This document shows positions 1 to 64,000 of a DNA stretch of 64,000 nt, piece after piece. A model generated the notes under the pieces. The model was given only the letters and a program-made list of their open reading frames with translations. It was not told where the DNA came from and ran no database searches. Source of the DNA: an uncultured Azospirillum sp. (GTDB taxonomy: Bacteria > Pseudomonadota > Alphaproteobacteria > CACIAM-22H2); assembly GCA_964416335.1 (NCBI GenBank), contig CAYQDN010000004.1, positions 518 through 64,517 of the forward strand. Reading direction: 5' to 3'. Positions within the stretch are counted from its first letter, which is position 1; each line of letters opens with the position of its first letter. Position numbers and translations under genes: made by a program.

Positions 1-495
1 GTGATCGCGCTGGCGCTGTGCGCCAATCCGCGCCTGATCGTCGCCGACGAGCCGACGACGGCGCTCGACGTGTCGATCCAGGCGCAGATCATCACGCTGA
101 TCAAGCGCCTGTGCCGCGAGCACGGGACCGCCGTGATGCTGGTCACGCACGACATGGGCGTGATCGCCGAGACGGCCGACCGCGTGGCCGTGATGTACGC
201 CGGGCGCATCGCCGAGATCGGCCCGGTGCGCGACGTGATCGGCCGCGCGCGCCATCCCTATACCGAAGGGCTGATGGGCTCGATCCCCAAGCTCGGCGGG
301 GCCGAGGCGCGCCTTGCGCAGATCGACGGCGCCATGCCGCGCCTTACCGAGATCCCGCAGGGCTGCGCGTTCAACCCGCGCTGCACGAAGGTTTTCGACC
401 GCTGCCGGGCCGAGCGGCCCGATCCCATCCCCGTCGGCGCCAGCAAGGTCGCGTGCTGGCTCTACGACGATGCGCGCAAGGCGGCCGCCGAATGA
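1..495 (+). CDS. Oligopeptide/dipeptide ABC transporter ATP-binding protein (DppD/OppD-like), 5' truncated by window edge
   Basis: ORF 1..495. LVTHDMGV H-loop. C-terminal oligopeptide-transporter ATPase extension (PYTEGLMGSIP, CAFNPRC motifs). Stop TGA 493-495 overlaps the ATG of the next ATPase (ATGA). Confidence 0.85.
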   Translation: MIALALCANPRLIVADEPTTALDVSIQAQIITLIKRLCREHGTAVMLVTHDMGVIAETADRVAVMYAGRIAEIGPVRDVIGRARHPYTEGLMGSIPKLGGAEARLAQIDGAMPRLTEIPQGCAFNPRCTKVFDRCRAERPDPIPVGASKVACWLYDDARKAAAE

Positions 496-1265
496 GCGCA
501 CCGCTGGTTGCCGCAAAGGGTCTCGCCCGGCATTTCGACGTGTCGAAGCCGCTGCTCAACCGGCTGATCGAAGGCCAGCCCACGCAGGTGCTGCGCGCGG
601 TCGACGGCATCGATTTCCAGATCCGCAAGGGCGAGACGCTGTCGCTGGTGGGCGAGTCCGGCTGCGGCAAGTCGACGGTGGCCCGCCTCGTCGTCGGGCT
701 CTACCGGCCGACGGCGGGCTCGATCGAGTTCGACGGCACCGACATGGCGAAGTTGGACTCGCGCGCCGAGATCGAGCGCGTGCGCAAGCGCTTCCAGATG
801 ATCTTCCAGGATCCCTACGCCTCGCTCAATCCGCGCTGGCGGGTGGGCAAGATCGTCGCCGAGCCCATCGTCGTGCACGGGCTGATGTCCGATCCGGCGC
901 AAATCGGCAGGCGCGTGGACGAGCTGCTGCGCCAGGTCGGCCTCGCGCCCGCCGACCGCGAGAAGTACCCGCACGAATTCTCCGGCGGGCAGCGCCAGCG
1001 CATCTCGATCGCGCGCGCCCTTTCCTCGAACCCCGAGTTCCTCGTCTGCGACGAGCCGACCTCGGCCCTCGACGTGTCGGTGCAGGCGCAGATCCTGAAC
1101 CTGATGAAGGACCTGCAGCGCGAGCTCGGGCTCACGTACCTGTTCATCAGCCACAATCTCGCGGTCGTCTATTACATCTCCGACCGCGTGGGCGTCATGT
1201 ATCTGGGCAATCTGGTCGAGGTCGGCGACTTGAAGGCGCTGTTCGCCCGCCCCCAGCGCGCCTAA
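492..1265 (+). CDS. Oligopeptide/dipeptide ABC transporter ATP-binding protein (DppF/OppF-like), ABC domain ending at an in-frame TAA
   Basis: ATG 492 overlaps the dppD stop. Walker A GESGCGKST, signature SGGQRQR, Walker B LVCDEPTSALD, H-loop FISHNL. In-frame TAA at 1263-1265 falls exactly where the conserved PQHPYT-type motif should continue. Confidence 0.75.
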   Translation: MSAPLVAAKGLARHFDVSKPLLNRLIEGQPTQVLRAVDGIDFQIRKGETLSLVGESGCGKSTVARLVVGLYRPTAGSIEFDGTDMAKLDSRAEIERVRKRFQMIFQDPYASLNPRWRVGKIVAEPIVVHGLMSDPAQIGRRVDELLRQVGLAPADREKYPHEFSGGQRQRISIARALSSNPEFLVCDEPTSALDVSVQAQILNLMKDLQRELGLTYLFISHNLAVVYYISDRVGVMYLGNLVEVGDLKALFARPQRA

Positions 1266-1271
1266 CCGCGC

Positions 1272-1508
1272 ATGCTGCTCGACGCCACCCCCGGTCTCGA
1301 AATGGCGGGCCGGCCGCGCACGCCGGTGGCGGGCGAAGTGCCCAACCCGATCGATCCGCCGTCGGGCTGCACGTTCCATCCGCGCTGCCCGTTCGCCGAC
1401 GAACGCTGCCGCACGCAGGTTCCCGCGGCACGGCCGGCACCGACCGGTGCCACGGTCGCCTGCCACGCGGTCGAGGAAGGGCGGCTGCCCGACCTCGCCG
1501 GCGTCTAG
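1272..1508 (+). CDS. C-terminal oligopeptide-ABC ATPase domain fragment, same frame as the upstream ATPase and separated from it by one TAA
   Basis: MLLDATPGL...CTFHPRCPFADERC is the typical C-terminal domain of DppF/OppF ATPases. Frame is identical to 492..1265. Confidence 0.5.
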   Translation: MLLDATPGLEMAGRPRTPVAGEVPNPIDPPSGCTFHPRCPFADERCRTQVPAARPAPTGATVACHAVEEGRLPDLAGV

Positions 1509-1509
1509 G

Positions 1510-3081
1510 TCATTTCGCCAGCCACACGTCCGTCAGGTCCTGCCCCAGCGAGTTGGACGGCGAGATGCGCCAGCCGCGCACGTCGGCGTTCAGCGCCACG
1601 ATGCGCTGCACCCACAGCAGCGGCACGCTGTAGGCCTCGCCCAACGCGCGCGTCTCGAACTGGCGCAGCAGGGCGCGGCGGGCGCCGGCATCCATCGTGC
1701 GCAGCTGGCGCTCGTAGAGCCCGTCCAGCGTGCGGTCGATGACGCGGCTGCCGTTGGTCGGCGACTTGTCGAAGCTCAGATACTTCACCAGCGCCAGCGA
1801 CGGGTCGTCGACATAGTCGTTGGTGAAATCGATGATCACGTCGAAATTGCCGCTGGTAAGGGCGGCCGACCATTGCGCGATCTCGAGCTGCCGGTGCTCG
1901 ACCGTCACGCCGATCTGGCGCCACTGGTCGACGAGATAGACGCCCGCCTCCGTATAAGGCGGCTGGTTGCGGTTGATCAGCGCGAAGCTGAGATTGCCCA
2001 CGCCCGCGTCCTGCAGCAGCTTGCGCGCCTCGGCGCGCGCGGCTGCGATGTCGCGCCCGTAGCCGGTCGAGGCCTGCAATTCGGCCTCGCTCGCGGCCGA
2101 CGGCGAACCGGGGCGGAAGATGCCGCCCACGCTCGCCAGCCGCGAGGTGCGGCGCAGGCCTTGCGAACCCGCCCAGCGGTCGACCGCCAGCGACAGCGCG
2201 CGGCGCACGCGCGGGTCGGAATAGGGCGCCTTCTCGGTGTTGAAGCTGACGAGGATGCTGACCATCTCGTCGGCCGTCTCGAAGCGCACCTTGTCGCCCA
2301 TCGTGGCGGTGAGGCGTTCGCGGTCGGCCGGCGTGAACCCGCGGAAATCGGCGTGGATGGCGCCGCCCTGCAGCGCGTTGGTGATCGCCGAGGCCTGCGC
2401 CATGAAGACCGCGCGGAAGCCGTCGAGATAGGGCCGGCCCTCGCGGAAATAGCCGTCGAAGCGCTGGCCCACCCAATGCGAGCCGCGCGCATGCTCGACG
2501 AAGCGGAAGGCGCCGGTGCCCAGGATGTTCTTGGCCGGGAAGTTGCCGTCCTCCTTCAGCTTCGCCGCCGAATAGATGCAGTTCCAGGGCGAGGCGAAGA
2601 AGCCCAGCATCGAGGCGTTGACGTCGCGCAGCCGGAAGACGACCGTGCGCGGATCCGGCGTTTCGATCGCCGCGATGTCGGCAAGCTCGCCCTTGCGTAC
2701 CGAGACCACGCCGGCCGGCGGGTTCATGATGCGCTCGTAGCTCGCCTTGACGTCTTCCGAGGTCATCGGGCTGCCGTCGTGGAACTTCACGTTCGGGCGC
2801 AGGCTGAAGGTGAAGGTCTTGCCGTCGGGGGCGACCGTCCAGCGCTCGGCGAGATCGCCGGCGACTTCCGGATACTTCGCGAGGTCGAACTTCAGCAGCG
2901 TCGAATAATGCGGGGCGACCGCGTGCAGCACGGCGAACGTCGTCGCGGCGTGGCAGTCGTAGGTGGGCGGCTCGAACGCGATCGAGAAGTTGAGCGTGCC
3001 GCCGCGCCTCGGCGTTTCCTGGGCGAATGCGGGGCCGGCGACGAGTGCCGCCGCAAGGGCGAGCGAAGCGAGGCGGTTCAT
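1510..3081 (-). CDS. ABC transporter substrate-binding protein, family 5 (peptide/opine/nickel type), with signal peptide
   Basis: Part of the 951-aa ORF. Real start MNRLASLALAAALVAGPAFAQE at 3081. Family-5 SBP architecture. Its ATG overlaps the stop of the upstream oxidoreductase (ATGA). Confidence 0.85.
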   Translation of the reverse strand: MNRLASLALAAALVAGPAFAQETPRRGGTLNFSIAFEPPTYDCHAATTFAVLHAVAPHYSTLLKFDLAKYPEVAGDLAERWTVAPDGKTFTFSLRPNVKFHDGSPMTSEDVKASYERIMNPPAGVVSVRKGELADIAAIETPDPRTVVFRLRDVNASMLGFFASPWNCIYSAAKLKEDGNFPAKNILGTGAFRFVEHARGSHWVGQRFDGYFREGRPYLDGFRAVFMAQASAITNALQGGAIHADFRGFTPADRERLTATMGDKVRFETADEMVSILVSFNTEKAPYSDPRVRRALSLAVDRWAGSQGLRRTSRLASVGGIFRPGSPSAASEAELQASTGYGRDIAAARAEARKLLQDAGVGNLSFALINRNQPPYTEAGVYLVDQWRQIGVTVEHRQLEIAQWSAALTSGNFDVIIDFTNDYVDDPSLALVKYLSFDKSPTNGSRVIDRTLDGLYERQLRTMDAGARRALLRQFETRALGEAYSVPLLWVQRIVALNADVRGWRISPSNSLGQDLTDVWLAK

Positions 3082-4532
3082 GGGGCTGGGTCTCCTCGTA
3101 GTTCCGGGGGAACGAAGAACGGCGTTGGGGCAAGCTCGCGGTCGTCGAGCCGGCGCAGGTCGGCCTCGTGGGCGTCGAGCGAGGCCGCGAACAGGTCCAC
3201 GACGATCGCCTGCGAAAGCCGTGCCGCCCCGACGCCCAGTGCCGGGATGTCGCCCGACAGCAGGCCGTGGGACAGCGTGGACGAAAAGTTGAACGCGTGC
3301 AAATCGGCGAGCCACGGGGCCGCCGCGGGCTCGCGCGCGACGAAGGCGAAGCGGATGTCGAGATAGGGGAACTGCGCGAGTTCGCCGTCGGCAAGCGCGG
3401 CCGGCGGAACGTAGCGGTCGTGCCAGCGCGCGATGTGGCGGGCAAGGTGTGCGATCTCCGGCCGCTCGGCGGGGTCGACGCCGAAGCCCGTGCACACGAT
3501 GGCGAAGTCGGCGGCATCGACGCGCGCGGGCAGCTGGATCGCGAGCCCCGCCCCGTCGCGCGTCACGCGCTGCCACGGCGCGGAAACATGCATCGAGAAG
3601 GCCGCATGCTTCGTGCAGCGCAGGACCGACTCGTGCGGCGGCGGCACCTGGCAGGCGAAGGCATGGCGCATCAGCCGCCAGCGCGCGGCGTCGGGCAGGA
3701 GGGCGAAGCCGCGCTGGAAACCGGAATAGCCCATCGCCTTGAACTTGTTGATCTGCGGCAGATGCGGCCGGCGGATATAGAGGCGCACGTCGGCGGCACC
3801 GGCTTCGAGCGCTGTCGCCGCATTGTCGAACGCCGAAGCGCCGCCGCCGAGGACCGCCACGCGCTTGCCGCGCAACGCGTCGAAATCGACCGGGTCGCTC
3901 GAATGGGCGATGACGGGCCCGAGTGAAGCCCGGTCGATGAAGGCGGGCCACTTGGCCGCACCGCGGCCGGTGGCGAGCACGACCTTGCGCGCATGGACGG
4001 GTGGGCGTCCCGCGATCTCGACGCGGAACAGCGTGCCGGCGGGGACGATCTTCGTCACGCGCGAATCGTTGACGACCGGCAGGTCGAGCGTGCGGCGCAG
4101 CCAGACCAGATAGTCGTGCCACATCGGTCGCGGGATCTTGTAGAGCGCGTTCCACGCCGCGATGCCGAACTGTGCTTCGTACCAGGCGCGGAAGGTGAGC
4201 GCGGGCACGCCCATGTCGGGGCTGGTCAGGTGCTTGGGGCTGCGCAGCGTTTCCATGCGCGCGAAGCCGATCCACGGGCCCTCGCGCTCGGCGGGGGCCT
4301 CGTCGAACAGGGCGATGTCGTGGATGCCTTCGCGCTTGAGCGCGTGGGCCAGCGTGATCCCGCACATGCCGGCACCCACGACGGCGACGTCGAGTGCGCG
4401 GCTACCGTCGGGGGCGGCGACGGGGGCCGTCCAGCGCGCGGGCGGATAGTTGAGCCGGCCGTTCTGGCGCGACACCTCGTGCGACAGTTCCTCGAGCCCC
4501 GGCGGATGCATCCCGTCCTGCATGGGCGGCAT
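3078..4532 (-). CDS. FAD/NAD(P)-binding oxidoreductase with two dinucleotide-binding motifs (flavin monooxygenase-like); start uncertain (4523/4532/4580)
   Basis: ORF 3078..4580. VAVVGAGMCGITLA (GxGxxG) and RVAVLGGGASAFD second Rossmann motif. Translationally coupled to the SBP. Confidence 0.7.
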   Translation of the reverse strand: MPPMQDGMHPPGLEELSHEVSRQNGRLNYPPARWTAPVAAPDGSRALDVAVVGAGMCGITLAHALKREGIHDIALFDEAPAEREGPWIGFARMETLRSPKHLTSPDMGVPALTFRAWYEAQFGIAAWNALYKIPRPMWHDYLVWLRRTLDLPVVNDSRVTKIVPAGTLFRVEIAGRPPVHARKVVLATGRGAAKWPAFIDRASLGPVIAHSSDPVDFDALRGKRVAVLGGGASAFDNAATALEAGAADVRLYIRRPHLPQINKFKAMGYSGFQRGFALLPDAARWRLMRHAFACQVPPPHESVLRCTKHAAFSMHVSAPWQRVTRDGAGLAIQLPARVDAADFAIVCTGFGVDPAERPEIAHLARHIARWHDRYVPPAALADGELAQFPYLDIRFAFVAREPAAAPWLADLHAFNFSSTLSHGLLSGDIPALGVGAARLSQAIVVDLFAASLDAHEADLRRLDDRELAPTPFFVPPELRGDPAP

Positions 4533-4604
4533 CCTAACATCGCGCTTGCGCGGGCACGCAATCGCATTGCACGTTTGCACCCGTTCCGCCGGAGAAGACC
4601 AGCC

Positions 4605-5210
4605 ATGCAGCCGACCGTCGAGTGCTTCTATTCACTATCCTCGCCCTGGGCCTATTTCGCGGGCCCGCAGATCCAGGACGTCATGCGCCGGCACAAAGCC
4701 AAGCTCGTCCTGCGTCCCTACGATTTCATGGTCGTCGTGCCGCAGACCGGCGGCATCCCGCTGCGCACGCGCCCACAGCCCCGGCAGGATTATCACGCGA
4801 TCGAGCTCGACCGCTGGCGCACGTATCTGGGCATGAAGCTCAATCTCAAGCCCAGATTCTATCCGACCGACAACAAGCCCGCCGGCCACATGGTGATCGC
4901 GGCACAAGGCGCCGGGCTCGACGCGCACCTGCTCTCGCACGCGATCCTGCGTGCCCTGTGGGCCGAGGAGCGCGACATCTCGCTGCCCGCGACGCGCAAG
5001 GCCATCGCCGACGAGAACGGCTTCGACGGGGCGGCGCTTGTGAAGGCGGAGGAGGCACCCGCCACCGTCGCCGCCTATGCCGCGAACACGAAGGATGCGA
5101 TCGAGCGCGGCGTGTTCGGCGCCCCGACCTATTTCTGGGAGGGCCGCATCTACTGGGGCCAGGACCGCATCCACTTCCTCGACCGCGATCTCGCCCTGGC
5201 TGCGAGATGA
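4605..5210 (+). CDS. 2-hydroxychromene-2-carboxylate isomerase / DsbA-like thioredoxin-fold protein
   Basis: ATG 4605 preceded by GGAGAAG RBS. FYSLSSPWAYFAGP N-terminus and C-terminal GAPTYFWEGRIYWGQDR are typical of HCCA isomerase-family DsbA-like proteins. Confidence 0.75.
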   Translation: MQPTVECFYSLSSPWAYFAGPQIQDVMRRHKAKLVLRPYDFMVVVPQTGGIPLRTRPQPRQDYHAIELDRWRTYLGMKLNLKPRFYPTDNKPAGHMVIAAQGAGLDAHLLSHAILRALWAEERDISLPATRKAIADENGFDGAALVKAEEAPATVAAYAANTKDAIERGVFGAPTYFWEGRIYWGQDRIHFLDRDLALAAR

Positions 5211-5932
5211 GCCTCTCCGGCCGCACCGCCTTCGTCGACGATGCCGATACGCCCATCGGGGCGGCCATCGTGCGCGCCCTCGACGCGCGCGGCGCGAAGG
5301 TCCACCGCCATGCCGCGAAGGCGGGCGACACCGGCGCGCATGTCTGCGACCTTGCCGACGAGGCCGCGTTGCTCGCGATGATGGCGCGGGTCGGGCCGGT
5401 CGACATCCTCGTCCACATCTCGTGCCCGCAGCACATCGCACCCGTCGAGGAATTCCCGTCGGCGACGTGGCGACGCATCCTCGACGTCGGCGTGACGTCC
5501 TCGTTCCTGATGAGCCGGGCCGTGCTGCCGCACATGCGCGCGAAAGGCTGGGGCCGCATCGTCAACATGAGCTCGGTGCAGGGCCTCGTCGCGTCGGTCG
5601 ACAAGTCGGCCTATGTCGCGGCCAAGCATGCGCTGGTCGGCTTCACCAAGGCGCTCGCACTGGAAACGGCCGGCAGCGGCGTCACCTGCAACGCCTTCTG
5701 CCCTGGCTGGACCGGGACCGACGGCACGAAGGCGCAGGCCAAGATTCTCGCCGACAAATTGGGCCTGACGCCCGAAGAGGGCTTGCGCAAGCTGCTGGAA
5801 GACAAGCAGCCCTCGAACGCGTGGGTCTCGGTCGACGCGCTGGGCGAACTCGTCGCGTTCCTGTGTTCGCCCGCCGCCGACCAGATCACGGGGCTGGCCC
5901 TGCCCGTCGACGGGGGCTGGGTCGCGCGCTAG
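5207..5932 (+). CDS. Short-chain dehydrogenase/reductase (SDR) family oxidoreductase
   Basis: ATGA overlap with the preceding stop. NMSS...YVAAKHALVGFTK (YxxxK) catalytic motif. Confidence 0.8.
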   Translation: MSLSGRTAFVDDADTPIGAAIVRALDARGAKVHRHAAKAGDTGAHVCDLADEAALLAMMARVGPVDILVHISCPQHIAPVEEFPSATWRRILDVGVTSSFLMSRAVLPHMRAKGWGRIVNMSSVQGLVASVDKSAYVAAKHALVGFTKALALETAGSGVTCNAFCPGWTGTDGTKAQAKILADKLGLTPEEGLRKLLEDKQPSNAWVSVDALGELVAFLCSPAADQITGLALPVDGGWVAR

Positions 5933-7137
5933 AGGTGCTTGGTCGGATAGCCCGCTTCGCCCAGATCGACGACCAGCCGCTCGCCCGCCGCGCGGTCGAC
6001 GACCTCGACCATCGTCTCGATCGTCACGCTCTTGGCCGACTTCTCGGTGAAGATGCGCTGGTGCTCGATCTCGACGATGTTGCCGCCCGAGCTGCCGATG
6101 CGCTGCGCAAGGTCGCCCAGTGCCCCCGGCTTGTCGGCGATGTCGATGGACAGGCGCAAGAGCCGCCCGTCGCGCGCCAGCCCGCGCACCAGCACGCTCG
6201 ACAGCACGCGCGTGTCGATGTTGCCGCCGCACAGCACGAGGCCGATCTTGCGGCCGCGGAAGCGGTCGGGATGGGCAAGCACGGCGGCAAGCCCGGCCGC
6301 ACCGGCCCCTTCGGCGACGGTCTTCTCGATCTCGATCAGCAGCACGATGGCGCGCTCGACCTCCAGCTCGTCGACGACCAGCACTTCGCGCACGTCGCGC
6401 TCGATCGTCGGCCAGCACAGCGTGCCGATGTCGGCGACGGCAATGCCCTCGGCGATGGTCGGCCCGCCGGTATGGATGTGCTTGCCCGCCTTGCGCTGGG
6501 CGGCCGCCGCGAAGGCCTCGACCTCGACGCCGTAGATGTCGATGCGCGGGTTGATGGCGCGTGCGGCGATCGTGCAGCCCGCGATCATGCCCCCGCCGCC
6601 GACCGGGATCACCAGCGCTTCGAGTTCCGGCACGTCGGCGAGCATCTCCTGTGCGAGCGTGCCTTGCCCCGCGATGATCGCCGGATCGTCGTAGGGATGG
6701 ACGAAGACGAGGCTTTCCTTGGCCGCGAGTGCGCGCGCGAAGGAAGCGGACTCGGCCAGCGTGTCGCCTTCGAGGATGACGCGCGCATTGTGGTCGCGCG
6801 TGCGCGCGACCTTGGAATTGGGCGTCGCCCGGGGCATCACGATGGTGGCGGCGATGCCCAGGCGGCTTGCGTGATACGCCACCGCCTGCGCGTGGTTGCC
6901 CGCCGACATCGCGATGACGCCGCGGGCACGCTCGCTCTCGGAAAGCTGGGCAAGCTTGTTGAGCGCACCGCGCTCCTTGAACGAGGCGACGTACTGGTGG
7001 TTCTCGAACTTGATCCAGACGTCGGCACCCGCGATCTGCGAGAGGGTGCCCGAGCGCAGCGTGGGCGTGCGCAGCACGCTGCCTTTGATGCGTGCGGCGG
7101 CTTCGTCGATGTCGCGTGCGGTGATCTGCATCGTCAT
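5929..7137 (-). CDS. ilvA: Threonine ammonia-lyase (threonine dehydratase), PLP enzyme with C-terminal ACT-like domain
   Basis: Embedded in the 854-aa ORF. Start MTMQITARD at 7137. PLP-lysine motif ASFKERGA. GGGGMIAG glycine loop. Confidence 0.85.
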   Translation of the reverse strand: MTMQITARDIDEAAARIKGSVLRTPTLRSGTLSQIAGADVWIKFENHQYVASFKERGALNKLAQLSESERARGVIAMSAGNHAQAVAYHASRLGIAATIVMPRATPNSKVARTRDHNARVILEGDTLAESASFARALAAKESLVFVHPYDDPAIIAGQGTLAQEMLADVPELEALVIPVGGGGMIAGCTIAARAINPRIDIYGVEVEAFAAAAQRKAGKHIHTGGPTIAEGIAVADIGTLCWPTIERDVREVLVVDELEVERAIVLLIEIEKTVAEGAGAAGLAAVLAHPDRFRGRKIGLVLCGGNIDTRVLSSVLVRGLARDGRLLRLSIDIADKPGALGDLAQRIGSSGGNIVEIEHQRIFTEKSAKSVTIETMVEVVDRAAGERLVVDLGEAGYPTKHL

Positions 7138-8561
7138 TTCCGCCCGTAGCTGTCTTCCAGCCGCACGATATCGTCCTCGCCCAGATAGCTGCCCGACTGC
7201 ACCTCGACGATGCGCAGGGGCTCGGTGCCGATATTCTCCAGCCGGTGCACGCAGCCGACGGGGATGTAGACCGACATGTTCTCGCGCAGCATCAGCACGT
7301 CCTCGTCGCGCGTGACGCGCGCGTTGCCGCTGACCACGACCCAGTGCTCGGCGCGCTGCGCATGTTTCTGCAGCGAGATCTTCGCACCCGGCTTCACCAT
7401 GATGTGCTTGACCTGGTGGCGGGGCCCGAGATCGACCGTCTGGTAGGTGCCCCACGGCCGGTAGACGACCGGGTGTGCGGTCGCTTCCGAGCGCCCGGCC
7501 GCCTTCAGCCGGTCGACGATCTGCTTCACGTCCTGCGCGCGGTCCTTGTCGGCGACCATGACGACGTCCTTGGTCGCGACGATGACGAGATTGTCGACGC
7601 CGACCGCGGCCAGCAGCCGGTCCTCGCTGCGCAGGTACGAGTTGGTCGTGTCGGCGACGATGACGTCGCCTTGCGTGACGTTGCCGGCGGCATCGCGCGT
7701 GCCGATCTCCCACAGCGCGTTCCACGCCCCCACGTCCGACCAGCCGAGGCGGGCCGGGACCACGGCCGACTTCTTCGTGCGCTCCATCACGGCATAGTCG
7801 ATCGACTTCGACGGCGCCTTGGCGAAGGCGTCCTTGTCGAGGCGGATGAAGTCGAGATCGCGCGTGGCGGCGGCGAGTGCGGCGGCGGCGGCCTCGACGA
7901 TCGCGGGCTCGAACGACGCGAGCTCGGAAAGGAACGTGCCGGCGGTGAAGAGGAACATGCCGGAGTTCCACGCCCAGTCGCCGGAAGCAAGATAGCCCTC
8001 GGCGGTCTTGAGGTCCGGCTTCTCGACGAAGCGGTCGACCGCGAAGGCGCCGGCGATGCCGGCGAGTGCCGCCCCGCGCCTGATGTAGCCGTAACCCGTC
8101 TCGGGTGCTTCGGGCGAAATGCCGAACGTGACGAGCCGGCCGGAAGCGACGGCCATGCACGCCGTCGCGACGGCGGCGGCGAAGGCGGCTTCGTCGCGCA
8201 CCACATGGTCGGACGGCAGCAGCATCATCGTCTCGTGCGCGTCGAGCAGCTTGGCCGCGGCGGCCGCGGCGGCGGCGGTGTTGCGGCCCACCGGCTCGAG
8301 CAGCATGGCGCGCGGCGCGATGCCGATCTCGCGCAACTGTTCGGCGATGATGAAGCGGTGCTCCTCGTTGCACACGACGATGGGTGCGCCGAACGGTGCG
8401 CTTGCCGCGCGCGCGGCGGTCTCCTGGATCATCGTGCGCGGGCCGGCGAGGGCGAGGAGCTGCTTTGGATAGAGCTCGCGCGACAGCGGCCACAGCCGCG
8501 TGCCGGCACCGCCGGAGAGGATAACGGGCACGACCGGCCCGGACGTCGTCACCATCGCCAT
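7134..8561 (-). CDS. manC: Mannose-1-phosphate guanylyltransferase / mannose-6-phosphate isomerase (bifunctional type II)
   Basis: ORF 7134..8561. ILSGGAGTRLWPLSR nucleotidyltransferase motif. C-terminal cupin (PMI) region. Stop overlaps the ilvA start (ATGA). Confidence 0.85.
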   Translation of the reverse strand: MAMVTTSGPVVPVILSGGAGTRLWPLSRELYPKQLLALAGPRTMIQETAARAASAPFGAPIVVCNEEHRFIIAEQLREIGIAPRAMLLEPVGRNTAAAAAAAAKLLDAHETMMLLPSDHVVRDEAAFAAAVATACMAVASGRLVTFGISPEAPETGYGYIRRGAALAGIAGAFAVDRFVEKPDLKTAEGYLASGDWAWNSGMFLFTAGTFLSELASFEPAIVEAAAAALAAATRDLDFIRLDKDAFAKAPSKSIDYAVMERTKKSAVVPARLGWSDVGAWNALWEIGTRDAAGNVTQGDVIVADTTNSYLRSEDRLLAAVGVDNLVIVATKDVVMVADKDRAQDVKQIVDRLKAAGRSEATAHPVVYRPWGTYQTVDLGPRHQVKHIMVKPGAKISLQKHAQRAEHWVVVSGNARVTRDEDVLMLRENMSVYIPVGCVHRLENIGTEPLRIVEVQSGSYLGEDDIVRLEDSYGRK

Positions 8562-8695
8562 TGCTCCTGCAACCTCAAGACTTTGCTATCCCATTCCGGT
8601 CCGCGATGCCAGTGCGGCCGGTTTTGACCTGGATCATGGCGACCGGCCCGCTTCGGGCCCACCATCGAACCATCCGATCCGAAAGGGAGAACGCC

Positions 8696-9559
8696 ATGGG
8701 TGCGGTTGAAATTCTCGACAAGCCGTCGGCATCGCTTGCCGGTGCGGGGTTCCGCGACGTGCTGGTCCAGTACGACGAGACACCGGGTGCTGAAGCCCGG
8801 CTCGCCTTCGCGGCACGCTTCGCGCGCGACAGCGGGGCGCATCTGGTGGCCCTGGTGGCGCAGGAGCCGCCGCGGCTGCCCAGTGCGGTGCGTGCGGAAG
8901 TGGGCGAGATCTTCTTCGACTCGTGGCGCAAGATGGCGGCCGACACGGCCAAGCGCCTGTCGACGCGCGTCGCCGCACTGGCACGCAGCGAAGGCTGCGC
9001 CATCGAATGCCGCGTCGTCGAGGGTTCGCCCGAAGCGCTGCTGCTCCTGCATTCGCGCTATGCCGACGTGACGGTCGTCGGGCAGGCGGACGACAACGAC
9101 GACCAGACGCGCACCATCGAAGCGCTGCTGTTCGGCTCGGGCCGGCCGATCCTGCTCGTACCCGCGGCGGGCACCTATGCAAGTGTCGGGCGCAACGTGC
9201 TGTGCGCGTGGAACGGCAGCCGCGAGGCGACGCGCGCCGTCGCGGATGCGCTGCCCATCCTGCGCACCGCGCGCCAGGTGACGGTGCTGAGTGCCGATCC
9301 CGCGGGCACGGCGCACCGCATCCCGGGTGCGGACATCGCACTTCATCTCGCACGCCACGGCGTCAAGGTCACGTCGAGCACCACCTACACCGGCGAGCTT
9401 GTCATCGGGGACGCGCTTCTCAACCGTGCGGCGGATCTCGGGGCCGACCTGCTGGTGATGGGCGGTTACGGCCACAGCCGCACGCGCGAGGCTTTCTTCG
9501 GCGGTGCCACGCGCCACGTTCTCGACCACATGACGTTGCCGGTGTTCATGTCGCATTAG
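8696..9559 (+). CDS. Universal stress protein family (tandem Usp domains)
   Basis: ATG 8696 with AAAGGGAGA RBS, inside ORF 8561..9559. Two Usp-like domains. C-terminal GHSRTREAFFGGATRHV motif. Confidence 0.75.
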   Translation: MGAVEILDKPSASLAGAGFRDVLVQYDETPGAEARLAFAARFARDSGAHLVALVAQEPPRLPSAVRAEVGEIFFDSWRKMAADTAKRLSTRVAALARSEGCAIECRVVEGSPEALLLLHSRYADVTVVGQADDNDDQTRTIEALLFGSGRPILLVPAAGTYASVGRNVLCAWNGSREATRAVADALPILRTARQVTVLSADPAGTAHRIPGADIALHLARHGVKVTSSTTYTGELVIGDALLNRAADLGADLLVMGGYGHSRTREAFFGGATRHVLDHMTLPVFMSH

Positions 9560-10392
9560 CGGCGCGGGTCGAGCCGGTCCTGCAGGTCGTCGGCGACGAG
9601 GTTGATCGCCGCGACGGTCAGCAGGATCGCGAGCCCCGGCCACAGGGCAAGCCACGGTGCCTGCCAGATCGTCTCCTGGGCGCCCGTCAGCATGTTGCCC
9701 CAGCTCGGCAGCGGCGGCTGGATGCCGAGGCCGAGGAAGGAGAGCACGCTCTCGAACAGGATCGTGCCGCCGACGGCCAATGCCGTCGCCACGAGGATGG
9801 GGGCCGCACAGTTGGGCAGGATATGCACGAAGGCGACGCGCAGCGGGCCCGCCCCCATCGCCTCGGCCGCGCGCACGAAGTCGCGCGCGCGCAGCGCCAG
9901 CGTGGCCGCGCGCACGAGGCGTGCGACCTTCGGCCAGCCGAACGCGGCGACGATGGCGACGATGCGCCACAGCCCCGCCGCATCGCCGCCGGGAAGCCCG
10001 AGCTTCGCGGGATCGACGGCGGCAAGCACGATCAGCACCGGCAACACCGGCAACGACAGCACGGCGTCGGTCGCGCGCATCAATACGGCATCGACGCGCC
10101 CGCCGGCATAGCCCGCGACGAGGCCCACGAGCGTGCCCACGCACGCGGCGGCAAGGGCGGCGGCGATGCCCACCGTCAGCGACACGCGCGCACCGAAGGC
10201 AAGGCGCATCGCCACGTCGCGGCCAAGCTCGTCCGTCCCCAGCGGGTGCGCGAGGCTGGGGGCCGCGTAGCGCTGCAGGAGGTCGACCGAAGCGGGATCG
10301 TGGCCGATCATTGCGGCCAGCTGCGGGGCGAACAGCGAGGCGAGCAGGGCAAGCCCCAGCACGCACGCGGCGAAGACGGTGCGCGGGCTCAT
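9556..10392 (-). CDS. dppC: ABC transporter permease (DppC/OppC family)
   Basis: Start MSPRTVFAAC at 10392 within the long ORF. Multi-TM protein with EAA-like loop (AAEAMGAGPLRVAFVHILPN). Confidence 0.85.
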   Translation of the reverse strand: MSPRTVFAACVLGLALLASLFAPQLAAMIGHDPASVDLLQRYAAPSLAHPLGTDELGRDVAMRLAFGARVSLTVGIAAALAAACVGTLVGLVAGYAGGRVDAVLMRATDAVLSLPVLPVLIVLAAVDPAKLGLPGGDAAGLWRIVAIVAAFGWPKVARLVRAATLALRARDFVRAAEAMGAGPLRVAFVHILPNCAAPILVATALAVGGTILFESVLSFLGLGIQPPLPSWGNMLTGAQETIWQAPWLALWPGLAILLTVAAINLVADDLQDRLDPRR

Positions 10393-11360
10393 GCGCCGTC
10401 GTCCGGCCCGCGCGTGCCGATGCGCGGATCGAGGGCGGCGTAGACGAGGTCGGCCGCGAAGTTCGCCGCGATGACGAGCAGGGCCGCCATCAGCAGGCAC
10501 GCCAGCGCGAGGTTGAAGTCGCTCGCCAGGATCGCGTCGTAGATGAGCTTGCCCATGCCGGGATAGGCGAAGATCGTCTCGGTCACCAGCGCCCCGGAGA
10601 AGAGCCCGCCGAAGCCGAGGGCCGCGACCGTCGCGACGGGCACGAGCGCGTTGCGCAAGACATGATGGACGAGCACGCGCCGCTCGCTTGCCCCCTTGGC
10701 GCGCGCGGTGCGCACCCAGTCCTGCGCCAGCGCCTCGCCGGCGGCCGCACGCATGTGGCGCGCATATTCGCCCGCTTCCACGAGTGCGAGCGTCGTCACT
10801 GGCAGCACCAGCGCCTTGGCGTGCGCCCAGAAGCCCTCGCTGCCCGGCGGGGGCAAGGCGCTTGCCGGCAGCCAGCCGAGGATCACGGCGAACAGCACGA
10901 TGAGCAGCAGGCCGAGCCAGAAGGTCGGGATCGCCGCCGATACGAAGGCGAAGGCGTTGATCGCCGCATCGAGCCAGCCGCCGCGGCGTGCGGCGGCAAG
11001 CAGCCCGAGCGGCAGGCCGAGGGCGAGGGCGAGGGCAAAGGCCGCGAGCATCAACGCCGCCGTGTTGGCGAGATACGGGCCCAGTGTCGCGAGTACGGGC
11101 TTGGCGAAGATGCGGCTGTAGCCGAGATCGCCGTGCAGCAACGCGAGCAGCCAGTCGGCATAGCGCGACGTGAGCGGCCGGTCGAGCCCGTGCAGTTCGC
11201 GCAGGCGGCGCATGTCGTCGGGCGTGACGTTGGGATTGCCCGAGGCCATCAGGTCGATCGGATCGCCCGGCATCAGGCCGAGCAGCATGTAGATCGCGAA
11301 GCTCGCGAAGAGCAGGACGACGAGACCCTGCAACGCGCGGTCGCCCGCATGGCGGATCAT
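10389..11360 (-). CDS. dppB: ABC transporter permease (DppB/OppB family)
   Basis: Start MIRHAGDRAL at 11360. Conserved RTARAKGASERRVLVHHVLRNAL loop. Stop overlaps the dppC start. Confidence 0.85.
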   Translation of the reverse strand: MIRHAGDRALQGLVVLLFASFAIYMLLGLMPGDPIDLMASGNPNVTPDDMRRLRELHGLDRPLTSRYADWLLALLHGDLGYSRIFAKPVLATLGPYLANTAALMLAAFALALALGLPLGLLAAARRGGWLDAAINAFAFVSAAIPTFWLGLLLIVLFAVILGWLPASALPPPGSEGFWAHAKALVLPVTTLALVEAGEYARHMRAAAGEALAQDWVRTARAKGASERRVLVHHVLRNALVPVATVAALGFGGLFSGALVTETIFAYPGMGKLIYDAILASDFNLALACLLMAALLVIAANFAADLVYAALDPRIGTRGPDDGA

Positions 11361-13009
11361 CGCGGATGCCAGTGCTCGACGCGCAGCGTCGAATAATACT
11401 GGTGGCCCGTGGGCTCGATGCCGGCGAGCCATTTGGGCACCACGAACGGATCGGAGCGGTAGTAGAGCGGCAGCACCCAGGCCTCGTCGGCATAGAGCTT
11501 CTGCATGCGCGCCCAGATCGCCTTGCGCGCGTTCGCGTCGAGCTCGCGCTCGACCGCGTCGATGAGCCCGTCCATCCCGGCATCCGCAAGGCCCGGCTGG
11601 TTCTGCCCCGACCAGCTGTTCGCCTCGGTCGGGATGCCCTCGGAATGCAGCGTCGTGCGCGGCACCGCTTCGGGCGCGGAGAACCACGCGTACATCGCCA
11701 GCTGGAAGCGGCGCTGGCGCAGCGTTTCGCCGAAATAGACGCGCGCGGGTTCGTTGCGGATGCGCACGTCCACGCCGGCCCGCTTCCACTGGCTCTGCAG
11801 CACCTGCTGCACGGTCTCGCGGATGCGATTGCCCGCGGTGGTGCCGAACTCGAAGGCGAGCTTCTCGCCGGCTGCGTTCTGGCGCACGCCGTCGACGACC
11901 TTGTCGTAGCCGGCTTCGGCCAGCAGTGCTTGCGCGCGGGCGAGGTCGAACGGATAGGCGGGCGTGTCGGCGGCGTAGATCGAATCGCGCGGATTGACGA
12001 AGGAGCGCGCGACCGGCTGCTTGCCTTCGAAGAGCTGGCGCACCAGCCCCTCGCGGTCGAGTGCATAGAGCAGCGCCTGGCGCACGCGTCTGTCCTTGAA
12101 GGCGGGGATGTCGAGATTGAGATCGACATGCTCGTAGAGCAGGCTCGGCACGTACTGGAAGTCGAAGCGCGCGGCCTGCCGCTTCTCCAGCGCCAGCGCC
12201 TGGTCGAGCGTGAAGCCGAGCTCGCCCGCCACATAGTCGATGCTGCCCGACAGCAGGTTGGCCTCGAGGGCGGCCGTGTTCTCGATCACGCGCACGACGA
12301 TGCGCTTGAAGTGGGGCTTCGCCCCGTTCCACTGCGCGTTGGGTTCGAGCGTGATCGAAGCCCCCGGCTGCACGGAAGCGATGCGGTAGGGGCCGTTATA
12401 GAGCGCGGGGTTCGAAGGCTCGGTATCGAAGGCGGTGCGCCGCTTGTACGTCTCGGGATCGGCCTCGAAGCGCTTGCGCTCGACATGGTCGGGCAGCAGG
12501 TCGAACTGGCTGAAGTCGTTGTAGGTGAAGGTCACGCGGTCGTTGGTGAACACCACTGTCTTTTCGTCGGGCGTCTCGACCTTGAGGATGCGCCGGTAGC
12601 CTTCGCCGCTGGCGACCCCGGTGCGCGGATGGCGGCCGACGTCCCAGGCGAGGACCGCGTCCTTCGCGGTGACCGGCGTGCCGTCGCCCCATTTCGCGTC
12701 GGGCTGCAGGCGGAACGTGACCTCGCTGCCTTCCTTGCCGTCGGGCAATGCGACGCGCTTCGCGCCGCCGTTCTCGAAGGTCGGCAGCTCGACGCACAGC
12801 AGGCAGACGAGCTTCCAGTCCTTGTCGAAGGTGGTGAGCGGCCGGCGCGCCATGCCGAGCACGTAGCTCTTCGCCGCCATCGAATCGATCATCGGATGCA
12901 GCGTGGCCGGGAACTGCGTGATGCCGATGGTCAGCGTGTCGCGGACCTGGCCGTGCGCCGTGCCTGCAAGGGCGAGGAGGGCGGCGGCGAGGAGCGCGGC
13001 GCGGCGCAT
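11357..13009 (-). CDS. ABC transporter substrate-binding protein, family 5 (DppA/OppA-like), with signal peptide
   Basis: ORF 11357..13009. MRRAALLAAALLALAGTAHG signal peptide. Stop overlaps the dppB start. Confidence 0.85.
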   Translation of the reverse strand: MRRAALLAAALLALAGTAHGQVRDTLTIGITQFPATLHPMIDSMAAKSYVLGMARRPLTTFDKDWKLVCLLCVELPTFENGGAKRVALPDGKEGSEVTFRLQPDAKWGDGTPVTAKDAVLAWDVGRHPRTGVASGEGYRRILKVETPDEKTVVFTNDRVTFTYNDFSQFDLLPDHVERKRFEADPETYKRRTAFDTEPSNPALYNGPYRIASVQPGASITLEPNAQWNGAKPHFKRIVVRVIENTAALEANLLSGSIDYVAGELGFTLDQALALEKRQAARFDFQYVPSLLYEHVDLNLDIPAFKDRRVRQALLYALDREGLVRQLFEGKQPVARSFVNPRDSIYAADTPAYPFDLARAQALLAEAGYDKVVDGVRQNAAGEKLAFEFGTTAGNRIRETVQQVLQSQWKRAGVDVRIRNEPARVYFGETLRQRRFQLAMYAWFSAPEAVPRTTLHSEGIPTEANSWSGQNQPGLADAGMDGLIDAVERELDANARKAIWARMQKLYADEAWVLPLYYRSDPFVVPKWLAGIEPTGHQYYSTLRVEHWHPR

Positions 13010-13015
13010 GGCGCC

Positions 13016-13699
13016 CTACGCTTCCTTCTTGGTGCCGTCGCCGCCGCCATGCGCCAGCGACCATTTGACGGGGGCCTCGAGGAACCGGCGTACCTCGGCC
13101 AGATCGGAAGCACTATAAACCTTCTGCTTCTCGGTCTCCTTCAGCACGTCCCACCAGGTGGCGAGTGCGTGCAGGTCCACGCCTTCCTTCTTCAGGCCCG
13201 CGATGGCCTCGGGGAAGATGCCGTAGTGGAAGACGACGAAGGCGTGCGCGACCTTCGCCCCCGCCTGGCGCAGGCCGTTGACGAAATGCATCTTCGAAGC
13301 GCCGTCGGTGGCGAGATCCTCGACCAGCAGCACGCGCTGGCCTTCGGCGAGGTCGCCCTCGATCAGCGCGTTCATGCCGTAGCCCTTGGGCTTCTTGCGC
13401 ACATAGAGCATCGGCAGCTCGAGCCGCTCGGCGATCCACGCGGCATAGGGGATGCCCGCGGTCTCGCCGCCGGCGACGGCGTCGATGCCGGCATAGCCGA
13501 CATGGCGCTCGATCGTCGTGACGGCCATGTCCATCAGCTTGTTGCGCGCGCGCGGGAAGCCGATGAGCTTGCGGCAGTTGCAATAGGTGGGGCTGGCGAG
13601 CCCCGAGGCGAAGATATAGGGCTTCGTCGCGTTGAACTGGATTGCCCGGGTCTCGATCAGGATGCGCGCGGTCGTCTCGGCAATCTCTTCGGGCGACAT
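13016..13699 (-). CDS. pyrE: Orotate phosphoribosyltransferase
   Basis: Start MSPEEIAETT at 13699, at the 3' end of the spurious 1652-aa ORF. PRPP-binding motif VLLVEDLATDG. Confidence 0.85.
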   Translation of the reverse strand: MSPEEIAETTARILIETRAIQFNATKPYIFASGLASPTYCNCRKLIGFPRARNKLMDMAVTTIERHVGYAGIDAVAGGETAGIPYAAWIAERLELPMLYVRKKPKGYGMNALIEGDLAEGQRVLLVEDLATDGASKMHFVNGLRQAGAKVAHAFVVFHYGIFPEAIAGLKKEGVDLHALATWWDVLKETEKQKVYSASDLAEVRRFLEAPVKWSLAHGGGDGTKKEA

Positions 13700-13787
13700 G
13701 GAAGCTCCTTGGAATGACTCGGTTTTTCGGTTGTAGGCCCGGCCCGGCAGGCCCGCAAGGCGGCTTGGCCGGACGCCCGCCAAAAAC

Positions 13788-13805
13788 TTATCCACGTTAT
13801 CCACA
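13788..13805 (+). promoter_or_regulatory. Two tandem DnaA-box-like sequences (TTATCCACG TTATCCACA)
   Basis: Both nonamers match the DnaA box consensus TTATCCACA (one perfectly). They lie about 65 bp upstream of the ATG at 13871. Confidence 0.4.
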
Positions 13806-13870
13806 GGCTCTTGATACAATATAGAGCGTACGCCGAGTCGCTCGACGTCAAGCCAAAGTATCCGGTGCCC

Positions 13871-14842
13871 ATGGCCGCGATCGCCACCCCGAAGCCCCGC
13901 CGTTTCACCGCCGCCCTGCGCTCGACCGTCTATCTGGGCGGGGCGATGCTCGTGGGCGGGGCCGCGATGGTGGGCGTGCTGAGCCAGACCGCGGCGCGCA
14001 AGCCCATCGCGCGCCCGCCGGTCGCCACGTTCGCACTGCCGCCGGCGCCGGTCGTCGTCGCGGCGGCACCCGTCGCCGCACCCGCACCCGAGCCGGTTCC
14101 CGTTGCCGTCGCCGTCGTCGAGGAACCCAAGGCCCCGGAGCCGCCGCCGCTGCCGGTCGTCGAAGTGGATTCGGTGGCGCAAGGCATCCCGGTCGCGGGC
14201 CTGCGCATCCAGAAATCGCCGGCCGGCTGGATCGATTCCATGGCCGCCGAGAACGACGGTGCTGTGCTGCGCGTGTCGGGCTGGGCCGGCGATCCGGGGC
14301 TCGGGCTGCGCATTCCCTATGTGGCGGTGGGGGCATGCGGCAAGGTCGTGGCGATGGTGCAGGTCGACCAGCCGCGCCCGGATGTCGCGCGCAGCGTGCA
14401 TCCCAATCTCGACCGCGCGGGCTGGCAGGCGCGGCTTTTCGCCGGCCATCTGCCCGCGTGCAAGGACCGCAAGCTCGAAGCCTATGCGCTGCTGCCCGGC
14501 GGCCAGGCCTTCGTCGCCCTGCAGACCACGCAGGATTATCCGCTGGCCGCGGCCGCCGACGTCTCGCGTGTGGCTCCGCATGGCCCGCCCGGCCTGATCG
14601 CACCCGGCGATCTCGCCTACGGCCCGCCGGTGCGCGTCAAGCTTGCGGCGGCTTCCGCGCTGCGCCGCTGCGCGCAGTCGGTATGCGAGAGCCTGGGCCA
14701 GGTCGCGCGCGGCGAGCATCGCATCCTGACGCTCGACCGGCGCGACGGCTGGGCGCTCGTGCATATCGCGGCCGACAACCGCGTGGGCTGGCTGCCCGAA
14801 ACGGCGATCGAGAAGCTGCCCGAGCGCGTCGCCCAGCGCTGA
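13871..14842 (+). CDS. Hypothetical membrane-anchored Pro/Ala-rich protein with C-terminal SH3-like domain
   Basis: ORF 13811..14842 (TTG) with internal ATG at 13871. One N-terminal TM segment. Long PAPVVVAAAPVAAPAPEP linker. C-terminal GEHRILTLDRRDGWALVHIAADNRVGWLPETAIE resembles a bacterial SH3 domain. Confidence 0.55.
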   Translation: MAAIATPKPRRFTAALRSTVYLGGAMLVGGAAMVGVLSQTAARKPIARPPVATFALPPAPVVVAAAPVAAPAPEPVPVAVAVVEEPKAPEPPPLPVVEVDSVAQGIPVAGLRIQKSPAGWIDSMAAENDGAVLRVSGWAGDPGLGLRIPYVAVGACGKVVAMVQVDQPRPDVARSVHPNLDRAGWQARLFAGHLPACKDRKLEAYALLPGGQAFVALQTTQDYPLAAAADVSRVAPHGPPGLIAPGDLAYGPPVRVKLAAASALRRCAQSVCESLGQVARGEHRILTLDRRDGWALVHIAADNRVGWLPETAIEKLPERVAQR

Positions 14843-14846
14843 ATCA

Positions 14847-14938
14847 AAAAAGTCGTGGATGCCCGGCATTCGCCGGGCATGACGGGAAAAGCGAGAATCG
14901 TCATGCCCGCGCTTGTCGCTGGCATCCACGACTTTTGT
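14847..14938. repeat. REP/BIME-like palindromic repeat, family A, copy 1 (two half-units facing each other)
   Basis: AAAAGTCGTGGATGCCCGGCATTCGCCGGGCATGACGG ... CGTCATGCCCGCG ... GGCATCCACGACTTTTGT. Nested inverted repeats. Related copies at about 18.6, 39.3 and 56.3 kb. Confidence 0.8.
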
Positions 14939-15063
14939 GTTTCTTGCCGGCCCGGCAGGAATTGCCGGGGCCCGTCGATGGCGCCCCGTACACCCGGCAA
15001 TAAGTTTCCAGCGAGACGCACCGCTTCGCGCTAACCCGTTGAAATGCGGGCTTTGCCGCGCAC

Positions 15064-15077
15064 GGCACAAAGCTTGC
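15064..15077 (+). promoter_or_regulatory. Sigma-54 (RpoN) promoter, GGCAC-N5-TTGC (-24/-12)
   Basis: cacGGCACaaagcTTGCgg matches TGGCAC-N5-TTGC with GG and GC spaced 10 nt apart. It lies 33 nt upstream of the flagellin ATG, as in Caulobacter-type flagellin genes. Confidence 0.6.
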
Positions 15078-15109
15078 GGTTCTCCCGTCAACCTTTCGGG
15101 AGTCCGGAC

Positions 15110-15928
15110 ATGTCCCAGTCGATCAACACCAACGTCGCCGCCATGATGGCGCAGAGTGCGCTGCGCACCGCCGGTGCCCAGCTCGACCGCGCCTCGAAGA
15201 CGGTGCAGACCGGCTACCGCGTCGCCGACGCGATGGACGATGCCTCGACCTTCTCGGTGGCGCAGGGTATTCGCGGCAACCTGCAGGCCTTCGGTGCCGT
15301 GCAGCAGTCGCTGACCAACGGGACGGGCCTGGGTGCCGTGACCGACGCGGCACTCACCGGCATCTCCAACCTGATCGGCAACCTGCAGGCCAAGACCACG
15401 CAGCTTGCCGACGGGGCGATCAGCGCCAACCAGCGCACGATCTACACGGCCGACTTCAACGCGATGACCTCGCAGATCTCCACCTTCATCAGCCAGGCGA
15501 ACTACAACGGCGTCAACCTGCTGTCGTCGGCCTCGGCCGCGCGCACGTTCCTGGTCGACACCAACGCCAACACGCAGTCGCTGCCCAGCCAGTCGTCGGT
15601 CAACGCGGCCTTCACGACGTTCAACACCTCGTCGGTCACGTCGGCCTCGGCCGCCACGCTCGCCCTCACCTCGCTGCAGACCTTCTCGCAGGCGGTCCTG
15701 CTCTCGCTCGAGGGCAACGCCGCCTCCACGCAGGGGCTGCGCCTGCAGAACGCCTTCATCAGCAGCCAGGTCGACGCGATCCAGACCGGGCTCGGCGCCA
15801 CGATCGATGCCGACATCGGCAAGGCCTCGGCCGAGGTGCAGTCGCGCACCGTCCAGCGCCAGCTCGGCGTCCAGTCGCTGTCGCTGGCCAACCAGCAGCC
15901 CTCGACGCTGCTCGCCCTCTTCCGCTGA
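15110..15928 (+). CDS. Flagellin (alphaproteobacterial Fla/FljK type, about 272 aa)
   Basis: MSQSINTNVAAMMAQSALRTAGAQLDRASKTVQTGYRVADAMDDASTFSVAQGIR N-terminus and LSLANQQPSTLLALFR C-terminus are classic flagellin D0 helices. Confidence 0.85.
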   Translation: MSQSINTNVAAMMAQSALRTAGAQLDRASKTVQTGYRVADAMDDASTFSVAQGIRGNLQAFGAVQQSLTNGTGLGAVTDAALTGISNLIGNLQAKTTQLADGAISANQRTIYTADFNAMTSQISTFISQANYNGVNLLSSASAARTFLVDTNANTQSLPSQSSVNAAFTTFNTSSVTSASAATLALTSLQTFSQAVLLSLEGNAASTQGLRLQNAFISSQVDAIQTGLGATIDADIGKASAEVQSRTVQRQLGVQSLSLANQQPSTLLALFR

Positions 15929-15959
15929 AATAGGCCGCATCGGGTCTTTCAATCGGCCG

Positions 15960-15990
15960 CTCCCTTTGCGTAAGCTCGCGCAAAGGGGAG
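15960..15990 (+). terminator. Stem-loop CTCCCTTTGCG...CGCAAAGGGGAG between flagellin and the next gene; its 3' arm contains the downstream RBS
   Basis: Near-perfect 11-bp inverted repeat with an 8-nt loop. No U-tract. The downstream ATG is at 15998. Confidence 0.4.
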
Positions 15991-15997
15991 TGACCGG

Positions 15998-16855
15998 ATG
16001 AAAGCCAAGCGCAAGGCCGCCAAGAAACCCGCGAAGAAGCCGACCGGGCCCTATGCGACGCTGCCGGGCGATCCAGTGCTGGTCGACCGCGCGGTCGCGG
16101 GCGACCCCCGCATCGTCACGGTCGTGCTCAACCGGCCGGAGAAGCTCAACGCGATCTCGAGCGCCCTGTGGAAGCAGCTCGGCGAGGCGATGCGCGCACT
16201 GGACGCCGAAGACGGCATCGGCTGCATCGTGCTGCGCGGGGCGGGCGAGAAGGCCTTCGGGCCGGGGGCGGATATTTCCGAATTCGAGACGACGCGCGCC
16301 ACCACGCGCATGGCCGTCGCCTACGGCAAGGTCATGCACGCCACGCTCAAGGCGATCGACGAATGCCGCCATCCGACCGTGGCATTGATCCACGGGCTGT
16401 GCGTGGGCGGCTCGCTGGAGATCGCCAGCATGTGCGACATGCGCATCGCGGGCGAGGGGGCGCGCTTCGGCGTGCCGATCAACCGCATCGGCGTGATCAT
16501 GGCGTATCCCGAACTCTCCGCACTGGTCGATCTGGTGGGCCGCGCCACGGCGCTGGAGATCCTGCTGGAGGCGCGCGTGTTCGGGGCGGCCGAGGCGAAG
16601 GACAAGCGGATGGTCAACCGCGTGGTTCCCGACGCGAAGGTGGACGAGGAGGCGTATCTGGCGGCTTCCCGCATCGCGTCGGGGGCACCCTTGTCCAACC
16701 GCTGGCACAAGAAGTTCGCGCGGCGCCTGAAGAGCACCAAGCCGCTCAGCAAGGCCGAATATCTCGAAGGCTTCGCCAACTGCGACACGCGCGACTATCT
16801 GGAAGGCTACAAGGCCTTCCTCGAAAAGCGCCGGCCGAAATTCGAAGGACGCTGA
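15998..16855 (+). CDS. Enoyl-CoA hydratase/isomerase (crotonase) family protein
   Basis: ORF 15998..16855. Crotonase fold signatures (VVLNRPEKLNAIS, LRGAGEKAFGPGADI, GLCVGGSLEIASMCDMRIA). Confidence 0.8.
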   Translation: MKAKRKAAKKPAKKPTGPYATLPGDPVLVDRAVAGDPRIVTVVLNRPEKLNAISSALWKQLGEAMRALDAEDGIGCIVLRGAGEKAFGPGADISEFETTRATTRMAVAYGKVMHATLKAIDECRHPTVALIHGLCVGGSLEIASMCDMRIAGEGARFGVPINRIGVIMAYPELSALVDLVGRATALEILLEARVFGAAEAKDKRMVNRVVPDAKVDEEAYLAASRIASGAPLSNRWHKKFARRLKSTKPLSKAEYLEGFANCDTRDYLEGYKAFLEKRRPKFEGR

Positions 16856-16858
16856 GCC

Positions 16859-18061
16859 GTGCCGGGCGCCCTTGCCGGCCTGCGCGTGGTCGAGCTTGCG
16901 CACATCATGGCCGGCCCCGTCGCCGGCCTGATGCTGGCCGACATGGGGGCGGACGTCGTCAAGGTCGAGAAACTGCCCGGCGGCGACGACACGCGGCGCA
17001 TGGTGCCGCCGCGCGTGGGAAGCGAGAGTGCCGCCTATCTGATGATGAACCGCAACAAGCGGGGGATCGCGCTGGATCTCAAGCAGGACGCGGGCAAGGC
17101 GGTGCTGCGCCGCCTGCTCGGAAATGCCGACGTGCTGATCGAGAACTACCGGCTGGGCACGCTCGACAGGCTCGGTTTCGGCTGGGACGCGGTGCATGCG
17201 CTCAATCCGCGGCTCGTCTATTGCTCGCTGTCGGGCTTCGGGCGCACCGGGCCCTATGCCGCGCGCGGCGGCTTCGATCTGGTGGCGCAGGGCATGTCGG
17301 GCCTGATGCGCATCACGGGCGAGGGGCCGGGGCGCGCTCCCGTCAAGGTCGGCGCGCCGGTGAGCGACATCACCGCGGGCATCCTCGCGGCGATGGGCAT
17401 CCTTGGTGCGCTGCAGGCGCGCCACGCGACGGGCAAAGGCCAGCTTGTCGACACCTCGCTGTTCGAGGCGGGCATCGTGCAGACCTTCTGGCAGTCGGCG
17501 ATCGCCCTTGCCACGGGGATTTCGCCCGGTGCACTGGGTTCGGCCCATCCGCTCAACGCGCCCTACCAGGCCTTCGCCACGAAGGATTGCTGGATCAATG
17601 TCGGGGCGGCCAACCAGGCGGCGTGGCTGAAGCTGGTCGCCTGCCTCGACGCACCCGAACTCGCCGCCGATCCACGCTTTGCCGACAACGCGGCGCGCAT
17701 GGCCAATCTCGCCGCGCTCGTCGCCGCCCTCGACCCGCATTTGCGCACGCGCACGACGGCCGAATGGCTCGCCATATTCGAGAAGGCGGGCATGCCGGCC
17801 GGGCCCGTGCTGTCGATCGGCGAGATGCTCGCCGATCCGCAGACGCGGGCGCGCGGGATGGTGGTCGAGACCGATCATCCCGTCCTCGGCCGCGTGAAGA
17901 CGCTGGGTGCGCCGGTCAAATTCTCCGATACGCCGGCGGAAGTGACGCGTGCGGCCCCGCTGCTGGGCCAGCATTCGCGCGAAGTGCTGGGCGAGATCGG
18001 ATTTTCCGCCGCCGAGATCGAATCGTTCGCCGCAAGCGGTGCGGTTTCGCTGGGCGGGTGA
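16859..18061 (+). CDS. CoA-transferase family III (CaiB/BaiF; formyl-CoA transferase-like)
   Basis: GTG start 16859. GLRVVELAHIMAGPVAGLMLADMGADVVKVE N-terminus is the hallmark of family III CoA-transferases. Confidence 0.8.
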   Translation: MPGALAGLRVVELAHIMAGPVAGLMLADMGADVVKVEKLPGGDDTRRMVPPRVGSESAAYLMMNRNKRGIALDLKQDAGKAVLRRLLGNADVLIENYRLGTLDRLGFGWDAVHALNPRLVYCSLSGFGRTGPYAARGGFDLVAQGMSGLMRITGEGPGRAPVKVGAPVSDITAGILAAMGILGALQARHATGKGQLVDTSLFEAGIVQTFWQSAIALATGISPGALGSAHPLNAPYQAFATKDCWINVGAANQAAWLKLVACLDAPELAADPRFADNAARMANLAALVAALDPHLRTRTTAEWLAIFEKAGMPAGPVLSIGEMLADPQTRARGMVVETDHPVLGRVKTLGAPVKFSDTPAEVTRAAPLLGQHSREVLGEIGFSAAEIESFAASGAVSLGG

Positions 18062-18543
18062 GGTGAGGCTTGTTGACGGGAGTTGACCGTCAACGGGTCA
18101 AGCCGCTGATTTTCCCCGCTTTCGTCCGTTGACGTTGACGGCAAAACCGCGTCGTCGAGGACGAGTTCGCAATCCGGATCGGCCATCGGCGGATCTTCCG
18201 CGCGCGGCCGTTCGGGGAAGGTGCGGCCGACCAGGCCGAGCCGGTCGGCAAGCCACAGCGTGACGCGGATATTGCCTGCCATCACCTCGCGCTTGAGCGT
18301 CTCGGCGACTTCGCTGCGCAGACCGTCGATGATGGCGCCCGCCTCGCTGAGGCTGCGTGCGCGGTTGGCGGCGAAGCGTTTGCGGAACGCGTCGGAATCC
18401 TTCATCACCTTCCAGACATTCTGGCGGGTCGTGCCGATCTTGCCGGCGACATGCGAGGTCGAGCAGCCCTCGGCGAGCATCTCGGCCGCGAGCGCCCAGT
18501 CGAGCGGCTTGCGGGTCTTGAGCGGATAGGAATCTTGTGTCAT
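17875..18543 (-). CDS. Small helix-turn-helix protein (putative regulator); 3' extent uncertain, conserved part is about 18140..18543
   Basis: ATG 18543 with GGAGG RBS. DWALAAEMLAEGCSTSHVAGKIGTTRQNVWKVM is an HTH motif. The ORF runs to the stop at 17875, overlapping the CoA-transferase 3' end by 186 nt; the tail is low-complexity and probably an open-frame artefact of the high GC. Confidence 0.5.
   Translation of the reverse strand: MTQDSYPLKTRKPLDWALAAEMLAEGCSTSHVAGKIGTTRQNVWKVMKDSDAFRKRFAANRARSLSEAGAIIDGLRSEVAETLKREVMAGNIRVTLWLADRLGLVGRTFPERPRAEDPPMADPDCELVLDDAVLPSTSTDESGENQRLDPLTVNSRQQASPHPPSETAPLAANDSISAAENPISPSTSRECWPSSGAARVTSAGVSENLTGAPSVFTRPRTG
18073..18141. promoter_or_regulatory. 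Cluster of TTGAC-containing direct/inverted repeats (TTGACGG, TTGACCGTCAA, CCGTTGACGTTGACGG); candidate operator or bidirectional terminator
   Basis: Read from sequence: TTGACGG 18073-18079, palindrome TTGACCGTCAA 18083-18093, CCGTTGACGTTGACGG 18126-18141. Lies between the convergent CoA-transferase and HTH-protein genes. Confidence 0.35.
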
Positions 18544-18612
18544 GATATGCCTCCAACAGTATGAATTACGGTGCTTGTTGAAGGATAATATACCTATCAA
18601 TTGAGCGCGTGT

Positions 18613-18703
18613 CAAGTCGTGGATGCCCGGGACAATCCCGGGCATGACGGAAAAAGCAGAACCCGTCATGCCCGGCGCATGCCGGGCATCCACGACTTTT
18701 GTG
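18613..18703. repeat. REP/BIME-like palindromic repeat, family A, copy 2
   Basis: CAAGTCGTGGATGCCCGGGACAATCCCGGGCATGACGG...CCCGTCATGCCCGGCGCATGCCGGGCATCCACGACTTTTGTG. Sits between the histidine kinase and the HTH gene. Confidence 0.8.
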
Positions 18704-18704
18704 A

Positions 18705-20066
18705 TTAGCCCTGCCGCACCCGCTCGGGCGGGAAATGCAGGCGGATCGTCGTGCCCTGGCCGGGTGCACTCTCGATGGACGCGCGCCCGCCGTGTGCTTC
18801 GACCAGTCCCTTGACGATCGGCAGGCCGAGGCCGCTGCCCTCGATGCCGGTGGAACTTTCGCCGCGCGCGAAGGGCTCGAACAGCGAGGCGGGATCGGAC
18901 GCGGCAATACCCGGGCCGTCGTCGGCGATGACGATGCGCGCCCCGGTCTCGTCGGCCTCGATGCGGACCTCGACATGGCCGTCGTCGCGCCCGAACTTCG
19001 CCGCGTTGCCCAGCACGTTGAGCAGGATCTGGCGCAGGTGGCGCGGGTCGGCGTGGAGGCGCAAGGGCGTGGGTGTGACCAGCGCCACGCGGATGCGCCG
19101 CGTCTCGAGGATCGTGCGCAGCATCGCCAGCACCTCGTGCACGGCGGTGGCGACGTCGATGTCGCGCGGATCGAGCGTCACCTTGCGCGCCTCGATGCGC
19201 GCGAGGTCGAGAAGCTCGTCGCTGAGCTCGATCACATGCCCGGTGGCCGTCAGGATGTGGCCGGCCTGCGTGCGCGTCTGCGGGTTCGTCGTCGTCTCGC
19301 GGATGAGGTCGGCGAAACCCGCGACCGCCCCCAAGGGCGTGCGCACCTCGTGCGCGAGGCGGCGCAGGAATTCGGACTTGGCGTCGCTGGCGTGCTGCTG
19401 CTCGACCAGCGCGGCGGCGAGATGGGCCTGCGCGCGTTCGCCCGTCATCGCCAGCAGCGAGACGATCCACAGCGGTGCGAAGAACACCTGCAGGATCAGG
19501 AAGGCGATCTGCAGCGAGTCGGGCTGCATGAAGTCGGCGCCGGGCGGGAAGAGCCACGTGGCGCCCGCGCGCACCGCGAACAATGTGGCCTGCGTGCCGA
19601 GCAGGCCGGTGGCGAAGAGGCGCGAGGGCAGGGTGCGGTCGCGCGCGAGGTCGCGCACCGTCAGCGCGCACAAGCCCGAACTGCCGAGCGAGACGAAGAC
19701 GATCCGCATCGTGAGGCCGGCCCCGTCGATATACATGGCGCCGAAGGCGGCCGCGAAGGCGGCCAGGAGCGCCAGCGCCACGCGCAGCGGGACGGGCCGC
19801 CCGTCGAAGGCGCGCAAGCCCAGCCAGACGGTGAGGTACATCGACGCGATGACCGTGTTGGCAAGCCAGATCGACACCCAGTCGGGGGCCATGCCGCGCG
19901 CGACGATCAGCAGGATGCCGGCCACGCCCTGGACGGCGGCCCCCGTCCACCAGCGCATCGACGCGTCGCCCGGCCGCTTGCGCGCGGTCAGCACGAGCTG
20001 CACGGCGAGCCCCGCCGTGACGAGGAGAAGGACGAAGATGATGGAGCGGGGGTCGAGGGTGAACAT
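18705..20066 (-). CDS. Sensor histidine kinase (multi-TM N-terminal domain + HisKA + HATPase_c), orphan with no adjacent response regulator
   Basis: ORF 18705..20120. Internal ATG 20066 (MFTLDPRSIIFVLLL). H-box LAHEVRTPLGAV. G1/G2 boxes DDGPGI, GSGLGLPIV. Confidence 0.8.
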   Translation of the reverse strand: MFTLDPRSIIFVLLLVTAGLAVQLVLTARKRPGDASMRWWTGAAVQGVAGILLIVARGMAPDWVSIWLANTVIASMYLTVWLGLRAFDGRPVPLRVALALLAAFAAAFGAMYIDGAGLTMRIVFVSLGSSGLCALTVRDLARDRTLPSRLFATGLLGTQATLFAVRAGATWLFPPGADFMQPDSLQIAFLILQVFFAPLWIVSLLAMTGERAQAHLAAALVEQQHASDAKSEFLRRLAHEVRTPLGAVAGFADLIRETTTNPQTRTQAGHILTATGHVIELSDELLDLARIEARKVTLDPRDIDVATAVHEVLAMLRTILETRRIRVALVTPTPLRLHADPRHLRQILLNVLGNAAKFGRDDGHVEVRIEADETGARIVIADDGPGIAASDPASLFEPFARGESSTGIEGSGLGLPIVKGLVEAHGGRASIESAPGQGTTIRLHFPPERVRQG

Positions 20067-20195
20067 CGCTGCCCGCACAATAGCGCGCGTTGGTAAAGAA
20101 TTTCTATGCGTGTCGCGCAACTAAACTCATTTGCGGCCCTGCCATGCAGGCTTGTATCGCTCGGACCGTCGAAACAGAGCGGACGGAGACGAACC

Positions 20196-21755
20196 ATGGC
20201 GAACGATACGGCGGTCCTTTCCGGCGCACCTGCCGCCCCTGCATCCGCAAGGCGGCTGAGCGAGGACTGGACCTCGGTCGTCGTGGGGCTCGCGGTGCTC
20301 GCCGCGGTGCTGGCGGCCTTCGCGTGGAAATTCGCCGGGCTTGGCGGCATCGTCACGTCCTTCCGCTGGACGACCGAGCAGCAGATCGCGGCGTCGGTGC
20401 CGGGCTGGAACGCGGCCCTGGAAACGATCGGCGCCGATGCCCGGGCGGCGGGCGACGCGAAGACGGCGGGCCTCGCGCGCGGGCTGCAGGACGCGTTTTC
20501 CGCCGGCGACCGCGCCGGGATCGCGGCGGCGGCGGGCCGGCTTGCTTCCCTCGGCGGGCGCACGCTTGCCGGGGCGCTGGGCTCGGAAGTGCGCGGCCAT
20601 GCCGCGGCCGACGGGCCCGCCCGGGTCTTCGCGGCCGAGAACCTGACGCGCGTGCTGTGGGTGGGGGCGGGGCTGCTCGTCTTCGCCGTGGCGGGGATCG
20701 CCCTGATGGGCGGGCGCATCGTGCCCTTCGTGCTCGCCTTCCCGGCGGTGTTCGCGTTGGCGTGGCTGGCGCGCGTGGCGGCGGGCAACGGCCTCTTCGT
20801 CGACTGGGGGATCGAATACATCGTGCTGTCGCTGGCCCTCGGCCTTGCGATCAGCAATTTCCTGGGCCTGCCGGACTGGCTCAGGCCCGCCGTGCAGACC
20901 GAATTCTTCGTCAAGACCGGCCTCGTGATCCTGGGTGCCGGCCTGCTGTTCGACGAGATCCTGCAGGCGGGCGCATTGGGGATCGCGCAAGCGCTGCTCG
21001 TCGTGTTCGTCGTCTGGTACGCGTGCTTCTGGCTGTGCCGGCGCCTGGGCGTGGACGACGAGTTCGCCGCGATGCTGTCTACGGCCGTGTCGATCTGCGG
21101 CGTGTCGGCCGCCATCGCCGCGTGCGGCGCCATCCAGGGCGACAAGAAGAAGCTCTCCTACGTCACCTCGCTCGTCCTCGTCGTCGCCGTCCCCATGATC
21201 GTCGCGATGCCGTGGATCGCCAAGGTGACCGGCATGGACGAGACGGTGGCGGGGGCGTGGCTGGGCGGCACGCTCGACACCAGCGCTTCGGTCGTGGCGG
21301 CGGGTGCATTGATCGGCGAGACCGCGATGAAGACGGGCATCATCGTCAAGTTCTCGCAGAACTCGCTGATCGGGATCGCGGCCTTCGCCCTCGCCATCTG
21401 GTGGGCGCTCAAGGACCAGAAGGCGACGGGCCAGCGCCCGAGTGCGCGCGTGATCTGGGACCGCTTCCCGAAATTCGTCATCGGCTTCACGGCCGTGTCG
21501 CTGGTCTTCTCGTTCCTGCTCGATCCCGCCCCGGTCGCGGGCACCAAAAGCGTGCTGGGCGAACTGCGCGTCTGGTGGTTCGCGCTCGCCTTCGTGTGCA
21601 TCGGGCTCGAAACGCGCTTCGTCGATCTCGTCTCGGCCGGCGGCGGCAGGCCCGCCCTCGCCTTCGTCGCCGCGCAGACGATCAACGTCTTCTGGACGCT
21701 GCTGATCTCCTACCTGCTGTTCGGCGGCGTGTTCTTCCCGGCCCCGGTGCTCTAG
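20196..21755 (+). CDS. YeiH/UPF0324-family putative sulfate exporter (multi-TM)
   Basis: ATG 20196 with GGAG RBS inside ORF 20106..21755. Highly hydrophobic with duplicated halves typical of the YeiH family. Confidence 0.7.
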   Translation: MANDTAVLSGAPAAPASARRLSEDWTSVVVGLAVLAAVLAAFAWKFAGLGGIVTSFRWTTEQQIAASVPGWNAALETIGADARAAGDAKTAGLARGLQDAFSAGDRAGIAAAAGRLASLGGRTLAGALGSEVRGHAAADGPARVFAAENLTRVLWVGAGLLVFAVAGIALMGGRIVPFVLAFPAVFALAWLARVAAGNGLFVDWGIEYIVLSLALGLAISNFLGLPDWLRPAVQTEFFVKTGLVILGAGLLFDEILQAGALGIAQALLVVFVVWYACFWLCRRLGVDDEFAAMLSTAVSICGVSAAIAACGAIQGDKKKLSYVTSLVLVVAVPMIVAMPWIAKVTGMDETVAGAWLGGTLDTSASVVAAGALIGETAMKTGIIVKFSQNSLIGIAAFALAIWWALKDQKATGQRPSARVIWDRFPKFVIGFTAVSLVFSFLLDPAPVAGTKSVLGELRVWWFALAFVCIGLETRFVDLVSAGGGRPALAFVAAQTINVFWTLLISYLLFGGVFFPAPVL

Positions 21756-22903
21756 CGCGACACCAAATCGAGCGGGCGGGCGGAGAGGAGTTCGTTGCCC
21801 GTCTGCGTGACGCGCACCGTCACGCCCGGGCACATCGCCGTGCCGCTGGCCGAATCCATCAGGATCATGTGGAGGAAGAAGACCATGTCGGGCTCGGCGA
21901 TGGCGGGGTTGCCGGCGTAGAACATCGGCCAGTCCATCCAGTTGGGGGCGAACGTGGTGCCCAGCGAATAGCCGCAGGCATTGAGCCGGTGTTCGCCCAT
22001 GCCGGCGGCATCGCAGGTGCGCGCATAGGCCTCGAACACCCGGCCGATGGGTTCGCCCGGCTTGAGGGCCACCCGGCACGCGTCGAGGGCGTCGAGGCAG
22101 ACGGCGTGCATGCGCCGGTGCAGGTCGGAGACGCGCCCGACCGGGATCGTGCGCATCAGGCACGCGTGGTAGTGGCGATGGACGCCGGCGAATTCCAGCG
22201 TGATCTGGTCCTCGGCGCCCAGATGCTTGCGGCCGCTGAAATAGCGGCACAGCAGGGCATCGCGCCCCGAGCCGATGATGAATTCGTTGGCCGGATCGTC
22301 GCCGCCGCCGCGATAGATCGCCCCATGCATCGCCGCGAGGATGTCGCCCTCGAAGGCCCCGGGGGCGATGGTCGCGTGCGCGGCATCGAGGGCGAGGTCG
22401 GCCAACTCGCCCGCGCGGCGCACGTGCGCGATCTCGGCCGCGGATTTCACGACGCGCAGCCGCGTGACGAGGTCCGACGCGTCGACCAGCTTGGCGAAAC
22501 CGTCGAACGCGGCCTCCAGCTTCCGGCCGTTGGCGTGGGTGAGGCCGTAGGCATCGTATTCCGCCCCCAGCCGGCGGCCCGTCAGCCCGAAGCCCGCGAG
22601 GATGTCGCGAAGCTCCTTGGCCGGGTTCGCCCCGTCGCGGTCGACCCAGATGCGGATATCCTCGACGGTCGAGGTGTGGCGCGCCTGGCGCAGGTCGGGG
22701 GCGCGCGTCAGCAGCATGACGCGCCCGTCCGCCCCCAGATAGAGGCACTGGAAGAACACGTAGCCGAACGTGTCGTAGCCGGTCAGGTAGTACATGCTTT
22801 CCTGCCGGAACATCAGCAGCCCGTCGAGGCCGCGGGCCTGCAGGGATGCGGCGGCGCGCGCGCGCCGGGCGGCGAATTCGTCGGGCGTGAAATGCAGGGC
22901 CAT
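21752..22903 (-). CDS. M24-family metallopeptidase (Xaa-Pro aminopeptidase/creatinase-like; ectoine hydrolase-like)
   Basis: ORF 21752..22903. Creatinase N-domain followed by the pita-bread fold (HRHYHACLMRT, GYSLG, FFLHMILMD metal-ligand context). Confidence 0.75.
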   Translation of the reverse strand: MALHFTPDEFAARRARAAASLQARGLDGLLMFRQESMYYLTGYDTFGYVFFQCLYLGADGRVMLLTRAPDLRQARHTSTVEDIRIWVDRDGANPAKELRDILAGFGLTGRRLGAEYDAYGLTHANGRKLEAAFDGFAKLVDASDLVTRLRVVKSAAEIAHVRRAGELADLALDAAHATIAPGAFEGDILAAMHGAIYRGGGDDPANEFIIGSGRDALLCRYFSGRKHLGAEDQITLEFAGVHRHYHACLMRTIPVGRVSDLHRRMHAVCLDALDACRVALKPGEPIGRVFEAYARTCDAAGMGEHRLNACGYSLGTTFAPNWMDWPMFYAGNPAIAEPDMVFFLHMILMDSASGTAMCPGVTVRVTQTGNELLSARPLDLVSR

Positions 22904-22964
22904 GCGTGCTTCTCCTCGAAGGCAACTCTAGCGGGCCCGCGAGGATCGCGCTATCAACGGCTGG

Positions 22965-24074
22965 ATGAAAATCGCCTTCGTCAATCCGAACCCGTCGCAC
23001 GACTACGACGTCGACACGCCGTTCGAGGCCCCGCTGCCCGGCTCGGAATCGGCCCAGATCTATCTGGCGCTTGCTTTGGCCAAGCGCGGGCACGACGTGG
23101 CGCTCTTCACCGGCACCTCGCGCCCCGGCCCGCGCCGCGGGCTGGTGCAGGAACGCTGGAGCGGCAGCCTGCCCGGCGGGTTCGACGCGATCTTCCTCAC
23201 CTCGGCCGCCGACCACGTGGCGCCGTTGCGCGCGGCCCACGGCGACGTGCCGATCTGGGCCTGGCAGCACAACGTGTTCGTGCCCGGCACCGAGGAGGAG
23301 GCGGCGCTGAAGGGCCTCTCCCATCCGCGCGACCGCATCGTGTGCGTCTCGAACTGGCACAAGGCCAACTACGTGGCGCACGGGATCGACGCAACCCGCA
23401 TCGACGTGCTGCGCAACGCGATCGGCCCGCGCTTCGAGACGCTGTTCGCCAAGGGCGAGAGCATCGTCGCGCACAAGAAGGCGCGCGCGGCCTTCACGTC
23501 CGTACCCTACAAGGGGCTCAAGCAGGCGCTCGCCTTCTTCAAGACGCTGCGCACCAGGCGGCCCGAGCTGGTGCTCGACGTGTTCTCGAGCTTCGATTTC
23601 TATCCGCCCAACAACCTGTTCCGCCACCAGACGAGCTGGATGCTGCTGGCGACCGAGGCGAAGACCTCGCCGGGTGTCGCCTATCACGGCAACGTGCCGC
23701 AAGGTACGCTTGCCGAAGCGCTCAAGCGCTCGCTGCTGCTGTTCTATCCCAACGTCGCGTCCGAGACCTCGTCGATCGCGGTGATGGAGGCGATGGCGGC
23801 GGGCTGCGTGGTCATCACGACGGCCCTTGGCGCCCTGCCCGAGACGGTCGGCGAGCACGGCATCCTTGCGCCGGTCGTGGGCAGCAACATCGACCCCGAC
23901 GCCTATGTGAATGCCGCGACCGCCATCGCCGAAGCCTTCATCGCCGGCAACCCGGCCCTCGACGCGCGCCTGCGCCAGCAGGTCGACTGGACCATCGCCA
24001 ACTACCGCTGGGACATCAGGGCGGCCGAGTGCGAGGCGCTGCTGCGCGCGGACCCCTCACCCCGCGACCTATAG
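22965..24074 (+). CDS. Glycosyltransferase family 4 (GT-B fold); last about 7 codons are encoded by the family-B repeat
   Basis: ORF 22965..24074. EX7E-like C-terminal region (SETSSIAVMEAMAAGCVVITT). The stop TAG 24072-24074 lies inside the palindromic element. Confidence 0.75.
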   Translation: MKIAFVNPNPSHDYDVDTPFEAPLPGSESAQIYLALALAKRGHDVALFTGTSRPGPRRGLVQERWSGSLPGGFDAIFLTSAADHVAPLRAAHGDVPIWAWQHNVFVPGTEEEAALKGLSHPRDRIVCVSNWHKANYVAHGIDATRIDVLRNAIGPRFETLFAKGESIVAHKKARAAFTSVPYKGLKQALAFFKTLRTRRPELVLDVFSSFDFYPPNNLFRHQTSWMLLATEAKTSPGVAYHGNVPQGTLAEALKRSLLLFYPNVASETSSIAVMEAMAAGCVVITTALGALPETVGEHGILAPVVGSNIDPDAYVNAATAIAEAFIAGNPALDARLRQQVDWTIANYRWDIRAAECEALLRADPSPRDL

Positions 24075-24158
24075 GTCGCGCCTCTCCCGCAAGGGGAGAG
24101 GGGACACGACCGTGCTTGCCGCTCCCTCTCCCGCTTGCGGGAGAGGGTGGGGTGAGGG
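24053..24158. repeat. Nested-palindrome repeat, family B, copy 1 (CCCCTCACCCC...GGGGTGAGGG outer arms; internal CTCTCCCGCAAGGGGAGAG hairpins)
   Basis: Three hairpins nested inside an outer 10-bp inverted repeat. Second copy at 45947..46083. Confidence 0.75.
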
Positions 24159-24390
24159 AGCGATGTAGTATCTCAGTATTTGTCAAAACGCGGTGCAGCT
24201 GACACCAGCTGTGGTTGACTTGGAATAGAATTTATCCTATACAGGGTTTTGGCGATTCAGTGTTCGCCTGCGTGCCCGCGTTCGCGAAGCCGTTATCGGC
24301 AACACGTTGATCTAAGCGTTCTCACCTCACGCCCCGTGGCGTGCTTGCGGGCAAGCATCCGGTTTCGGGGCGAAGACAGGGGAGGCGCAA

Positions 24391-24969
24391 ATGCGTCCGT
24401 CCATTGAGTTCTTGAAGCGGCAGGCTAAGAAGCTTGTCAAGTCGTCCGGCGTTTCGCATTCAGAAGCGCTTGATGCTGCTGCAAAGTCTTACGGCTTTGG
24501 CAATTGGTCCCAGCTGATGAATGCATTGCCGCAGGGACTGCAAGTCGAGCCGCAGATTTCCGGGGCGTTGACTTCAATCAAGACAGTTTTGAGCGCTGAG
24601 CCGCATCTGAGTGCTTTCGGATTTGGCGTATTCGACGGTCGGCGCAAGTCGTCAACTCAGATCGCAATCGAATTGGCGAAAGCTCGTGAGAATACGCTTA
24701 CGGAAGATAACGCATCGCAGTTCGAACGTTGCTGCCGCTGGCTCAGCATGGTGAAGCGGCGTGCAAGTATCAACTCGAACGTTGGGTCGAGTTACGGACT
24801 TAAGCATCAGGTTGAAAACTATTGGGCCAAACACTTCCCTGATGAAGATCGCTACATTGCGAATGGAATGTTCATCATTGCAGCCATTCATCTCGGCTTT
24901 AAGTTCAAGCGGATCGATGATGGACCGAACGCCTACTTCAATATCTCGTCGAAGGCGCCGCCCAGCTAG
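24391..24969 (+). CDS. Hypothetical protein (192 aa) in a low-GC islet (about 50% GC vs about 67% background)
   Basis: Strong RBS AGGGGAGG 6 nt before ATG. Codon usage is unlike the neighbours. N-terminal LKRQAKKLVK...SHSEALDAAAKSYGFGNWSQL motif. No recognisable catalytic motif. Confidence 0.55.
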   Translation: MRPSIEFLKRQAKKLVKSSGVSHSEALDAAAKSYGFGNWSQLMNALPQGLQVEPQISGALTSIKTVLSAEPHLSAFGFGVFDGRRKSSTQIAIELAKARENTLTEDNASQFERCCRWLSMVKRRASINSNVGSSYGLKHQVENYWAKHFPDEDRYIANGMFIIAAIHLGFKFKRIDDGPNAYFNISSKAPPS

Positions 24970-25062
24970 AGGTGGCGCACAGGTTGTTTTCGTCTTGGAA
25001 TGCGTGCGGAAGTTCAAATAGAATTCGAGCCGACGTTCACCTTCCGGACAAAGGAAACAGCG

Positions 25063-25299
25063 ATGCTTGCGAGCCTCTATGTGGTCATAACGGTCGCGTC
25101 CATGTCGTATGGCGGCTTCTACATCGAGTCCGTCTCTTCATGGTCGACGGACCTTGCCACGCTCGAAGCCTGCCAGAAGGCTGGTGCCCGGGTGCTCGAG
25201 CAGAAGACGCAGTTCCGCTACGAAACCCGCACCGCACACTGTATCGACAAGCAGACGGGCGAGCTCGTGACACTCGAAAAGCCGGTCGCCGCCAAATAG
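25063..25299 (+). CDS. Small hypothetical secreted/membrane protein (78 aa) in the same low-GC islet
   Basis: AAGGAAACAGCG-ATG RBS. N-terminal hydrophobic segment MLASLYVVITVASMSYGGF. Two Cys residues (possible disulfide). Confidence 0.5.
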   Translation: MLASLYVVITVASMSYGGFYIESVSSWSTDLATLEACQKAGARVLEQKTQFRYETRTAHCIDKQTGELVTLEKPVAAK

Positions 25300-25353
25300 G
25301 GTCGCCCGTCATTTCGGCCGCCGCCGAAACGTCCGCGCCGTTTTCCTGCTAGA

Positions 25354-26073
25354 TTGCCGTGCATGAAGGAAGGTCCCGACATCGCGGGTCTCGCCGCCCT
25401 GATCGGCGATCCGGCGCGCGCCAACATGCTGGGGGCGCTGATGGCCGGCAAGGCGCTGACGGCGGGCGAGCTTGCGCTTGAGGCGGGCGTCACGCCGCAG
25501 ACCGCCAGCGGGCATCTTTCGCGCCTCGTCGCGGCGGGGCTGCTGCTGGTGGAAGTGCAGGGGCGCCACCGTTACTACCGGATTGCCGGGCCGGACGTTG
25601 CCGAAGCGCTGGAAACGCTCGACGTGCTCGCCGCGCGCACCGGCCGGCTGCGCGCGCGTCCGGGCCCCAAGGACGCCGCCACGCGCGAAGCGCGCCGCTG
25701 CTACGACCATCTGGCAGGCACGCAAGGGGTCGCGATGTTCGATGCGCTGTTGCGCAACGGCGATATCGCGCACGGCCCCGACGGGCTTGGCCCCAGTGCG
25801 AACGGGCGCGCACGCTTCGTCGCCGAGGGGATCGACATGGCGGATCTCGAATCCCGCCGCCGGCCGCTGTGCCGCGCGTGCCTCGACTGGAGCGAGCGAA
25901 GGCCGCATCTGGCGGGGTCGCTGGGGGCGGCCCTGATGACGATGATGGTCAAGCGTGGCTGGACGAAACCCGACCCCAAGGGGCGTGCCATGCATTTCAC
26001 CGACAAGGGCCGCGCCGCGTTCGACGCGTTCCTTCGGCCGGCGGCGAAACAACCGGCCCGCGCGCGCGGCTAG
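25354..26073 (+). CDS. ArsR/SmtB-family transcriptional regulator with C-terminal extension
   Basis: ORF 25354..26073. ALMAGKALTAGELALEAGVTPQTASGHLSRLVAAGLLLVEVQGRHRYYRI is a winged-HTH ArsR signature. Confidence 0.75.
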   Translation: MPCMKEGPDIAGLAALIGDPARANMLGALMAGKALTAGELALEAGVTPQTASGHLSRLVAAGLLLVEVQGRHRYYRIAGPDVAEALETLDVLAARTGRLRARPGPKDAATREARRCYDHLAGTQGVAMFDALLRNGDIAHGPDGLGPSANGRARFVAEGIDMADLESRRRPLCRACLDWSERRPHLAGSLGAALMTMMVKRGWTKPDPKGRAMHFTDKGRAAFDAFLRPAAKQPARARG

Positions 26074-26103
26074 TCTTTCCCCATCATCGGATGGAGGAAA
26101 GAC

Positions 26104-26337
26104 ATGCACGCGACGCTCACCGCCGGTCCCATCGAGACCGCATTCCAGCTCTTCGTCGCCGCGACCCGGCTTCTCGACCGCGCCCTGCTTGCGGCATTCG
26201 CCGCGATATGGGCCGTGCAGGCGCGCGCGCGCGAACGGGCACTGCTTGCCTCGCTCGACGCGCGTGCGCTTGCCGACATGGGGATCACGCGCTGCGACGT
26301 GATGTGCGAACTGGAAAAGCCGTTCTGGCGGGACTAG
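26104..26337 (+). CDS. DUF1127 domain-containing small protein
   Basis: GGAGGAAAGAC-ATG RBS. C-terminal LASLDARALADMGITRCDV matches the DUF1127 motif. Confidence 0.65.
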   Translation: MHATLTAGPIETAFQLFVAATRLLDRALLAAFAAIWAVQARARERALLASLDARALADMGITRCDVMCELEKPFWRD

Positions 26338-27188
26338 CCGGCCCTGGCACTCCGCCGCATCGCGACGAGGCCGCAGGCGACGACGATGGCCGCCCCCGTC
26401 CAGGTCCAGAAGCCCGGCACGTCGCCATAGATGACGACGCCGAGCACCGTGGCAAACACCAGCATGAAGTAATTATAGGGCTGGAGCTCGCTGGCGGGGG
26501 CAAGGGCGAGGGCGCGCACGACGAAGATGTGCGCACCGGCACCCGCCATGCCGCCGATTATCAGCAGCAGCCAGCCCAGCGGGTCGGGCCATTGCCACTC
26601 GAACGTCGCGATCGTGCCGAGCAGCACGAGGCCGACGATGGGCGTGTGCAGCGTCGTCACGTCGGTCGAATCGAGTTTGCCGACGATGCGCGTGAGCACC
26701 TGGTAGACGCCCCACGTGATCGCCGCAACGACCGCCAGCCACATCGACGGGCCGAAATCCTCGAAGGCGGGGCCGACGACCAGCACCGCCCCCGCCATGC
26801 CGCCCACGACCAGCAGCCAGCCCACCGTGTCGACGCGCTCTTTCAGGAAGAAGTGGGAGAGGGCGGTGGCGAGCAGCGGGGCGGCCGCCGCGACCGCGTG
26901 CACGTCGGCCAGCGGCAGGTAGCGGAACGACGTCACGAACATCACCATCTCGAGCAGCAGGACGGCCGTGCGCAGTGCCTGCCACCACGGCGCCTTGCTC
27001 TCGAGCACCAGCCACGGGCCCCTGCGCGCGATCAGGCAGCCCATCGCGACGAAGAGGGCGAAGCGGATCGCCATGATCTGCGGCACGGCGAAGGTCTGCG
27101 TCAGCGTCTTGTTGATCGCGTCCATCGTCACGAACAACGCCATCGCACCCAGGAAATAGAGGATCGGCCGCAGCCTTGAAGCGGCCAC
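26334..27188 (-). CDS. DMT-superfamily (EamA-like) transporter
   Basis: ORF 26334..27188 (GTG start abutting the fhs stop). Ten predicted TM helices in a duplicated EamA arrangement. Confidence 0.75.
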   Translation of the reverse strand: MAASRLRPILYFLGAMALFVTMDAINKTLTQTFAVPQIMAIRFALFVAMGCLIARRGPWLVLESKAPWWQALRTAVLLLEMVMFVTSFRYLPLADVHAVAAAAPLLATALSHFFLKERVDTVGWLLVVGGMAGAVLVVGPAFEDFGPSMWLAVVAAITWGVYQVLTRIVGKLDSTDVTTLHTPIVGLVLLGTIATFEWQWPDPLGWLLLIIGGMAGAGAHIFVVRALALAPASELQPYNYFMLVFATVLGVVIYGDVPGFWTWTGAAIVVACGLVAMRRSARAG

Positions 27189-28847
27189 CTAGAAGATCCC
27201 GTCGATTTCGCCGTCGGCATCGAGGCCGATCGCCTCGGCGGCGGGCACGCGCGGCAGGCCGGGCATCGTCATCACGTCGCCCGCCAGCGCCACGACGAAG
27301 CCCGCCCCGGCCGACAGGCGGATCTCGCGCACCGGCACGTCGTGGCCCGTGGGGGCGCCGCGCAGCGCAGGGTCGGCGGCGAAGGAATACTGCGTCTTGG
27401 CCATGCAGACCGGGAACTTGCCGAAGCCGGCCGCTTCGAGCGCTTCGAGCCGCTTGGCCGCCGCAGGCGCGAAGCTGACCGAGCCTGCCCGATAGATCTC
27501 GCGCGCGATGGTTTCGATCTTCGCTTTCAGCTTCATGTCGTCGGGATAGAGCGGCCGGTACTTCGCCTCGCCGCGCGCGATCGTGGCGACGACTTCGTGC
27601 GCCAGTTCCTCGGCCCCCTTGCCGCCCTCGGCCCAGTGCTTGGCGCGGATCGCCTTCGTGCCCACCGCCGCACACGCCTTCTCGATCGCGGTCCATTCGG
27701 CGTCGGTGTCGGTCGTGAAGGCGTTGATGGCGACGAGCACCGGCAGGCCGAACTTGCGCAGGTTCTCGACATGGCGCGTGAGGTTGGCAAGGCCGCGCTC
27801 CACCGCCGCGACATCCTCGGGCCCGAGATTCTTGGCATCCGCCCCGCCCTGGAGCTTCAGCGCACGCACGGTGGCGACGATGACCGCAAGGTCGGGCGAC
27901 AGGCCCGCCTGCCGGCACTTGATGTCGAGGAATTTCTCGGCCCCCAGATCGGCGCCGAAGCCCGCTTCGGTCACCGTATAGTCGGCAAGGCCGAGGGCCG
28001 TCGTCGTCGCCAGCACCGAGTTGCAGCCGTGCGCGATGTTGGCGAACGGTCCGCCATGCACGAAGACCGGGTTGTTCTCCAGCGTCTGGACGAGGTTGGG
28101 CTTGAGGGCGTCCTTCAGGATCGCGGCCATCGCTCCCGACGCTTTCAGGTCGGAAGCCGTGATGCGCGTGCCGTCCTTCTGGTCGGCGACGACGATGCGC
28201 GCCAGCCGGGATTCCAGATCCTTGGCGTCCTTCGCCAGGCACAGGATCGCCATCACCTCGGATGCCGTCGTGATGTCGAAGCGCGTCTGCCGCATGAAGC
28301 CGTTGCCGGTTCCCATGCCCACGACGATGTCGCGAAGTGCGCGGTCGTTCATGTCCATCACGCGCGGCCAGGTCACGCGGCGCGGATCGATCGCGGGCGC
28401 CTTGCCCCAATAGGCGTGGTTGTCGACGAGGGCGGCGAGCAGGTTGTGCGCCGTCCCGATGGCGTGGATGTCGCCGGTGAAATGCAGGTTGATGTCGGCC
28501 ATCGGCACGATCTGCGCATAGCCGCCGCCGGTGGCCCCGCCCTTCTGCCCGAAGCAGGGGCCCAGCGACGGTTCGCGAAGGCAGATCGCCGTGCGCTTGC
28601 CGATGCGGCCCAGCGCATCGCCAAGCCCGATGGTCGTCGTCGTCTTGCCTTCGCCTGCCTTGGTCGGGTTGATCGCGGTGACGAGGATCAGCTTGCCGCG
28701 CTTGGCCGATTTCGGCAGGGCGGCAAGGTCGAGCTTCGCTTTCGTCTTGCCGTAATATTCGAGGGCGGATTCGGGAATGCCGAGTTTCGCCGCGACCGCC
28801 GGGAGCGGGGCGAGTTTCGCCTTTCGTGCGATCGCGATGTCGGACAT
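27189..28847 (-). CDS. fhs: Formate--tetrahydrofolate ligase
   Basis: ORF 27189..28847, full-length (552 aa). [16 protein letters not shown]-loop. Conserved [15 protein letters not shown] and [14 protein letters not shown] motifs. Confidence 0.9.
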
Positions 28848-28849
28848 GG

Positions 28850-30538
28850 CTAGCCTGCTGCCTGCGCCTGGCGCTTGAGGGAAGCTTCGCGGATGGCGGA
28901 GATGGTCGTGCGCGTGGTGATGAGTTCGGGGTCGGTCTTGAGTTCGATGACGGCGGGCTTCTTCGCGGCGACCGCACGGCGGAAGGCGGGGAGGAAATCC
29001 TCGGTCTTCTCGACCGTCTCGCCGTGGCAGCCCAGCGCGCGCGCGAACGCCGCGAAATCCGGGTTCACGAGATCCGTACCCACCACACGTCCGGGATGCT
29101 CGCGCTCCTGGTGCATGCGGATCGTGCCGTAGATGCGGTTGTTGAAGACGAGGATGATGGGGGCCCCGCCATGCTGGAGGGCCGTGGCGATCTCCTGCCC
29201 CGACATCATGAAGCCGCCGTCGCCCACGCAGCCGATGACGAGGCGGCCGGGATGGACGAGCGAGGCGGCGACGGCCGCCGGGACCGAATAGCCCATCGCA
29301 CCGGACGTGGGGCCGACGAAGCGCGCCGGGCGCTTGTACGTGAGATACCGGTGCGGCCAGCCGGTGTGGTTGCCGGCATCGACCGTCACGGTGAAGGCGT
29401 CGGGCAGTTCCTCGGCAAGGGCCCGCAACGCGCGGCCCATGTCGAGGGCCCCGTTATAAGGTGTGGGGACGAGGTTCGCCTCGTACTGCGTGCGCGCTTC
29501 CTTCGTCCAGCCCGCCCACGGATGCGCGGCCAGCGGCTTGAGCTTCGCGGCGGCCAGCGCGAACAGCGAGGCGTTGGCCTGGATCGCGAGATCGGCGTTG
29601 TAGACGCGGCCGGTCTCCTCGGCCGAGGCGTGCACGTGGATCAGCTTCTGGCGCGGGCGCGGCGAGTCCAGCAGCGTATAGCCCTGCGTCGTCATCTCGC
29701 CCATGCGCGCACCCACGACGAGCAGCAGGTCGGCATCCTTCGCGCGCTGGGCCAATGCGGGCGTGGTCACCGTGCCGTATTCGCCGACATAGCAGCGGCT
29801 GTCGTTGGGGAACGCGTCGATGCGCCGGAAGCCGGCGGTGACGGCGATGTCGTTGGCTTCGGCGAACTGGCGGAAGGCGAGGCCGGCGGCGTCGGTCCAG
29901 CCCGATCCGCCGAGCAAGGCGAGCGGGCGCTTGGCGGCTGCCAGCATCGTCAGCATGCGGTCGAGATCGGCGGGCGACGGGGCCGCATGCACCGGACGAT
30001 AGGGATCGGCGTCGGCGACCGTCGCCATGTCGGTCAGCATGTCCTCGGGCAAGGCGAGCACGACCGGGCCGGGGCGGCCCGACGTCGCCACGTGGAACGC
30101 GCGCGCCATGTATTCCGGGATGCGTTCGGCAAGGTCGATCTGGGCGGCCCACTTCGCGACGGGGCCGAACATCTGGCGATAGTCGATCTCCTGGAACGCC
30201 TCGCGGTCCATCATGTCGCGCCCGACCTGGCCCACCAGCAGGATCATCGGGGTGGAATCCTGATAGGCGGTGTGCACGCCGACGGCGGCCTGGCAGGCCC
30301 CGGGCCCGCGCGTGACCATCGCGATGCCGGGCTTGCCGGTCAGCTTGCCGTAGGCGTCGGCCATGTTGGCGGCCCCCGCCTCGTGGCGCGAATTGACGAG
30401 CTTGATCGACGGGCTGTCGTGCAACGCGTCGAGCACTTCGAGATAGCTTTCGCCCGGCACGCAGAACGCCATGTCGGCCCCGTGCACGAGAAGCTGGTCG
30501 ACCAGGATCCGTCCGCCGCTGCGTGCCTTCGATGCCAT
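28850..30538 (-). CDS. Thiamine-pyrophosphate-dependent enzyme (acetolactate synthase / oxalyl-CoA decarboxylase-like family)
   Basis: ORF 28850..30538. TPP-binding motif [11 protein letters not shown]...NN. N-terminal Pyr domain. Ends 2 nt before the fhs start. Confidence 0.8.
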
Positions 30539-30645
30539 CTTCGATTCCCGTACGATTGAGCCAAAACGAGGCGCCAGTTAACGGCTGCGGGTGCACTTCG
30601 TCAATGGACGGGCCCCCGCGGCCCACGCTAGGCTGCGCCCGCATC

Positions 30646-31098
30646 ATGGACGACGTTCCGAAATGGATGTGGGAAGACGACCACAGCGCGTTCCGCGACC
30701 TGGTCGGTTACGGGCCCGTCGCGTGGCGCGAGTTCCACGCCGAACTCGCCCTCGATCTCGACGTGCGCCACCGCAACCGCTCGGGTATTGCACACGGCGG
30801 CGTCATCGCCACGCTGCTCGACGCCGCCGGCGGCTTCGCCGGCTGCTGGTGCCCCAATCCGGGGAACATAAGGCGCGCCTCCACGCTGTCGCTCAATTCG
30901 CAGTTCGTCGCACCCGCGCGCATCGGCCACCGCATCGTGGCCACGGGTACCGCACGCCCCGGCGGAAGGTCGATCTTCTTCGCGACGATGGAAATCGTCG
31001 ACGACGAAGGCAAGCTCGTCGCGACCGGCGAGGGTGTCTACAAATACCGCCCCGGCAGCGAGACCAGCGAAGGCGTGCCAAGGGACAAGGCGCCGTAG
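30646..31098 (+). CDS. PaaI/YbgC-type hotdog-fold thioesterase
   Basis: Within ORF 30523..31098. HRNRSGIAHGGVIATLLDAAGG (HGG motif). Alternative ATG at 30604. Confidence 0.7.
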   Translation: MDDVPKWMWEDDHSAFRDLVGYGPVAWREFHAELALDLDVRHRNRSGIAHGGVIATLLDAAGGFAGCWCPNPGNIRRASTLSLNSQFVAPARIGHRIVATGTARPGGRSIFFATMEIVDDEGKLVATGEGVYKYRPGSETSEGVPRDKAP

Positions 31099-31108
31099 CG
31101 GGACAGTC

Positions 31109-31642
31109 TCAGCTCTTCGCCAGCCCCAGCGCCCTGTCGATCGCGTCCGGATCGTTGGCGATCAGCCAGAGCGCGAGACGCGCGGCCGTATCGGGCCGTG
31201 CGCGTCCCTGTTCCCAGTTCTTGATCGTCGCGTCGGAAAAGCCGTAGCGCGCCGCGAACTCCGGCTGCGAGAGCCCGGTGCGCGCGCGAACCTCCGCCGG
31301 GACGATTTCGGGGGCCATCGGACGCACGACGCGAATGCCGAATGGCGCGAATGCGCCGCCGAGTGCCGTGTCGACTCCTGAAAGCGCCGTCGCCGCGCGG
31401 TGGAATTCGGCGATCCGGTTGAGAATCGAATGCGCCTCGCGCAGGGATACGGCGTGCGCCGTCAGCGCGTAAGCGAACTCGATGCGATGACCGTCGAACG
31501 CCTTGGGGTCCGCCAGTTCAAGCAGGACCGGAACGCGCGGACCGCCGATAACGGGTCGTTTTCGGGCGACGGCCGGGATTTGCCCCGGTCGTGCGAGTCG
31601 CGCCTTGAACAACGACAACTTCGACATCTGCCTTCTCCGCAA
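31109..31642 (-). CDS. HigA-2-like antitoxin (C-terminal XRE-type HTH); N-terminal extent uncertain
   Basis: C-terminal PAEVRARTGLSQPEFAARYGFSDATIKNWEQGRARPDTAARLALWLIANDPDAIDRAL matches the HigA-2/XRE antitoxin HTH. The N-terminal ~40 codons overlap the upstream toxin-like ORF in another frame. The only internal canonical start, GTG (VRPM), would leave just the HTH domain. Confidence 0.6.
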   Translation of the reverse strand: MRRRQMSKLSLFKARLARPGQIPAVARKRPVIGGPRVPVLLELADPKAFDGHRIEFAYALTAHAVSLREAHSILNRIAEFHRAATALSGVDTALGGAFAPFGIRVVRPMAPEIVPAEVRARTGLSQPEFAARYGFSDATIKNWEQGRARPDTAARLALWLIANDPDAIDRALGLAKS

Positions 31643-31841
31643 GAAATGCCATCACTCGTCTCAGCATGTCGGGCCCGACCTTGTTCGCACCCGGTCCTGC
31701 GACATGCAGCCCGATCAGGACAAGTTCCGCCGGCCGGAACTCGACTTCGGCGAAAAGCGTCAACGTCTTTCCGCCGATCTCGATTTCGAGCGTCACGAGA
31801 TTGTCGACGTCGAAAACGGCCGAGAACTTGGGATTCGCCAT
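31518..31841 (-). CDS. Putative HigB/Gp49 (RelE/ParE-superfamily)-like toxin, N-terminally short and possibly degenerate
   Basis: ORF 31518..31841. LEIEIGGKTLTLFAEVEFRPAELVLIGLHVAGP...DMLRRVMAFLAEKA resembles the ELRIxxGxxYRVYF...IVLLHVFxK...IxxAxxRL core of HigB/Gp49 toxins. TAA 2 codons upstream of the ATG. Arg-rich tail overlaps the antitoxin ORF. Confidence 0.4.
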   Translation of the reverse strand: MANPKFSAVFDVDNLVTLEIEIGGKTLTLFAEVEFRPAELVLIGLHVAGPGANKVGPDMLRRVMAFLAEKADVEVVVVQGATRTTGANPGRRPKTTRYRRSARSGPA

Positions 31842-31950
31842 CCTTATATCATATGCGCAACTTGCGTACTACATTCAAGCGGAGCAGGGGTGGTGCTCCG
31901 TTCCCGCGCCCCCTATAAACGGGGCTTCGCTTTTTCCCGCCGGAGCTTCC

Positions 31951-33105
31951 ATGTCCGTCCTGCCGCTGCGCGTCAAATCCTCCGCCCTGCTGGGCTCGCT
32001 GATCCGGGAGGTCTCAAAGGATTCGATGGATGCGCCCGGGCTGATCCCGCTGTGGTTCGGCGAGGGCTCGCGCTCGGCCCCGCCGGCCGTGGTCGCCGAG
32101 GCGCACAAGGCGATCGACCAGGGCTACCAGTTCTATTCGGCAAGTGCCGGGCGCGACGAATTGCGCGCGGCGATCGCGGCGTACGTGTCGAAGCTGCGCG
32201 GGATCAAGGTCGGGCCCGAGCGCATCGTCGTGACCACGTCGGGCAATTCGGCGATCCAGATGGCCCTGCAGCTGATCGTCGATCCGGGCGACAACGTGGT
32301 GTTCGCGGTCCCGCTGTGGCCGAATGCCGCCGACATGTGCGACCACCTCAACGGCGAGGTGCGGCGCGTGCCGCTCAAATGGGGCGACGCGGGCTGGTCG
32401 CTCGATCTCGAGCGGCTGTTCGCGGCATGCGACGGCCGGACCAAGGCGATCTTCCTCAACTCGCCCGGCAACCCGACGGGCTGGATGGCCACACCGGACG
32501 AGCTCAAGGCCGTGCTCGCCTTCTGCCGCAAGCGTGGCATCTGGGCGATCGGCGACGACGTCTACGAGCGCATCGTCTACGGGGCCGACCATTCGCCCTC
32601 GTTCCTCGATTTCGCGGGGCCGGAGGATGCGGTGATGAGCATCAATTCGTTCTCGAAGGGCTGGTGCATGACCGGCTGGCGGCTGGGCTGGCTCGTCGCC
32701 CCGGTCGCGGTCACCGACACGCTGGCCAAGATCATCGAGTTCAACACGTCGGGTGCCACCACCTTCGTGCAGCGCGCGGGCGTGGTCGCCCTGCAGCAGG
32801 AAGGCTTCGTGGCCGAGATCAAGGCCGAATACGCGCAGGCGCGCGACATCGCCTTCCAGCGCCTGTCGGCGATGGGAAGGGTGCGGCTGACCCGGCCGGA
32901 CGCCGCGTTCTACGCGTTTTTCGCGGTCGACGGGATGACGGACTCGGTGGAATACTGCAAGCGCATCGTCCGGGAGACGAAGGTGGGGCTCGCCCCCGGC
33001 CGCGCCTTCGGGCCCGAGGGCGAGGGCTTCATCCGCCTGTGCTTCGCCACCAGCCCGGCAAGGCTGAGCGAGGCGTTCGACCGGCTGGAGCCCCTGCTGC
33101 GTTAG
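31951..33105 (+). CDS. Pyridoxal-phosphate-dependent aminotransferase, class I/II (aspartate aminotransferase family)
   Basis: ATG 31951 with GGAG RBS, inside ORF 31666..33105. SFSKGWCMTGWRLGW (PLP-lysine SxSK) motif. NSPGNPTG motif. Confidence 0.8.
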   Translation: MSVLPLRVKSSALLGSLIREVSKDSMDAPGLIPLWFGEGSRSAPPAVVAEAHKAIDQGYQFYSASAGRDELRAAIAAYVSKLRGIKVGPERIVVTTSGNSAIQMALQLIVDPGDNVVFAVPLWPNAADMCDHLNGEVRRVPLKWGDAGWSLDLERLFAACDGRTKAIFLNSPGNPTGWMATPDELKAVLAFCRKRGIWAIGDDVYERIVYGADHSPSFLDFAGPEDAVMSINSFSKGWCMTGWRLGWLVAPVAVTDTLAKIIEFNTSGATTFVQRAGVVALQQEGFVAEIKAEYAQARDIAFQRLSAMGRVRLTRPDAAFYAFFAVDGMTDSVEYCKRIVRETKVGLAPGRAFGPEGEGFIRLCFATSPARLSEAFDRLEPLLR

Positions 33106-33122
33106 AAGGAACAAGTCCGAAG

Positions 33123-34013
33123 ATGACGTCACTTGTCGCGATCGACTGGGGTACGACCAACTGCCGCGCCTTCCGCATGGGGCCCGGCGGCGAGATCCTC
33201 GAAAAGCGCGCCAACGCGATGGGCATCCTTGCGGTCAAGAACGCGAATTTCGCCGGCGCGCTGATGGACCTCGCGCGCGACTGGATCGACGTGCCCACCG
33301 CCCCCGCCGTGCTGATGTGCGGCATGATCGGCTCGGCGCAGGGCTGGATCGAGGCACCTTATCTGCCGATCCCCGCCGGCGCCGACGACGTGGCGGGCCA
33401 GCTGGTCCTCGCCCCCGACGCGCGCCGCGAGATCCATGTGGTGCCGGGCCTGCGCGGCTCGGGCGCCGCCGGCCCCGACGTGATGCGCGGCGAGGAAACG
33501 CAGATCTTCGGGACGGGTATCGCGGACGGCCTCATCTGCCTGCCGGGGACCCATTCCAAATGGGCGCTGGTCGAGGGCGGGCGCATCGTGCGCTTCCTCA
33601 CCTTCATGACGGGCGAGGTGTTCGCCCTGCTGCGCCGCAATTCGATCCTCGGCCGCCTGATGGTCGACGCCCCGCACGATGCACCCGCCTACGCGCGCGG
33701 CCTCGTGCGCTGCCAGTCGGCGGGCGGGCTGCTGCACCAGCTCTTCACCGTGCGCACGGCGGGCCTGCTCGAGGGCATGAGCCGCGAGGCGGCCCCCAGC
33801 TTCCTTTCCGGCCTGCTGATCGGCCACGAGATTTCGGCGGTGAAGGAGATCCTGAAACCCACGCACGCGACGGTCGTGGGGGCGGGCAACCTTGCGCAGA
33901 ACTACGCGATCGCGATGAGCGTGGCCGGCATCGACACCGCCTTCATGCCCGGCGAGGACGCCGCGGCGCGCGGCCTTTTCCTGATCGCCAAGCGCGCCGG
34001 CCTGGTGAACTAG
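33123..34013 (+). CDS. dgoK: 2-dehydro-3-deoxygalactonokinase (DgoK) family sugar-acid kinase
   Basis: ATG 33123 with AAGGAA RBS. N-terminal LVAIDWGTTNCRAF matches the DgoK family signature. Confidence 0.7.
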   Translation: MTSLVAIDWGTTNCRAFRMGPGGEILEKRANAMGILAVKNANFAGALMDLARDWIDVPTAPAVLMCGMIGSAQGWIEAPYLPIPAGADDVAGQLVLAPDARREIHVVPGLRGSGAAGPDVMRGEETQIFGTGIADGLICLPGTHSKWALVEGGRIVRFLTFMTGEVFALLRRNSILGRLMVDAPHDAPAYARGLVRCQSAGGLLHQLFTVRTAGLLEGMSREAAPSFLSGLLIGHEISAVKEILKPTHATVVGAGNLAQNYAIAMSVAGIDTAFMPGEDAAARGLFLIAKRAGLVN

Positions 34014-34017
34014 CGCG

Positions 34018-35052
34018 ATGCGCATCCTCGTCCCCGACGCGCAGTTCCCGTCCGGCCCCGACATCGAGCGGATTGCGCTGCCGGAGGCCGAATTCCTGAT
34101 CCACCGCACGAACGACCCGATGCGGATCCCCGACGCGGTCTGGGCGAAGGCGGACGCCGTGCTCGTGAACCACGAGATGCAGGTCGACCGCGTGGTCGCC
34201 GCGAAACTTGCGCGCGCACGCCTGGTCGTGCGCTACGGGGCCGGCTTCGACAACATCGATCTGGCCGCCTGTGCCGAGCGCGGCATCGCCGTCTCGAACG
34301 TGCCGGACTACGGCACCGAGGAGGTCGCCAACCACGCCCTCGCCGGAATCCTGGCGCTGCGCCGCGGCCTGCCGACCTTCACCGAACTGCTTGCCGTCGA
34401 TCCGGTCGGCGGCTGGCGCTGGGACGCGGCCCCGCTGGTCAAGCGGCTGTCGATCCAGACGCTGGGCATCGTCGGGCTGGGCCGCATCGGCCGGGCCGCC
34501 GCCGCGCGCGCCAAGGCGTTCGGCTTCGATGTCGGCTATTTCGATCCCTATCTGCGCGCCGACGACCCGCGCGCCGTGCCCTATCTGCGCTTCGAGGATC
34601 TCTACGCGATGCTGGGCGAGGCGGACGTCGTCTCGATCCACTGCCCGCTGACGCGCGAGACGCACGGCCTGTTCGGCGAGGGGGCGCTCGCGCGCATGAA
34701 GAAGGGGGCGATCCTCGTCAACACCGCGCGCGGGGCGATCGTGGATACGGGTGCGCTGCTGAAGTCGATCGAGGCGGGGCACCTGGGCGGGGCGATGCTC
34801 GACGTGCTGCCGCAGGAGCCGCCCGATCCCGACGATCCGCTGGTCGCGGCCTACCGCGTGCCGCCCTCGTGGCTCGCCGGGCGCCTGATCCTCAGCCCGC
34901 ACGCGGCCTTCTACAGCCCCGAGAGCTTCTACGACCTGCGCTTCAAGGCGGCGGAGACCGCCGGCCTGTTCCTCAAGGAAAACCGGCTGCGCAACTGCGT
35001 GAACCACGGCCTGTTCGCCGCGGGCGCGCTGCCGGACAACGAAATCACATAA
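34018..35052 (+). CDS. D-isomer-specific 2-hydroxyacid dehydrogenase (CtBP-like), NAD-binding
   Basis: ORF 34018..35052. GIVGLGRIGRAAAARA Rossmann motif. Catalytic R/E/H context (NTARG, SPHAAF). Confidence 0.8.
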   Translation: MRILVPDAQFPSGPDIERIALPEAEFLIHRTNDPMRIPDAVWAKADAVLVNHEMQVDRVVAAKLARARLVVRYGAGFDNIDLAACAERGIAVSNVPDYGTEEVANHALAGILALRRGLPTFTELLAVDPVGGWRWDAAPLVKRLSIQTLGIVGLGRIGRAAAARAKAFGFDVGYFDPYLRADDPRAVPYLRFEDLYAMLGEADVVSIHCPLTRETHGLFGEGALARMKKGAILVNTARGAIVDTGALLKSIEAGHLGGAMLDVLPQEPPDPDDPLVAAYRVPPSWLAGRLILSPHAAFYSPESFYDLRFKAAETAGLFLKENRLRNCVNHGLFAAGALPDNEIT

Positions 35053-35065
35053 GGGAGATACGACG

Positions 35066-36046
35066 ATGCGTGTGGTCATAACGGGCGGGACGGGCATGCT
35101 CGGCAAGAAGCTGGCGGCCGAGATCCTGAAACGCGGGAGCCTTGCGGGCCGCGACGGCAAGGCGCATGCGGTGACGAAGGTCGTGCTGTTCGACGTGTCC
35201 GCCGGTTTCGACGTGCCCGCCGATCCGCGCATCGAGGTGCGCATCGGCGAGGTCGACCACAAGCCCACGATCGCCTCGCTCATCACGCCGGACACCGGGG
35301 CCGTCTTCCATCTCGCGGGCGTGGTCAGTGCCGGCGCCGAGCGCGACTTCGATCTCGGCTACCGCGTCAATCTCGACGGCACGCGCGTCGTGCTCGAGGC
35401 GTGCCGCGCGCTGCCGCAGCCCATCAAGCTCGTCTTCGCGTCGTCGCTGGCGGCCTATGGCGGCGACCTGCCCGACGTGATTCCCGACGATTTCCGTCCC
35501 ACGCCGCAGACCTCCTACGGCGGCCAGAAGGTGATGGGGGAACTGCTCTGCGCGGACTACGCCCGCAAGGGCTTCGTCGATGCGCGCGCCCTGCGCCTGC
35601 CGACGATCGTCGTGCGGCCGGGCAAGCCCAACCTCGCGGCGTCGACCTTCGCGTCCTCCATCATCCGCGAACCGCTGGCGGGGCTGCCCGCCGTCTGCCC
35701 GGTCGATCCGGCGTCGTGGATGCCGCTGCTGAGCCCGCGCCGCTGCGTCAACGCGTTCATCCACGCGCACGACCTGCCCGACACGGCATGGGGCTGGAAC
35801 CGGGCGCTGCTGCTTCCCTCGCTCGACGTGACCGTCAAGGATATCGGCGACGGGCTGAAGCGCGTCGCCGGCCAGAAGGCCTATGCCCTGATCGAGTGGA
35901 AGATCGATCCGATGATCCAGAAGATCGTGGCAGGCTGGCCCAAGCGCATGGCGGCCAAGCGTTCGCTCGCGATGGGCTTCACGGTCGACGCGTCGGTCGA
36001 CGAGCTCATCAACAACTACATCCACGACGACATGCCCAAGGCCTGA
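35066..36046 (+). CDS. NAD-dependent epimerase/dehydratase-family oxidoreductase (D-erythronate dehydrogenase DenD-like extended SDR)
   Basis: ORF 35066..36046. N-terminal VVITGGTGMLG. Catalytic TSYGGQK (YxxxK). Confidence 0.7.
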   Translation: MRVVITGGTGMLGKKLAAEILKRGSLAGRDGKAHAVTKVVLFDVSAGFDVPADPRIEVRIGEVDHKPTIASLITPDTGAVFHLAGVVSAGAERDFDLGYRVNLDGTRVVLEACRALPQPIKLVFASSLAAYGGDLPDVIPDDFRPTPQTSYGGQKVMGELLCADYARKGFVDARALRLPTIVVRPGKPNLAASTFASSIIREPLAGLPAVCPVDPASWMPLLSPRRCVNAFIHAHDLPDTAWGWNRALLLPSLDVTVKDIGDGLKRVAGQKAYALIEWKIDPMIQKIVAGWPKRMAAKRSLAMGFTVDASVDELINNYIHDDMPKA

Positions 36047-36073
36047 GATTTCCCCCGTAAGGAGAATGGAAAG

Positions 36074-37054
36074 ATGAAGAACCAGATCACGCGCCGCAAC
36101 GCCCTCGCCCTTGCCGCCTTCGGCGGGGCCGCCTTCGCCACGCGCGGCGCGTTGGCGCAGGCACCCGCCTTCTTCCGCATCGGCACGGGCGGGACGGCCG
36201 GCACCTACTATCCGATCGGCGGCCTGATCGCGAACGCGATCTCGGTCCCGCCGCAGCTCGTCTCGACGGCGGTGGCCAGCAACGGCTCGGTCGCCAACGT
36301 CAACGCGATCGTCGGCGGGGCGGCGGAATCCGGCTTCGTGCAGGCCGACGTCGCCTTCTGGGCCTATTCGGGTACGGGCGTGTTCGAGGGCAAGCCCAAG
36401 CTCGACGAGCTGCGCTCGATCGCCAATCTCTATCCGGAATCGGTGCATCTCGTCGTGCGCAAGGCCTCGAACATCAAGTCGTTCGCCGACCTCAAGGGCA
36501 AGAAGGTGTCGCTCGACGAGCCGGGCTCGGGCACGCTCGTCAACGCCAAGGCGATCCTCGCGGCCTACGGCATCACCGAGAAGGACATCTCGGCCGAGTT
36601 CCTGAAGCCCAACCAGGCGGCCGAGAAGATGAAGGACGGGTCGTGCGACGCGTTCTTCTTCACCGGCGGCTATCCGGCCGCGGCGATCTCGGAACTCGCC
36701 TCGACCGGCTCGGGCATCGACCTGCTGCCCATCGACGGGGCGGGGGCCGCGAAGCTTGCCAAGGACTTCCCGTTCTTCGCGCCCGACCAGATCCCGGCCG
36801 GCACCTACAAGGACGTGGGTGCGGTCAAGACGGTCGCGGTGGGTGCGCACTGGATCACGTCGTCCAAGGTGTCGGCCGACACGGTCTATGCGGTGACCAA
36901 GGCGCTGTGGAGCGACAAGGCGCGCGCCGCCCTCGATGCCGGCCACGCCAAGGGCAAGGACATCCGCAAGGAAACAGCGCTCAACGGCCTGCTCGGCGTG
37001 CCGCTGCATGCCGGTGCCGAACGCTTCTACAAGGAAGCCGGCCTGCTGAAGTGA
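36074..37054 (+). CDS. TAXI-family TRAP transporter solute-binding subunit (signal peptide)
   Basis: ORF 36074..37054. IGTGGTAGTYYPIGGLIANAI is the TAXI SBP signature. Confidence 0.85.
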   Translation: MKNQITRRNALALAAFGGAAFATRGALAQAPAFFRIGTGGTAGTYYPIGGLIANAISVPPQLVSTAVASNGSVANVNAIVGGAAESGFVQADVAFWAYSGTGVFEGKPKLDELRSIANLYPESVHLVVRKASNIKSFADLKGKKVSLDEPGSGTLVNAKAILAAYGITEKDISAEFLKPNQAAEKMKDGSCDAFFFTGGYPAAAISELASTGSGIDLLPIDGAGAAKLAKDFPFFAPDQIPAGTYKDVGAVKTVAVGAHWITSSKVSADTVYAVTKALWSDKARAALDAGHAKGKDIRKETALNGLLGVPLHAGAERFYKEAGLLK

Positions 37055-37065
37055 CGACGACGTCG

Positions 37066-37098
37066 CTGCCCCTCTTCCCCCGCGGGGAAGAGGGGCAG
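37066..37098 (+). other. Perfect 15-bp stem / 3-nt loop hairpin (CTGCCCCTCTTCCCC CGC GGGGAAGAGGGGCAG) between TAXI SBP and permease genes
   Basis: Read directly from sequence. Intercistronic position 12 nt after the SBP stop and 16 nt before the permease ATG. Confidence 0.7.
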
Positions 37099-37113
37099 GG
37101 GAATCCCCCGGAA

Positions 37114-39267
37114 ATGCTCAAACAGCCAAGCGTCGACGAGCTTGCCCGGCTCGAGGAAGAACTCGACCCGGAGATGCAGTTCCGCAAGGTGCCGGGCGGG
37201 ACGGGCCTGCTCGTCGGCGGGCTGCTGCTCGTCCTGTCGATGTTCCACTACTACACGGCCGGCTTCGGGCTGCTGCGCGAGGTCACGCATCGCGGCGTGC
37301 ATCTCGCCTTCGTGCTCGGCCTCATCTTCCTCGTCTTCTCCGCGCGCCACGCCGACGGGCGCGTGGCCAAGCCCTCGACGCTGCTGCGGCCCGGCGGCAT
37401 CCCGCTTGCCGACTGGCTGATGGCGGCGGCGGCCGCCGTCTCCAGCCTCTACGTGCCGTGGATCTTCGTCGATCTCGCCTTCCGCGTGGGCAACCCTTCC
37501 GGGCTCGACGTGGCGATGGGCACCCTCACGGTCGTGCTGATGATCGAGGCCACACGCCGCGCCATCGGCTGGGGCCTGCCGCTCATTGCACTCTTCTCGA
37601 TGGTCTACGCGCTCAACGGCACGTGGTTCCCGGGAATTTTCCTGCATCCTGGTGCGACGTGGGCCACGCTCATCAACCATCTCTATCTCACCAGCCAGGG
37701 CGTCTACGGCGTGGCACTGGGCGTGGTCGCGACCTACGTGTTCCATTTCGTGCTGTTCGGCGTGCTCGCCACGCGCATCGGGCTCGGGCGGCTGTTCCTG
37801 GGCGTGGCCGCCGCGGTCGCCGGGCGCTATGCCGGCGGGCCCGCCAAGATCTCGATCTTCGGCTCGGCGCTGTTCGGCATGCTGTCGGGCTCGTCGGTCG
37901 CCAACACCGTGACGGTGGGCTCGCTCACCATCCCGATGATGATCCGGCTCGGCTACCAGCGCCATTTCGCGGCGGCCGTGGAATCGACCGCCGCGACCGG
38001 CGGCCAGATCACGCCGCCGATCATGGGGGCCGCGGCCTTCCTGATGGTCGAGTTCCTGAACCTGCCCTATTCGACCATCGTCGTCGCCGCGATCGTGCCG
38101 GCCTTCGTGCATTTCTTCGGCGTATTGATGCAGGTGCATTTCGAGGCCAAGCGCACCGGCATGCGGGGCCTCACCGACGACGAGGTGCCGGACCTGCGCA
38201 AGGTCTTCGCGGCCGACTGGCCCACGCTTGCCCCGCTGGTCGCCCTCGTCCTCATCCTGTTCAGCGGCTACACGCCCTATCTTGCGGCCTTCTGGGGCAT
38301 CACCGGATGCCTGCTGGTCGGACTTGCCGCGCGGCCGGGGCCGGCGGCCCTCGTCTTCGCCGCGGTGATGGTCGCAGGCGCACCCTTCGAGCTGCTGCGC
38401 CTGCCCGGCGTAAATCCGGGGCTTGCGCTGCTGTGCGCAGCGACGATGGCGCACGGCGTGCTGAGCCGCGGCAAGGTGGGGCGCAAGCTCTTCGCCGGCG
38501 TGGTCGATTCCTTCGTGCTGGGCGCCAAATACGCGATCGGCGTGGGGGCGGCCGCCGCCACCGTCGGCATCATCGTGGGCGTGGTGACGCTGACGGGCGT
38601 GGGCTTCAAGATCTCGTGGATCGTCACGTCGCTTTCCGACCAGTGGGCGCATCTGGTCGTCGACCACCTGCCGGTCGCAATGCTGGAGGTGAAGGCCGCG
38701 ACGCTCTTCTTCACGCTGGTGCTGACGGCGATCGTCTGCATCCTGCTGGGCTGCGGCGTGCCGACGACGGCGACCTACATCATCATGGTGACGGTGGCGA
38801 CACCCGCCCTCGGCATGCTGGGCGTCACACCGCTCGTCGCGCATTTTTTCGTCTTCTATTACGGCGTGCTCGCCGACATCACGCCGCCGGTCGCCATCGC
38901 GGCCTATGCCGGGGCGAGCATGGCGGGGGCCGATCCGTTCCGCACGGGCAACACCGCGTTCCGGCTCGCACTGGGCAAGGTGCTCGTGCCGTTCGTGTTC
39001 GTCTTCTCGCCGTCGATCCTGATCATGGTGCCGGACTTCACGCTGGCGAAGTTCCTCGCCGCGACGGCGAGCTGCCTTGCCAGCGTCACGCTGCTGTCGG
39101 CCGCGTTCGCGGGCTGGTTCCTTGCCCCGATGGCGAAGTGGGAACGGGTGCTGATCGGTGTCGCCGCCCTGCCGATGATCCACGGCTCGGCCGGCGGTGC
39201 CGCGATCTCGGTGGTGCTGGCACTGCCGGTGCTGGCGCGCCAGTTCCTGGCGCGCCGCGCGGCCTAG
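37114..39267 (+). CDS. TAXI-family TRAP transporter fused permease (DctQ-like + DctM-like domains)
   Basis: ATG 37114 in-frame inside ORF 36643..39267. About 717 aa. Highly hydrophobic, 16-18 TM. Confidence 0.85.
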   Translation: MLKQPSVDELARLEEELDPEMQFRKVPGGTGLLVGGLLLVLSMFHYYTAGFGLLREVTHRGVHLAFVLGLIFLVFSARHADGRVAKPSTLLRPGGIPLADWLMAAAAAVSSLYVPWIFVDLAFRVGNPSGLDVAMGTLTVVLMIEATRRAIGWGLPLIALFSMVYALNGTWFPGIFLHPGATWATLINHLYLTSQGVYGVALGVVATYVFHFVLFGVLATRIGLGRLFLGVAAAVAGRYAGGPAKISIFGSALFGMLSGSSVANTVTVGSLTIPMMIRLGYQRHFAAAVESTAATGGQITPPIMGAAAFLMVEFLNLPYSTIVVAAIVPAFVHFFGVLMQVHFEAKRTGMRGLTDDEVPDLRKVFAADWPTLAPLVALVLILFSGYTPYLAAFWGITGCLLVGLAARPGPAALVFAAVMVAGAPFELLRLPGVNPGLALLCAATMAHGVLSRGKVGRKLFAGVVDSFVLGAKYAIGVGAAAATVGIIVGVVTLTGVGFKISWIVTSLSDQWAHLVVDHLPVAMLEVKAATLFFTLVLTAIVCILLGCGVPTTATYIIMVTVATPALGMLGVTPLVAHFFVFYYGVLADITPPVAIAAYAGASMAGADPFRTGNTAFRLALGKVLVPFVFVFSPSILIMVPDFTLAKFLAATASCLASVTLLSAAFAGWFLAPMAKWERVLIGVAALPMIHGSAGGAAISVVLALPVLARQFLARRAA

Positions 39268-39291
39268 GGCGCCACCGACATCCGGCCGCTT

Positions 39292-39395
39292 CCGTCATGC
39301 CCGGCGAATGCCGCACCGGGCAATGCCCGGTGCCACGTCTTTTGCGGTTTTGCGGAGAGTTGAAGTCGTGGATACCCGGGACAAGCCATCCGGGG
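39292..39395. repeat. REP/BIME-like repeat, family A, copy 3 (rearranged/degenerate half-units)
   Basis: CCGTCATGCCCGGCGAATGCCGCACCGGGCAATGCCCGG...GAAGTCGTGGATACCCGGGACAAGCCATCCGGGG. Confidence 0.7.
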
Positions 39396-39459
39396 TTGCA
39401 AGTCAATCGCGCGCATCGTAAGATTAAATCAGAGATTGTCTCGATTGCCGGGAGCGGCC

Positions 39460-40077
39460 ATGAGCTTCTTGATATTCCAGGTGGCGGTACTTTTCCTTCC
39501 TGGACTCATTTGGGCATCGATCGACGCGAAGTACGTCGCGAAGCGCGAGGTTCCCCAGTTCCAGCTCCTGCTCAATGCGTTCCTGTTCGGGGTATTCACC
39601 TACACCGTCCTGTACCTGTTGATGCGTCAGTACGGATTCACGACCAGTCTTCCGGCCATCTTCGACGAAACGTCCGAAAAGCTTCAGATCGGCAAGGCGA
39701 TCGACGAGATCGTCTGGGCGGTCCTTCTTTCGGTCGTTCTCGCGGTCTGCTGGGTGTATTTGGGAACCTACAAGATCATAAACCGCTTCCTGCAGCGGAT
39801 TTCCGCGACCAAGAAGTTCGGTGATGAGGATGTATGGGATTTCGTCTTCAACTCGAATGATGCCGCCGTCGAGTATGTCAACGTGCGCGATTTCGCGAAG
39901 AAGATCGTGTATTCGGGTTGGGTCAAGGCCTTCTCGGATCGCGCCGAACTTCGCGAGTTGGTGCTCCGCGACGTTCAGGTGTACGATTTCGAATCGAAGC
40001 TTCTCTTCGACATGCCTTTGATCTATGTGGCGCGGAAGAAGGACGATATCGACATCGAGTTCCCGTACCGCCAATAA
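39460..40077 (+). CDS. Hypothetical membrane protein (205 aa) on a low-GC (about 53%) islet
   Basis: GGAG RBS 8 nt before ATG 39460. Three N-terminal TM helices plus a charged C-terminal domain. The GC drop is confined to this gene. Confidence 0.55.
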   Translation: MSFLIFQVAVLFLPGLIWASIDAKYVAKREVPQFQLLLNAFLFGVFTYTVLYLLMRQYGFTTSLPAIFDETSEKLQIGKAIDEIVWAVLLSVVLAVCWVYLGTYKIINRFLQRISATKKFGDEDVWDFVFNSNDAAVEYVNVRDFAKKIVYSGWVKAFSDRAELRELVLRDVQVYDFESKLLFDMPLIYVARKKDDIDIEFPYRQ

Positions 40078-40121
40078 GCTTGCGTATATATGCCCAATTT
40101 CTTTCCGAGGAGCGGCCGATC

Positions 40122-40298
40122 ATGGTGAGTTCAAAACCGCCCGCCACGACCCGGCTGACCGAAGGCCATGTCGTGAAAGGCGGCGTCAATCCGCCGACCT
40201 CTCAGGTCGTGTCCCGTCCCCCGCCACCGGCACCGATCCGGCCGTCAGCACCGCAGCCGGCGCCGGCTGGCGGATCGACGGTCACACCGAAGCCCTAG
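40122..40298 (+). CDS. Possible small Pro-rich protein (58 aa)
   Basis: AGGAGCGGCCGATC-ATG gives a good RBS. It fits exactly in the gap before the convergent SDR gene. Pro-rich, low complexity, no homology recognised; could be non-coding. Confidence 0.25.
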   Translation: MVSSKPPATTRLTEGHVVKGGVNPPTSQVVSRPPPPAPIRPSAPQPAPAGGSTVTPKP

Positions 40299-40308
40299 TC
40301 TTCGAGCC

Positions 40309-41061
40309 TCACAAAGCCACCGACATCCCGCCGTCGACGATGATCGTCTGGCCGGTCAGGTACGAGCCCGCGTCCGAGCAGAGCAGCAGGGCGGCGCCGC
40401 CCAGTTCGTGCGGATCGCCCCAGCGGCCCAGCGGCGTGCGGCGCACGATCATCGCGTTGAAGTCGGAATCGGCGATCAGCGCCTTGTTGATGTCGGTCTT
40501 GAAATAGCCGGGTGCGATGCCGTTGACGAGGATGCCCTTGGGCGCAAGCTCGATCGCCATCTGGCGGATCATGCCTTCGAGCGCCGTCTTCGCGGCCGCG
40601 TAGGCGACCGTGTTGGGGCGCCCGAGATGCGCCATCAGCGAGGTGGTGTAGAGGATGCGCCCCTTGCCGGTCGGCGCCATGATCTTGGCCGCTTCGCGGC
40701 CCAGCACGAAGCCCGCGCGCAGATGCTGGCCGACGACATTGTCGAAATCCGCGCTCTTGTACTCCGTGAAAGCACCGCGGATCGTGCCGCCGGCGTTGGA
40801 GACGAGGATGTCGAAGCGCCCGCGGCGCTTGTGGATGTCGGCCACGGCCGCCACGCAGGCCGCCTCGTCGGTCACGTCGAAGGCGAGCGCTTCGCCGCCG
40901 AGCTTCTTGGCGGCGGCCTCGGCCTCCGCCTTGTTGCGCGCGTTGACGACGACATGCGCCCCGGCACCGGCGAGGGCCGACGCCATCCCGAAGCCCAGGC
41001 CGCGCGAGCCGCCGGTCACCAGTGCCACGCGGCCTTTGAGGTCGAACATCGGATGTGTCAT
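40309..41061 (-). CDS. SDR-family oxidoreductase (gluconate-5-dehydrogenase / 3-oxoacyl-ACP reductase-like)
   Basis: ORF 40309..41061. TGGSRGLG glycine motif. YAAAKTAL catalytic YxxxK. Confidence 0.85.
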   Translation of the reverse strand: MTHPMFDLKGRVALVTGGSRGLGFGMASALAGAGAHVVVNARNKAEAEAAAKKLGGEALAFDVTDEAACVAAVADIHKRRGRFDILVSNAGGTIRGAFTEYKSADFDNVVGQHLRAGFVLGREAAKIMAPTGKGRILYTTSLMAHLGRPNTVAYAAAKTALEGMIRQMAIELAPKGILVNGIAPGYFKTDINKALIADSDFNAMIVRRTPLGRWGDPHELGGAALLLCSDAGSYLTGQTIIVDGGMSVAL

Positions 41062-41143
41062 TGCGGCGGTCTCCCTGTTTTCTGCTTGGGAGGAATTGTA
41101 TGCCGGGCGCGCGCCGATCCTTAAGCGCTTTTTTGCGCGGGGC

Positions 41144-42157
41144 TCAGGGCAGCTCGGGGACTTTCTCGTGCGCCGCGGTCCCGGTGAGGCTGCCCATGAA
41201 CGAGATCAGCTGGCGCTTTTCGGCGAAGGTGAGGCCGAGCGGGCGGATCTTGTCGGAGAGGCTCGGCCGCTTGATGCCGCCGCGGTCATAGACGTTGATC
41301 ACGTCCATCAGCGTGGCGGCCGAGCCGTCGTGGAAATAGGGGGCGCTCAGCACGACCTCGCGCAGCGAGGGCGTCTTGAACGCGTATTGCGCCTTGATGT
41401 CGCCCGGGAACAGCCGGCCGCGGCCGATATCCTCGCCCGGCAGGCCGACATCGTGGAACTTGCCGTCGGTGAAACGCCAGGTCGTGTGGCACTCGGCGCA
41501 CATCGCCTTGCCGTTGAACAGGACGAAGCCCGCCTTGGAATCGTCGGACAGCGCCGTCTCGTCGCCCTCGATCCACGCGTCGAACGGGGCGGGGCCGCTG
41601 ACGATCGTGCGTTCGTACTGCGCCACGGCCTGCGAGATCGACTGCGCCGTGACCGGGTCGCGCGCATCGGGGAATGCCGCGGCGAACAAAGGCGCATAGC
41701 CCGGAATCTCCTTCACCCGGGCGAGCAGCTCGCGCTCGGGCGTGTTCATCGCGGGGCCGGACATGGCGCCCAGCATCTGCTTTTCCAGCGTGTCGGCGCG
41801 CCCGTCCCAGTTGAAGAGCGTGTCCCACGCGAGGTTGGCGATGCCCGACGTGTGGCGCGGCATCACGTGGCCGAGCGGGGCGGGCGAATTCGCCACCCCG
41901 TCGCCCCAGCCGAGGCCCGGCACGTGGCACGAAGCGCACGCGATCTCGCCGTTGAAGCCGATGCGCTTGTCGAAGAACAGCATGCGGCCGAGCTCGACGC
42001 GCCGCCTGTCGAACGGATTGTCGGCCGAGAAGGGGATCTCCGCGGGCCGGCGGTATTTCGCCTGCAGGGCCTTCAGATCGACCGGCTGCGCTGCCGCACC
42101 GGCAGCGAACCCCGCCAGCACGAGGAGCCCCACGACTGTTCCGATCGCCCGGCGCAT
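41144..42157 (-). CDS. Di-haem cytochrome c peroxidase (CCP/MauG family), signal peptide
   Basis: Two CxxCH motifs (CASCH, CAECH). Start MRRAIGTVVGLLVLAG at 42157 with GGAG RBS; the ORF extends to 42178. Confidence 0.85.
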   Translation of the reverse strand: MRRAIGTVVGLLVLAGFAAGAAAQPVDLKALQAKYRRPAEIPFSADNPFDRRRVELGRMLFFDKRIGFNGEIACASCHVPGLGWGDGVANSPAPLGHVMPRHTSGIANLAWDTLFNWDGRADTLEKQMLGAMSGPAMNTPERELLARVKEIPGYAPLFAAAFPDARDPVTAQSISQAVAQYERTIVSGPAPFDAWIEGDETALSDDSKAGFVLFNGKAMCAECHTTWRFTDGKFHDVGLPGEDIGRGRLFPGDIKAQYAFKTPSLREVVLSAPYFHDGSAATLMDVINVYDRGGIKRPSLSDKIRPLGLTFAEKRQLISFMGSLTGTAAHEKVPELP

Positions 42158-42280
42158 GGCACGACACTCCGCTTCCATCGAGGATCGCGGAGTCTCGGCC
42201 AGGGCCGGGCGAAAGGAAAGGGCCTAGACGCCTTCCGGTTGTAGTATGGTTAACCCTACATACGGAAGCCGTACGGCGTC

Positions 42281-43465
42281 CTACTTGTCGAGAAACGCCT
42301 TCAGCTTGTCCGCCACGCGCGTCATCGCGAGCACGCCGTCGAGATGGCCGCCGTTGCCCGGGATCGTCACGAGGTCGGCGTCCTTGCCCTGCTTCTTCAG
42401 GATGTCGACCGCCTTGTGCGCGTAGGCCGGGATGAGCAGCAGGTCGCTCTCGGCCGGGACGAACAGCGTGCGCGCCTTGATGCGGGCAAGCCCGTCCTCG
42501 AGATTGGCGACGTGGCCGGCGGTGAAGAGCTGGTTGGCGCGCACGAGATAGACGAAGTGCGCGGCATCCGACAGCCGCGCGCGGGCCAGCGCAACCTGAT
42601 CGAGGACGGTCTCGATCTGGTACCTGTTCTCCCACGCGTCGAGCGGGTTCTTGGCGGCATCGCCCCACTTGCGCCCGAACGTGGCATCGGCCCAGCCGTG
42701 CGCGCGCGCGTCGATCGTCACCATCTTGAGCGCGAAGGCGAGGCCGGCGTCCGGCGTGGGTCCGCCGAAATACTCCCCGCCCTTCCAGTTGGGATCGAGC
42801 AGGATGGGCTGGGCCCACATGCCGAGCCTGGCGATCGTGTAGGCATCCGCCTCGCCCACGCCGAGCACGGGGACGACGCGCTGCACGAAATCGGGATAGG
42901 CCGACGCCCATTCGAGCGACTGCAGCGCCCCCATCGAGGCGCCGACGGCGGCGTAGATCTTCGTCACGCCGAGCGAGTCGAGCAGCGCCTTCTGCACGTT
43001 GACGAAGTCGCGGATGGTCACGATCGGGAACGACATGCCGTAGGGCTTGCCGGTGGCGGGATCGTTGGTCGCCGGGCCCGTCGTGACGGTGATGCCGTCC
43101 TTGACGTTGAGATTGACGAGGCTGTCGACCGAGATGACGAAATACTTGCCCGTGTCGATCGCCTTGCCGGGCCCGATGATGGCATCCCAGTAGCCGGCGG
43201 CGGGGGCTTCGGCCCTGTACTTGCCGGCGGCGTTGGAATTGCCGGAGAAGAAATGCGGGACGATGACGACATTGTCCTTGGCGGCGTTGAGTTTGCCGTA
43301 GCTCTCCCAGCCGACCTTGACGTCCTTGATCGTCTTGCCGCCGAGCGTGGTGTAGCTCGGCAACGTGAAGCTCTTCTTTTCGACGATGCCCACGCTGTCC
43401 TGGGCGGCGACGGGACCGGCCGCCACGGCGAAGGCGAGCAGGGTGCCAAGAATCTTGAAGCGCAT
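42281..43465 (-). CDS. Secreted alpha/beta-hydrolase (homoserine-acetyltransferase-fold, MetX-like)
   Basis: Start MRFKILGTLLAFAVAAG at 43465 with AAGGGGGGAA RBS. Nucleophile elbow GASMG. Asp/His in ESDLL and GGHLDG. Confidence 0.7.
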   Translation of the reverse strand: MRFKILGTLLAFAVAAGPVAAQDSVGIVEKKSFTLPSYTTLGGKTIKDVKVGWESYGKLNAAKDNVVIVPHFFSGNSNAAGKYRAEAPAAGYWDAIIGPGKAIDTGKYFVISVDSLVNLNVKDGITVTTGPATNDPATGKPYGMSFPIVTIRDFVNVQKALLDSLGVTKIYAAVGASMGALQSLEWASAYPDFVQRVVPVLGVGEADAYTIARLGMWAQPILLDPNWKGGEYFGGPTPDAGLAFALKMVTIDARAHGWADATFGRKWGDAAKNPLDAWENRYQIETVLDQVALARARLSDAAHFVYLVRANQLFTAGHVANLEDGLARIKARTLFVPAESDLLLIPAYAHKAVDILKKQGKDADLVTIPGNGGHLDGVLAMTRVADKLKAFLDK

Positions 43466-43500
43466 TTTGTATTCCCCCCTTAAAGTTTGATCGACGCTAG

Positions 43501-44295
<795 letters not shown>

Positions 44296-44299
44296 CGCG

Positions 44300-44902
44300 T
44301 CACTCGTGGGCGTGGACGAATTCGCCCCGCGCCATCGCGAGGTGATGCGGCTGGTGGTGGGCGCCGCTCGCCATCAGGCCGATGAAGCCGAGGCCGCGGA
44401 TGCGGGCGACCTGTGCGGGATCGCCTGACGTCACGGTCAGGCGCACGCCGTCGGCGATCTTCTCGGCCTTCGCGGACCAGCCGTTCATCTTGCCCAGTTC
44501 CGCCGCATGGGCGACCAGCATGCGCTGGATCGCACCCGCCGTCCGGCCGGTTCCGGTGACGGTTGCTTCGATGCCGCCGTCGACCGGCACGGTCTTCGCG
44601 TCGGCCTTCAGCGTGACGTCGTTCATGTCGATCAGGTGCTGGCGCAGCGCCTCCAGATCGACCTTGGCCCAGTCGGTCTTCGGATCGGCCTCGAGGATGC
44701 GCACGATCTCCTGGACGGTGCCGAACGCGTCCTGTCCGGGCATCGTCGGCATCGCCGCGTGGCCGGCGTCGCCGTGCTGCATCGGTTGCATGTGCTGCAT
44801 GTGCTGCGGCATCGGGCCGGGCATCTGTGCCTGCACCGCATGCACGGCGATCGCCGCGACGGGCAGGGCGACCAGGGCGGCCGCGATCAGGTGCTTCTTC
44901 AT
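44300..44902 (-). CDS. Periplasmic His/Met-rich protein, putative metal (copper)-binding
   Basis: Signal peptide MKKHLIAAALVALPVAAIA. MPGPMPQHMQHMQPMQHGDAGHAAMPTMPG Met/His repeat. His-rich C-terminus HHQPHHLAMARGEFVHAHE. Confidence 0.5.
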   Translation of the reverse strand: MKKHLIAAALVALPVAAIAVHAVQAQMPGPMPQHMQHMQPMQHGDAGHAAMPTMPGQDAFGTVQEIVRILEADPKTDWAKVDLEALRQHLIDMNDVTLKADAKTVPVDGGIEATVTGTGRTAGAIQRMLVAHAAELGKMNGWSAKAEKIADGVRLTVTSGDPAQVARIRGLGFIGLMASGAHHQPHHLAMARGEFVHAHE

Positions 44903-44964
44903 TTCGGGTGCTCCGGTTCGGGATTTTCAGCCTGTACCCTTGCCAGACCGGCATCGATCCGGAC

Positions 44965-45507
44965 ATGATAGAGATCATGTCGAATGCCCTTTTCGAACTG
45001 CTGGACCCGCTGCCGGCCCGCGCCGGCACGTTCGCACCCGGCAAGCACCTCTTCCGGCAGGGCGATCCGGTGCGCGTGCTCCATCGCATCGTCGCAGGCG
45101 AGGTCCATCTGGTCCGGCGCCAGCCTGGCGGCGGGCAGCTTGTCCTGCAGCGCGCGCGCGCGGGCTCGGTGCTGGCGGAGGCCTCGCTGTTCTCCGAGCG
45201 CTACCATTGCGACGCGGTCGCGGTCGTGCCGACCCGCACGCAGGCGATCGGCCGGCCGGCGATGCGCGCGGCCCTCGACGGGCGCCCCGGGTTCGCGGCC
45301 GGATGGGCGGCTTATCTCGCGCACGAGGTGCAGCGCACGCGCCTGCGCGCGGAAATCCTGTCGCTGCGCACCGTCGCCGAACGGCTCGACGCGTGGATCG
45401 CGGCGAATGACGGGCGCCAGCCGGCGAAAGGCGAATGGAAGACGGTCGCGGCGGAAATCGGGACGAGCCCCGAAGCCCTCTATCGCGAACGCGCGAAGCG
45501 CGGTTAG
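44965..45507 (+). CDS. Crp/Fnr-family transcriptional regulator (cNMP-binding domain + C-terminal HTH)
   Basis: Within ORF 44827..45507. Beta-roll region FRQGDPVRVLHRIVAGEVHL. C-terminal HTH. Alternative ATG at 44977. Confidence 0.7.
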   Translation: MIEIMSNALFELLDPLPARAGTFAPGKHLFRQGDPVRVLHRIVAGEVHLVRRQPGGGQLVLQRARAGSVLAEASLFSERYHCDAVAVVPTRTQAIGRPAMRAALDGRPGFAAGWAAYLAHEVQRTRLRAEILSLRTVAERLDAWIAANDGRQPAKGEWKTVAAEIGTSPEALYRERAKRG

Positions 45508-45600
45508 TGCCCGTAGCCTTCACGCCGTTTGATCCCCTGCCGCCACTCCCGATATAAGATCGCGGACGGCTGGGTTGCGGCCGGCTGAGGAGGGCATTCG

Positions 45601-45939
45601 ATGGCGAAGAGCGTGCTGCTGCGTCACCCGGCGAGCGGGATCGTCCGGAAGGGCCATTTCGGCTTCAGCTGGACGATCCTTTTCTTCAACGGCATTCCGA
45701 TGATCGGCCGCGGCGATTTCACCACCGGGCTTCTGCTTCTGATCTTCAATTCGATGGCCGCGCTGACGCCCGACGGCACGATGCTCATGGCATTCGGAGT
45801 CACCTATTTCATCAGCAGCCTGATCTGTGCTGGCCGGTACAACGACCATGCGCTTCTCGGGCTGCTCGAGCGCGGCTACGAATTCCACGACACGCCCGAG
45901 CGCGTCGATGCCGCGAAGAAGGAACTCGGATTCGGCTGA
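45601..45939 (+). CDS. DUF2628-like small membrane protein, paralog 1
   Basis: GAGGAGGG RBS. Shares with 46179..46565 the pattern RHP....V.R..YGF.WT.FFW.G.P...RG....GL and two TM helices. Confidence 0.6.
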   Translation: MAKSVLLRHPASGIVRKGHFGFSWTILFFNGIPMIGRGDFTTGLLLLIFNSMAALTPDGTMLMAFGVTYFISSLICAGRYNDHALLGLLERGYEFHDTPERVDAAKKELGFG

Positions 45940-45946
45940 GCGAGCC

Positions 45947-46083
45947 GCCCCCTCACCCCGCGACGTATACGTCGCGCCTCTCCCGCAAGGGGAGAGGGAA
46001 TCATACCGGTGATATGGATGCACGAGTGCGTGCGTCACCAAGACTGAAGTCCCCTCTCCCCTTGCGGGAGAGGGTGAGGGGTG
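45947..46083. repeat. Nested-palindrome repeat, family B, copy 2 (longer central spacer)
   Basis: CCCCCTCACCCCGCGACGTATACGTCGCGCCTCTCCCGCAAGGGGAGAGG ... CCCCTCTCCCCTTGCGGGAGAGGGTGAGGGG. Confidence 0.75.
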
Positions 46084-46088
46084 TTTCC

Positions 46089-46106
46089 TTGTCATACAAC
46101 TGACAA
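46089..46106. promoter_or_regulatory. Perfect palindrome TTGTCA-N6-TGACAA, candidate Crp/Fnr-type operator upstream of the second DUF2628 gene
   Basis: Read from sequence. About 73 bp upstream of ATG 46179. Adjacent to a Crp/Fnr-family regulator gene. Confidence 0.4.
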
Positions 46107-46178
46107 TGGTAGTACGATTGACTGTTTCCAGTCGAAGATTGTACCCTCCGGTCGAAACCGATCGAAGGCAGAAGCGCC

Positions 46179-46565
46179 ATGTCCAGCATGATCATGATGC
46201 GGCACCCCGTGACGAACCGGGTGCAGCGCGCCTATTACGGCTTCTGCTGGACCGGGTTCTTCTGGGGCGGGGTCCCGGCGCTGATGCGCGGCAACATCCC
46301 GCTCGGGCTCGGCATGCTGGCGCTTTTCGTGCTGCCTTTCCTGCTCGGCAACATCTTCTATCGCTCGCTCGCCATCTTCCTCTACATCTTCGCGGCGATC
46401 GCCCTCGGGCTCGAGTACAACCGCTTCCATACGCTGAGGCTGATCGACGCGGGCTTCCAGTTCTTCGACCGGGCCGAGCGGGTGGCCGTCGCCAAGCGGG
46501 CCCTGCGCATCACCCAGGAGAATGTCGGCAACATCGCGCTCGGCTCGACCGGCCGCGGCACCTGA
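46179..46565 (+). CDS. DUF2628-like small membrane protein, paralog 2
   Basis: ORF 46179..46565 with GAAGG RBS. Paralogous to 45601..45939. Confidence 0.6.
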   Translation: MSSMIMMRHPVTNRVQRAYYGFCWTGFFWGGVPALMRGNIPLGLGMLALFVLPFLLGNIFYRSLAIFLYIFAAIALGLEYNRFHTLRLIDAGFQFFDRAERVAVAKRALRITQENVGNIALGSTGRGT

Positions 46566-46581
46566 CCGCCGGGGCCGCCGG

Positions 46582-47457
46582 TCAGCGCAGGAAGCGCGTC
46601 TCGATTTCCTTCACCTGATCCATCGCCTGCAGGCGGAAGATCTCCTCGACCGGGACGATCTGGCCGTTGACGTGGCGGATGCCGCCGTCCTTCAGGATCG
46701 CGGCGAAGACGCGCTTCATCTCGGTGACCGCCGCCCGGATCGCGTGGTTGCCGTAGATGACCATGCGGATCTTGCCCAGCGCCCTGATGCGGGCGGCGTC
46801 GAGTTCGGGATAGGCGGTGGGGACGACGACGAGCGGCACCTTGCCCTTCCAGGCGCGCACGAAGCTTTCGATCTCGTCGGGCGTCTTCTGCTTGGAGTGG
46901 ATCAGGACCATGTCGGCCCCGGCCTCCTCGTAGGCCATGCCGCGCTTGAGCGCCTCGGCCTCGCCAAGCCCCGCGATCAGCGCCTCGACGCGCGCGATCA
47001 CCAGGAAGCCGAGGTCCGTGCGCGTGGCGCAGGCCGCCTCGATCTTCCCCTGGAATTCCTCGATGCGCAGCAGGTCCTGCCGCCCGCCGGCGACGAGGCT
47101 CGTCACCTTCGGGAAGGACTTGTCCTCGATCACCACGGCTGCCACGCCCGCGCGCTCGTACTGCCGGATCGCGTGGACGACATTGACCGCGTTGCCGAAG
47201 CCCGTGTCGATGTCGGCGACGATGGGCAGCGACGACTGCTCGCCGATGGCGCGCGTCATGTCGAGATGCTGCGTCATCGACACGAGGCTGACGTCGGCAA
47301 GCCCGTAGAGGGCGGAAAGCTCGAAGCCGCTGGCCCACAGCCCGTCGAAGCCGGCCTCTTCGGCAAGGCGCGCCGACAGCGGGCTGTGCGCCGCCATGAC
47401 GTGGACGAGGCCGTTCGCGGCCATCTTGTCGCGCAGGATCGTGCCTTTGCCGCTCAT
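46582..47457 (-). CDS. Isocitrate lyase/PEP mutase-family enzyme (carboxyvinyl-carboxyphosphonate phosphorylmutase / 2-methylisocitrate lyase-like)
   Basis: Start MSGKGTILRD at 47457 inside ORF 46582..47856. IVADIDTGFGNA and AAVVIEDK motifs of the ICL/PEPM superfamily. Confidence 0.8.
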   Translation of the reverse strand: MSGKGTILRDKMAANGLVHVMAAHSPLSARLAEEAGFDGLWASGFELSALYGLADVSLVSMTQHLDMTRAIGEQSSLPIVADIDTGFGNAVNVVHAIRQYERAGVAAVVIEDKSFPKVTSLVAGGRQDLLRIEEFQGKIEAACATRTDLGFLVIARVEALIAGLGEAEALKRGMAYEEAGADMVLIHSKQKTPDEIESFVRAWKGKVPLVVVPTAYPELDAARIRALGKIRMVIYGNHAIRAAVTEMKRVFAAILKDGGIRHVNGQIVPVEEIFRLQAMDQVKEIETRFLR

Positions 47458-47480
47458 GGCTTTCGCTTCCGGTCGGAGGT

Positions 47481-48143
47481 CTAGAGAATTCCGTAACGCT
47501 TGAACACGGCGGCGAGCTTCTCGCCGCGGGCGAGTGCGGCGCGCGTGCGGTTCTCGCCGGCGATCTTGGCAAGGGCGGCCGCGAAGACCTGCTTCTCGAT
47601 CTTGCGCGGAATCGCGACGGCGCCGTCGGCATCGCCGAAGATCACGTCGCCCGGTTCCACGCGCACGCCGCCCAGCTCGACGGGCACGTCGATCGCGGCC
47701 ACCTCGCCGCGCCCCTTGCTGTCGAGCGGGCCGATCCCGCCGGCGAAGACCGGAAAGCCCAGCTTGCGGATTGCGCGCACGTCGCGCGTCAGCCCGTCGG
47801 TAAGGCAGCCCGCCGCACCCCGCGCCCGCGCGGCGGTGGTCAGCAGTTCGCCCCACGGGCCGATCTTCGGGTTCGCACCGCAGGCGAGGACGGCGACCTC
47901 GAAGGGCTTGAGATCGTCGATGAGGGCGATCTCGAGCGCGTAGGGATTGTGGCCCTTGGCGACGTGGAAGACCTCGCGGTAGAGCGCCGTGCGCGCGCGC
48001 CCGAGCAGCACGCGGCCATCGTCGAGCGGGCGGATCGACGGGGCGAAGGCCCGGTCGCGATGGCCCAGGCCGTCGAGCGTGTCGGAAACGACCGACACGA
48101 ACAGCCTGCGCCGCGCGGCGGCGAAGGGGTCGCGCGGCTTCAA
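47481..48143 (-). CDS. RraA-family protein (RNase E inhibitor RraA / 4-hydroxy-4-methyl-2-oxoglutarate aldolase-like)
   Basis: C-terminal part of the spurious 603-aa ORF. VSDTLDGLG...FPVFAGG...GDVIFGDADGAVAIP align with RraA. Proposed TTG start at 48143 overlaps the SDR stop (TTGA). No ATG is available. Confidence 0.6.
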   Translation of the reverse strand: MKPRDPFAAARRRLFVSVVSDTLDGLGHRDRAFAPSIRPLDDGRVLLGRARTALYREVFHVAKGHNPYALEIALIDDLKPFEVAVLACGANPKIGPWGELLTTAARARGAAGCLTDGLTRDVRAIRKLGFPVFAGGIGPLDSKGRGEVAAIDVPVELGGVRVEPGDVIFGDADGAVAIPRKIEKQVFAAALAKIAGENRTRAALARGEKLAAVFKRYGIL

Positions 48144-48892
48144 TAGGTGCTCCGCCCGCCGGTGATGTCGAACACGCCGCCGGTGGTGAACGAGCAGTCG
48201 GAAGAGGCGAGCCACGTCACCATCGCGGCGATCTCGTCGATCTTCACGAAGCGGCCCATCGGGATCTTGCCGAGCATGAAGGCGATGTGCGCCTCGGTCA
48301 TCTGCTTGAGGATGTCGGTGTCGGCGACTGCCGGTGTCACGCAGTTGGCGAGCACGCCGGTCTTGGCGAGTTCCTTGCCCAGCGATTTCGTCAGCGCGAT
48401 CAGCCCCGCCTTGGCGGCCGAATAGGCCGGCGCATTCGGGTTGCCTTCCTTGCCGGCCACGGAGGCGACATTGACGATCCTTCCGTAGCCGCCCTTGATC
48501 ATGTGCGGGACGACCGAGCGGCAGCACAGGAACGGCCCGGTAAGGTCGATGTCCATGACCTTCTTCCACTCGGCGACCGGGTATTCCCACGTCGTCGTGT
48601 TGGGCCCGGTGATGCCGGCATTGTTGACGAGGATGTCGATCCCGCCCATCGCCCCGATCGTGGCGTTGGTCGCGGCCACGACGCTGGCGTCGTCGGCCAC
48701 GTCGGCGCGCACGCCGTGCACGCGCTCGCCCGCCGCCAGCCGCTTGGTCGCCGCGTCGAGGGCGGGCGGGTCGCGGTCCCACAGCGTCACGCTCGCACCC
48801 GAGGCAAGGAAGCGTTCGGCGATGGCAAGGCCGATGCCCCGCGCCCCGCCGGTGATGATGGCGCGCTTGCCTTCGAGATCGATCTTGTTCAT
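48140..48892 (-). CDS. SDR-family oxidoreductase
   Basis: Start MNKIDLEGKR at 48892 with GGGAGA RBS. TGGARGIG glycine motif. YSAAKAGL catalytic motif. Confidence 0.85.
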   Translation of the reverse strand: MNKIDLEGKRAIITGGARGIGLAIAERFLASGASVTLWDRDPPALDAATKRLAAGERVHGVRADVADDASVVAATNATIGAMGGIDILVNNAGITGPNTTTWEYPVAEWKKVMDIDLTGPFLCCRSVVPHMIKGGYGRIVNVASVAGKEGNPNAPAYSAAKAGLIALTKSLGKELAKTGVLANCVTPAVADTDILKQMTEAHIAFMLGKIPMGRFVKIDEIAAMVTWLASSDCSFTTGGVFDITGGRSTY

Positions 48893-48903
48893 GGGCGTTC
48901 TCC

Positions 48904-49950
48904 CTAGTGACGCGTCCCCAGCCCCAGACGTTTTTCCAGACCCGCACTCCAGCGCGACAGGCCGAAGCAGGCGAACCAGAAGATCGTTCCGGCGAAGACG
49001 TAGGCTTCCATCGTGAGGCCGACCCATTTGGGATCGGCCAGGGCGGCATGGACGATGCCGAGCAGGTCGAAGAGCGACACGACGAGCACCAGCGTCGTGT
49101 TCTTGAGGAGTGCGATGAATTCGTTGGCCAGCGCCGGCAAGGCGAGGCGCAGCGCCTGCGGCAACACGATGAACCACGTCGCCTTCCAGTAGCCGAGGCC
49201 CATCGACGCGGCGGCTTCGGTCTGGCCCTTGGGCAGCGACTGCAGCCCGCCGCGGATCGCCTCGGCCATGTAGGCCGCCACGCACATCGCAAGGCCGACG
49301 ACCGCGCGCACCAGCCGGTCGATGCCCACGCCCGCGGGCAGGATCAGCGGCAGCAGCATCGAGGCGAGGAAGATGACCGCGATGATCGGCACGCCGCGCC
49401 AGAACTCGATGAACGTGACCGACAGCGTGCGGATCAAAGGCAGGCGCGACTGGCGCCCGAGGGCGAGCAGCACGCCCAGCGGGAAGGCGCCGATCCCGGC
49501 ATAGACGGCCATGAACACCGTCAGCATCAGGCCGCCCCATTCGCGCGTCTCGACCACCGGCAGGCCGAAGCCGCCGAACAGCAGCCACAGGCCCAGCGGC
49601 GGATAGACGACGAGCGTGAGGATGCCGAACAGCTTCTTGAAGGGGGCGCCGGTCCACAGCAAGGGGACCGCGAAGGCGACGAGCAGGAAGGCCGCGAGTT
49701 CGACGCGCCAGACCTCGGCGGCCGGGTAGAGCCCGTACATGAACTGGCCGAAACGGATGCGGATGAACACCCAGCACGCCCCGCCGGCCGCACAGTCGGT
49801 GCGGTCGGCCCCGTTCCATGTGGCTTTCAGCAGCGCCCATTCGATCACCGGCGGCACGTAGGCGAGGACGAGGGCCAGGCATGCGAGCGTGACGGCGGCA
49901 TCCAGCCACGTGGCGAACAGGTTGGTGCGCGCCCAGTTCCACATCTTCAT
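48904..49950 (-). CDS. aapM: General L-amino-acid ABC transporter permease (AapM-like)
   Basis: Start MKMWNWARTN at 49950. Conserved EAAASMGLGYWKATWFIVLPQA loop. Confidence 0.8.
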   Translation of the reverse strand: MKMWNWARTNLFATWLDAAVTLACLALVLAYVPPVIEWALLKATWNGADRTDCAAGGACWVFIRIRFGQFMYGLYPAAEVWRVELAAFLLVAFAVPLLWTGAPFKKLFGILTLVVYPPLGLWLLFGGFGLPVVETREWGGLMLTVFMAVYAGIGAFPLGVLLALGRQSRLPLIRTLSVTFIEFWRGVPIIAVIFLASMLLPLILPAGVGIDRLVRAVVGLAMCVAAYMAEAIRGGLQSLPKGQTEAAASMGLGYWKATWFIVLPQALRLALPALANEFIALLKNTTLVLVVSLFDLLGIVHAALADPKWVGLTMEAYVFAGTIFWFACFGLSRWSAGLEKRLGLGTRH

Positions 49951-50990
49951 CGCGTCACCAGGGCGATGTGCGAATTGTACCAGTTCATGAACAGCGAGAC
50001 GGCGAGGCCGACGACGAGATAGATGCCGAGCACGATGGCGATGATCTCGATCGCCTGTCCGGTGTTGTTGAGGGCCGAGCCCATGAACACGCTGACCACT
50101 TCGGGGAACGCGATGGCCGCCCCGAAGGACGAGTTCTTCAGCACGTTGAGATACTGGCTGGTCATCGGCGGGATCATCACGCGCAGCGCCTGCGGCACGA
50201 CGATCAGGCGCAGGATCTGGCCGGGGCGCAGGCCGAGCGAGGCGGCAGCCTCCGTCTGGCCCTTCGAGACGGCAAGGATGCCGCCGCGCACGATCTCGGC
50301 GATGAAGCCGGCGGTGTAGGTGACGAGTGCGAAGAACAGCGCCACGAATTCCGGGATGAGGGCGAAGCCGCCGCGGAAATTGAAGCCGGTGAGGACCGGC
50401 AGGCTCCACGCGGTCGTGGTCCCGGCGATCGCCGCGGCGATGCCGGGCAGCGCCACGAGGAGGCCGAGGCCTGTCGCAACGATTGGGAAGGGCTGGCCCG
50501 TCGCCGCCTGCCGCTTCGCCGCCCACAGGCGCAAAGCGAGGAATGCCGCAAAGCAGAGGACGAACAGGACGAGCGGGGCCGCGAACACGCCCGGCGCTTC
50601 GGGCAGCGGGATCGACAGGCCGCGGTTGTTGAGGAACAGGATGCCGCCCAGATCGAGGCTGTTGCGCGGCGGCGGCAGCGCGCGCACGACGCCGAAATAC
50701 CAGAAGAAGACGAAGAGCAGCAGCGGGATGTTGCGCACGAACTCGACATACGCCCCGGCGAAGAACGACAGCAGCCGGTTGCGCGACAGGCGCGCGATGC
50801 CCACGACGAAGCCGAGCAGCGTGGCGAACACCATGCCGAGGATCGAGACGAGGACCGTGTTGGCGATGCCGACGAGCAGCAGGCGGAAATTGCTGTCCTG
50901 CGGCGTGTAGTCGATCAGGCGGAAGGGCACGTCGATGCCCGAGGTGCGCCACAGGAAGTCGAAGCCGGACGCGATCCCGGCCTTGACCAT
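49947..50990 (-). CDS. aapQ: General L-amino-acid ABC transporter permease (AapQ-like); probably N-terminally longer, up to 51104, via a non-canonical start
   Basis: ORF from ATG 50990. The in-frame upstream sequence YFYDARVRDWFTQIAVAGGLFLICWFFVANASEN looks like the genuine first TM helix but contains no ATG/GTG/TTG; only an ATC codon 2 codons after the in-frame TAG that follows the aapJ stop. Confidence 0.75.
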   Translation of the reverse strand: MVKAGIASGFDFLWRTSGIDVPFRLIDYTPQDSNFRLLLVGIANTVLVSILGMVFATLLGFVVGIARLSRNRLLSFFAGAYVEFVRNIPLLLFVFFWYFGVVRALPPPRNSLDLGGILFLNNRGLSIPLPEAPGVFAAPLVLFVLCFAAFLALRLWAAKRQAATGQPFPIVATGLGLLVALPGIAAAIAGTTTAWSLPVLTGFNFRGGFALIPEFVALFFALVTYTAGFIAEIVRGGILAVSKGQTEAAASLGLRPGQILRLIVVPQALRVMIPPMTSQYLNVLKNSSFGAAIAFPEVVSVFMGSALNNTGQAIEIIAIVLGIYLVVGLAVSLFMNWYNSHIALVTR

Positions 50991-51121
50991 GTTCTCCGAC
51001 GCGTTGGCGACGAAGAACCAGCAGATCAGGAAAAGGCCGCCCGCGACCGCGATCTGGGTGAACCAGTCGCGGACGCGGGCGTCGTAGAAATAGCGGCGGA
51101 GGATGGCCTAGGCCCCTTCGC

Positions 51122-52153
51122 TCACTGGAACGGCGGCGTGAACAGCAGGCCGCCCTTCGTCCAGAGCTGGTTGGGACCGCGCGGCAGCTTGAGCGACGAG
51201 CCCATGCCGACCGTGCGCTCGTAGCTTTCCGAGTAGTTCCCGACCTGCTTGATCGCCTGGTACATCCAGTCGTTCGGCAGCCCCAGCATCGCGCCGAAAT
51301 TGCCTTCCGCACCCAGCAGGCGGCGGACTTCCGGGTTGGCCGACTTGGCCTTCATCTCGTCGACGTTCTTCGAGGTGACGCCCAGCGCTTCGGCGGCGAT
51401 CATGCCGTTGAGCACCCAGCGCACGACCGCCTGGAAGCGTTCGTCGCCGTAGCGCGTCGTCGGGCCCTGCGGATCGTTCGAGATGAGTTCCGTCAGGATC
51501 ACGTTGTCGTCGGGCGCCTTGAGCTTGATGCGCTGGCCGGCGAGTGCGCCGAAGCCGGCGGTGTAGGCGTCGCACCGTTCGGCGTCGTAGGCCGCGATGG
51601 CGTCGTCGTTCTTCTGGAAGTTGACGATCGTCACCTTCTTTTTGCGCTCGGCGAACCAGTCGGTCGCCTGCTTCTCTTCCGACGAGCCGGCGGCCACGCA
51701 GACCGTGGCGCCGTCCATCTGGTCGGGCTTGGTGATGCCGGCCTTCTTGCGCACGACGAAGGTCTGGCCTTCGTAGAAATTGATGCCCTGGAAGTTCACG
51801 CCCAGCGACGCGTTGCGCGAGAAGGTGATCGTCGTGTTGCGCGCGAGCAGGTCGACCTGGCCCGACTGCAGGATCGGCCAGCGCTGCTGGACCGAGGTCG
51901 GCGTGTACTTGACCTTGTTGGCGTCGCCAAGAATCGCGGCGGCCAGCGCCTTGCAGTAGTCGACGTCGATGCCCGTCCATTCGCCCTTGTCGTTGGCGAA
52001 GGAGAAGCCGGGCAGGCCGAGATGGACGCCGCACTCCAGATGGCCGCGGGCCTTGATCGCGTCCAGCGTCGGGCTGGGCGTGAGCTGTTGCGCCTGCGCG
52101 CCGAACGAGATCGCGACGGCGGCGAGGGCCGTCGCCAGAATTCCGGTTTTCAT
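51122..52153 (-). CDS. aapJ: Amino-acid ABC transporter substrate-binding protein (AapJ-like), signal peptide
   Basis: Start MKTGILATALAAVAISFGAQA at 52153 with AGGGAG RBS. Confidence 0.8.
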   Translation of the reverse strand: MKTGILATALAAVAISFGAQAQQLTPSPTLDAIKARGHLECGVHLGLPGFSFANDKGEWTGIDVDYCKALAAAILGDANKVKYTPTSVQQRWPILQSGQVDLLARNTTITFSRNASLGVNFQGINFYEGQTFVVRKKAGITKPDQMDGATVCVAAGSSEEKQATDWFAERKKKVTIVNFQKNDDAIAAYDAERCDAYTAGFGALAGQRIKLKAPDDNVILTELISNDPQGPTTRYGDERFQAVVRWVLNGMIAAEALGVTSKNVDEMKAKSANPEVRRLLGAEGNFGAMLGLPNDWMYQAIKQVGNYSESYERTVGMGSSLKLPRGPNQLWTKGGLLFTPPFQ

Positions 52154-52294
52154 AGTGGACTCCCTGATCGGATTGCTTCCACGCTTGTATGCGTTACCGG
52201 GGATAATGGCGTCTGGAACGCCGCTCGGCAAGATGTCATAGTCTGCGCCCTATAAGGGAGCCAACGCTCCGTCCGCACTGGGAGAATCGCCGAA

Positions 52295-53377
52295 ATGTCG
52301 GCACGTCTCGAGATCGACCGCGTCGAAACCGCGTATGGAAACGTGCGCGTCCTGAAGGGCGTTTCGCTCGACGTGGCGCCCGGCGAATTCGTCGCCCTGC
52401 TGGGCTCGTCGGGCTGCGGCAAGACGACCCTGCTGCGCACCATCGCGGGCTTTCTCAACGCCACGTCGGGCGAGATCCGCGTGGGCGGACGCGACATTTC
52501 CGGCGAGCCGCCGGACAAGCGCGGCATGGCGATGGTCTTCCAGAGCTACGCGCTGTGGCCGCACATGACGGTGGCGCAGAACATCGGCTACGGCCTGCGC
52601 CTGAAGAAATGGCCGCGCGAGAAGATCGCCGCGCGCGTGGACGAGATCCTGGCGATGCTGAAGCTCGACGGGCTGGGCGCGCGCAACGTCGCCCAGCTTT
52701 CCGGCGGCCAGCGCCAGCGCGTGGCGCTCGGCCGCGCCCTTGCCGTCGATCCGTCGATCCTGCTGCTCGACGAGCCGCTCTCGAACCTCGACGCGCGCAT
52801 CCGCGAGGACGTGCGCCACGAGATCAAGGCGCTGCAGAAAGCACTGGGCATCACCGCGATCCACGTCACGCACGACCGCGAGGAGGCCATGGTGATGGCC
52901 GATCGCATCGTCATCCTCGATGCCGGCACGATCGCGCAGGTCGGCCCGCCCGAAACGCTGTACAACGCGCCCAATTCGCCGTTCGTCGCCGCCTTCACGG
53001 GGGCCACGAACGTCGTGCCGCTTTCCGCGTCGCGCCAGGGCGACAGGCTCGCCATTGCCGAAGGGTCGGGCAACCGGGCGGCCCTGCTGCGCAAGGCCCC
53101 GCCGTCCGGTTTCACGCAAGGCCCGCTCGTGGCGCATTTCCGCTCCGAGGCGGCCGAGCTTGCCGACGGCGCGCACGCCGACATGGGCGCCCTGATGCTG
53201 CCGGGCAGGATCGTGCAGGCTGCCTATCCGGGCGGCATCTGGCGCTATGCCGTGGCCGTGGGCGACAGCCAGTACATGGTCGACGATCCCGACCGGCGCG
53301 AACTCGGTGCGAAAGTCGCCGTGCGCGTGCCGGCGGACGCACTGCATCTCTACCCGGCCCCGGTGTCGCCGAACTGA
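52295..53377 (+). CDS. ABC transporter ATP-binding protein (PotA/MalK/FbpC type with C-terminal TOBE domain)
   Basis: GGGAGA RBS. Walker A GSSGCGKTT, signature LSGGQRQRVALGRAL, Walker B LLLDEPLSNLD. Confidence 0.85.
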   Translation: MSARLEIDRVETAYGNVRVLKGVSLDVAPGEFVALLGSSGCGKTTLLRTIAGFLNATSGEIRVGGRDISGEPPDKRGMAMVFQSYALWPHMTVAQNIGYGLRLKKWPREKIAARVDEILAMLKLDGLGARNVAQLSGGQRQRVALGRALAVDPSILLLDEPLSNLDARIREDVRHEIKALQKALGITAIHVTHDREEAMVMADRIVILDAGTIAQVGPPETLYNAPNSPFVAAFTGATNVVPLSASRQGDRLAIAEGSGNRAALLRKAPPSGFTQGPLVAHFRSEAAELADGAHADMGALMLPGRIVQAAYPGGIWRYAVAVGDSQYMVDDPDRRELGAKVAVRVPADALHLYPAPVSPN

Positions 53378-53461
53378 CATGCGGGACTGGTACAGGACAA
53401 GCCGACGGGCGGGACCGGAAGCCCGGCGGCGAAGCGAAACCGGTCGTAGATGGAGGGAAAC

Positions 53462-54613
53462 ATGAAACGCAGGACGATGATTGCCGCACTGGCGGCAGGC
53501 ACGTTGCTGGCGTCGGCAGGCGGTGCCTACGCGCAGCAGATCAATCTCAACGTGATGACCGCGGGCGACCAGAACATGGTCGACTACATCACCGAATATC
53601 TCGGCCCGATGTTCGAGAAGGCCAATCCGAACGTGAAGGTCCGCGCGGTGGGGACCGGCCCCGGCGACGCCGGCTCGCAGCGCATCTGGGAACGCCTGGA
53701 AGCGCAGAAGAAGGCCAATTCGGCCACCGTCGACGTCGACGTCGCGGTCGTGCACCAGAAGATGGCCGGCCAGATGGTCAAGGACGGCATGCTGTCGAAG
53801 TACCGCGGCCAGGTCTCGACCGGCAGCATGACGACCAACGAGGTGTCGAAGAACTCGCTGGGCGTCAATGTCGACGGCTACGTGATCCCGATGTTCCTCA
53901 GCCAGATCGCGATCGCCTACAACCCCGACAAGGTCAAGACCGCACCGTCGACCTACGACGATCTCGTCGCGTTCTCGTCCGCCAACCCGAAACGCTTCGG
54001 GCACAACGGCATCCGCGGCGGCATGTCGGGCGTGGGCTTCGTGTTCGGCTGGCTCTATGCCTATGCCCCGCAGCCGGCCAAGCTGATCGAAGGCCCCTAT
54101 GACGACGCGACGGTGGCGGGTCTCACGCCGGCGCTGCAGCGGCTCAAGGCCTTCAACGGTACGGCGACGATCACGCCCGGCAATGCCGGCACGCTCGACG
54201 CGCTCAACCGCGGCGAGATCGACATGGGCCCGGTGTGGATGGACATGTTCTATTCCTGGCAGGACGAAGGGAAGCTTTCGCCCAACCTGAAGCTGACGCT
54301 GCTCAAGACCGGCCTGCCGGGCCAGCCGATGTACTATGTGGTGCCCGAGAAGTCGGCCCACGCGGACGTCGCGCGCAAGTTCGTCGAACTCGCCACCTCG
54401 CCGCAGGTGCAGGCCAAGGGCATCGTCGAGCGCTTCAACTGGCTGCCGGGCATCGATGCGAGCTTCGTCCAGCAGTATCTCGACAAGAAGGTCATGGACA
54501 AGCTGTTCAAGGACGTGCCGCCCGACATGCTGAAGGCGATGGGCAAGCCCATGCCGCAGGCGGATTACTTCACCAAGATCCAGGAGCAGTACGAGAAGAT
54601 CGTCCTGAACTAG
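53462..54613 (+). CDS. ABC transporter substrate-binding protein, family 1 (iron(III)/polyamine/thiamine-type), signal peptide
   Basis: Within ORF 53450..54613. MKRRTMIAALAAGTLLASAGGAYAQ signal peptide. Confidence 0.75.
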   Translation: MKRRTMIAALAAGTLLASAGGAYAQQINLNVMTAGDQNMVDYITEYLGPMFEKANPNVKVRAVGTGPGDAGSQRIWERLEAQKKANSATVDVDVAVVHQKMAGQMVKDGMLSKYRGQVSTGSMTTNEVSKNSLGVNVDGYVIPMFLSQIAIAYNPDKVKTAPSTYDDLVAFSSANPKRFGHNGIRGGMSGVGFVFGWLYAYAPQPAKLIEGPYDDATVAGLTPALQRLKAFNGTATITPGNAGTLDALNRGEIDMGPVWMDMFYSWQDEGKLSPNLKLTLLKTGLPGQPMYYVVPEKSAHADVARKFVELATSPQVQAKGIVERFNWLPGIDASFVQQYLDKKVMDKLFKDVPPDMLKAMGKPMPQADYFTKIQEQYEKIVLN

Positions 54614-54668
54614 GTCGCCAAGAAGGGGAGGGACCGGTGCGCGTCGCCGCACCGGTCCCGCCGTTCCG

Positions 54669-55502
54669 ATGGGTCCATCGCGCAGCATCTCCATATTCCT
54701 CGTCGTGCCCGCCCTCCTCGTGGTGGCGGCATTGTTCGTCTATCCGCTCGGCTTCTCGCTGGTCGGCGCCTTCCAGGACAAGGAGGCCGCCTGGACGCTC
54801 GCCAATTTCGGCCGGGCGTGGGAGCTCTACCGTCTCGACACGGCCTTCACGCTTGTCATCGTGCTGCTGTCGTGCGCGCTCATCGCGTTCTTCTCGATCG
54901 CCATCGGCGGGTACCTGACGCTGGGCGAGAGCCGCATCGCCAAGGCGATCCTCGGTTTCCTCTATCGCTGGCCGCTCTTCATCCCCTTCATCGTCGCCGC
55001 CCAGTGCATGCGCACCTTCATCGCGCGCAACGGCATGATGAACATGACGCTCGTCTATTTCGGCATCATCGATCTCGACCAGGCGCAGAGCTTCCTCGAC
55101 TGGCGCGGCATCGTGCTGACCTTCGTGTGGAAGCAGACGCCGTTCGTCACCCTGATGGTGGCGGGCGCCATGGCCGGGCTCGACCGCTCGACGATCGAGG
55201 CGGCGCGCAACCTGGGCGCTTCGCGCCTGCGCATCCTGGGCGAGATCCTCGTCCCGCAGGTCAGCCGCTCGCTCGCCGTCGGCCTCGTGCTGTCGTTCGT
55301 CACGATGATGTCGGTGCTGTCCGTACCGCTGATGCTGTCGGGCCAGAGCCCGTCGATGCTGACGGTCAACATGGCCTGGCGCATCAATTCGGTGGGCGAC
55401 TACGGCACGGCCAACGCGCTCGGCTTCGTCTCCTACCTGATGACCGGTTTCGCCGCGTGGTTCTACATCCGCCACGGCCTGCGCGAGAAGGCGGGCCAAT
55501 GA
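54669..55502 (+). CDS. ABC transporter permease (PotB/FbpB-like)
   Basis: ORF 54669..55502. Six TM helices. EAA-type loop IEAARNLGASRLRILGEILVPQ. Confidence 0.8.
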   Translation: MGPSRSISIFLVVPALLVVAALFVYPLGFSLVGAFQDKEAAWTLANFGRAWELYRLDTAFTLVIVLLSCALIAFFSIAIGGYLTLGESRIAKAILGFLYRWPLFIPFIVAAQCMRTFIARNGMMNMTLVYFGIIDLDQAQSFLDWRGIVLTFVWKQTPFVTLMVAGAMAGLDRSTIEAARNLGASRLRILGEILVPQVSRSLAVGLVLSFVTMMSVLSVPLMLSGQSPSMLTVNMAWRINSVGDYGTANALGFVSYLMTGFAAWFYIRHGLREKAGQ

Positions 55503-56299
55503 GCCTGCGCTGGCCGTTGCGCGCGATCGCCCTCGTGCTCGTCGCGTTCGTGGTCTTCGGACCGCTCGCCAACCTGCTGATCTGGTCGGTGGCCGAGGCG
55601 TGGTTCTGGCCCAACAAGCTGCCCTCGCAATGGGGCTTCCGCTACTGGGACATCGTCTTCCGCCCCACGGGCCGCGCCATGGAATCGCTGTGGCTCAGCG
55701 TGTGGATCGCGCTGCTGACGACGGCCTGCTCGCTCGCCCTCTCGATCCCGGCGGGTTATGCGCTCGCCCGCGGCAGGCTGCCCTGGCGGCCGCTGGTGCT
55801 GCTGCTGTTCCTGCTGCCGCAGGCCTTCCCGAGCCTGCCGGTCTACATCAACATCGCGCGCATCTTCTTCGCCTTCGACCTCAACGGCACGGTCACGGGC
55901 GTGGTGCTCGTGCACACGGTGCACGGGCTCGTCTATTCGGTGTGGATCGCGACGGCCGCGTTCGCGGCGATCGAACCCGAACTGGAACAGGCCGCGCGCA
56001 ACATGGGGGCGAGTGCGCCCCGCACCTTCTTCGAGGTGACGCTGCCGCTGGCGCTGCCGGGGCTGGTGGCCAGCGCCATCTTCGTGTTCCTCGAATCGCT
56101 CGACGAATTCACCGGCAGCTTCTTCGTCGGCGCCCCCGAGGTGCGCACGCTGCCGCTGCTGCTCTACAACGCCGCCGCCGGCGGCAACATCCAGATCGCG
56201 TCGGTCTCGGCGCTGATCCTGCTCGTCCCGTCGGTCGGCTTCATGCTGCTGGTCGAACGCTTCCTCAAGGGCGAGGTGATGGCGAAGCTGGGGCGGTAG
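55499..56299 (+). CDS. ABC transporter permease (PotC-like)
   Basis: ATG 55499 overlaps the upstream stop (ATGA). EQAARNMGASAPRTFFEVTLPLALPG loop. Confidence 0.8.
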   Translation: MSLRWPLRAIALVLVAFVVFGPLANLLIWSVAEAWFWPNKLPSQWGFRYWDIVFRPTGRAMESLWLSVWIALLTTACSLALSIPAGYALARGRLPWRPLVLLLFLLPQAFPSLPVYINIARIFFAFDLNGTVTGVVLVHTVHGLVYSVWIATAAFAAIEPELEQAARNMGASAPRTFFEVTLPLALPGLVASAIFVFLESLDEFTGSFFVGAPEVRTLPLLLYNAAAGGNIQIASVSALILLVPSVGFMLLVERFLKGEVMAKLGR

Positions 56300-56312
56300 A
56301 CGGCAAATTTGA

Positions 56313-56410
56313 CCCGTCATGCCCGGCCTAGTGCCGGGCATCCACGACTTTTGTGATTTTGCCGCCGCCGAAGTCGTGGATGCCCGCGACAAGCGCGGGC
56401 ATGACGACGG
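56313..56410. repeat. REP/BIME-like repeat, family A, copy 4 (half-units in tail-to-tail order)
   Basis: CCCGTCATGCCCGGCCTAGTGCCGGGCATCCACGACTTTTGTGATT ... GAAGTCGTGGATGCCCGCGACAAGCGCGGGCATGACGACGG. Confidence 0.8.
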
Positions 56411-56424
56411 CGTCTCCGCCGTCG

Positions 56425-57714
56425 TCAGCTCCCCCAGATTTCCTTCGCCGCCGAGGCGTACCAGCCGTGCGTGTACATGGCCTCGTTGTGGCGGAAGGCC
56501 GCGGCATCCGGCGGCGTGCGCGGGCTGACGCCGCCCGCCCCCTGGACCGCGACGATCCCCTGCGGCGTTGCGCGGAAGATGTCGGCGACCGAAATGCCGT
56601 AGTCCGGCCCCACCAGCGAATAGCAGGTGTTGGCGTAGACCGGCGCTTCGGCCACGCGGCCGTTGAGGGCGGCTGCGATGGCGCGCGCCACGAACTTCGC
56701 CTGGCTCGACGCGGCGAAGCCCGATTTGGGCATCGCCCCCGCGATCGACGCGTCGCCGATCACGTGGATGTTCTTCTGGCGCGTGGATTCGAACGTGAAG
56801 GGATCGACGGGGCACCAGCCGGTGTCGTTGGCAAGGCCGGCGTCGCGCGCGATCTTTCCGGCGAACTGCGGCGGGATCACGTTGGCGACCGACGCCTTGT
56901 GCACGTGCCCGAATTCGCTGACCAGCGTCATCTCGCCGGGCTTCACCTCGACGATCTTGCCGTCCTTGCCCAGCGGCACCCATTCGATCAGGCCGGGATA
57001 GAGGGCGGCCCAGCCGTCCTGGAAGAGCGGCTGCTTGGAGAAGGCGTCCTTGGCGTCGAGGGCGAGGATCTTCGAGCGCGGCTTGGTCGTCTTGAGGTAG
57101 TTGGCGATCATCGAGATGCGCTCGTACGGCCCCGGCGGGCAGCGGAACGGATTGCCGGGGATCGACAGCACGACCGTGCCGCCGTCCGGCATCGCCTCGA
57201 GTTGCTGGCGCAGCAGCGTGGTCTGCGGGCCGGCCTGCCAGGCGTGCGGCATCGACGCAGCCGCCGCCTCGTCGTAGCCGGCGATGGCGCCCCAGCGCAT
57301 GTCCACGCCGGGCGAGACGACGAGCCGGTCGTAGGCGAAGCTCTGCCCGCCCGCCGTGCGCACGGTGCGCGCGACAGGATCGATCGCCACGGCCGTGTCG
57401 CGCACGTGGCGCACGCCATGCGTACCGGTGAGGGCCGAATAGGTGTGGGTGATGTCGGCGAGTTTCTTGAGGCCCCCGATGACGTAGTTCGAGCCGGGGC
57501 AGGTCGTGAACTCGCCCTTGGGTTCGATCAGCGTGACGGCGATGCCGGGATCCTCGAGGCGGATGAACTTCGCCGCGGTCGCCCCGCCGAAGCCGCCGCC
57601 GATGACGACGACGCGCGCCTTGGCGGGCGCTTCGCCGACGGCACAGCCGGAAAGGGCGGAGGCGGCGAGCAGCGAGCCGGTGAAGCCGCGACGGGAAAGC
57701 GTGGTCGGGGTCAT
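56425..57714 (-). CDS. fccB: Flavocytochrome c sulfide dehydrogenase flavoprotein subunit (FccB/SoxF-like), Tat signal
   Basis: Start MTPTTLSRRGFTGSLLAASALSGCA (twin-arginine motif) at 57714 with GAGGGAG RBS. FAD motif VVVIGGGFGGATAAK. Confidence 0.8.
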   Translation of the reverse strand: MTPTTLSRRGFTGSLLAASALSGCAVGEAPAKARVVVIGGGFGGATAAKFIRLEDPGIAVTLIEPKGEFTTCPGSNYVIGGLKKLADITHTYSALTGTHGVRHVRDTAVAIDPVARTVRTAGGQSFAYDRLVVSPGVDMRWGAIAGYDEAAAASMPHAWQAGPQTTLLRQQLEAMPDGGTVVLSIPGNPFRCPPGPYERISMIANYLKTTKPRSKILALDAKDAFSKQPLFQDGWAALYPGLIEWVPLGKDGKIVEVKPGEMTLVSEFGHVHKASVANVIPPQFAGKIARDAGLANDTGWCPVDPFTFESTRQKNIHVIGDASIAGAMPKSGFAASSQAKFVARAIAAALNGRVAEAPVYANTCYSLVGPDYGISVADIFRATPQGIVAVQGAGGVSPRTPPDAAAFRHNEAMYTHGWYASAAKEIWGS

Positions 57715-57725
57715 GTGCATCTCCC

Positions 57726-58040
57726 TCAGCGCCAGTTGGCGGAAATTTCCTTGGCGAGGGCGACGATCTCGTCGTCGCTGAAGCCCTTGGCGTGGCGGTT
57801 CATCACCGTCGCCGGGCGGCGATCGGTCTTGAATTCCTGCATCGCCTGGACGATCTGCGCCTCGGTCCGTCCGAAGATCGACGGGATCTCGCCCGCACTG
57901 TGCCCGGCCGGCCCGTGGCAGCCCGTGCAGGTCGCCGCGAGCGTGCGTCCGCCGGGCGGCGGCGGGGACTGGGCGAAGGCGGGGCTGGCTGCGGCGATCA
58001 GCCCCAGGGCGACGAGTGCATGCCGGATCGGGAATTCCAT
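57726..58040 (-). CDS. fccA: Monohaem cytochrome c subunit (FccA/SoxE-like), signal peptide
   Basis: CTGCH haem-binding motif. Start MEFPIRHALVALGL at 58040 with AGGGAGGAA RBS; the ORF extends to 58067. Confidence 0.75.
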   Translation of the reverse strand: MEFPIRHALVALGLIAAASPAFAQSPPPPGGRTLAATCTGCHGPAGHSAGEIPSIFGRTEAQIVQAMQEFKTDRRPATVMNRHAKGFSDDEIVALAKEISANWR

Positions 58041-58207
58041 GGCCGTCGTTCCTCCCTGAATTTCCATTCAGTTCAAGCAAGTATGCGTTGACCCGCGCGG
58101 GCTTGGCAAGGCGCGTTGCCTCTGTAGTCCGAAGGACGTGCGCGCGACAATCGAACGATTCCAAACACCTCCTTTAGTTCGGCGGGCATCGAGAGTACAA
58201 CACCCCG

Positions 58208-59257
58208 ATGCTCGTCGACCTCGTCCTCAGCTTCGCCACACCCCAAGGTCGCGACCCGCAGCCGGCGTTCGAGGATTATTTCGCGCTGGCGCGCCAGGCC
58301 GACCGCGCGGACTTCGCCGGCCTGTGGGTCTCCGAGAGCCACTTCCAGGGCGACTATTCCAAGGCCGCGTGCCCCGACATGCTGCTGGCCGGCCTCGCGC
58401 GCGAGACGCGCAACCTGCAGCTCGGCTACGGCGTGTTCCCGATGCCGATCCACGATCCGCTGCGCGTGGCCGAGAAGCTCGCCACGCTCGATTTGATGTC
58501 GAACGGCCGGGCGATGTGGGCGGTGGGGCGCGGGACGACGGCGACCGAACTGCAGGCCTTCGGCGTTCCCTACGACCAGGCGCTCGCGCGCATGATCGAG
58601 GGGCTGGGCGAGCTTCGCAACATCCTGATGCGCGGCGAGGTCGAGCGCAACGGCGTGCGCGAGCCGGTCAACCCGTCGCCCAACGCGCGGCTGGTGCGCG
58701 GCTGGATGGCCTGCCTCGGCACCAAGGCCTTCGATCTCGCGGCCGATCTCGGCATGGACGCGCGCTGCGGCCCCTTCGAGCCGTGGCCGATCGCGGCACA
58801 GAATCTCGCGCGCTATCGCGAACGTTACCCGCAGGGACAGAGCGCCTTCACGCTCGGCGCCTTCGTGCACGAGGACCGCGCCGAGGCGCGCCGGCTCGCC
58901 GGCCCGGGGCTCGGCTGGCTCTACCGGCGCATCCTCGACATCTCGGGGCCGGTGCTGAAGGCGCAGATCGAGACGGACGAGGCGATGGCCCCGTTCCGCT
59001 GGATGCTGCCGCTGGTCGAGCGGCCGCTTTCGCTGCCTGCCCTCGAAGCACTGGGTCTTGTGGTCGTCGGCACGCCCGACGATCTCGTACGCCAGCTCGA
59101 AAAGCTGGCCGCCAGCGGCCTCACGCGCGTGTCGCTGCTGCTGGGGGCCGGGGACGTGGCGCGCGACGCCCTGCTCGAGGCCTGCGCCCTGATCGGCGCC
59201 AAGGTCCTGCCGCATGTCGCCGAGCCGCGGATCGTCGCCGAAGACCTGCTAGCCTGA
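58208..59257 (+). CDS. LLM-class flavin-dependent oxidoreductase (luciferase-like monooxygenase)
   Basis: ORF 58208..59257. TIM-barrel LLM signatures (LWVSESHF, MWAVGRGTTATEL). Confidence 0.8.
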   Translation: MLVDLVLSFATPQGRDPQPAFEDYFALARQADRADFAGLWVSESHFQGDYSKAACPDMLLAGLARETRNLQLGYGVFPMPIHDPLRVAEKLATLDLMSNGRAMWAVGRGTTATELQAFGVPYDQALARMIEGLGELRNILMRGEVERNGVREPVNPSPNARLVRGWMACLGTKAFDLAADLGMDARCGPFEPWPIAAQNLARYRERYPQGQSAFTLGAFVHEDRAEARRLAGPGLGWLYRRILDISGPVLKAQIETDEAMAPFRWMLPLVERPLSLPALEALGLVVVGTPDDLVRQLEKLAASGLTRVSLLLGAGDVARDALLEACALIGAKVLPHVAEPRIVAEDLLA

Positions 59258-59366
59258 TATTTAATCTTTGTTTTCCAATGGTTTGGACAAATCTCCAGCC
59301 ATTTGATGTGGATCAAGGAATCCTCCACCCCCGGATTGGATACTGGCCTCGTCGAAGGAGCCCCCG

Positions 59367-59555
59367 ATGACCTGCGCCCAGACCTGCCACGGCGAACAGA
59401 GCCCGACCGAAAAGGCCGCTTGCCTTACCACCTGCTCGCGCGTCGAGCGTATGGTCCACAATTTCCTGCGTCCGGATGCCGCCTCGCTCGACATCGTCGC
59501 CGCGCAAGCGCAGATGCTGGCGGCCCTCGGCTCGCGCACGTTCCCGCGCCTCTGA
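59367..59555 (+). CDS. Small Cys-rich hypothetical protein (62 aa) with twin Cx3C motifs
   Basis: GAAGGAG RBS 7 nt upstream. CAQTC and CLTTC motifs. Preceded by an AT-rich 70-bp stretch. Confidence 0.35.
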   Translation: MTCAQTCHGEQSPTEKAACLTTCSRVERMVHNFLRPDAASLDIVAAQAQMLAALGSRTFPRL

Positions 59556-59627
59556 TCGCGCGTTGACGCTCGCCATCGCGGACTGGCAGTCTCCCGCCAG
59601 CCAGCAAACGAAACCGGGAGACCTCCG

Positions 59628-60650
59628 ATGAAGCGCGTGATCGTCCGACTTGCGGCACTTGCCGGCATTGCATTTGCCGCACCCGCCGCACTCGCCCAGA
59701 CGCCGGTCCCGGTCAAGTTCGCGCTCGACTGGGCGCTGCAGGGAAACCACGCCGTCTTCTCGATGGCGCTCGACAAGGGCCTCTACGCGAAGGAAGGCCT
59801 CGCGGTCACGATGGATCGCGGCTTCGGCTCGGGCGACACGGTTACGAAGATCGCCTCGGGTGCCTACGACATCGGCTATGCCGATCTCAACACCGTCATC
59901 CCGTTCGACGCCAATCCGGCGAACGCGAACAAGATCACCGGCGTGCTGCTGGTGATGGACCAGTCGCTCGCCGCCGTGATCCTGCGAAAAGGCGCCGTCG
60001 CCAGCCCCAAGGGCCTCGAAGGCAAGAAGCTCGCGGCCCCCGAGGCCGATGCCGGCCGCATGCTGTTCCCGGCCTTCGCGAAGGCGCAGGGCATCGACAT
60101 GGCGAAAATCACCTGGCAGACGGTCACGCCGCAGCTGCGCGAGACGCTGCTGGTCCAGAAGCAGGTCGACGGCGTCACCGGCTTCATCTCGACCAGCGTG
60201 TTCAACATCAAGATGGCCGGCGTGGCGCCGTCCGACCTGATGGTCTACCGCTACAACGACTACGGCGTCGACCTGCTGGGCTCGGCCCTGATCGTCAGCC
60301 AGGCCTTCGCCGAGAAGAACCCCGAGACGGTGCGCAAGTTCGTGCGCGCCTCGATCGCCGGCATCCGCGAAGCGCTCGCCGATCCCAAGGCGGGCATGCT
60401 GCAGCTCAAGCAGCGCGATCCGCTGTTCAACGAGGCGATCGAGCTCGAGCGCTTCGAGATGGTGCGCGACCTCACGATGCTAACCGACAACGTGAAGCGC
60501 AACGGCCTGTCGTCGGTCCCCGCCGACCGGCTGGCGAAATCGGTCGAGACGGTGGCGCAGGCCTACGACGTGGCCGGCAAGGTCAAGCCGGCGGACGTCT
60601 ATACCGACCGCTTCCTGCCGCCGCCGGCCGAACGGCGCATCGTTCCCTGA
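59628..60650 (+). CDS. NMT1/THI5-like ABC transporter substrate-binding protein (sulfonate/nitrate/taurine family), signal peptide
   Basis: ORF 59628..60650. MKRVIVRLAALAGIAFAAPAALAQ signal peptide. Family-3-like SBP fold. Confidence 0.75.
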   Translation: MKRVIVRLAALAGIAFAAPAALAQTPVPVKFALDWALQGNHAVFSMALDKGLYAKEGLAVTMDRGFGSGDTVTKIASGAYDIGYADLNTVIPFDANPANANKITGVLLVMDQSLAAVILRKGAVASPKGLEGKKLAAPEADAGRMLFPAFAKAQGIDMAKITWQTVTPQLRETLLVQKQVDGVTGFISTSVFNIKMAGVAPSDLMVYRYNDYGVDLLGSALIVSQAFAEKNPETVRKFVRASIAGIREALADPKAGMLQLKQRDPLFNEAIELERFEMVRDLTMLTDNVKRNGLSSVPADRLAKSVETVAQAYDVAGKVKPADVYTDRFLPPPAERRIVP

Positions 60651-60651
60651 G

Positions 60652-61041
60652 CTAGCCCGCCAGATAGCGCGCGATCGAGCGCTTGTAGCCTTCGGGCATG
60701 ACGAGGCCGGCGATCTCGCCGGGTGCGAAAAGCCCCAGCGCCTTGTGCTCGTGGCTGAGACGCGGCACCACACCGGCAAGCGGCGCACAGGCATAGGTGA
60801 CGATCAGCACCTCGCCCGATCCCCTGATGTCGTAGAGCCAGGAATCGAGGATGCGCGTGACGCGCGCGGCGAGCCCCAGTTCCTCGTCGATCTCGCGCAC
60901 GCAGGCGGCGACGGGATCCTCGCCGGCTTCGAGCCGGCCGCCCGGTAGTTCCCATTCGGCGCGCTCGTTCTTCAACAGGCAGAACTTTCCGTCGATCGCG
61001 ACCACGCCCTTGATCGAGACGGGGAAGCAAGGCGTGCTCAT
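60652..61041 (-). CDS. NUDIX hydrolase
   Basis: Start MSTPCFPVSI at 61041. Nudix box GGRLEAGEDPVAACVREIDEELG. Confidence 0.8.
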   Translation of the reverse strand: MSTPCFPVSIKGVVAIDGKFCLLKNERAEWELPGGRLEAGEDPVAACVREIDEELGLAARVTRILDSWLYDIRGSGEVLIVTYACAPLAGVVPRLSHEHKALGLFAPGEIAGLVMPEGYKRSIARYLAG

Positions 61042-62138
61042 GTGCGCGCGAAGACCGCTTTGAAGGCCCCGGCAAGCGAGCCTTCCTCGAGATAGCGCAG
61101 GCCGAGCACGCCGCCCGCAAGGATCGCCAGCACCGCGATGACCGAGCCGGCGGCAAGCGTCGACACGCCCGTGATGCCCTGGCCGATCGTGCAGCCCAGT
61201 GCCGTGACACCGCCGGCCCCCATCAGCGCCGCACCGGAAAGGTGGCGCAGCAGGTCGCCCTTGTCGGTGAAGCTCTCGACGCGGAACTCGCCCGAGGCCT
61301 TCGCCGCGCCGAACGCGCCGCAGACCACGCCGAGCACGCCGGCCACGCCGAAGCCGATCTTCGTGCCGGTCCATGTCATCGCGTAGATCAGCGTGTCGCC
61401 GATGGGAGCGACGAAGGTGAACGAGGCAAGCGGCGTGGGATCGAAATCGTCGTCGCCGATCAGCCCCGTGATCGCCCAGCCGGCGACGACGAGCAGGCCG
61501 ATGCCGATCCCCGCCGCGACGTCGCGCCGGCTGGCGCGGAAGCCCGCATCCTTGAAGCAGAACCAGCCGAGGCAAGCGACCGCGAGGGCGGCGAGCGCCG
61601 CGCGCGCCGTGCTTTCGGGCAGGCCGGATTTCGCGGCGATCTCCGGCAGCCCTTGCGTGGCGAGGCCCATGCGCTTGAGGTCGATCGCGGCGGTCTCGAT
61701 CGTGGCGACGCGCAAGGCGCCGGTGAGGCCGCGCAGCGTCATGTAGGCGAAGATGGCGAGGACGAGGAAGACGACGAGGCTCTTGAGGTTGCCGGCCCCC
61801 AGCCGCACCAGCGTGCGGCTGCCGCAGCCGCCGGCGATCGTCATGCCGAAGCCGAACAGCAGGCCGCCGGCGACCGCACCCAGCCAGCCGAGGCTGGGGG
61901 CCAGATAGATCGACTTGCCGAGATCGACGAGACCTGCCGCATGCAGCAGCTGGCTGCCGGCGATCGCCACCGCCATCGCGAGCAGCCAGGCCCGCATGCG
62001 GTTATAGTTTTCGAGGAACAAGATGTCGGACAGCGCCCCCATCGTGCAGAAGTTGGTGCGCTGCGCGATCGCGCCGAACGCGATTCCGGCGGCGAACGCC
62101 CAGAGGGCGACGAGCTGGTGGACGGGCAGGTCTGACAT
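61038..62138 (-). CDS. YeeE/YedE-family sulfur-compound (thiosulfate) transporter
   Basis: Start MSDLPVHQLV at 62138. Two repeats, each with a conserved Cys (FCTMGAL, LGCTIGQG). Stop overlaps the NUDIX ATG (ATGA). Confidence 0.8.
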   Translation of the reverse strand: MSDLPVHQLVALWAFAAGIAFGAIAQRTNFCTMGALSDILFLENYNRMRAWLLAMAVAIAGSQLLHAAGLVDLGKSIYLAPSLGWLGAVAGGLLFGFGMTIAGGCGSRTLVRLGAGNLKSLVVFLVLAIFAYMTLRGLTGALRVATIETAAIDLKRMGLATQGLPEIAAKSGLPESTARAALAALAVACLGWFCFKDAGFRASRRDVAAGIGIGLLVVAGWAITGLIGDDDFDPTPLASFTFVAPIGDTLIYAMTWTGTKIGFGVAGVLGVVCGAFGAAKASGEFRVESFTDKGDLLRHLSGAALMGAGGVTALGCTIGQGITGVSTLAAGSVIAVLAILAGGVLGLRYLEEGSLAGAFKAVFART

Positions 62139-62211
62139 CGCGCGAATGTAGCCCTTGCCCGGATCGCGCGACAACCCGTAAGGTTCCGGCGATTTTCCGG
62201 GGGACCGAGAA

Positions 62212-62439
62212 ATGACCGTCACGACGCTCGACGTAAAAGGCCTGAACTGCCCGCTGCCGGTGCTGCGCGCCAAGAAGACGTTCGGCACGGTGCCGGCCGG
62301 CGGCACGCTGCGCGTGCTGGCGACCGATCCCGGTGCCGTGAAGGACTTCGAGGCCTTCTGCCATGCCACCGGCGCCACGCTTGCCAGCGTGACCGAGACC
62401 GACGGCGTGTTCGTGTTCGAGATCACGAAGGCGGCCTGA
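62212..62439 (+). CDS. tusA: TusA-family sulfurtransferase
   Basis: LDVKGLNCPLPVLRAKK contains the CPxP active-site motif. Divergent from yeeE. Confidence 0.85.
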   Translation: MTVTTLDVKGLNCPLPVLRAKKTFGTVPAGGTLRVLATDPGAVKDFEAFCHATGATLASVTETDGVFVFEITKAA

Positions 62440-62508
62440 TCCGGGCATGCCCGCCATGCCGGATTGGCGCGAGCCGCCGCGGGCAGGCGCCATGCTAGCC
62501 TTGCTTCC

Positions 62509-63420
62509 ATGATCGAACGCCAGCATCGCAGCGAGGGCCTGTGGCTCCTCGCCCTCCTCGCAATCTTCTGGGGTGCGAACTGGCCGGCGATGAAGCTTGC
62601 CGTGGGCGAGCTTGGCCCCTGGACCTTCCGCGTCGTGTGCGTCTATGTCGGGGCCGCGGGGCTCTTCGCGCTTGCCAAGGTGCGCCGCATCCCGCTCGGG
62701 CTGCCGCGCGGGCGCGAGGTCGTGTTCGCGATGACTGCCATCCTCAACATCGCGATCTGGCAGGTGACGTCGGCCTACGGGCTCAAATTCATGTCGGCCG
62801 GGCGCGCCGTCCTCGTTGCCTTCACGATGCCGATCTGGGCCGCCGTGTTCGGCGCCATCTTCGTGGGCGACAGATTCACGCCGCGCAAGACGCTGGCGCT
62901 CGCCTTCGGCGTGGCGGGCCTCGGCCTGCTGGCGCTTCCGGCGAGCGACACGCTGACCAATTCGCTGGCCGGGCTCGGCCTGATGCTGGCCGCGGCCGTC
63001 GGCTGGGCGGCGGGGACCGTCACGCTCAAGGCGCAGCGCTTCCCGATGTCGGCGGTGAGCCTGACCGCCTGGCAGCTCGCCATCGCCGGCGTGCCGCTGG
63101 TCTTCGGCATGGTGTGGTTCGAGATCCTCGGGCCGGAAGGGGCGATCCTGCCCAAGGGCGGTTTCACGCTGCCCGGCTTCGTCGGGGCCGCCTATGCCGC
63201 GACGGTGCCGATGATCTTCTGCCACTGGGCGTGGTTCCGCACCCTCGAGATCCTGCCGGCCTCGGTCGCGTCGATCGGCACGCTCGCGGTTCCGGTCGTC
63301 GGCGTGCTGTCGTCGGCCCTGCTGATCGGCGAAGCGCTGGGCTGGGCCGAGATCCTGTCGATGGTGTGCGTCGTGGCCGCACTCGCACTGGCGCTGATCG
63401 AGCCGCGCCGTACGTCCTAG
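62509..63420 (+). CDS. DMT-superfamily (EamA-like) transporter
   Basis: ATG 62509 inside ORF 62464..63420. Ten TM helices in two EamA repeats. Confidence 0.75.
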   Translation: MIERQHRSEGLWLLALLAIFWGANWPAMKLAVGELGPWTFRVVCVYVGAAGLFALAKVRRIPLGLPRGREVVFAMTAILNIAIWQVTSAYGLKFMSAGRAVLVAFTMPIWAAVFGAIFVGDRFTPRKTLALAFGVAGLGLLALPASDTLTNSLAGLGLMLAAAVGWAAGTVTLKAQRFPMSAVSLTAWQLAIAGVPLVFGMVWFEILGPEGAILPKGGFTLPGFVGAAYAATVPMIFCHWAWFRTLEILPASVASIGTLAVPVVGVLSSALLIGEALGWAEILSMVCVVAALALALIEPRRTS

Positions 63421-64000
63421 TCGGCGGCGATCTTGTCGGGCGGATTGGCGGCACGCGCGGCCGCTTTCCTCGCCTGCCGGCGATGGACGAGATAGAGGAT
63501 CGACGCCGAGAAGACGAACACGCCGAGCATGATGTAGAGGAAGTTGTTGGCGATATCGCCCATCGCCGCTTCCAGCGCGCTGCCGAACATGTAGCCGAAG
63601 CCGGCGAAGGACAGCGCCCACACGAACGCCGCGATGAAGTTGAGAAGGGCGAAGCGCACCGGGTGCACGCGCGCCATGCCCATCGCGAACGAGGCGAAGT
63701 TGCGCACGCCGTAGACGAAGCGGAACGACAGGATGAACCATTTGTCGTAGCGCTTGAGCATCTCGAGCGCCCCGTCCACGCCCGTGCGCCAGCCCGGCCG
63801 CTTTTCGAGGATCTGGACGCCGTAGCGCCGCCCCAGCCAGAACCACATCTGGTCGCCGGTGAAACTGCCCAGCCAGGCCGTGATCAGGAGCATCCAGAAA
63901 TGCAGCGTGCCCTGCTGGGCCGCGGCACCGGCAAAGATCACGAAGGTCTCGCCCTCGAGGAACGTCCACAGGAAGATGACGACATAGACGAGGGTGCCGT
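63417..64000 (-). CDS. DedA-family membrane protein, 5' end beyond the window edge
   Basis: ORF 63417..63941 starts at a GTG. The in-frame sequence upstream to 64000 (TLVYVVIFLWTFLEGETF) continues the DedA N-terminal motif, so the gene extends past position 64000. Confidence 0.7.
   Translation of the reverse strand, partial: GTLVYVVIFLWTFLEGETFVIFAGAAAQQGTLHFWMLLITAWLGSFTGDQMWFWLGRRYGVQILEKRPGWRTGVDGALEMLKRYDKWFILSFRFVYGVRNFASFAMGMARVHPVRFALLNFIAAFVWALSFAGFGYMFGSALEAAMGDIANNFLYIMLGVFVFSASILYLVHRRQARKAAARAANPPDKIAAD

Follow-up and report, generated by a model that had tools for sequence, protein, structure and literature searches.

A probable polymorphic toxin–immunity cassette remodelled as a type II-like toxin-antitoxin operon, with a long dual-coding overlap, in an uncultured Azospirillum sp.

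In the stretch of an uncultured Azospirillum sp. genome analyzed here (64,000 nt, hereafter “the window”), two overlapping genes on the reverse strand, X and A (Table 1), probably form an autoregulated type II-like toxin-antitoxin (TA) operon that arose from a polymorphic toxin–immunity cassette and contains a dual-coding overlap. The layout is that of type II TA loci (bicistronic, with a small toxin-type gene and a protein antitoxin carrying a DNA-binding domain), and the toxin-first, two-gene TA-like pair proposed in a preliminary description of this DNA was supported. X would be a standalone copy of a toxin domain that elsewhere forms the C-terminal “warhead” of RHS-repeat, PT-HINT and hemagglutinin/CdiA-type proteins, and A its predicted neutralizer, in which an immunity domain resembling ClpS and the C-terminal domain (CTD) of bL12 is fused to a HigA2-like XRE helix-turn-helix (HTH). 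On this reading, an uncurated toxin family and its immunity family join the repertoire common to Rhs/CdiA weapons and intracellular TA modules, and the fusion of an immunity domain to a HigA2-like repressor would be the traceable step from weapon to TA module.

Layout of the locus and its upstream region

Both open reading frames of the preliminary description (31518..31841 and 31109..31642, reverse strand) were recovered together with their overlap of about 110 nt in another frame, which is exactly 110 nt when A is read from ATG 31627. The longer frame yields 177 aa when counted from TTG 31642 (ORF listing), a codon five positions upstream of that ATG and used by no homologue; all A homologues in the database (171 to 173 aa, 63 to 100% identity) begin MSKLS, i.e., at ATG 31627. 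The scarcity of internal canonical starts in A that had been pointed out earlier was borne out: past an ATG/TTG cluster at 31642-31612, the next are GTG 31327 and ATG 31318. A start at GTG 31327, leaving a bare-HTH antitoxin, was rejected because it would cut away a domain that is conserved and modelled with confidence (pLDDT above 90). In several distant relatives, a GTG close to where the immunity domain begins would give an alternative, shorter A.

Table 1. Features of the X-A locus, in coordinates of the window
Feature	Position	Strand	Description
Gene X	31518..31841	-	107 aa, ATG start; absent from source annotation
Gene A	31109..31627	-	172 aa from ATG 31627; antitoxin/immunity-repressor fusion
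Dual-coding overlap	31518..31627	-	110 nt; A in +1 frame relative to X
GGAG Shine-Dalgarno-like motif	31635..31638	-	7 nt upstream of A's ATG, within X codons Ala68-Glu69
Immunity domain, A residues 32-101	31325..31534	-	bL12 C-terminal-domain/ClpS-like, predicted toxin-neutralizing
XRE-type HTH, A residues 107-170	31118..31309	-	HigA2/NadS/MqsA-C-terminal-like, DNA-binding domain type
Upstream control region (putative)	31848..31878	-	Conserved block; TTGAAT 31878..31873, 19 nt, TATGAT 31853..31848
Palindrome T-CGCAA-N-TTGCG-A	31854..31868, core 31866..31856	-	Candidate operator for A dimer

In all Tagaea-clade relatives the locus is flanked by aminotransferase and thioesterase genes, a synteny consistent with vertical inheritance. 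A mobile TA module would not usually be so stably placed on the chromosome, a point against the TA reading. X is called in some JGI and RefSeq annotations; typical calls at such loci are the toxin plus a shortened antitoxin or, more often, the antitoxin alone, since the long dual-coding overlap and the lack of a conserved Shine-Dalgarno sequence for X lead gene callers to drop one of the two genes. Antitoxin-only calls of plasmid homologues carry the RefSeq name “MqsA family antitoxin”. Apparent orphan antitoxins of the A type may be complete modules, hidden by a systematic annotation failure.

Upstream of X, eight lineages share a near-invariant 30-nt block, while the intergenic DNA on its flanks diverges, as does the X protein itself (47% identity). 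Its -10-like hexamer, TATGAT, ends 6 nt before the ATG of X. Because the spacer is 19 nt long, scanning for promoters gave no canonical sigma-70 site, and TTGAAT/TATGAT as a putative promoter is our own reading from conservation. Between the -35-like and -10-like hexamers stands a palindrome, read directly from the sequence (the repeat finder missed its 5+5 arms), whose half-sites are invariant in the eight lineages; the one difference, a central G replaced by C in L005, keeps the symmetry. The palindrome is a candidate operator for an A dimer. X has no Shine-Dalgarno sequence that is kept from lineage to lineage, so its mRNA may be leaderless or carry only a very short leader. The TAA previously placed two codons upstream of the ATG of X proved to lie in another frame; the stop in the frame of X is a TAG 10 codons upstream.

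X and A probably belong to a toxin–immunity family

X is an intact gene under purifying selection in the window and is not decaying. Gap-free 107-aa orthologues (47 to 93% identity) occur in L001, L004, L005, L010, L011, L020 and L021, and none of the 8 full-length lineages has an indel; all share the start position (ATG in 7, GTG in L020), which contradicts the earlier claim that X lacks about 25 N-terminal residues. Among close pairs pN/pS was ∼0.3 to 0.4, and pS exceeded pN in X's own frame only. The family motif is GxH[VI]xGPGxNxxG ... DV[DE]xxV[IV]xGAxRTTGAxPGRxPxxxRFRR. As a single-sequence query against a word-indexed database of 5.8e9 proteins, X found no match and was itself absent; the family, uncurated and comprising at least 257 clusters, was reached only by exhaustive phmmer followed by profile search. 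X matched no Pfam, NCBIfam, PADLOC or PHROGs model, neither the toxin nor the immunity family matched a Pfam model, the X profile returned nothing meaningful from PDB sequences, and a scan of metagenome DNA added one further distant locus only.

Relatives of X occur at the extreme C-terminus of multidomain proteins. One carries RHS_repeat (P0094; 1.7e-28) with the X-type domain at residues 567-647 of 652; in others the domain ends a DUF637 hemagglutinin-type protein (P0138) or a PT-HINT protein (P0251; 3e-19), or begins at a DPxGL motif (P0045). It is also found in orphan arrays beside a 2386-aa TPS/Fil_haemagg protein and beside CdiA_C cassettes, each time with a 73-74-aa gene directly after it, and small partners of 73 to 102 aa directly follow it in L013, L017, L018 and L030 (CdiA/Rhs-type and orphan loci). 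This is the template of polymorphic toxins, in which the toxin domain is extreme C-terminal and a small gene lies immediately downstream (Zhang et al. 2012, PMC3482391). Judged by these architectures, the X family probably represents a toxin domain found at the C-terminus of Rhs/CdiA-type polymorphic toxins. X consists of the bare 107-aa domain with no N-terminal secretion/trafficking region and would thus be a derivative that stands alone rather than a polymorphic toxin proper.

The AF2 model of X (pLDDT 80.8) has the topology beta-beta-beta-beta-alpha-beta-beta. In a Foldseek search against the PDB, the top 50 matches were all GNATs, with weak scores (E = 0.02-0.08, TM 0.35-0.5), and no RelE/HigB fold was among them. 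Sequence profiles gave no GNAT match (PDB profile; Pfam Acetyltransf at E ≤ 1 across 65 members). The loop H46-x-x-G-x-G has the spacing and position of GNAT motif A (Q/R-x-x-G-x-G/A), and X is ∼60% of GNAT length, the C-terminal half of a GNAT being missing. GNAT topology also includes N-terminal helices alpha1-alpha2, which, judged with the 107-aa length, are apparently absent from X. This weak resemblance to the GNAT fold serves as a lead only. Our tentative guess at the activity of X is a minimal, GNAT-like enzyme that binds CoA or nucleotides and modifies the translation apparatus, and we would sooner bet against it than for it.

In the model of A (pLDDT 83.4 overall), a predicted disordered Arg/Ala/Pro-rich tail of 30 to 37 aa (residues 1-30 at 44-58) precedes the immunity domain (92-95), which has a beta-alpha-alpha-beta-alpha-beta topology. 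This middle domain aligns with the small partners that follow X-type domains in L013, L017, L018 and L030 and, on that alignment, is homologous to the ∼75-aa partners encoded after Rhs/CdiA-type X domains. Several comparisons gave a marginal similarity to bL12: the L013 partner matched Pfam Ribosomal_L12 (E = 0.0094; 16.7 bits, short of the 25.9 cut-off), the top three PDB matches of the immunity-domain profile were bL12 CTDs (marginal E of ∼0.01), and hhalign aligned the domain with the bL12 CTD at E = 2.2e-4 (probability 45%). A weak ClpS fold match was also obtained for the A model (Foldseek, E = 0.14). A bL12-CTD-like immunity fold is a lead towards the target of the toxin.

The HTH of A had a pN/pS of ∼0.1 and matched Pfam HTH_31 above its cut-off (E = 1.3e-7). 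TIGR03830 (MqsA family) aligned with residues 116-169 over model positions 71-124 (E = 2.3e-7; 30.6 bits vs. a cut-off of 61.8), and the NadS model matched the same residues only, below its cut-off. Its best Foldseek matches were Vibrio cholerae HigA2 structures (5jaa, 5j9i and 8a0x; 30% identity, rmsd 1.8 to 2.0 Å for 5jaa/5j9i), and 3fmy, of the MqsA C-terminal domain type, was also among the fold matches. The HigA-2/XRE C-terminus recognized earlier therefore stands, as far as the HTH itself is concerned; the cognate HigB2-type toxin that it implied is not found upstream.

Two coding frames in one stretch, and competing explanations

Within the overlap, X codons 72-107, including the invariant RTTGAxPGR motif, are A residues 1-37 in the +1 frame. 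Variable columns fall to 32%, vs. 64% and 53% in the flanks, and codon periodicity is lost. Wobble sites are constrained in both frames (variable in X: 42% inside the overlap vs. 85% outside, P = 1.1e-5; in A: 40% vs. 78%, P = 1.8e-4), synonymous sites of the X frame are 2 to 6 times less divergent there, and the constraint was repeated in 15/15 pairs of distant plasmid and metagenome relatives. Immunity-only relatives without the overlap served as a control: in them pS of the motif region is saturated (0.70-0.92) and the +1 frame contains stops. GGAG and the ATG of A are kept in all nine Tagaea-clade lineages, where the codon for X Asp72 is always GAT (vs. 31% GAT among other Asp codons of X), and every distant HTH-fused relative has GGAG or GAAGG upstream of the equivalent ATG. 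Both frames are open, with starts and stops conserved, in the 9 Tagaea-clade lineages and in 8 distant HTH-fused relatives. From these patterns, both frames appear to be translated and under selection, and conservation of the N-terminal tail of A is in part a passive by-product of the invariant motif of X. The claim that the first 40 codons of A could not be real alongside X is at odds with this synonymous constraint; a pair with unusual overlapping coding, raised earlier as a second alternative, matches the data. The result is a conserved and well-controlled bacterial dual-coding overlap of 104 to 122 nt, in which the most conserved loop of the toxin and part of its antitoxin would share one coding sequence.

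The reading favored earlier, in which a decaying HigB/Gp49-type toxin without its N-terminus adjoins a retained HigA antitoxin, is extremely improbable for this locus. It would account for the HigA2-like HTH of A, for the absence of X from the protein database and most annotations, and for a distant Rhodovastum plasmid copy (L024) in which a stop-riddled X adjoins an intact A. Yet X and 65 family members gave no HigB/Gp49/RelE/ParE match at E ≤ 1, the modelled topology is non-RelE with fold matches that are GNAT-like only, and the constant length, the shared start position and purifying selection are those of a functional gene; decay, and with it pseudogene status of X in the window, was rejected, the orthologues being intact and selected. 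The preliminary description had coupled the absence of a RelE/ParE/HigB match with a single longer XRE protein in intact orthologues; the former was found, and the orthologues show the same two overlapping ORFs instead of the latter. A benign role for X, as a small enzyme or adaptor with an XRE regulator, whose place at the C-terminus of Rhs/CdiA proteins reflects some other function, is improbable to a lesser degree. Stable vertical inheritance at one chromosomal site and the lack of any curated toxin model matching X are compatible with it; against it stand the extreme C-terminal place of the domain after RHS core, PT-HINT and hemagglutinin regions with a small gene downstream, the location of plasmid copies within TA-rich addiction regions (among HicB, VapC/PilT, RelE/ParE and MazE genes), and the L024 copy, in which the toxin alone has decayed and the partner is retained.

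Other explanations accept X and concern how A is made. The first 37 codons of A might be untranslated; A would then start at a non-canonical codon around Val33/Leu35 or by termination-reinitiation at the TGA of X, and the conservation of the +1 frame would reflect the X motif only. In immunity-only relatives and in some gene calls, A does begin at the very boundary of the domain (MARVVF.., M/V-FVLRLP), P0004 and P0005 carry a Met there, the tail is predicted to be disordered, and the X motif is invariant even where no overlap exists. We nevertheless give this a small chance, slightly above that of a benign X: neither the window nor any of 7 other full-length relatives has an ATG/GTG/TTG between 31612 and 31327, every HTH-fused lineage keeps the ATG and GGAG with Asp72 fixed as GAT, and the reduced synonymous divergence is confined to overlapping relatives. 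Still harder to sustain, and nearly as improbable as HigB decay, is a single X-A product, whether by programmed +1 (or -2) frameshifting or through an assembly frameshift of one gene. The adjacency of the ORFs, their common strand and the length of their overlap would suit it, as would the longer XRE protein envisaged earlier, but the same frame relation recurs in >15 independent assemblies, complete plasmids included, which excludes sequencing error (an assembly frameshift was rejected on this ground); the stop of X and A's own Shine-Dalgarno/ATG are conserved, toxin and partner are always separate proteins in CdiA/Rhs contexts, and no slippery motif was noticed on reading the overlap by eye.

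Proposed mechanism and comparison with known systems

Under the preferred reading, a cassette turned TA operon with two overlapping genes, the HTH of A would bind the CGCAA-N-TTGCG palindrome and autoregulate the operon. A would be translated independently from the GGAG/ATG embedded in X, 110 nt before the stop of X, which should favor antitoxin excess; with its start so embedded, the DNA of the RTTGAxPGR loop would also encode the disordered Arg-rich tail in the +1 frame. A more specific version is improbable, on a par with a benign X: a minimal (∼100-aa) GNAT-like enzyme would strike the translation machinery either directly at the bL12 CTD or by way of it, the immunity domain would mimic the target or docking site, and the disordered tail, overprinted on the catalytic RTTGAxPGR loop, would be functional as a degron or active-site plug. 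If that were true, evolution of the toxin active site and of the antitoxin would be physically locked in one DNA stretch. Literature searches returned nothing pertinent on polymorphic toxins of the GNAT type, on immunity proteins resembling bL12 or on TA genes with long overlaps, and a keyword search of the polymorphic-toxin catalogue of Zhang et al. 2012 (PMC3482391) for acetyltransferase, ClpS and L12 found nothing.

Close parallels are the toxin–immunity pairs of Rhs and CdiA/CdiI systems: the X domain is a C-terminal module of RHS, PT-HINT and hemagglutinin-type proteins and of orphan cassettes beside cdiA, and the small cognate gene that invariably comes next is homologous to the middle domain of A. 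The locus described here differs in that X lacks trafficking and repeat regions and its partner bears an HTH; the pair also lies on the chromosome, looks autoregulated and is inherited vertically. With V. cholerae HigB2-HigA2 and other toxin-first type II systems (higBA, mqsRA, hicAB) the locus shares the gene order, toxin first and antitoxin second, and a palindromic candidate operator in a promoter-like region; as in HigA2, the XRE HTH of A is C-terminal and the neutralizing part, by prediction, N-terminal to it. X, however, is unrelated to HigB/RelE, the predicted neutralizing part of A combines a folded domain (bL12-CTD/ClpS-like) with a disordered tail instead of being a disordered segment alone, and the overlap of 110 nt contrasts with the few bases or none of toxin-first systems. 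The MqsA family offers a similar HTH, in the MqsA C-terminal domain, and again a toxin gene in first place, whereas A lacks the N-terminal zinc-binding CxxC-CxxC domain (it has no Cys pairs) and its partner is not MqsR. The GNAT-fold type II toxins TacT, AtaT and KacT are ∼160 to 175 aa long and are paired with RHH (RHH/DUF1778) antitoxins. The X model resembles them in its GNAT-like beta-sheet/helix core and in an H-x-x-G-x-G at the position of motif A, which binds the acetyl-CoA pyrophosphate; it differs in its 107-aa length and in having no helix after strand beta5, and A differs from their antitoxins in combining an HTH with an immunity domain in place of RHH/DUF1778.

Coding status of the two genes

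The upstream toxin-like ORF (X) and the overlapping downstream antitoxin-like gene (A) form an intact, selected toxin/antitoxin-like pair. The preliminary description was largely correct in its observations and half right in its interpretation: the pairing stands, but the assignment to HigB and the decay do not. The two ORFs share 110 nt; taking X as reference, A is read in the +1 frame. Canonical starts in the A frame lie at 31642, 31627, 31618 and 31612, followed by GTG 31327 and ATG 31318, with no canonical start between 31612 and GTG 31327. The TAA reported two codons upstream of the X start does not lie in the X frame, where the stop is instead a TAG, 10 codons before the ATG.

Coordinates of the X–A locus, its flanking elements and the parts of protein A
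Feature	Position	Strand	Remarks
ORF X	31518..31841	-	107 aa, ATG start
ORF A	31109 up to TTG 31642	-	172 aa from ATG 31627
A, disordered tail	residues 1-30		AlphaFold model, pLDDT 44-58
A, middle domain	residues 32-101		beta-alpha-alpha-beta-alpha-beta, confident in AlphaFold model
A, helical HTH	residues 107-170		AlphaFold model
4HBT/PaaI-type thioesterase gene	30523..31098	+	converges on A (31109, -)
GC hairpin	31908..31935	+	GCCCC-CTATAAAC-GGGGC, then TTCGCTTTTT; flagged terminator-like by scan

X had been taken for a shortened, decaying toxin. Gene order is shared among the loci of A homologues (aminotransferase, a "gap" of ~320 nt, A, 4HBT thioesterase, TPP enzyme), and in every lineage, including two Tagaea sp. 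MAGs, this gap holds an intact X ORF, always of 107 codons, without indels and with one common start position (ATG in seven lineages, GTG in locus L020), at identities from 93% down to 47%. In the nonoverlapping part of X, pS of close pairs was two- to four-fold above pN in the X frame only (e.g., pS/pN of 0.31/0.13, 0.33/0.09 and 0.53/0.17). The pair in the window being intact and selected, a decaying toxin was ruled out there, and the decayed state was seen only elsewhere: on Rhodovastum atsumiense plasmid RHOApc (L024 1881..2210), an X-like ORF broken by several in-frame stops overlaps an A-like HTH gene (170 aa) that is still intact, beside IS630 transposases; this copy of the same module does combine a decayed toxin with a retained antitoxin. 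In a Kiloniellales MAG (L012 2965..3400), an X-like gene whose partner has an immunity domain without HTH is split across two frames after GPGANIVG, either by a frameshift or by an indel of the assembly.

Evidence for dual coding in the overlap

The preliminary description held that the N-terminal 40 codons of A and the overlapping part of X could not both be real, while allowing for a pair with unusual overlapping coding. That alternative is borne out across clades: the 110-nt overlap is, from its substitution pattern, a conserved segment of which both frames appear to be translated, and not a sign of one spurious ORF. Across eight full-length lineages of the Tagaea clade (relatives carrying the syntenic locus), 32% of columns were variable in the overlap vs 64% in X only and 53% in A's domain, and three-base periodicity was lost in the overlap. 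Wobble sites were constrained in both frames, with 42% variable in the overlap vs 85% outside for X (Fisher P = 1.1e-5) and 40% vs 78% for A (P = 1.8e-4); X-frame pS was three- to six-fold lower in the overlap (e.g., 0.05 vs 0.31, 0.09 vs 0.53). The ATG of A and a GGAG 7 nt upstream were kept in 9/9 Tagaea-clade lineages. Asp72 of X, which must be GAT because A's ATG requires it, was GAT in all nine, vs 31% GAT among the remaining Asp codons of X.

By tblastn, the same module was found among other TA genes on plasmids of Sulfitobacter, Gluconacetobacter, Komagataeibacter, Kozakia and Lichenicola. Every member with an HTH-fused partner (immunity domain plus HTH), two metagenomic ones included, offers an in-frame start (ATG) 104-122 nt ahead of the X stop, with GGAG or GAAGG upstream and a conserved A N-terminus (M.SSL+ERFARLGP). 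Among these distant relatives, X-frame pS was 0.13-0.49 in the overlap vs 0.51-0.83 outside (15/15 pairs). Relatives whose partner is an immunity domain without HTH served as a control: X and partner overlap by 0-4 nt or are separated by a short spacer, pS over the corresponding C-terminal motif reaches saturation (0.70-0.92), and stops interrupt the +1 frame.

Putative control region, flanking genes and annotation

Upstream of X, a 30-nt block (TTGAAT-N19-TATGAT) is near-invariant across lineages in which X is only 47% identical, the sole variation in its internal palindrome (CGCAA-N-TTGCG) being the central base. A promoter scan did not accept the 19-nt spacer, so the promoter-like elements are our own reading of the sequence. 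No Shine-Dalgarno for X was conserved in the eight lineages compared. Since the X start lies only 5-9 nt past TATGAT (7/8 lineages; the -10-like element is TATACC in L020), a leaderless or near-leaderless toxin message is suggested, with an internal, well-signaled antitoxin start. Situated in the divergent intergenic region shortly before the aminotransferase start (31951), the GC hairpin has a core (minus-strand GTTTATAGGG) that every related locus retains; the hairpin could serve as promoter -10 of the aminotransferase gene or as a leader/attenuator element, or be a chance match. The stop codons of A and the thioesterase gene are 10 nt apart (overlapping in L005-L009), leaving no room for a terminator between them. 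In two related lineages a DUF488 gene is inserted between these two genes (L019 624..1196 and L020 2880..3434), and it is missing from the window and its closest relatives.

The X protein was not found in a 5.8e9-protein database and was therefore never called as a gene in its source genome; X-type genes are annotated by JGI in two lineages, however, and by RefSeq on some plasmids. The GC3 of X (0.73 vs 0.90-0.93 in neighboring genes) and a local GC dip to 0.59 help explain why it went uncalled, and are consistent with foreign origin. Among RefSeq/GenBank plasmids compared for annotation (L022, L023, L025-L029), pipelines settled the overlap inconsistently. PGAP usually retains long A alone, as "MqsA family antitoxin" (two Sulfitobacter plasmids) or "hypothetical protein" (G. 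diazotrophicus and K. xylinus plasmids), retains X plus a 5'-truncated A on Kozakia and Lichenicola plasmids, and annotated both overlapping genes in a single case, K. oboediens pKOB3. Among Alphaproteobacteria, uncalled toxin genes may lie hidden behind many "orphan MqsA-family antitoxins".

Domain identity of A and X

Protein A is a putative antitoxin in which an immunity domain is fused to a HigA2-like HTH. Of 12 database homologues, six are 171-173 aa long (63-100% identity), and all six begin with MSKLS, from the counterpart of ATG 31627. The HTH is matched by Pfam HTH_31 (E = 1.3e-7) and by the C-terminal part of MqsA-family, NadS and related NCBIfam models; the NCBIfam matches all fall within residues 116-169, with scores under family cutoffs. 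The three-part AlphaFold model (pLDDT 83) best matches the V. cholerae HigA2 C-terminal domain and HigBA2 complex in the PDB (30% identity, rmsd 1.8-2.0 A), so the HigA-2/XRE C terminus was correctly recognized; a ClpS match covers the middle domain. Because this domain aligns with 73-102-aa proteins encoded straight after X-type domains (CdiA/Rhs-type and orphan loci), we read it as the cognate immunity domain, here joined to the HTH. The middle domain also resembles, marginally but consistently across comparisons, the C-terminal domain of ribosomal bL12 (L7/L12): Pfam Ribosomal_L12 against one small partner (E = 0.0094, under cutoff), a profile search of PDB sequences (top three matches bL12 CTDs, E about 0.01), hhalign against a hand-entered E. 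coli RplL sequence (E = 2.2e-4), and the same predicted topology.

X had no match of any kind in Pfam, NCBIfam, PADLOC or PHROGs, HigB/Gp49/RelE/ParE models included, and is placed by its relatives in an uncurated Rhs/CdiA warhead family, not with HigB. In the AlphaFold model (pLDDT 80.8), four antiparallel strands are followed by a helix, a fifth strand, a Gly/Pro/Arg loop and then a last strand. The model's best 50 Foldseek matches in the PDB were all GNAT acetyltransferases, weakly (E = 0.02-0.08, TM 0.35-0.5), and H46-x-x-G-x-G lies at the expected place of the GNAT motif A pyrophosphate loop. Pfam and PDB sequence-profile searches gave no GNAT signal for the family, so a minimal GNAT-like enzyme, a rather doubtful identity on the model, is kept as a lead and not a finding.

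Exhaustive phmmer against 1.84e9 cluster representatives (E ≤ 1e-3) returned 257 relatives, mostly 95-135 aa, and a profile search added 129 database proteins, none of them with a Pfam domain and all named "hypothetical". The motif shared by the family reads GxH[IV]xGPGxNxxG ... DVDExxIEGAxRTTGAxPGRxPRPxRFxR; both family alignments show R83 and G86 without exception, and at least 90% of sequences keep H46. One phmmer match, P0016 (976 aa, highly repetitive, secreted-looking), aligns with X residues 7-51 only, in five stretches, probably through beta-rich repeat resemblance to this N-terminal beta-strand part and not toxin-domain homology. The ~95-aa X domain also forms the extreme C terminus of larger proteins: an RHS-repeat protein (P0094; RHS_repeat 1.7e-28), a DUF637/haemagglutinin-type protein (P0138), a PT-HINT protein (PT-HINT 3e-19) and a fragment starting at the Rhs "DPxGL" junction (P0045). 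In Roseibium it belongs to an orphan array that lies downstream of the gene for a 2386-aa TPS/Fil_haemagg protein, with a 74-aa gene next, and on another contig among CdiA_C cassettes, followed by a 73-aa gene. A C-terminal domain with a small downstream gene is the template diagnostic for polymorphic toxin–immunity systems (Zhang et al. 2012, PMC3482391), and these contexts match it.
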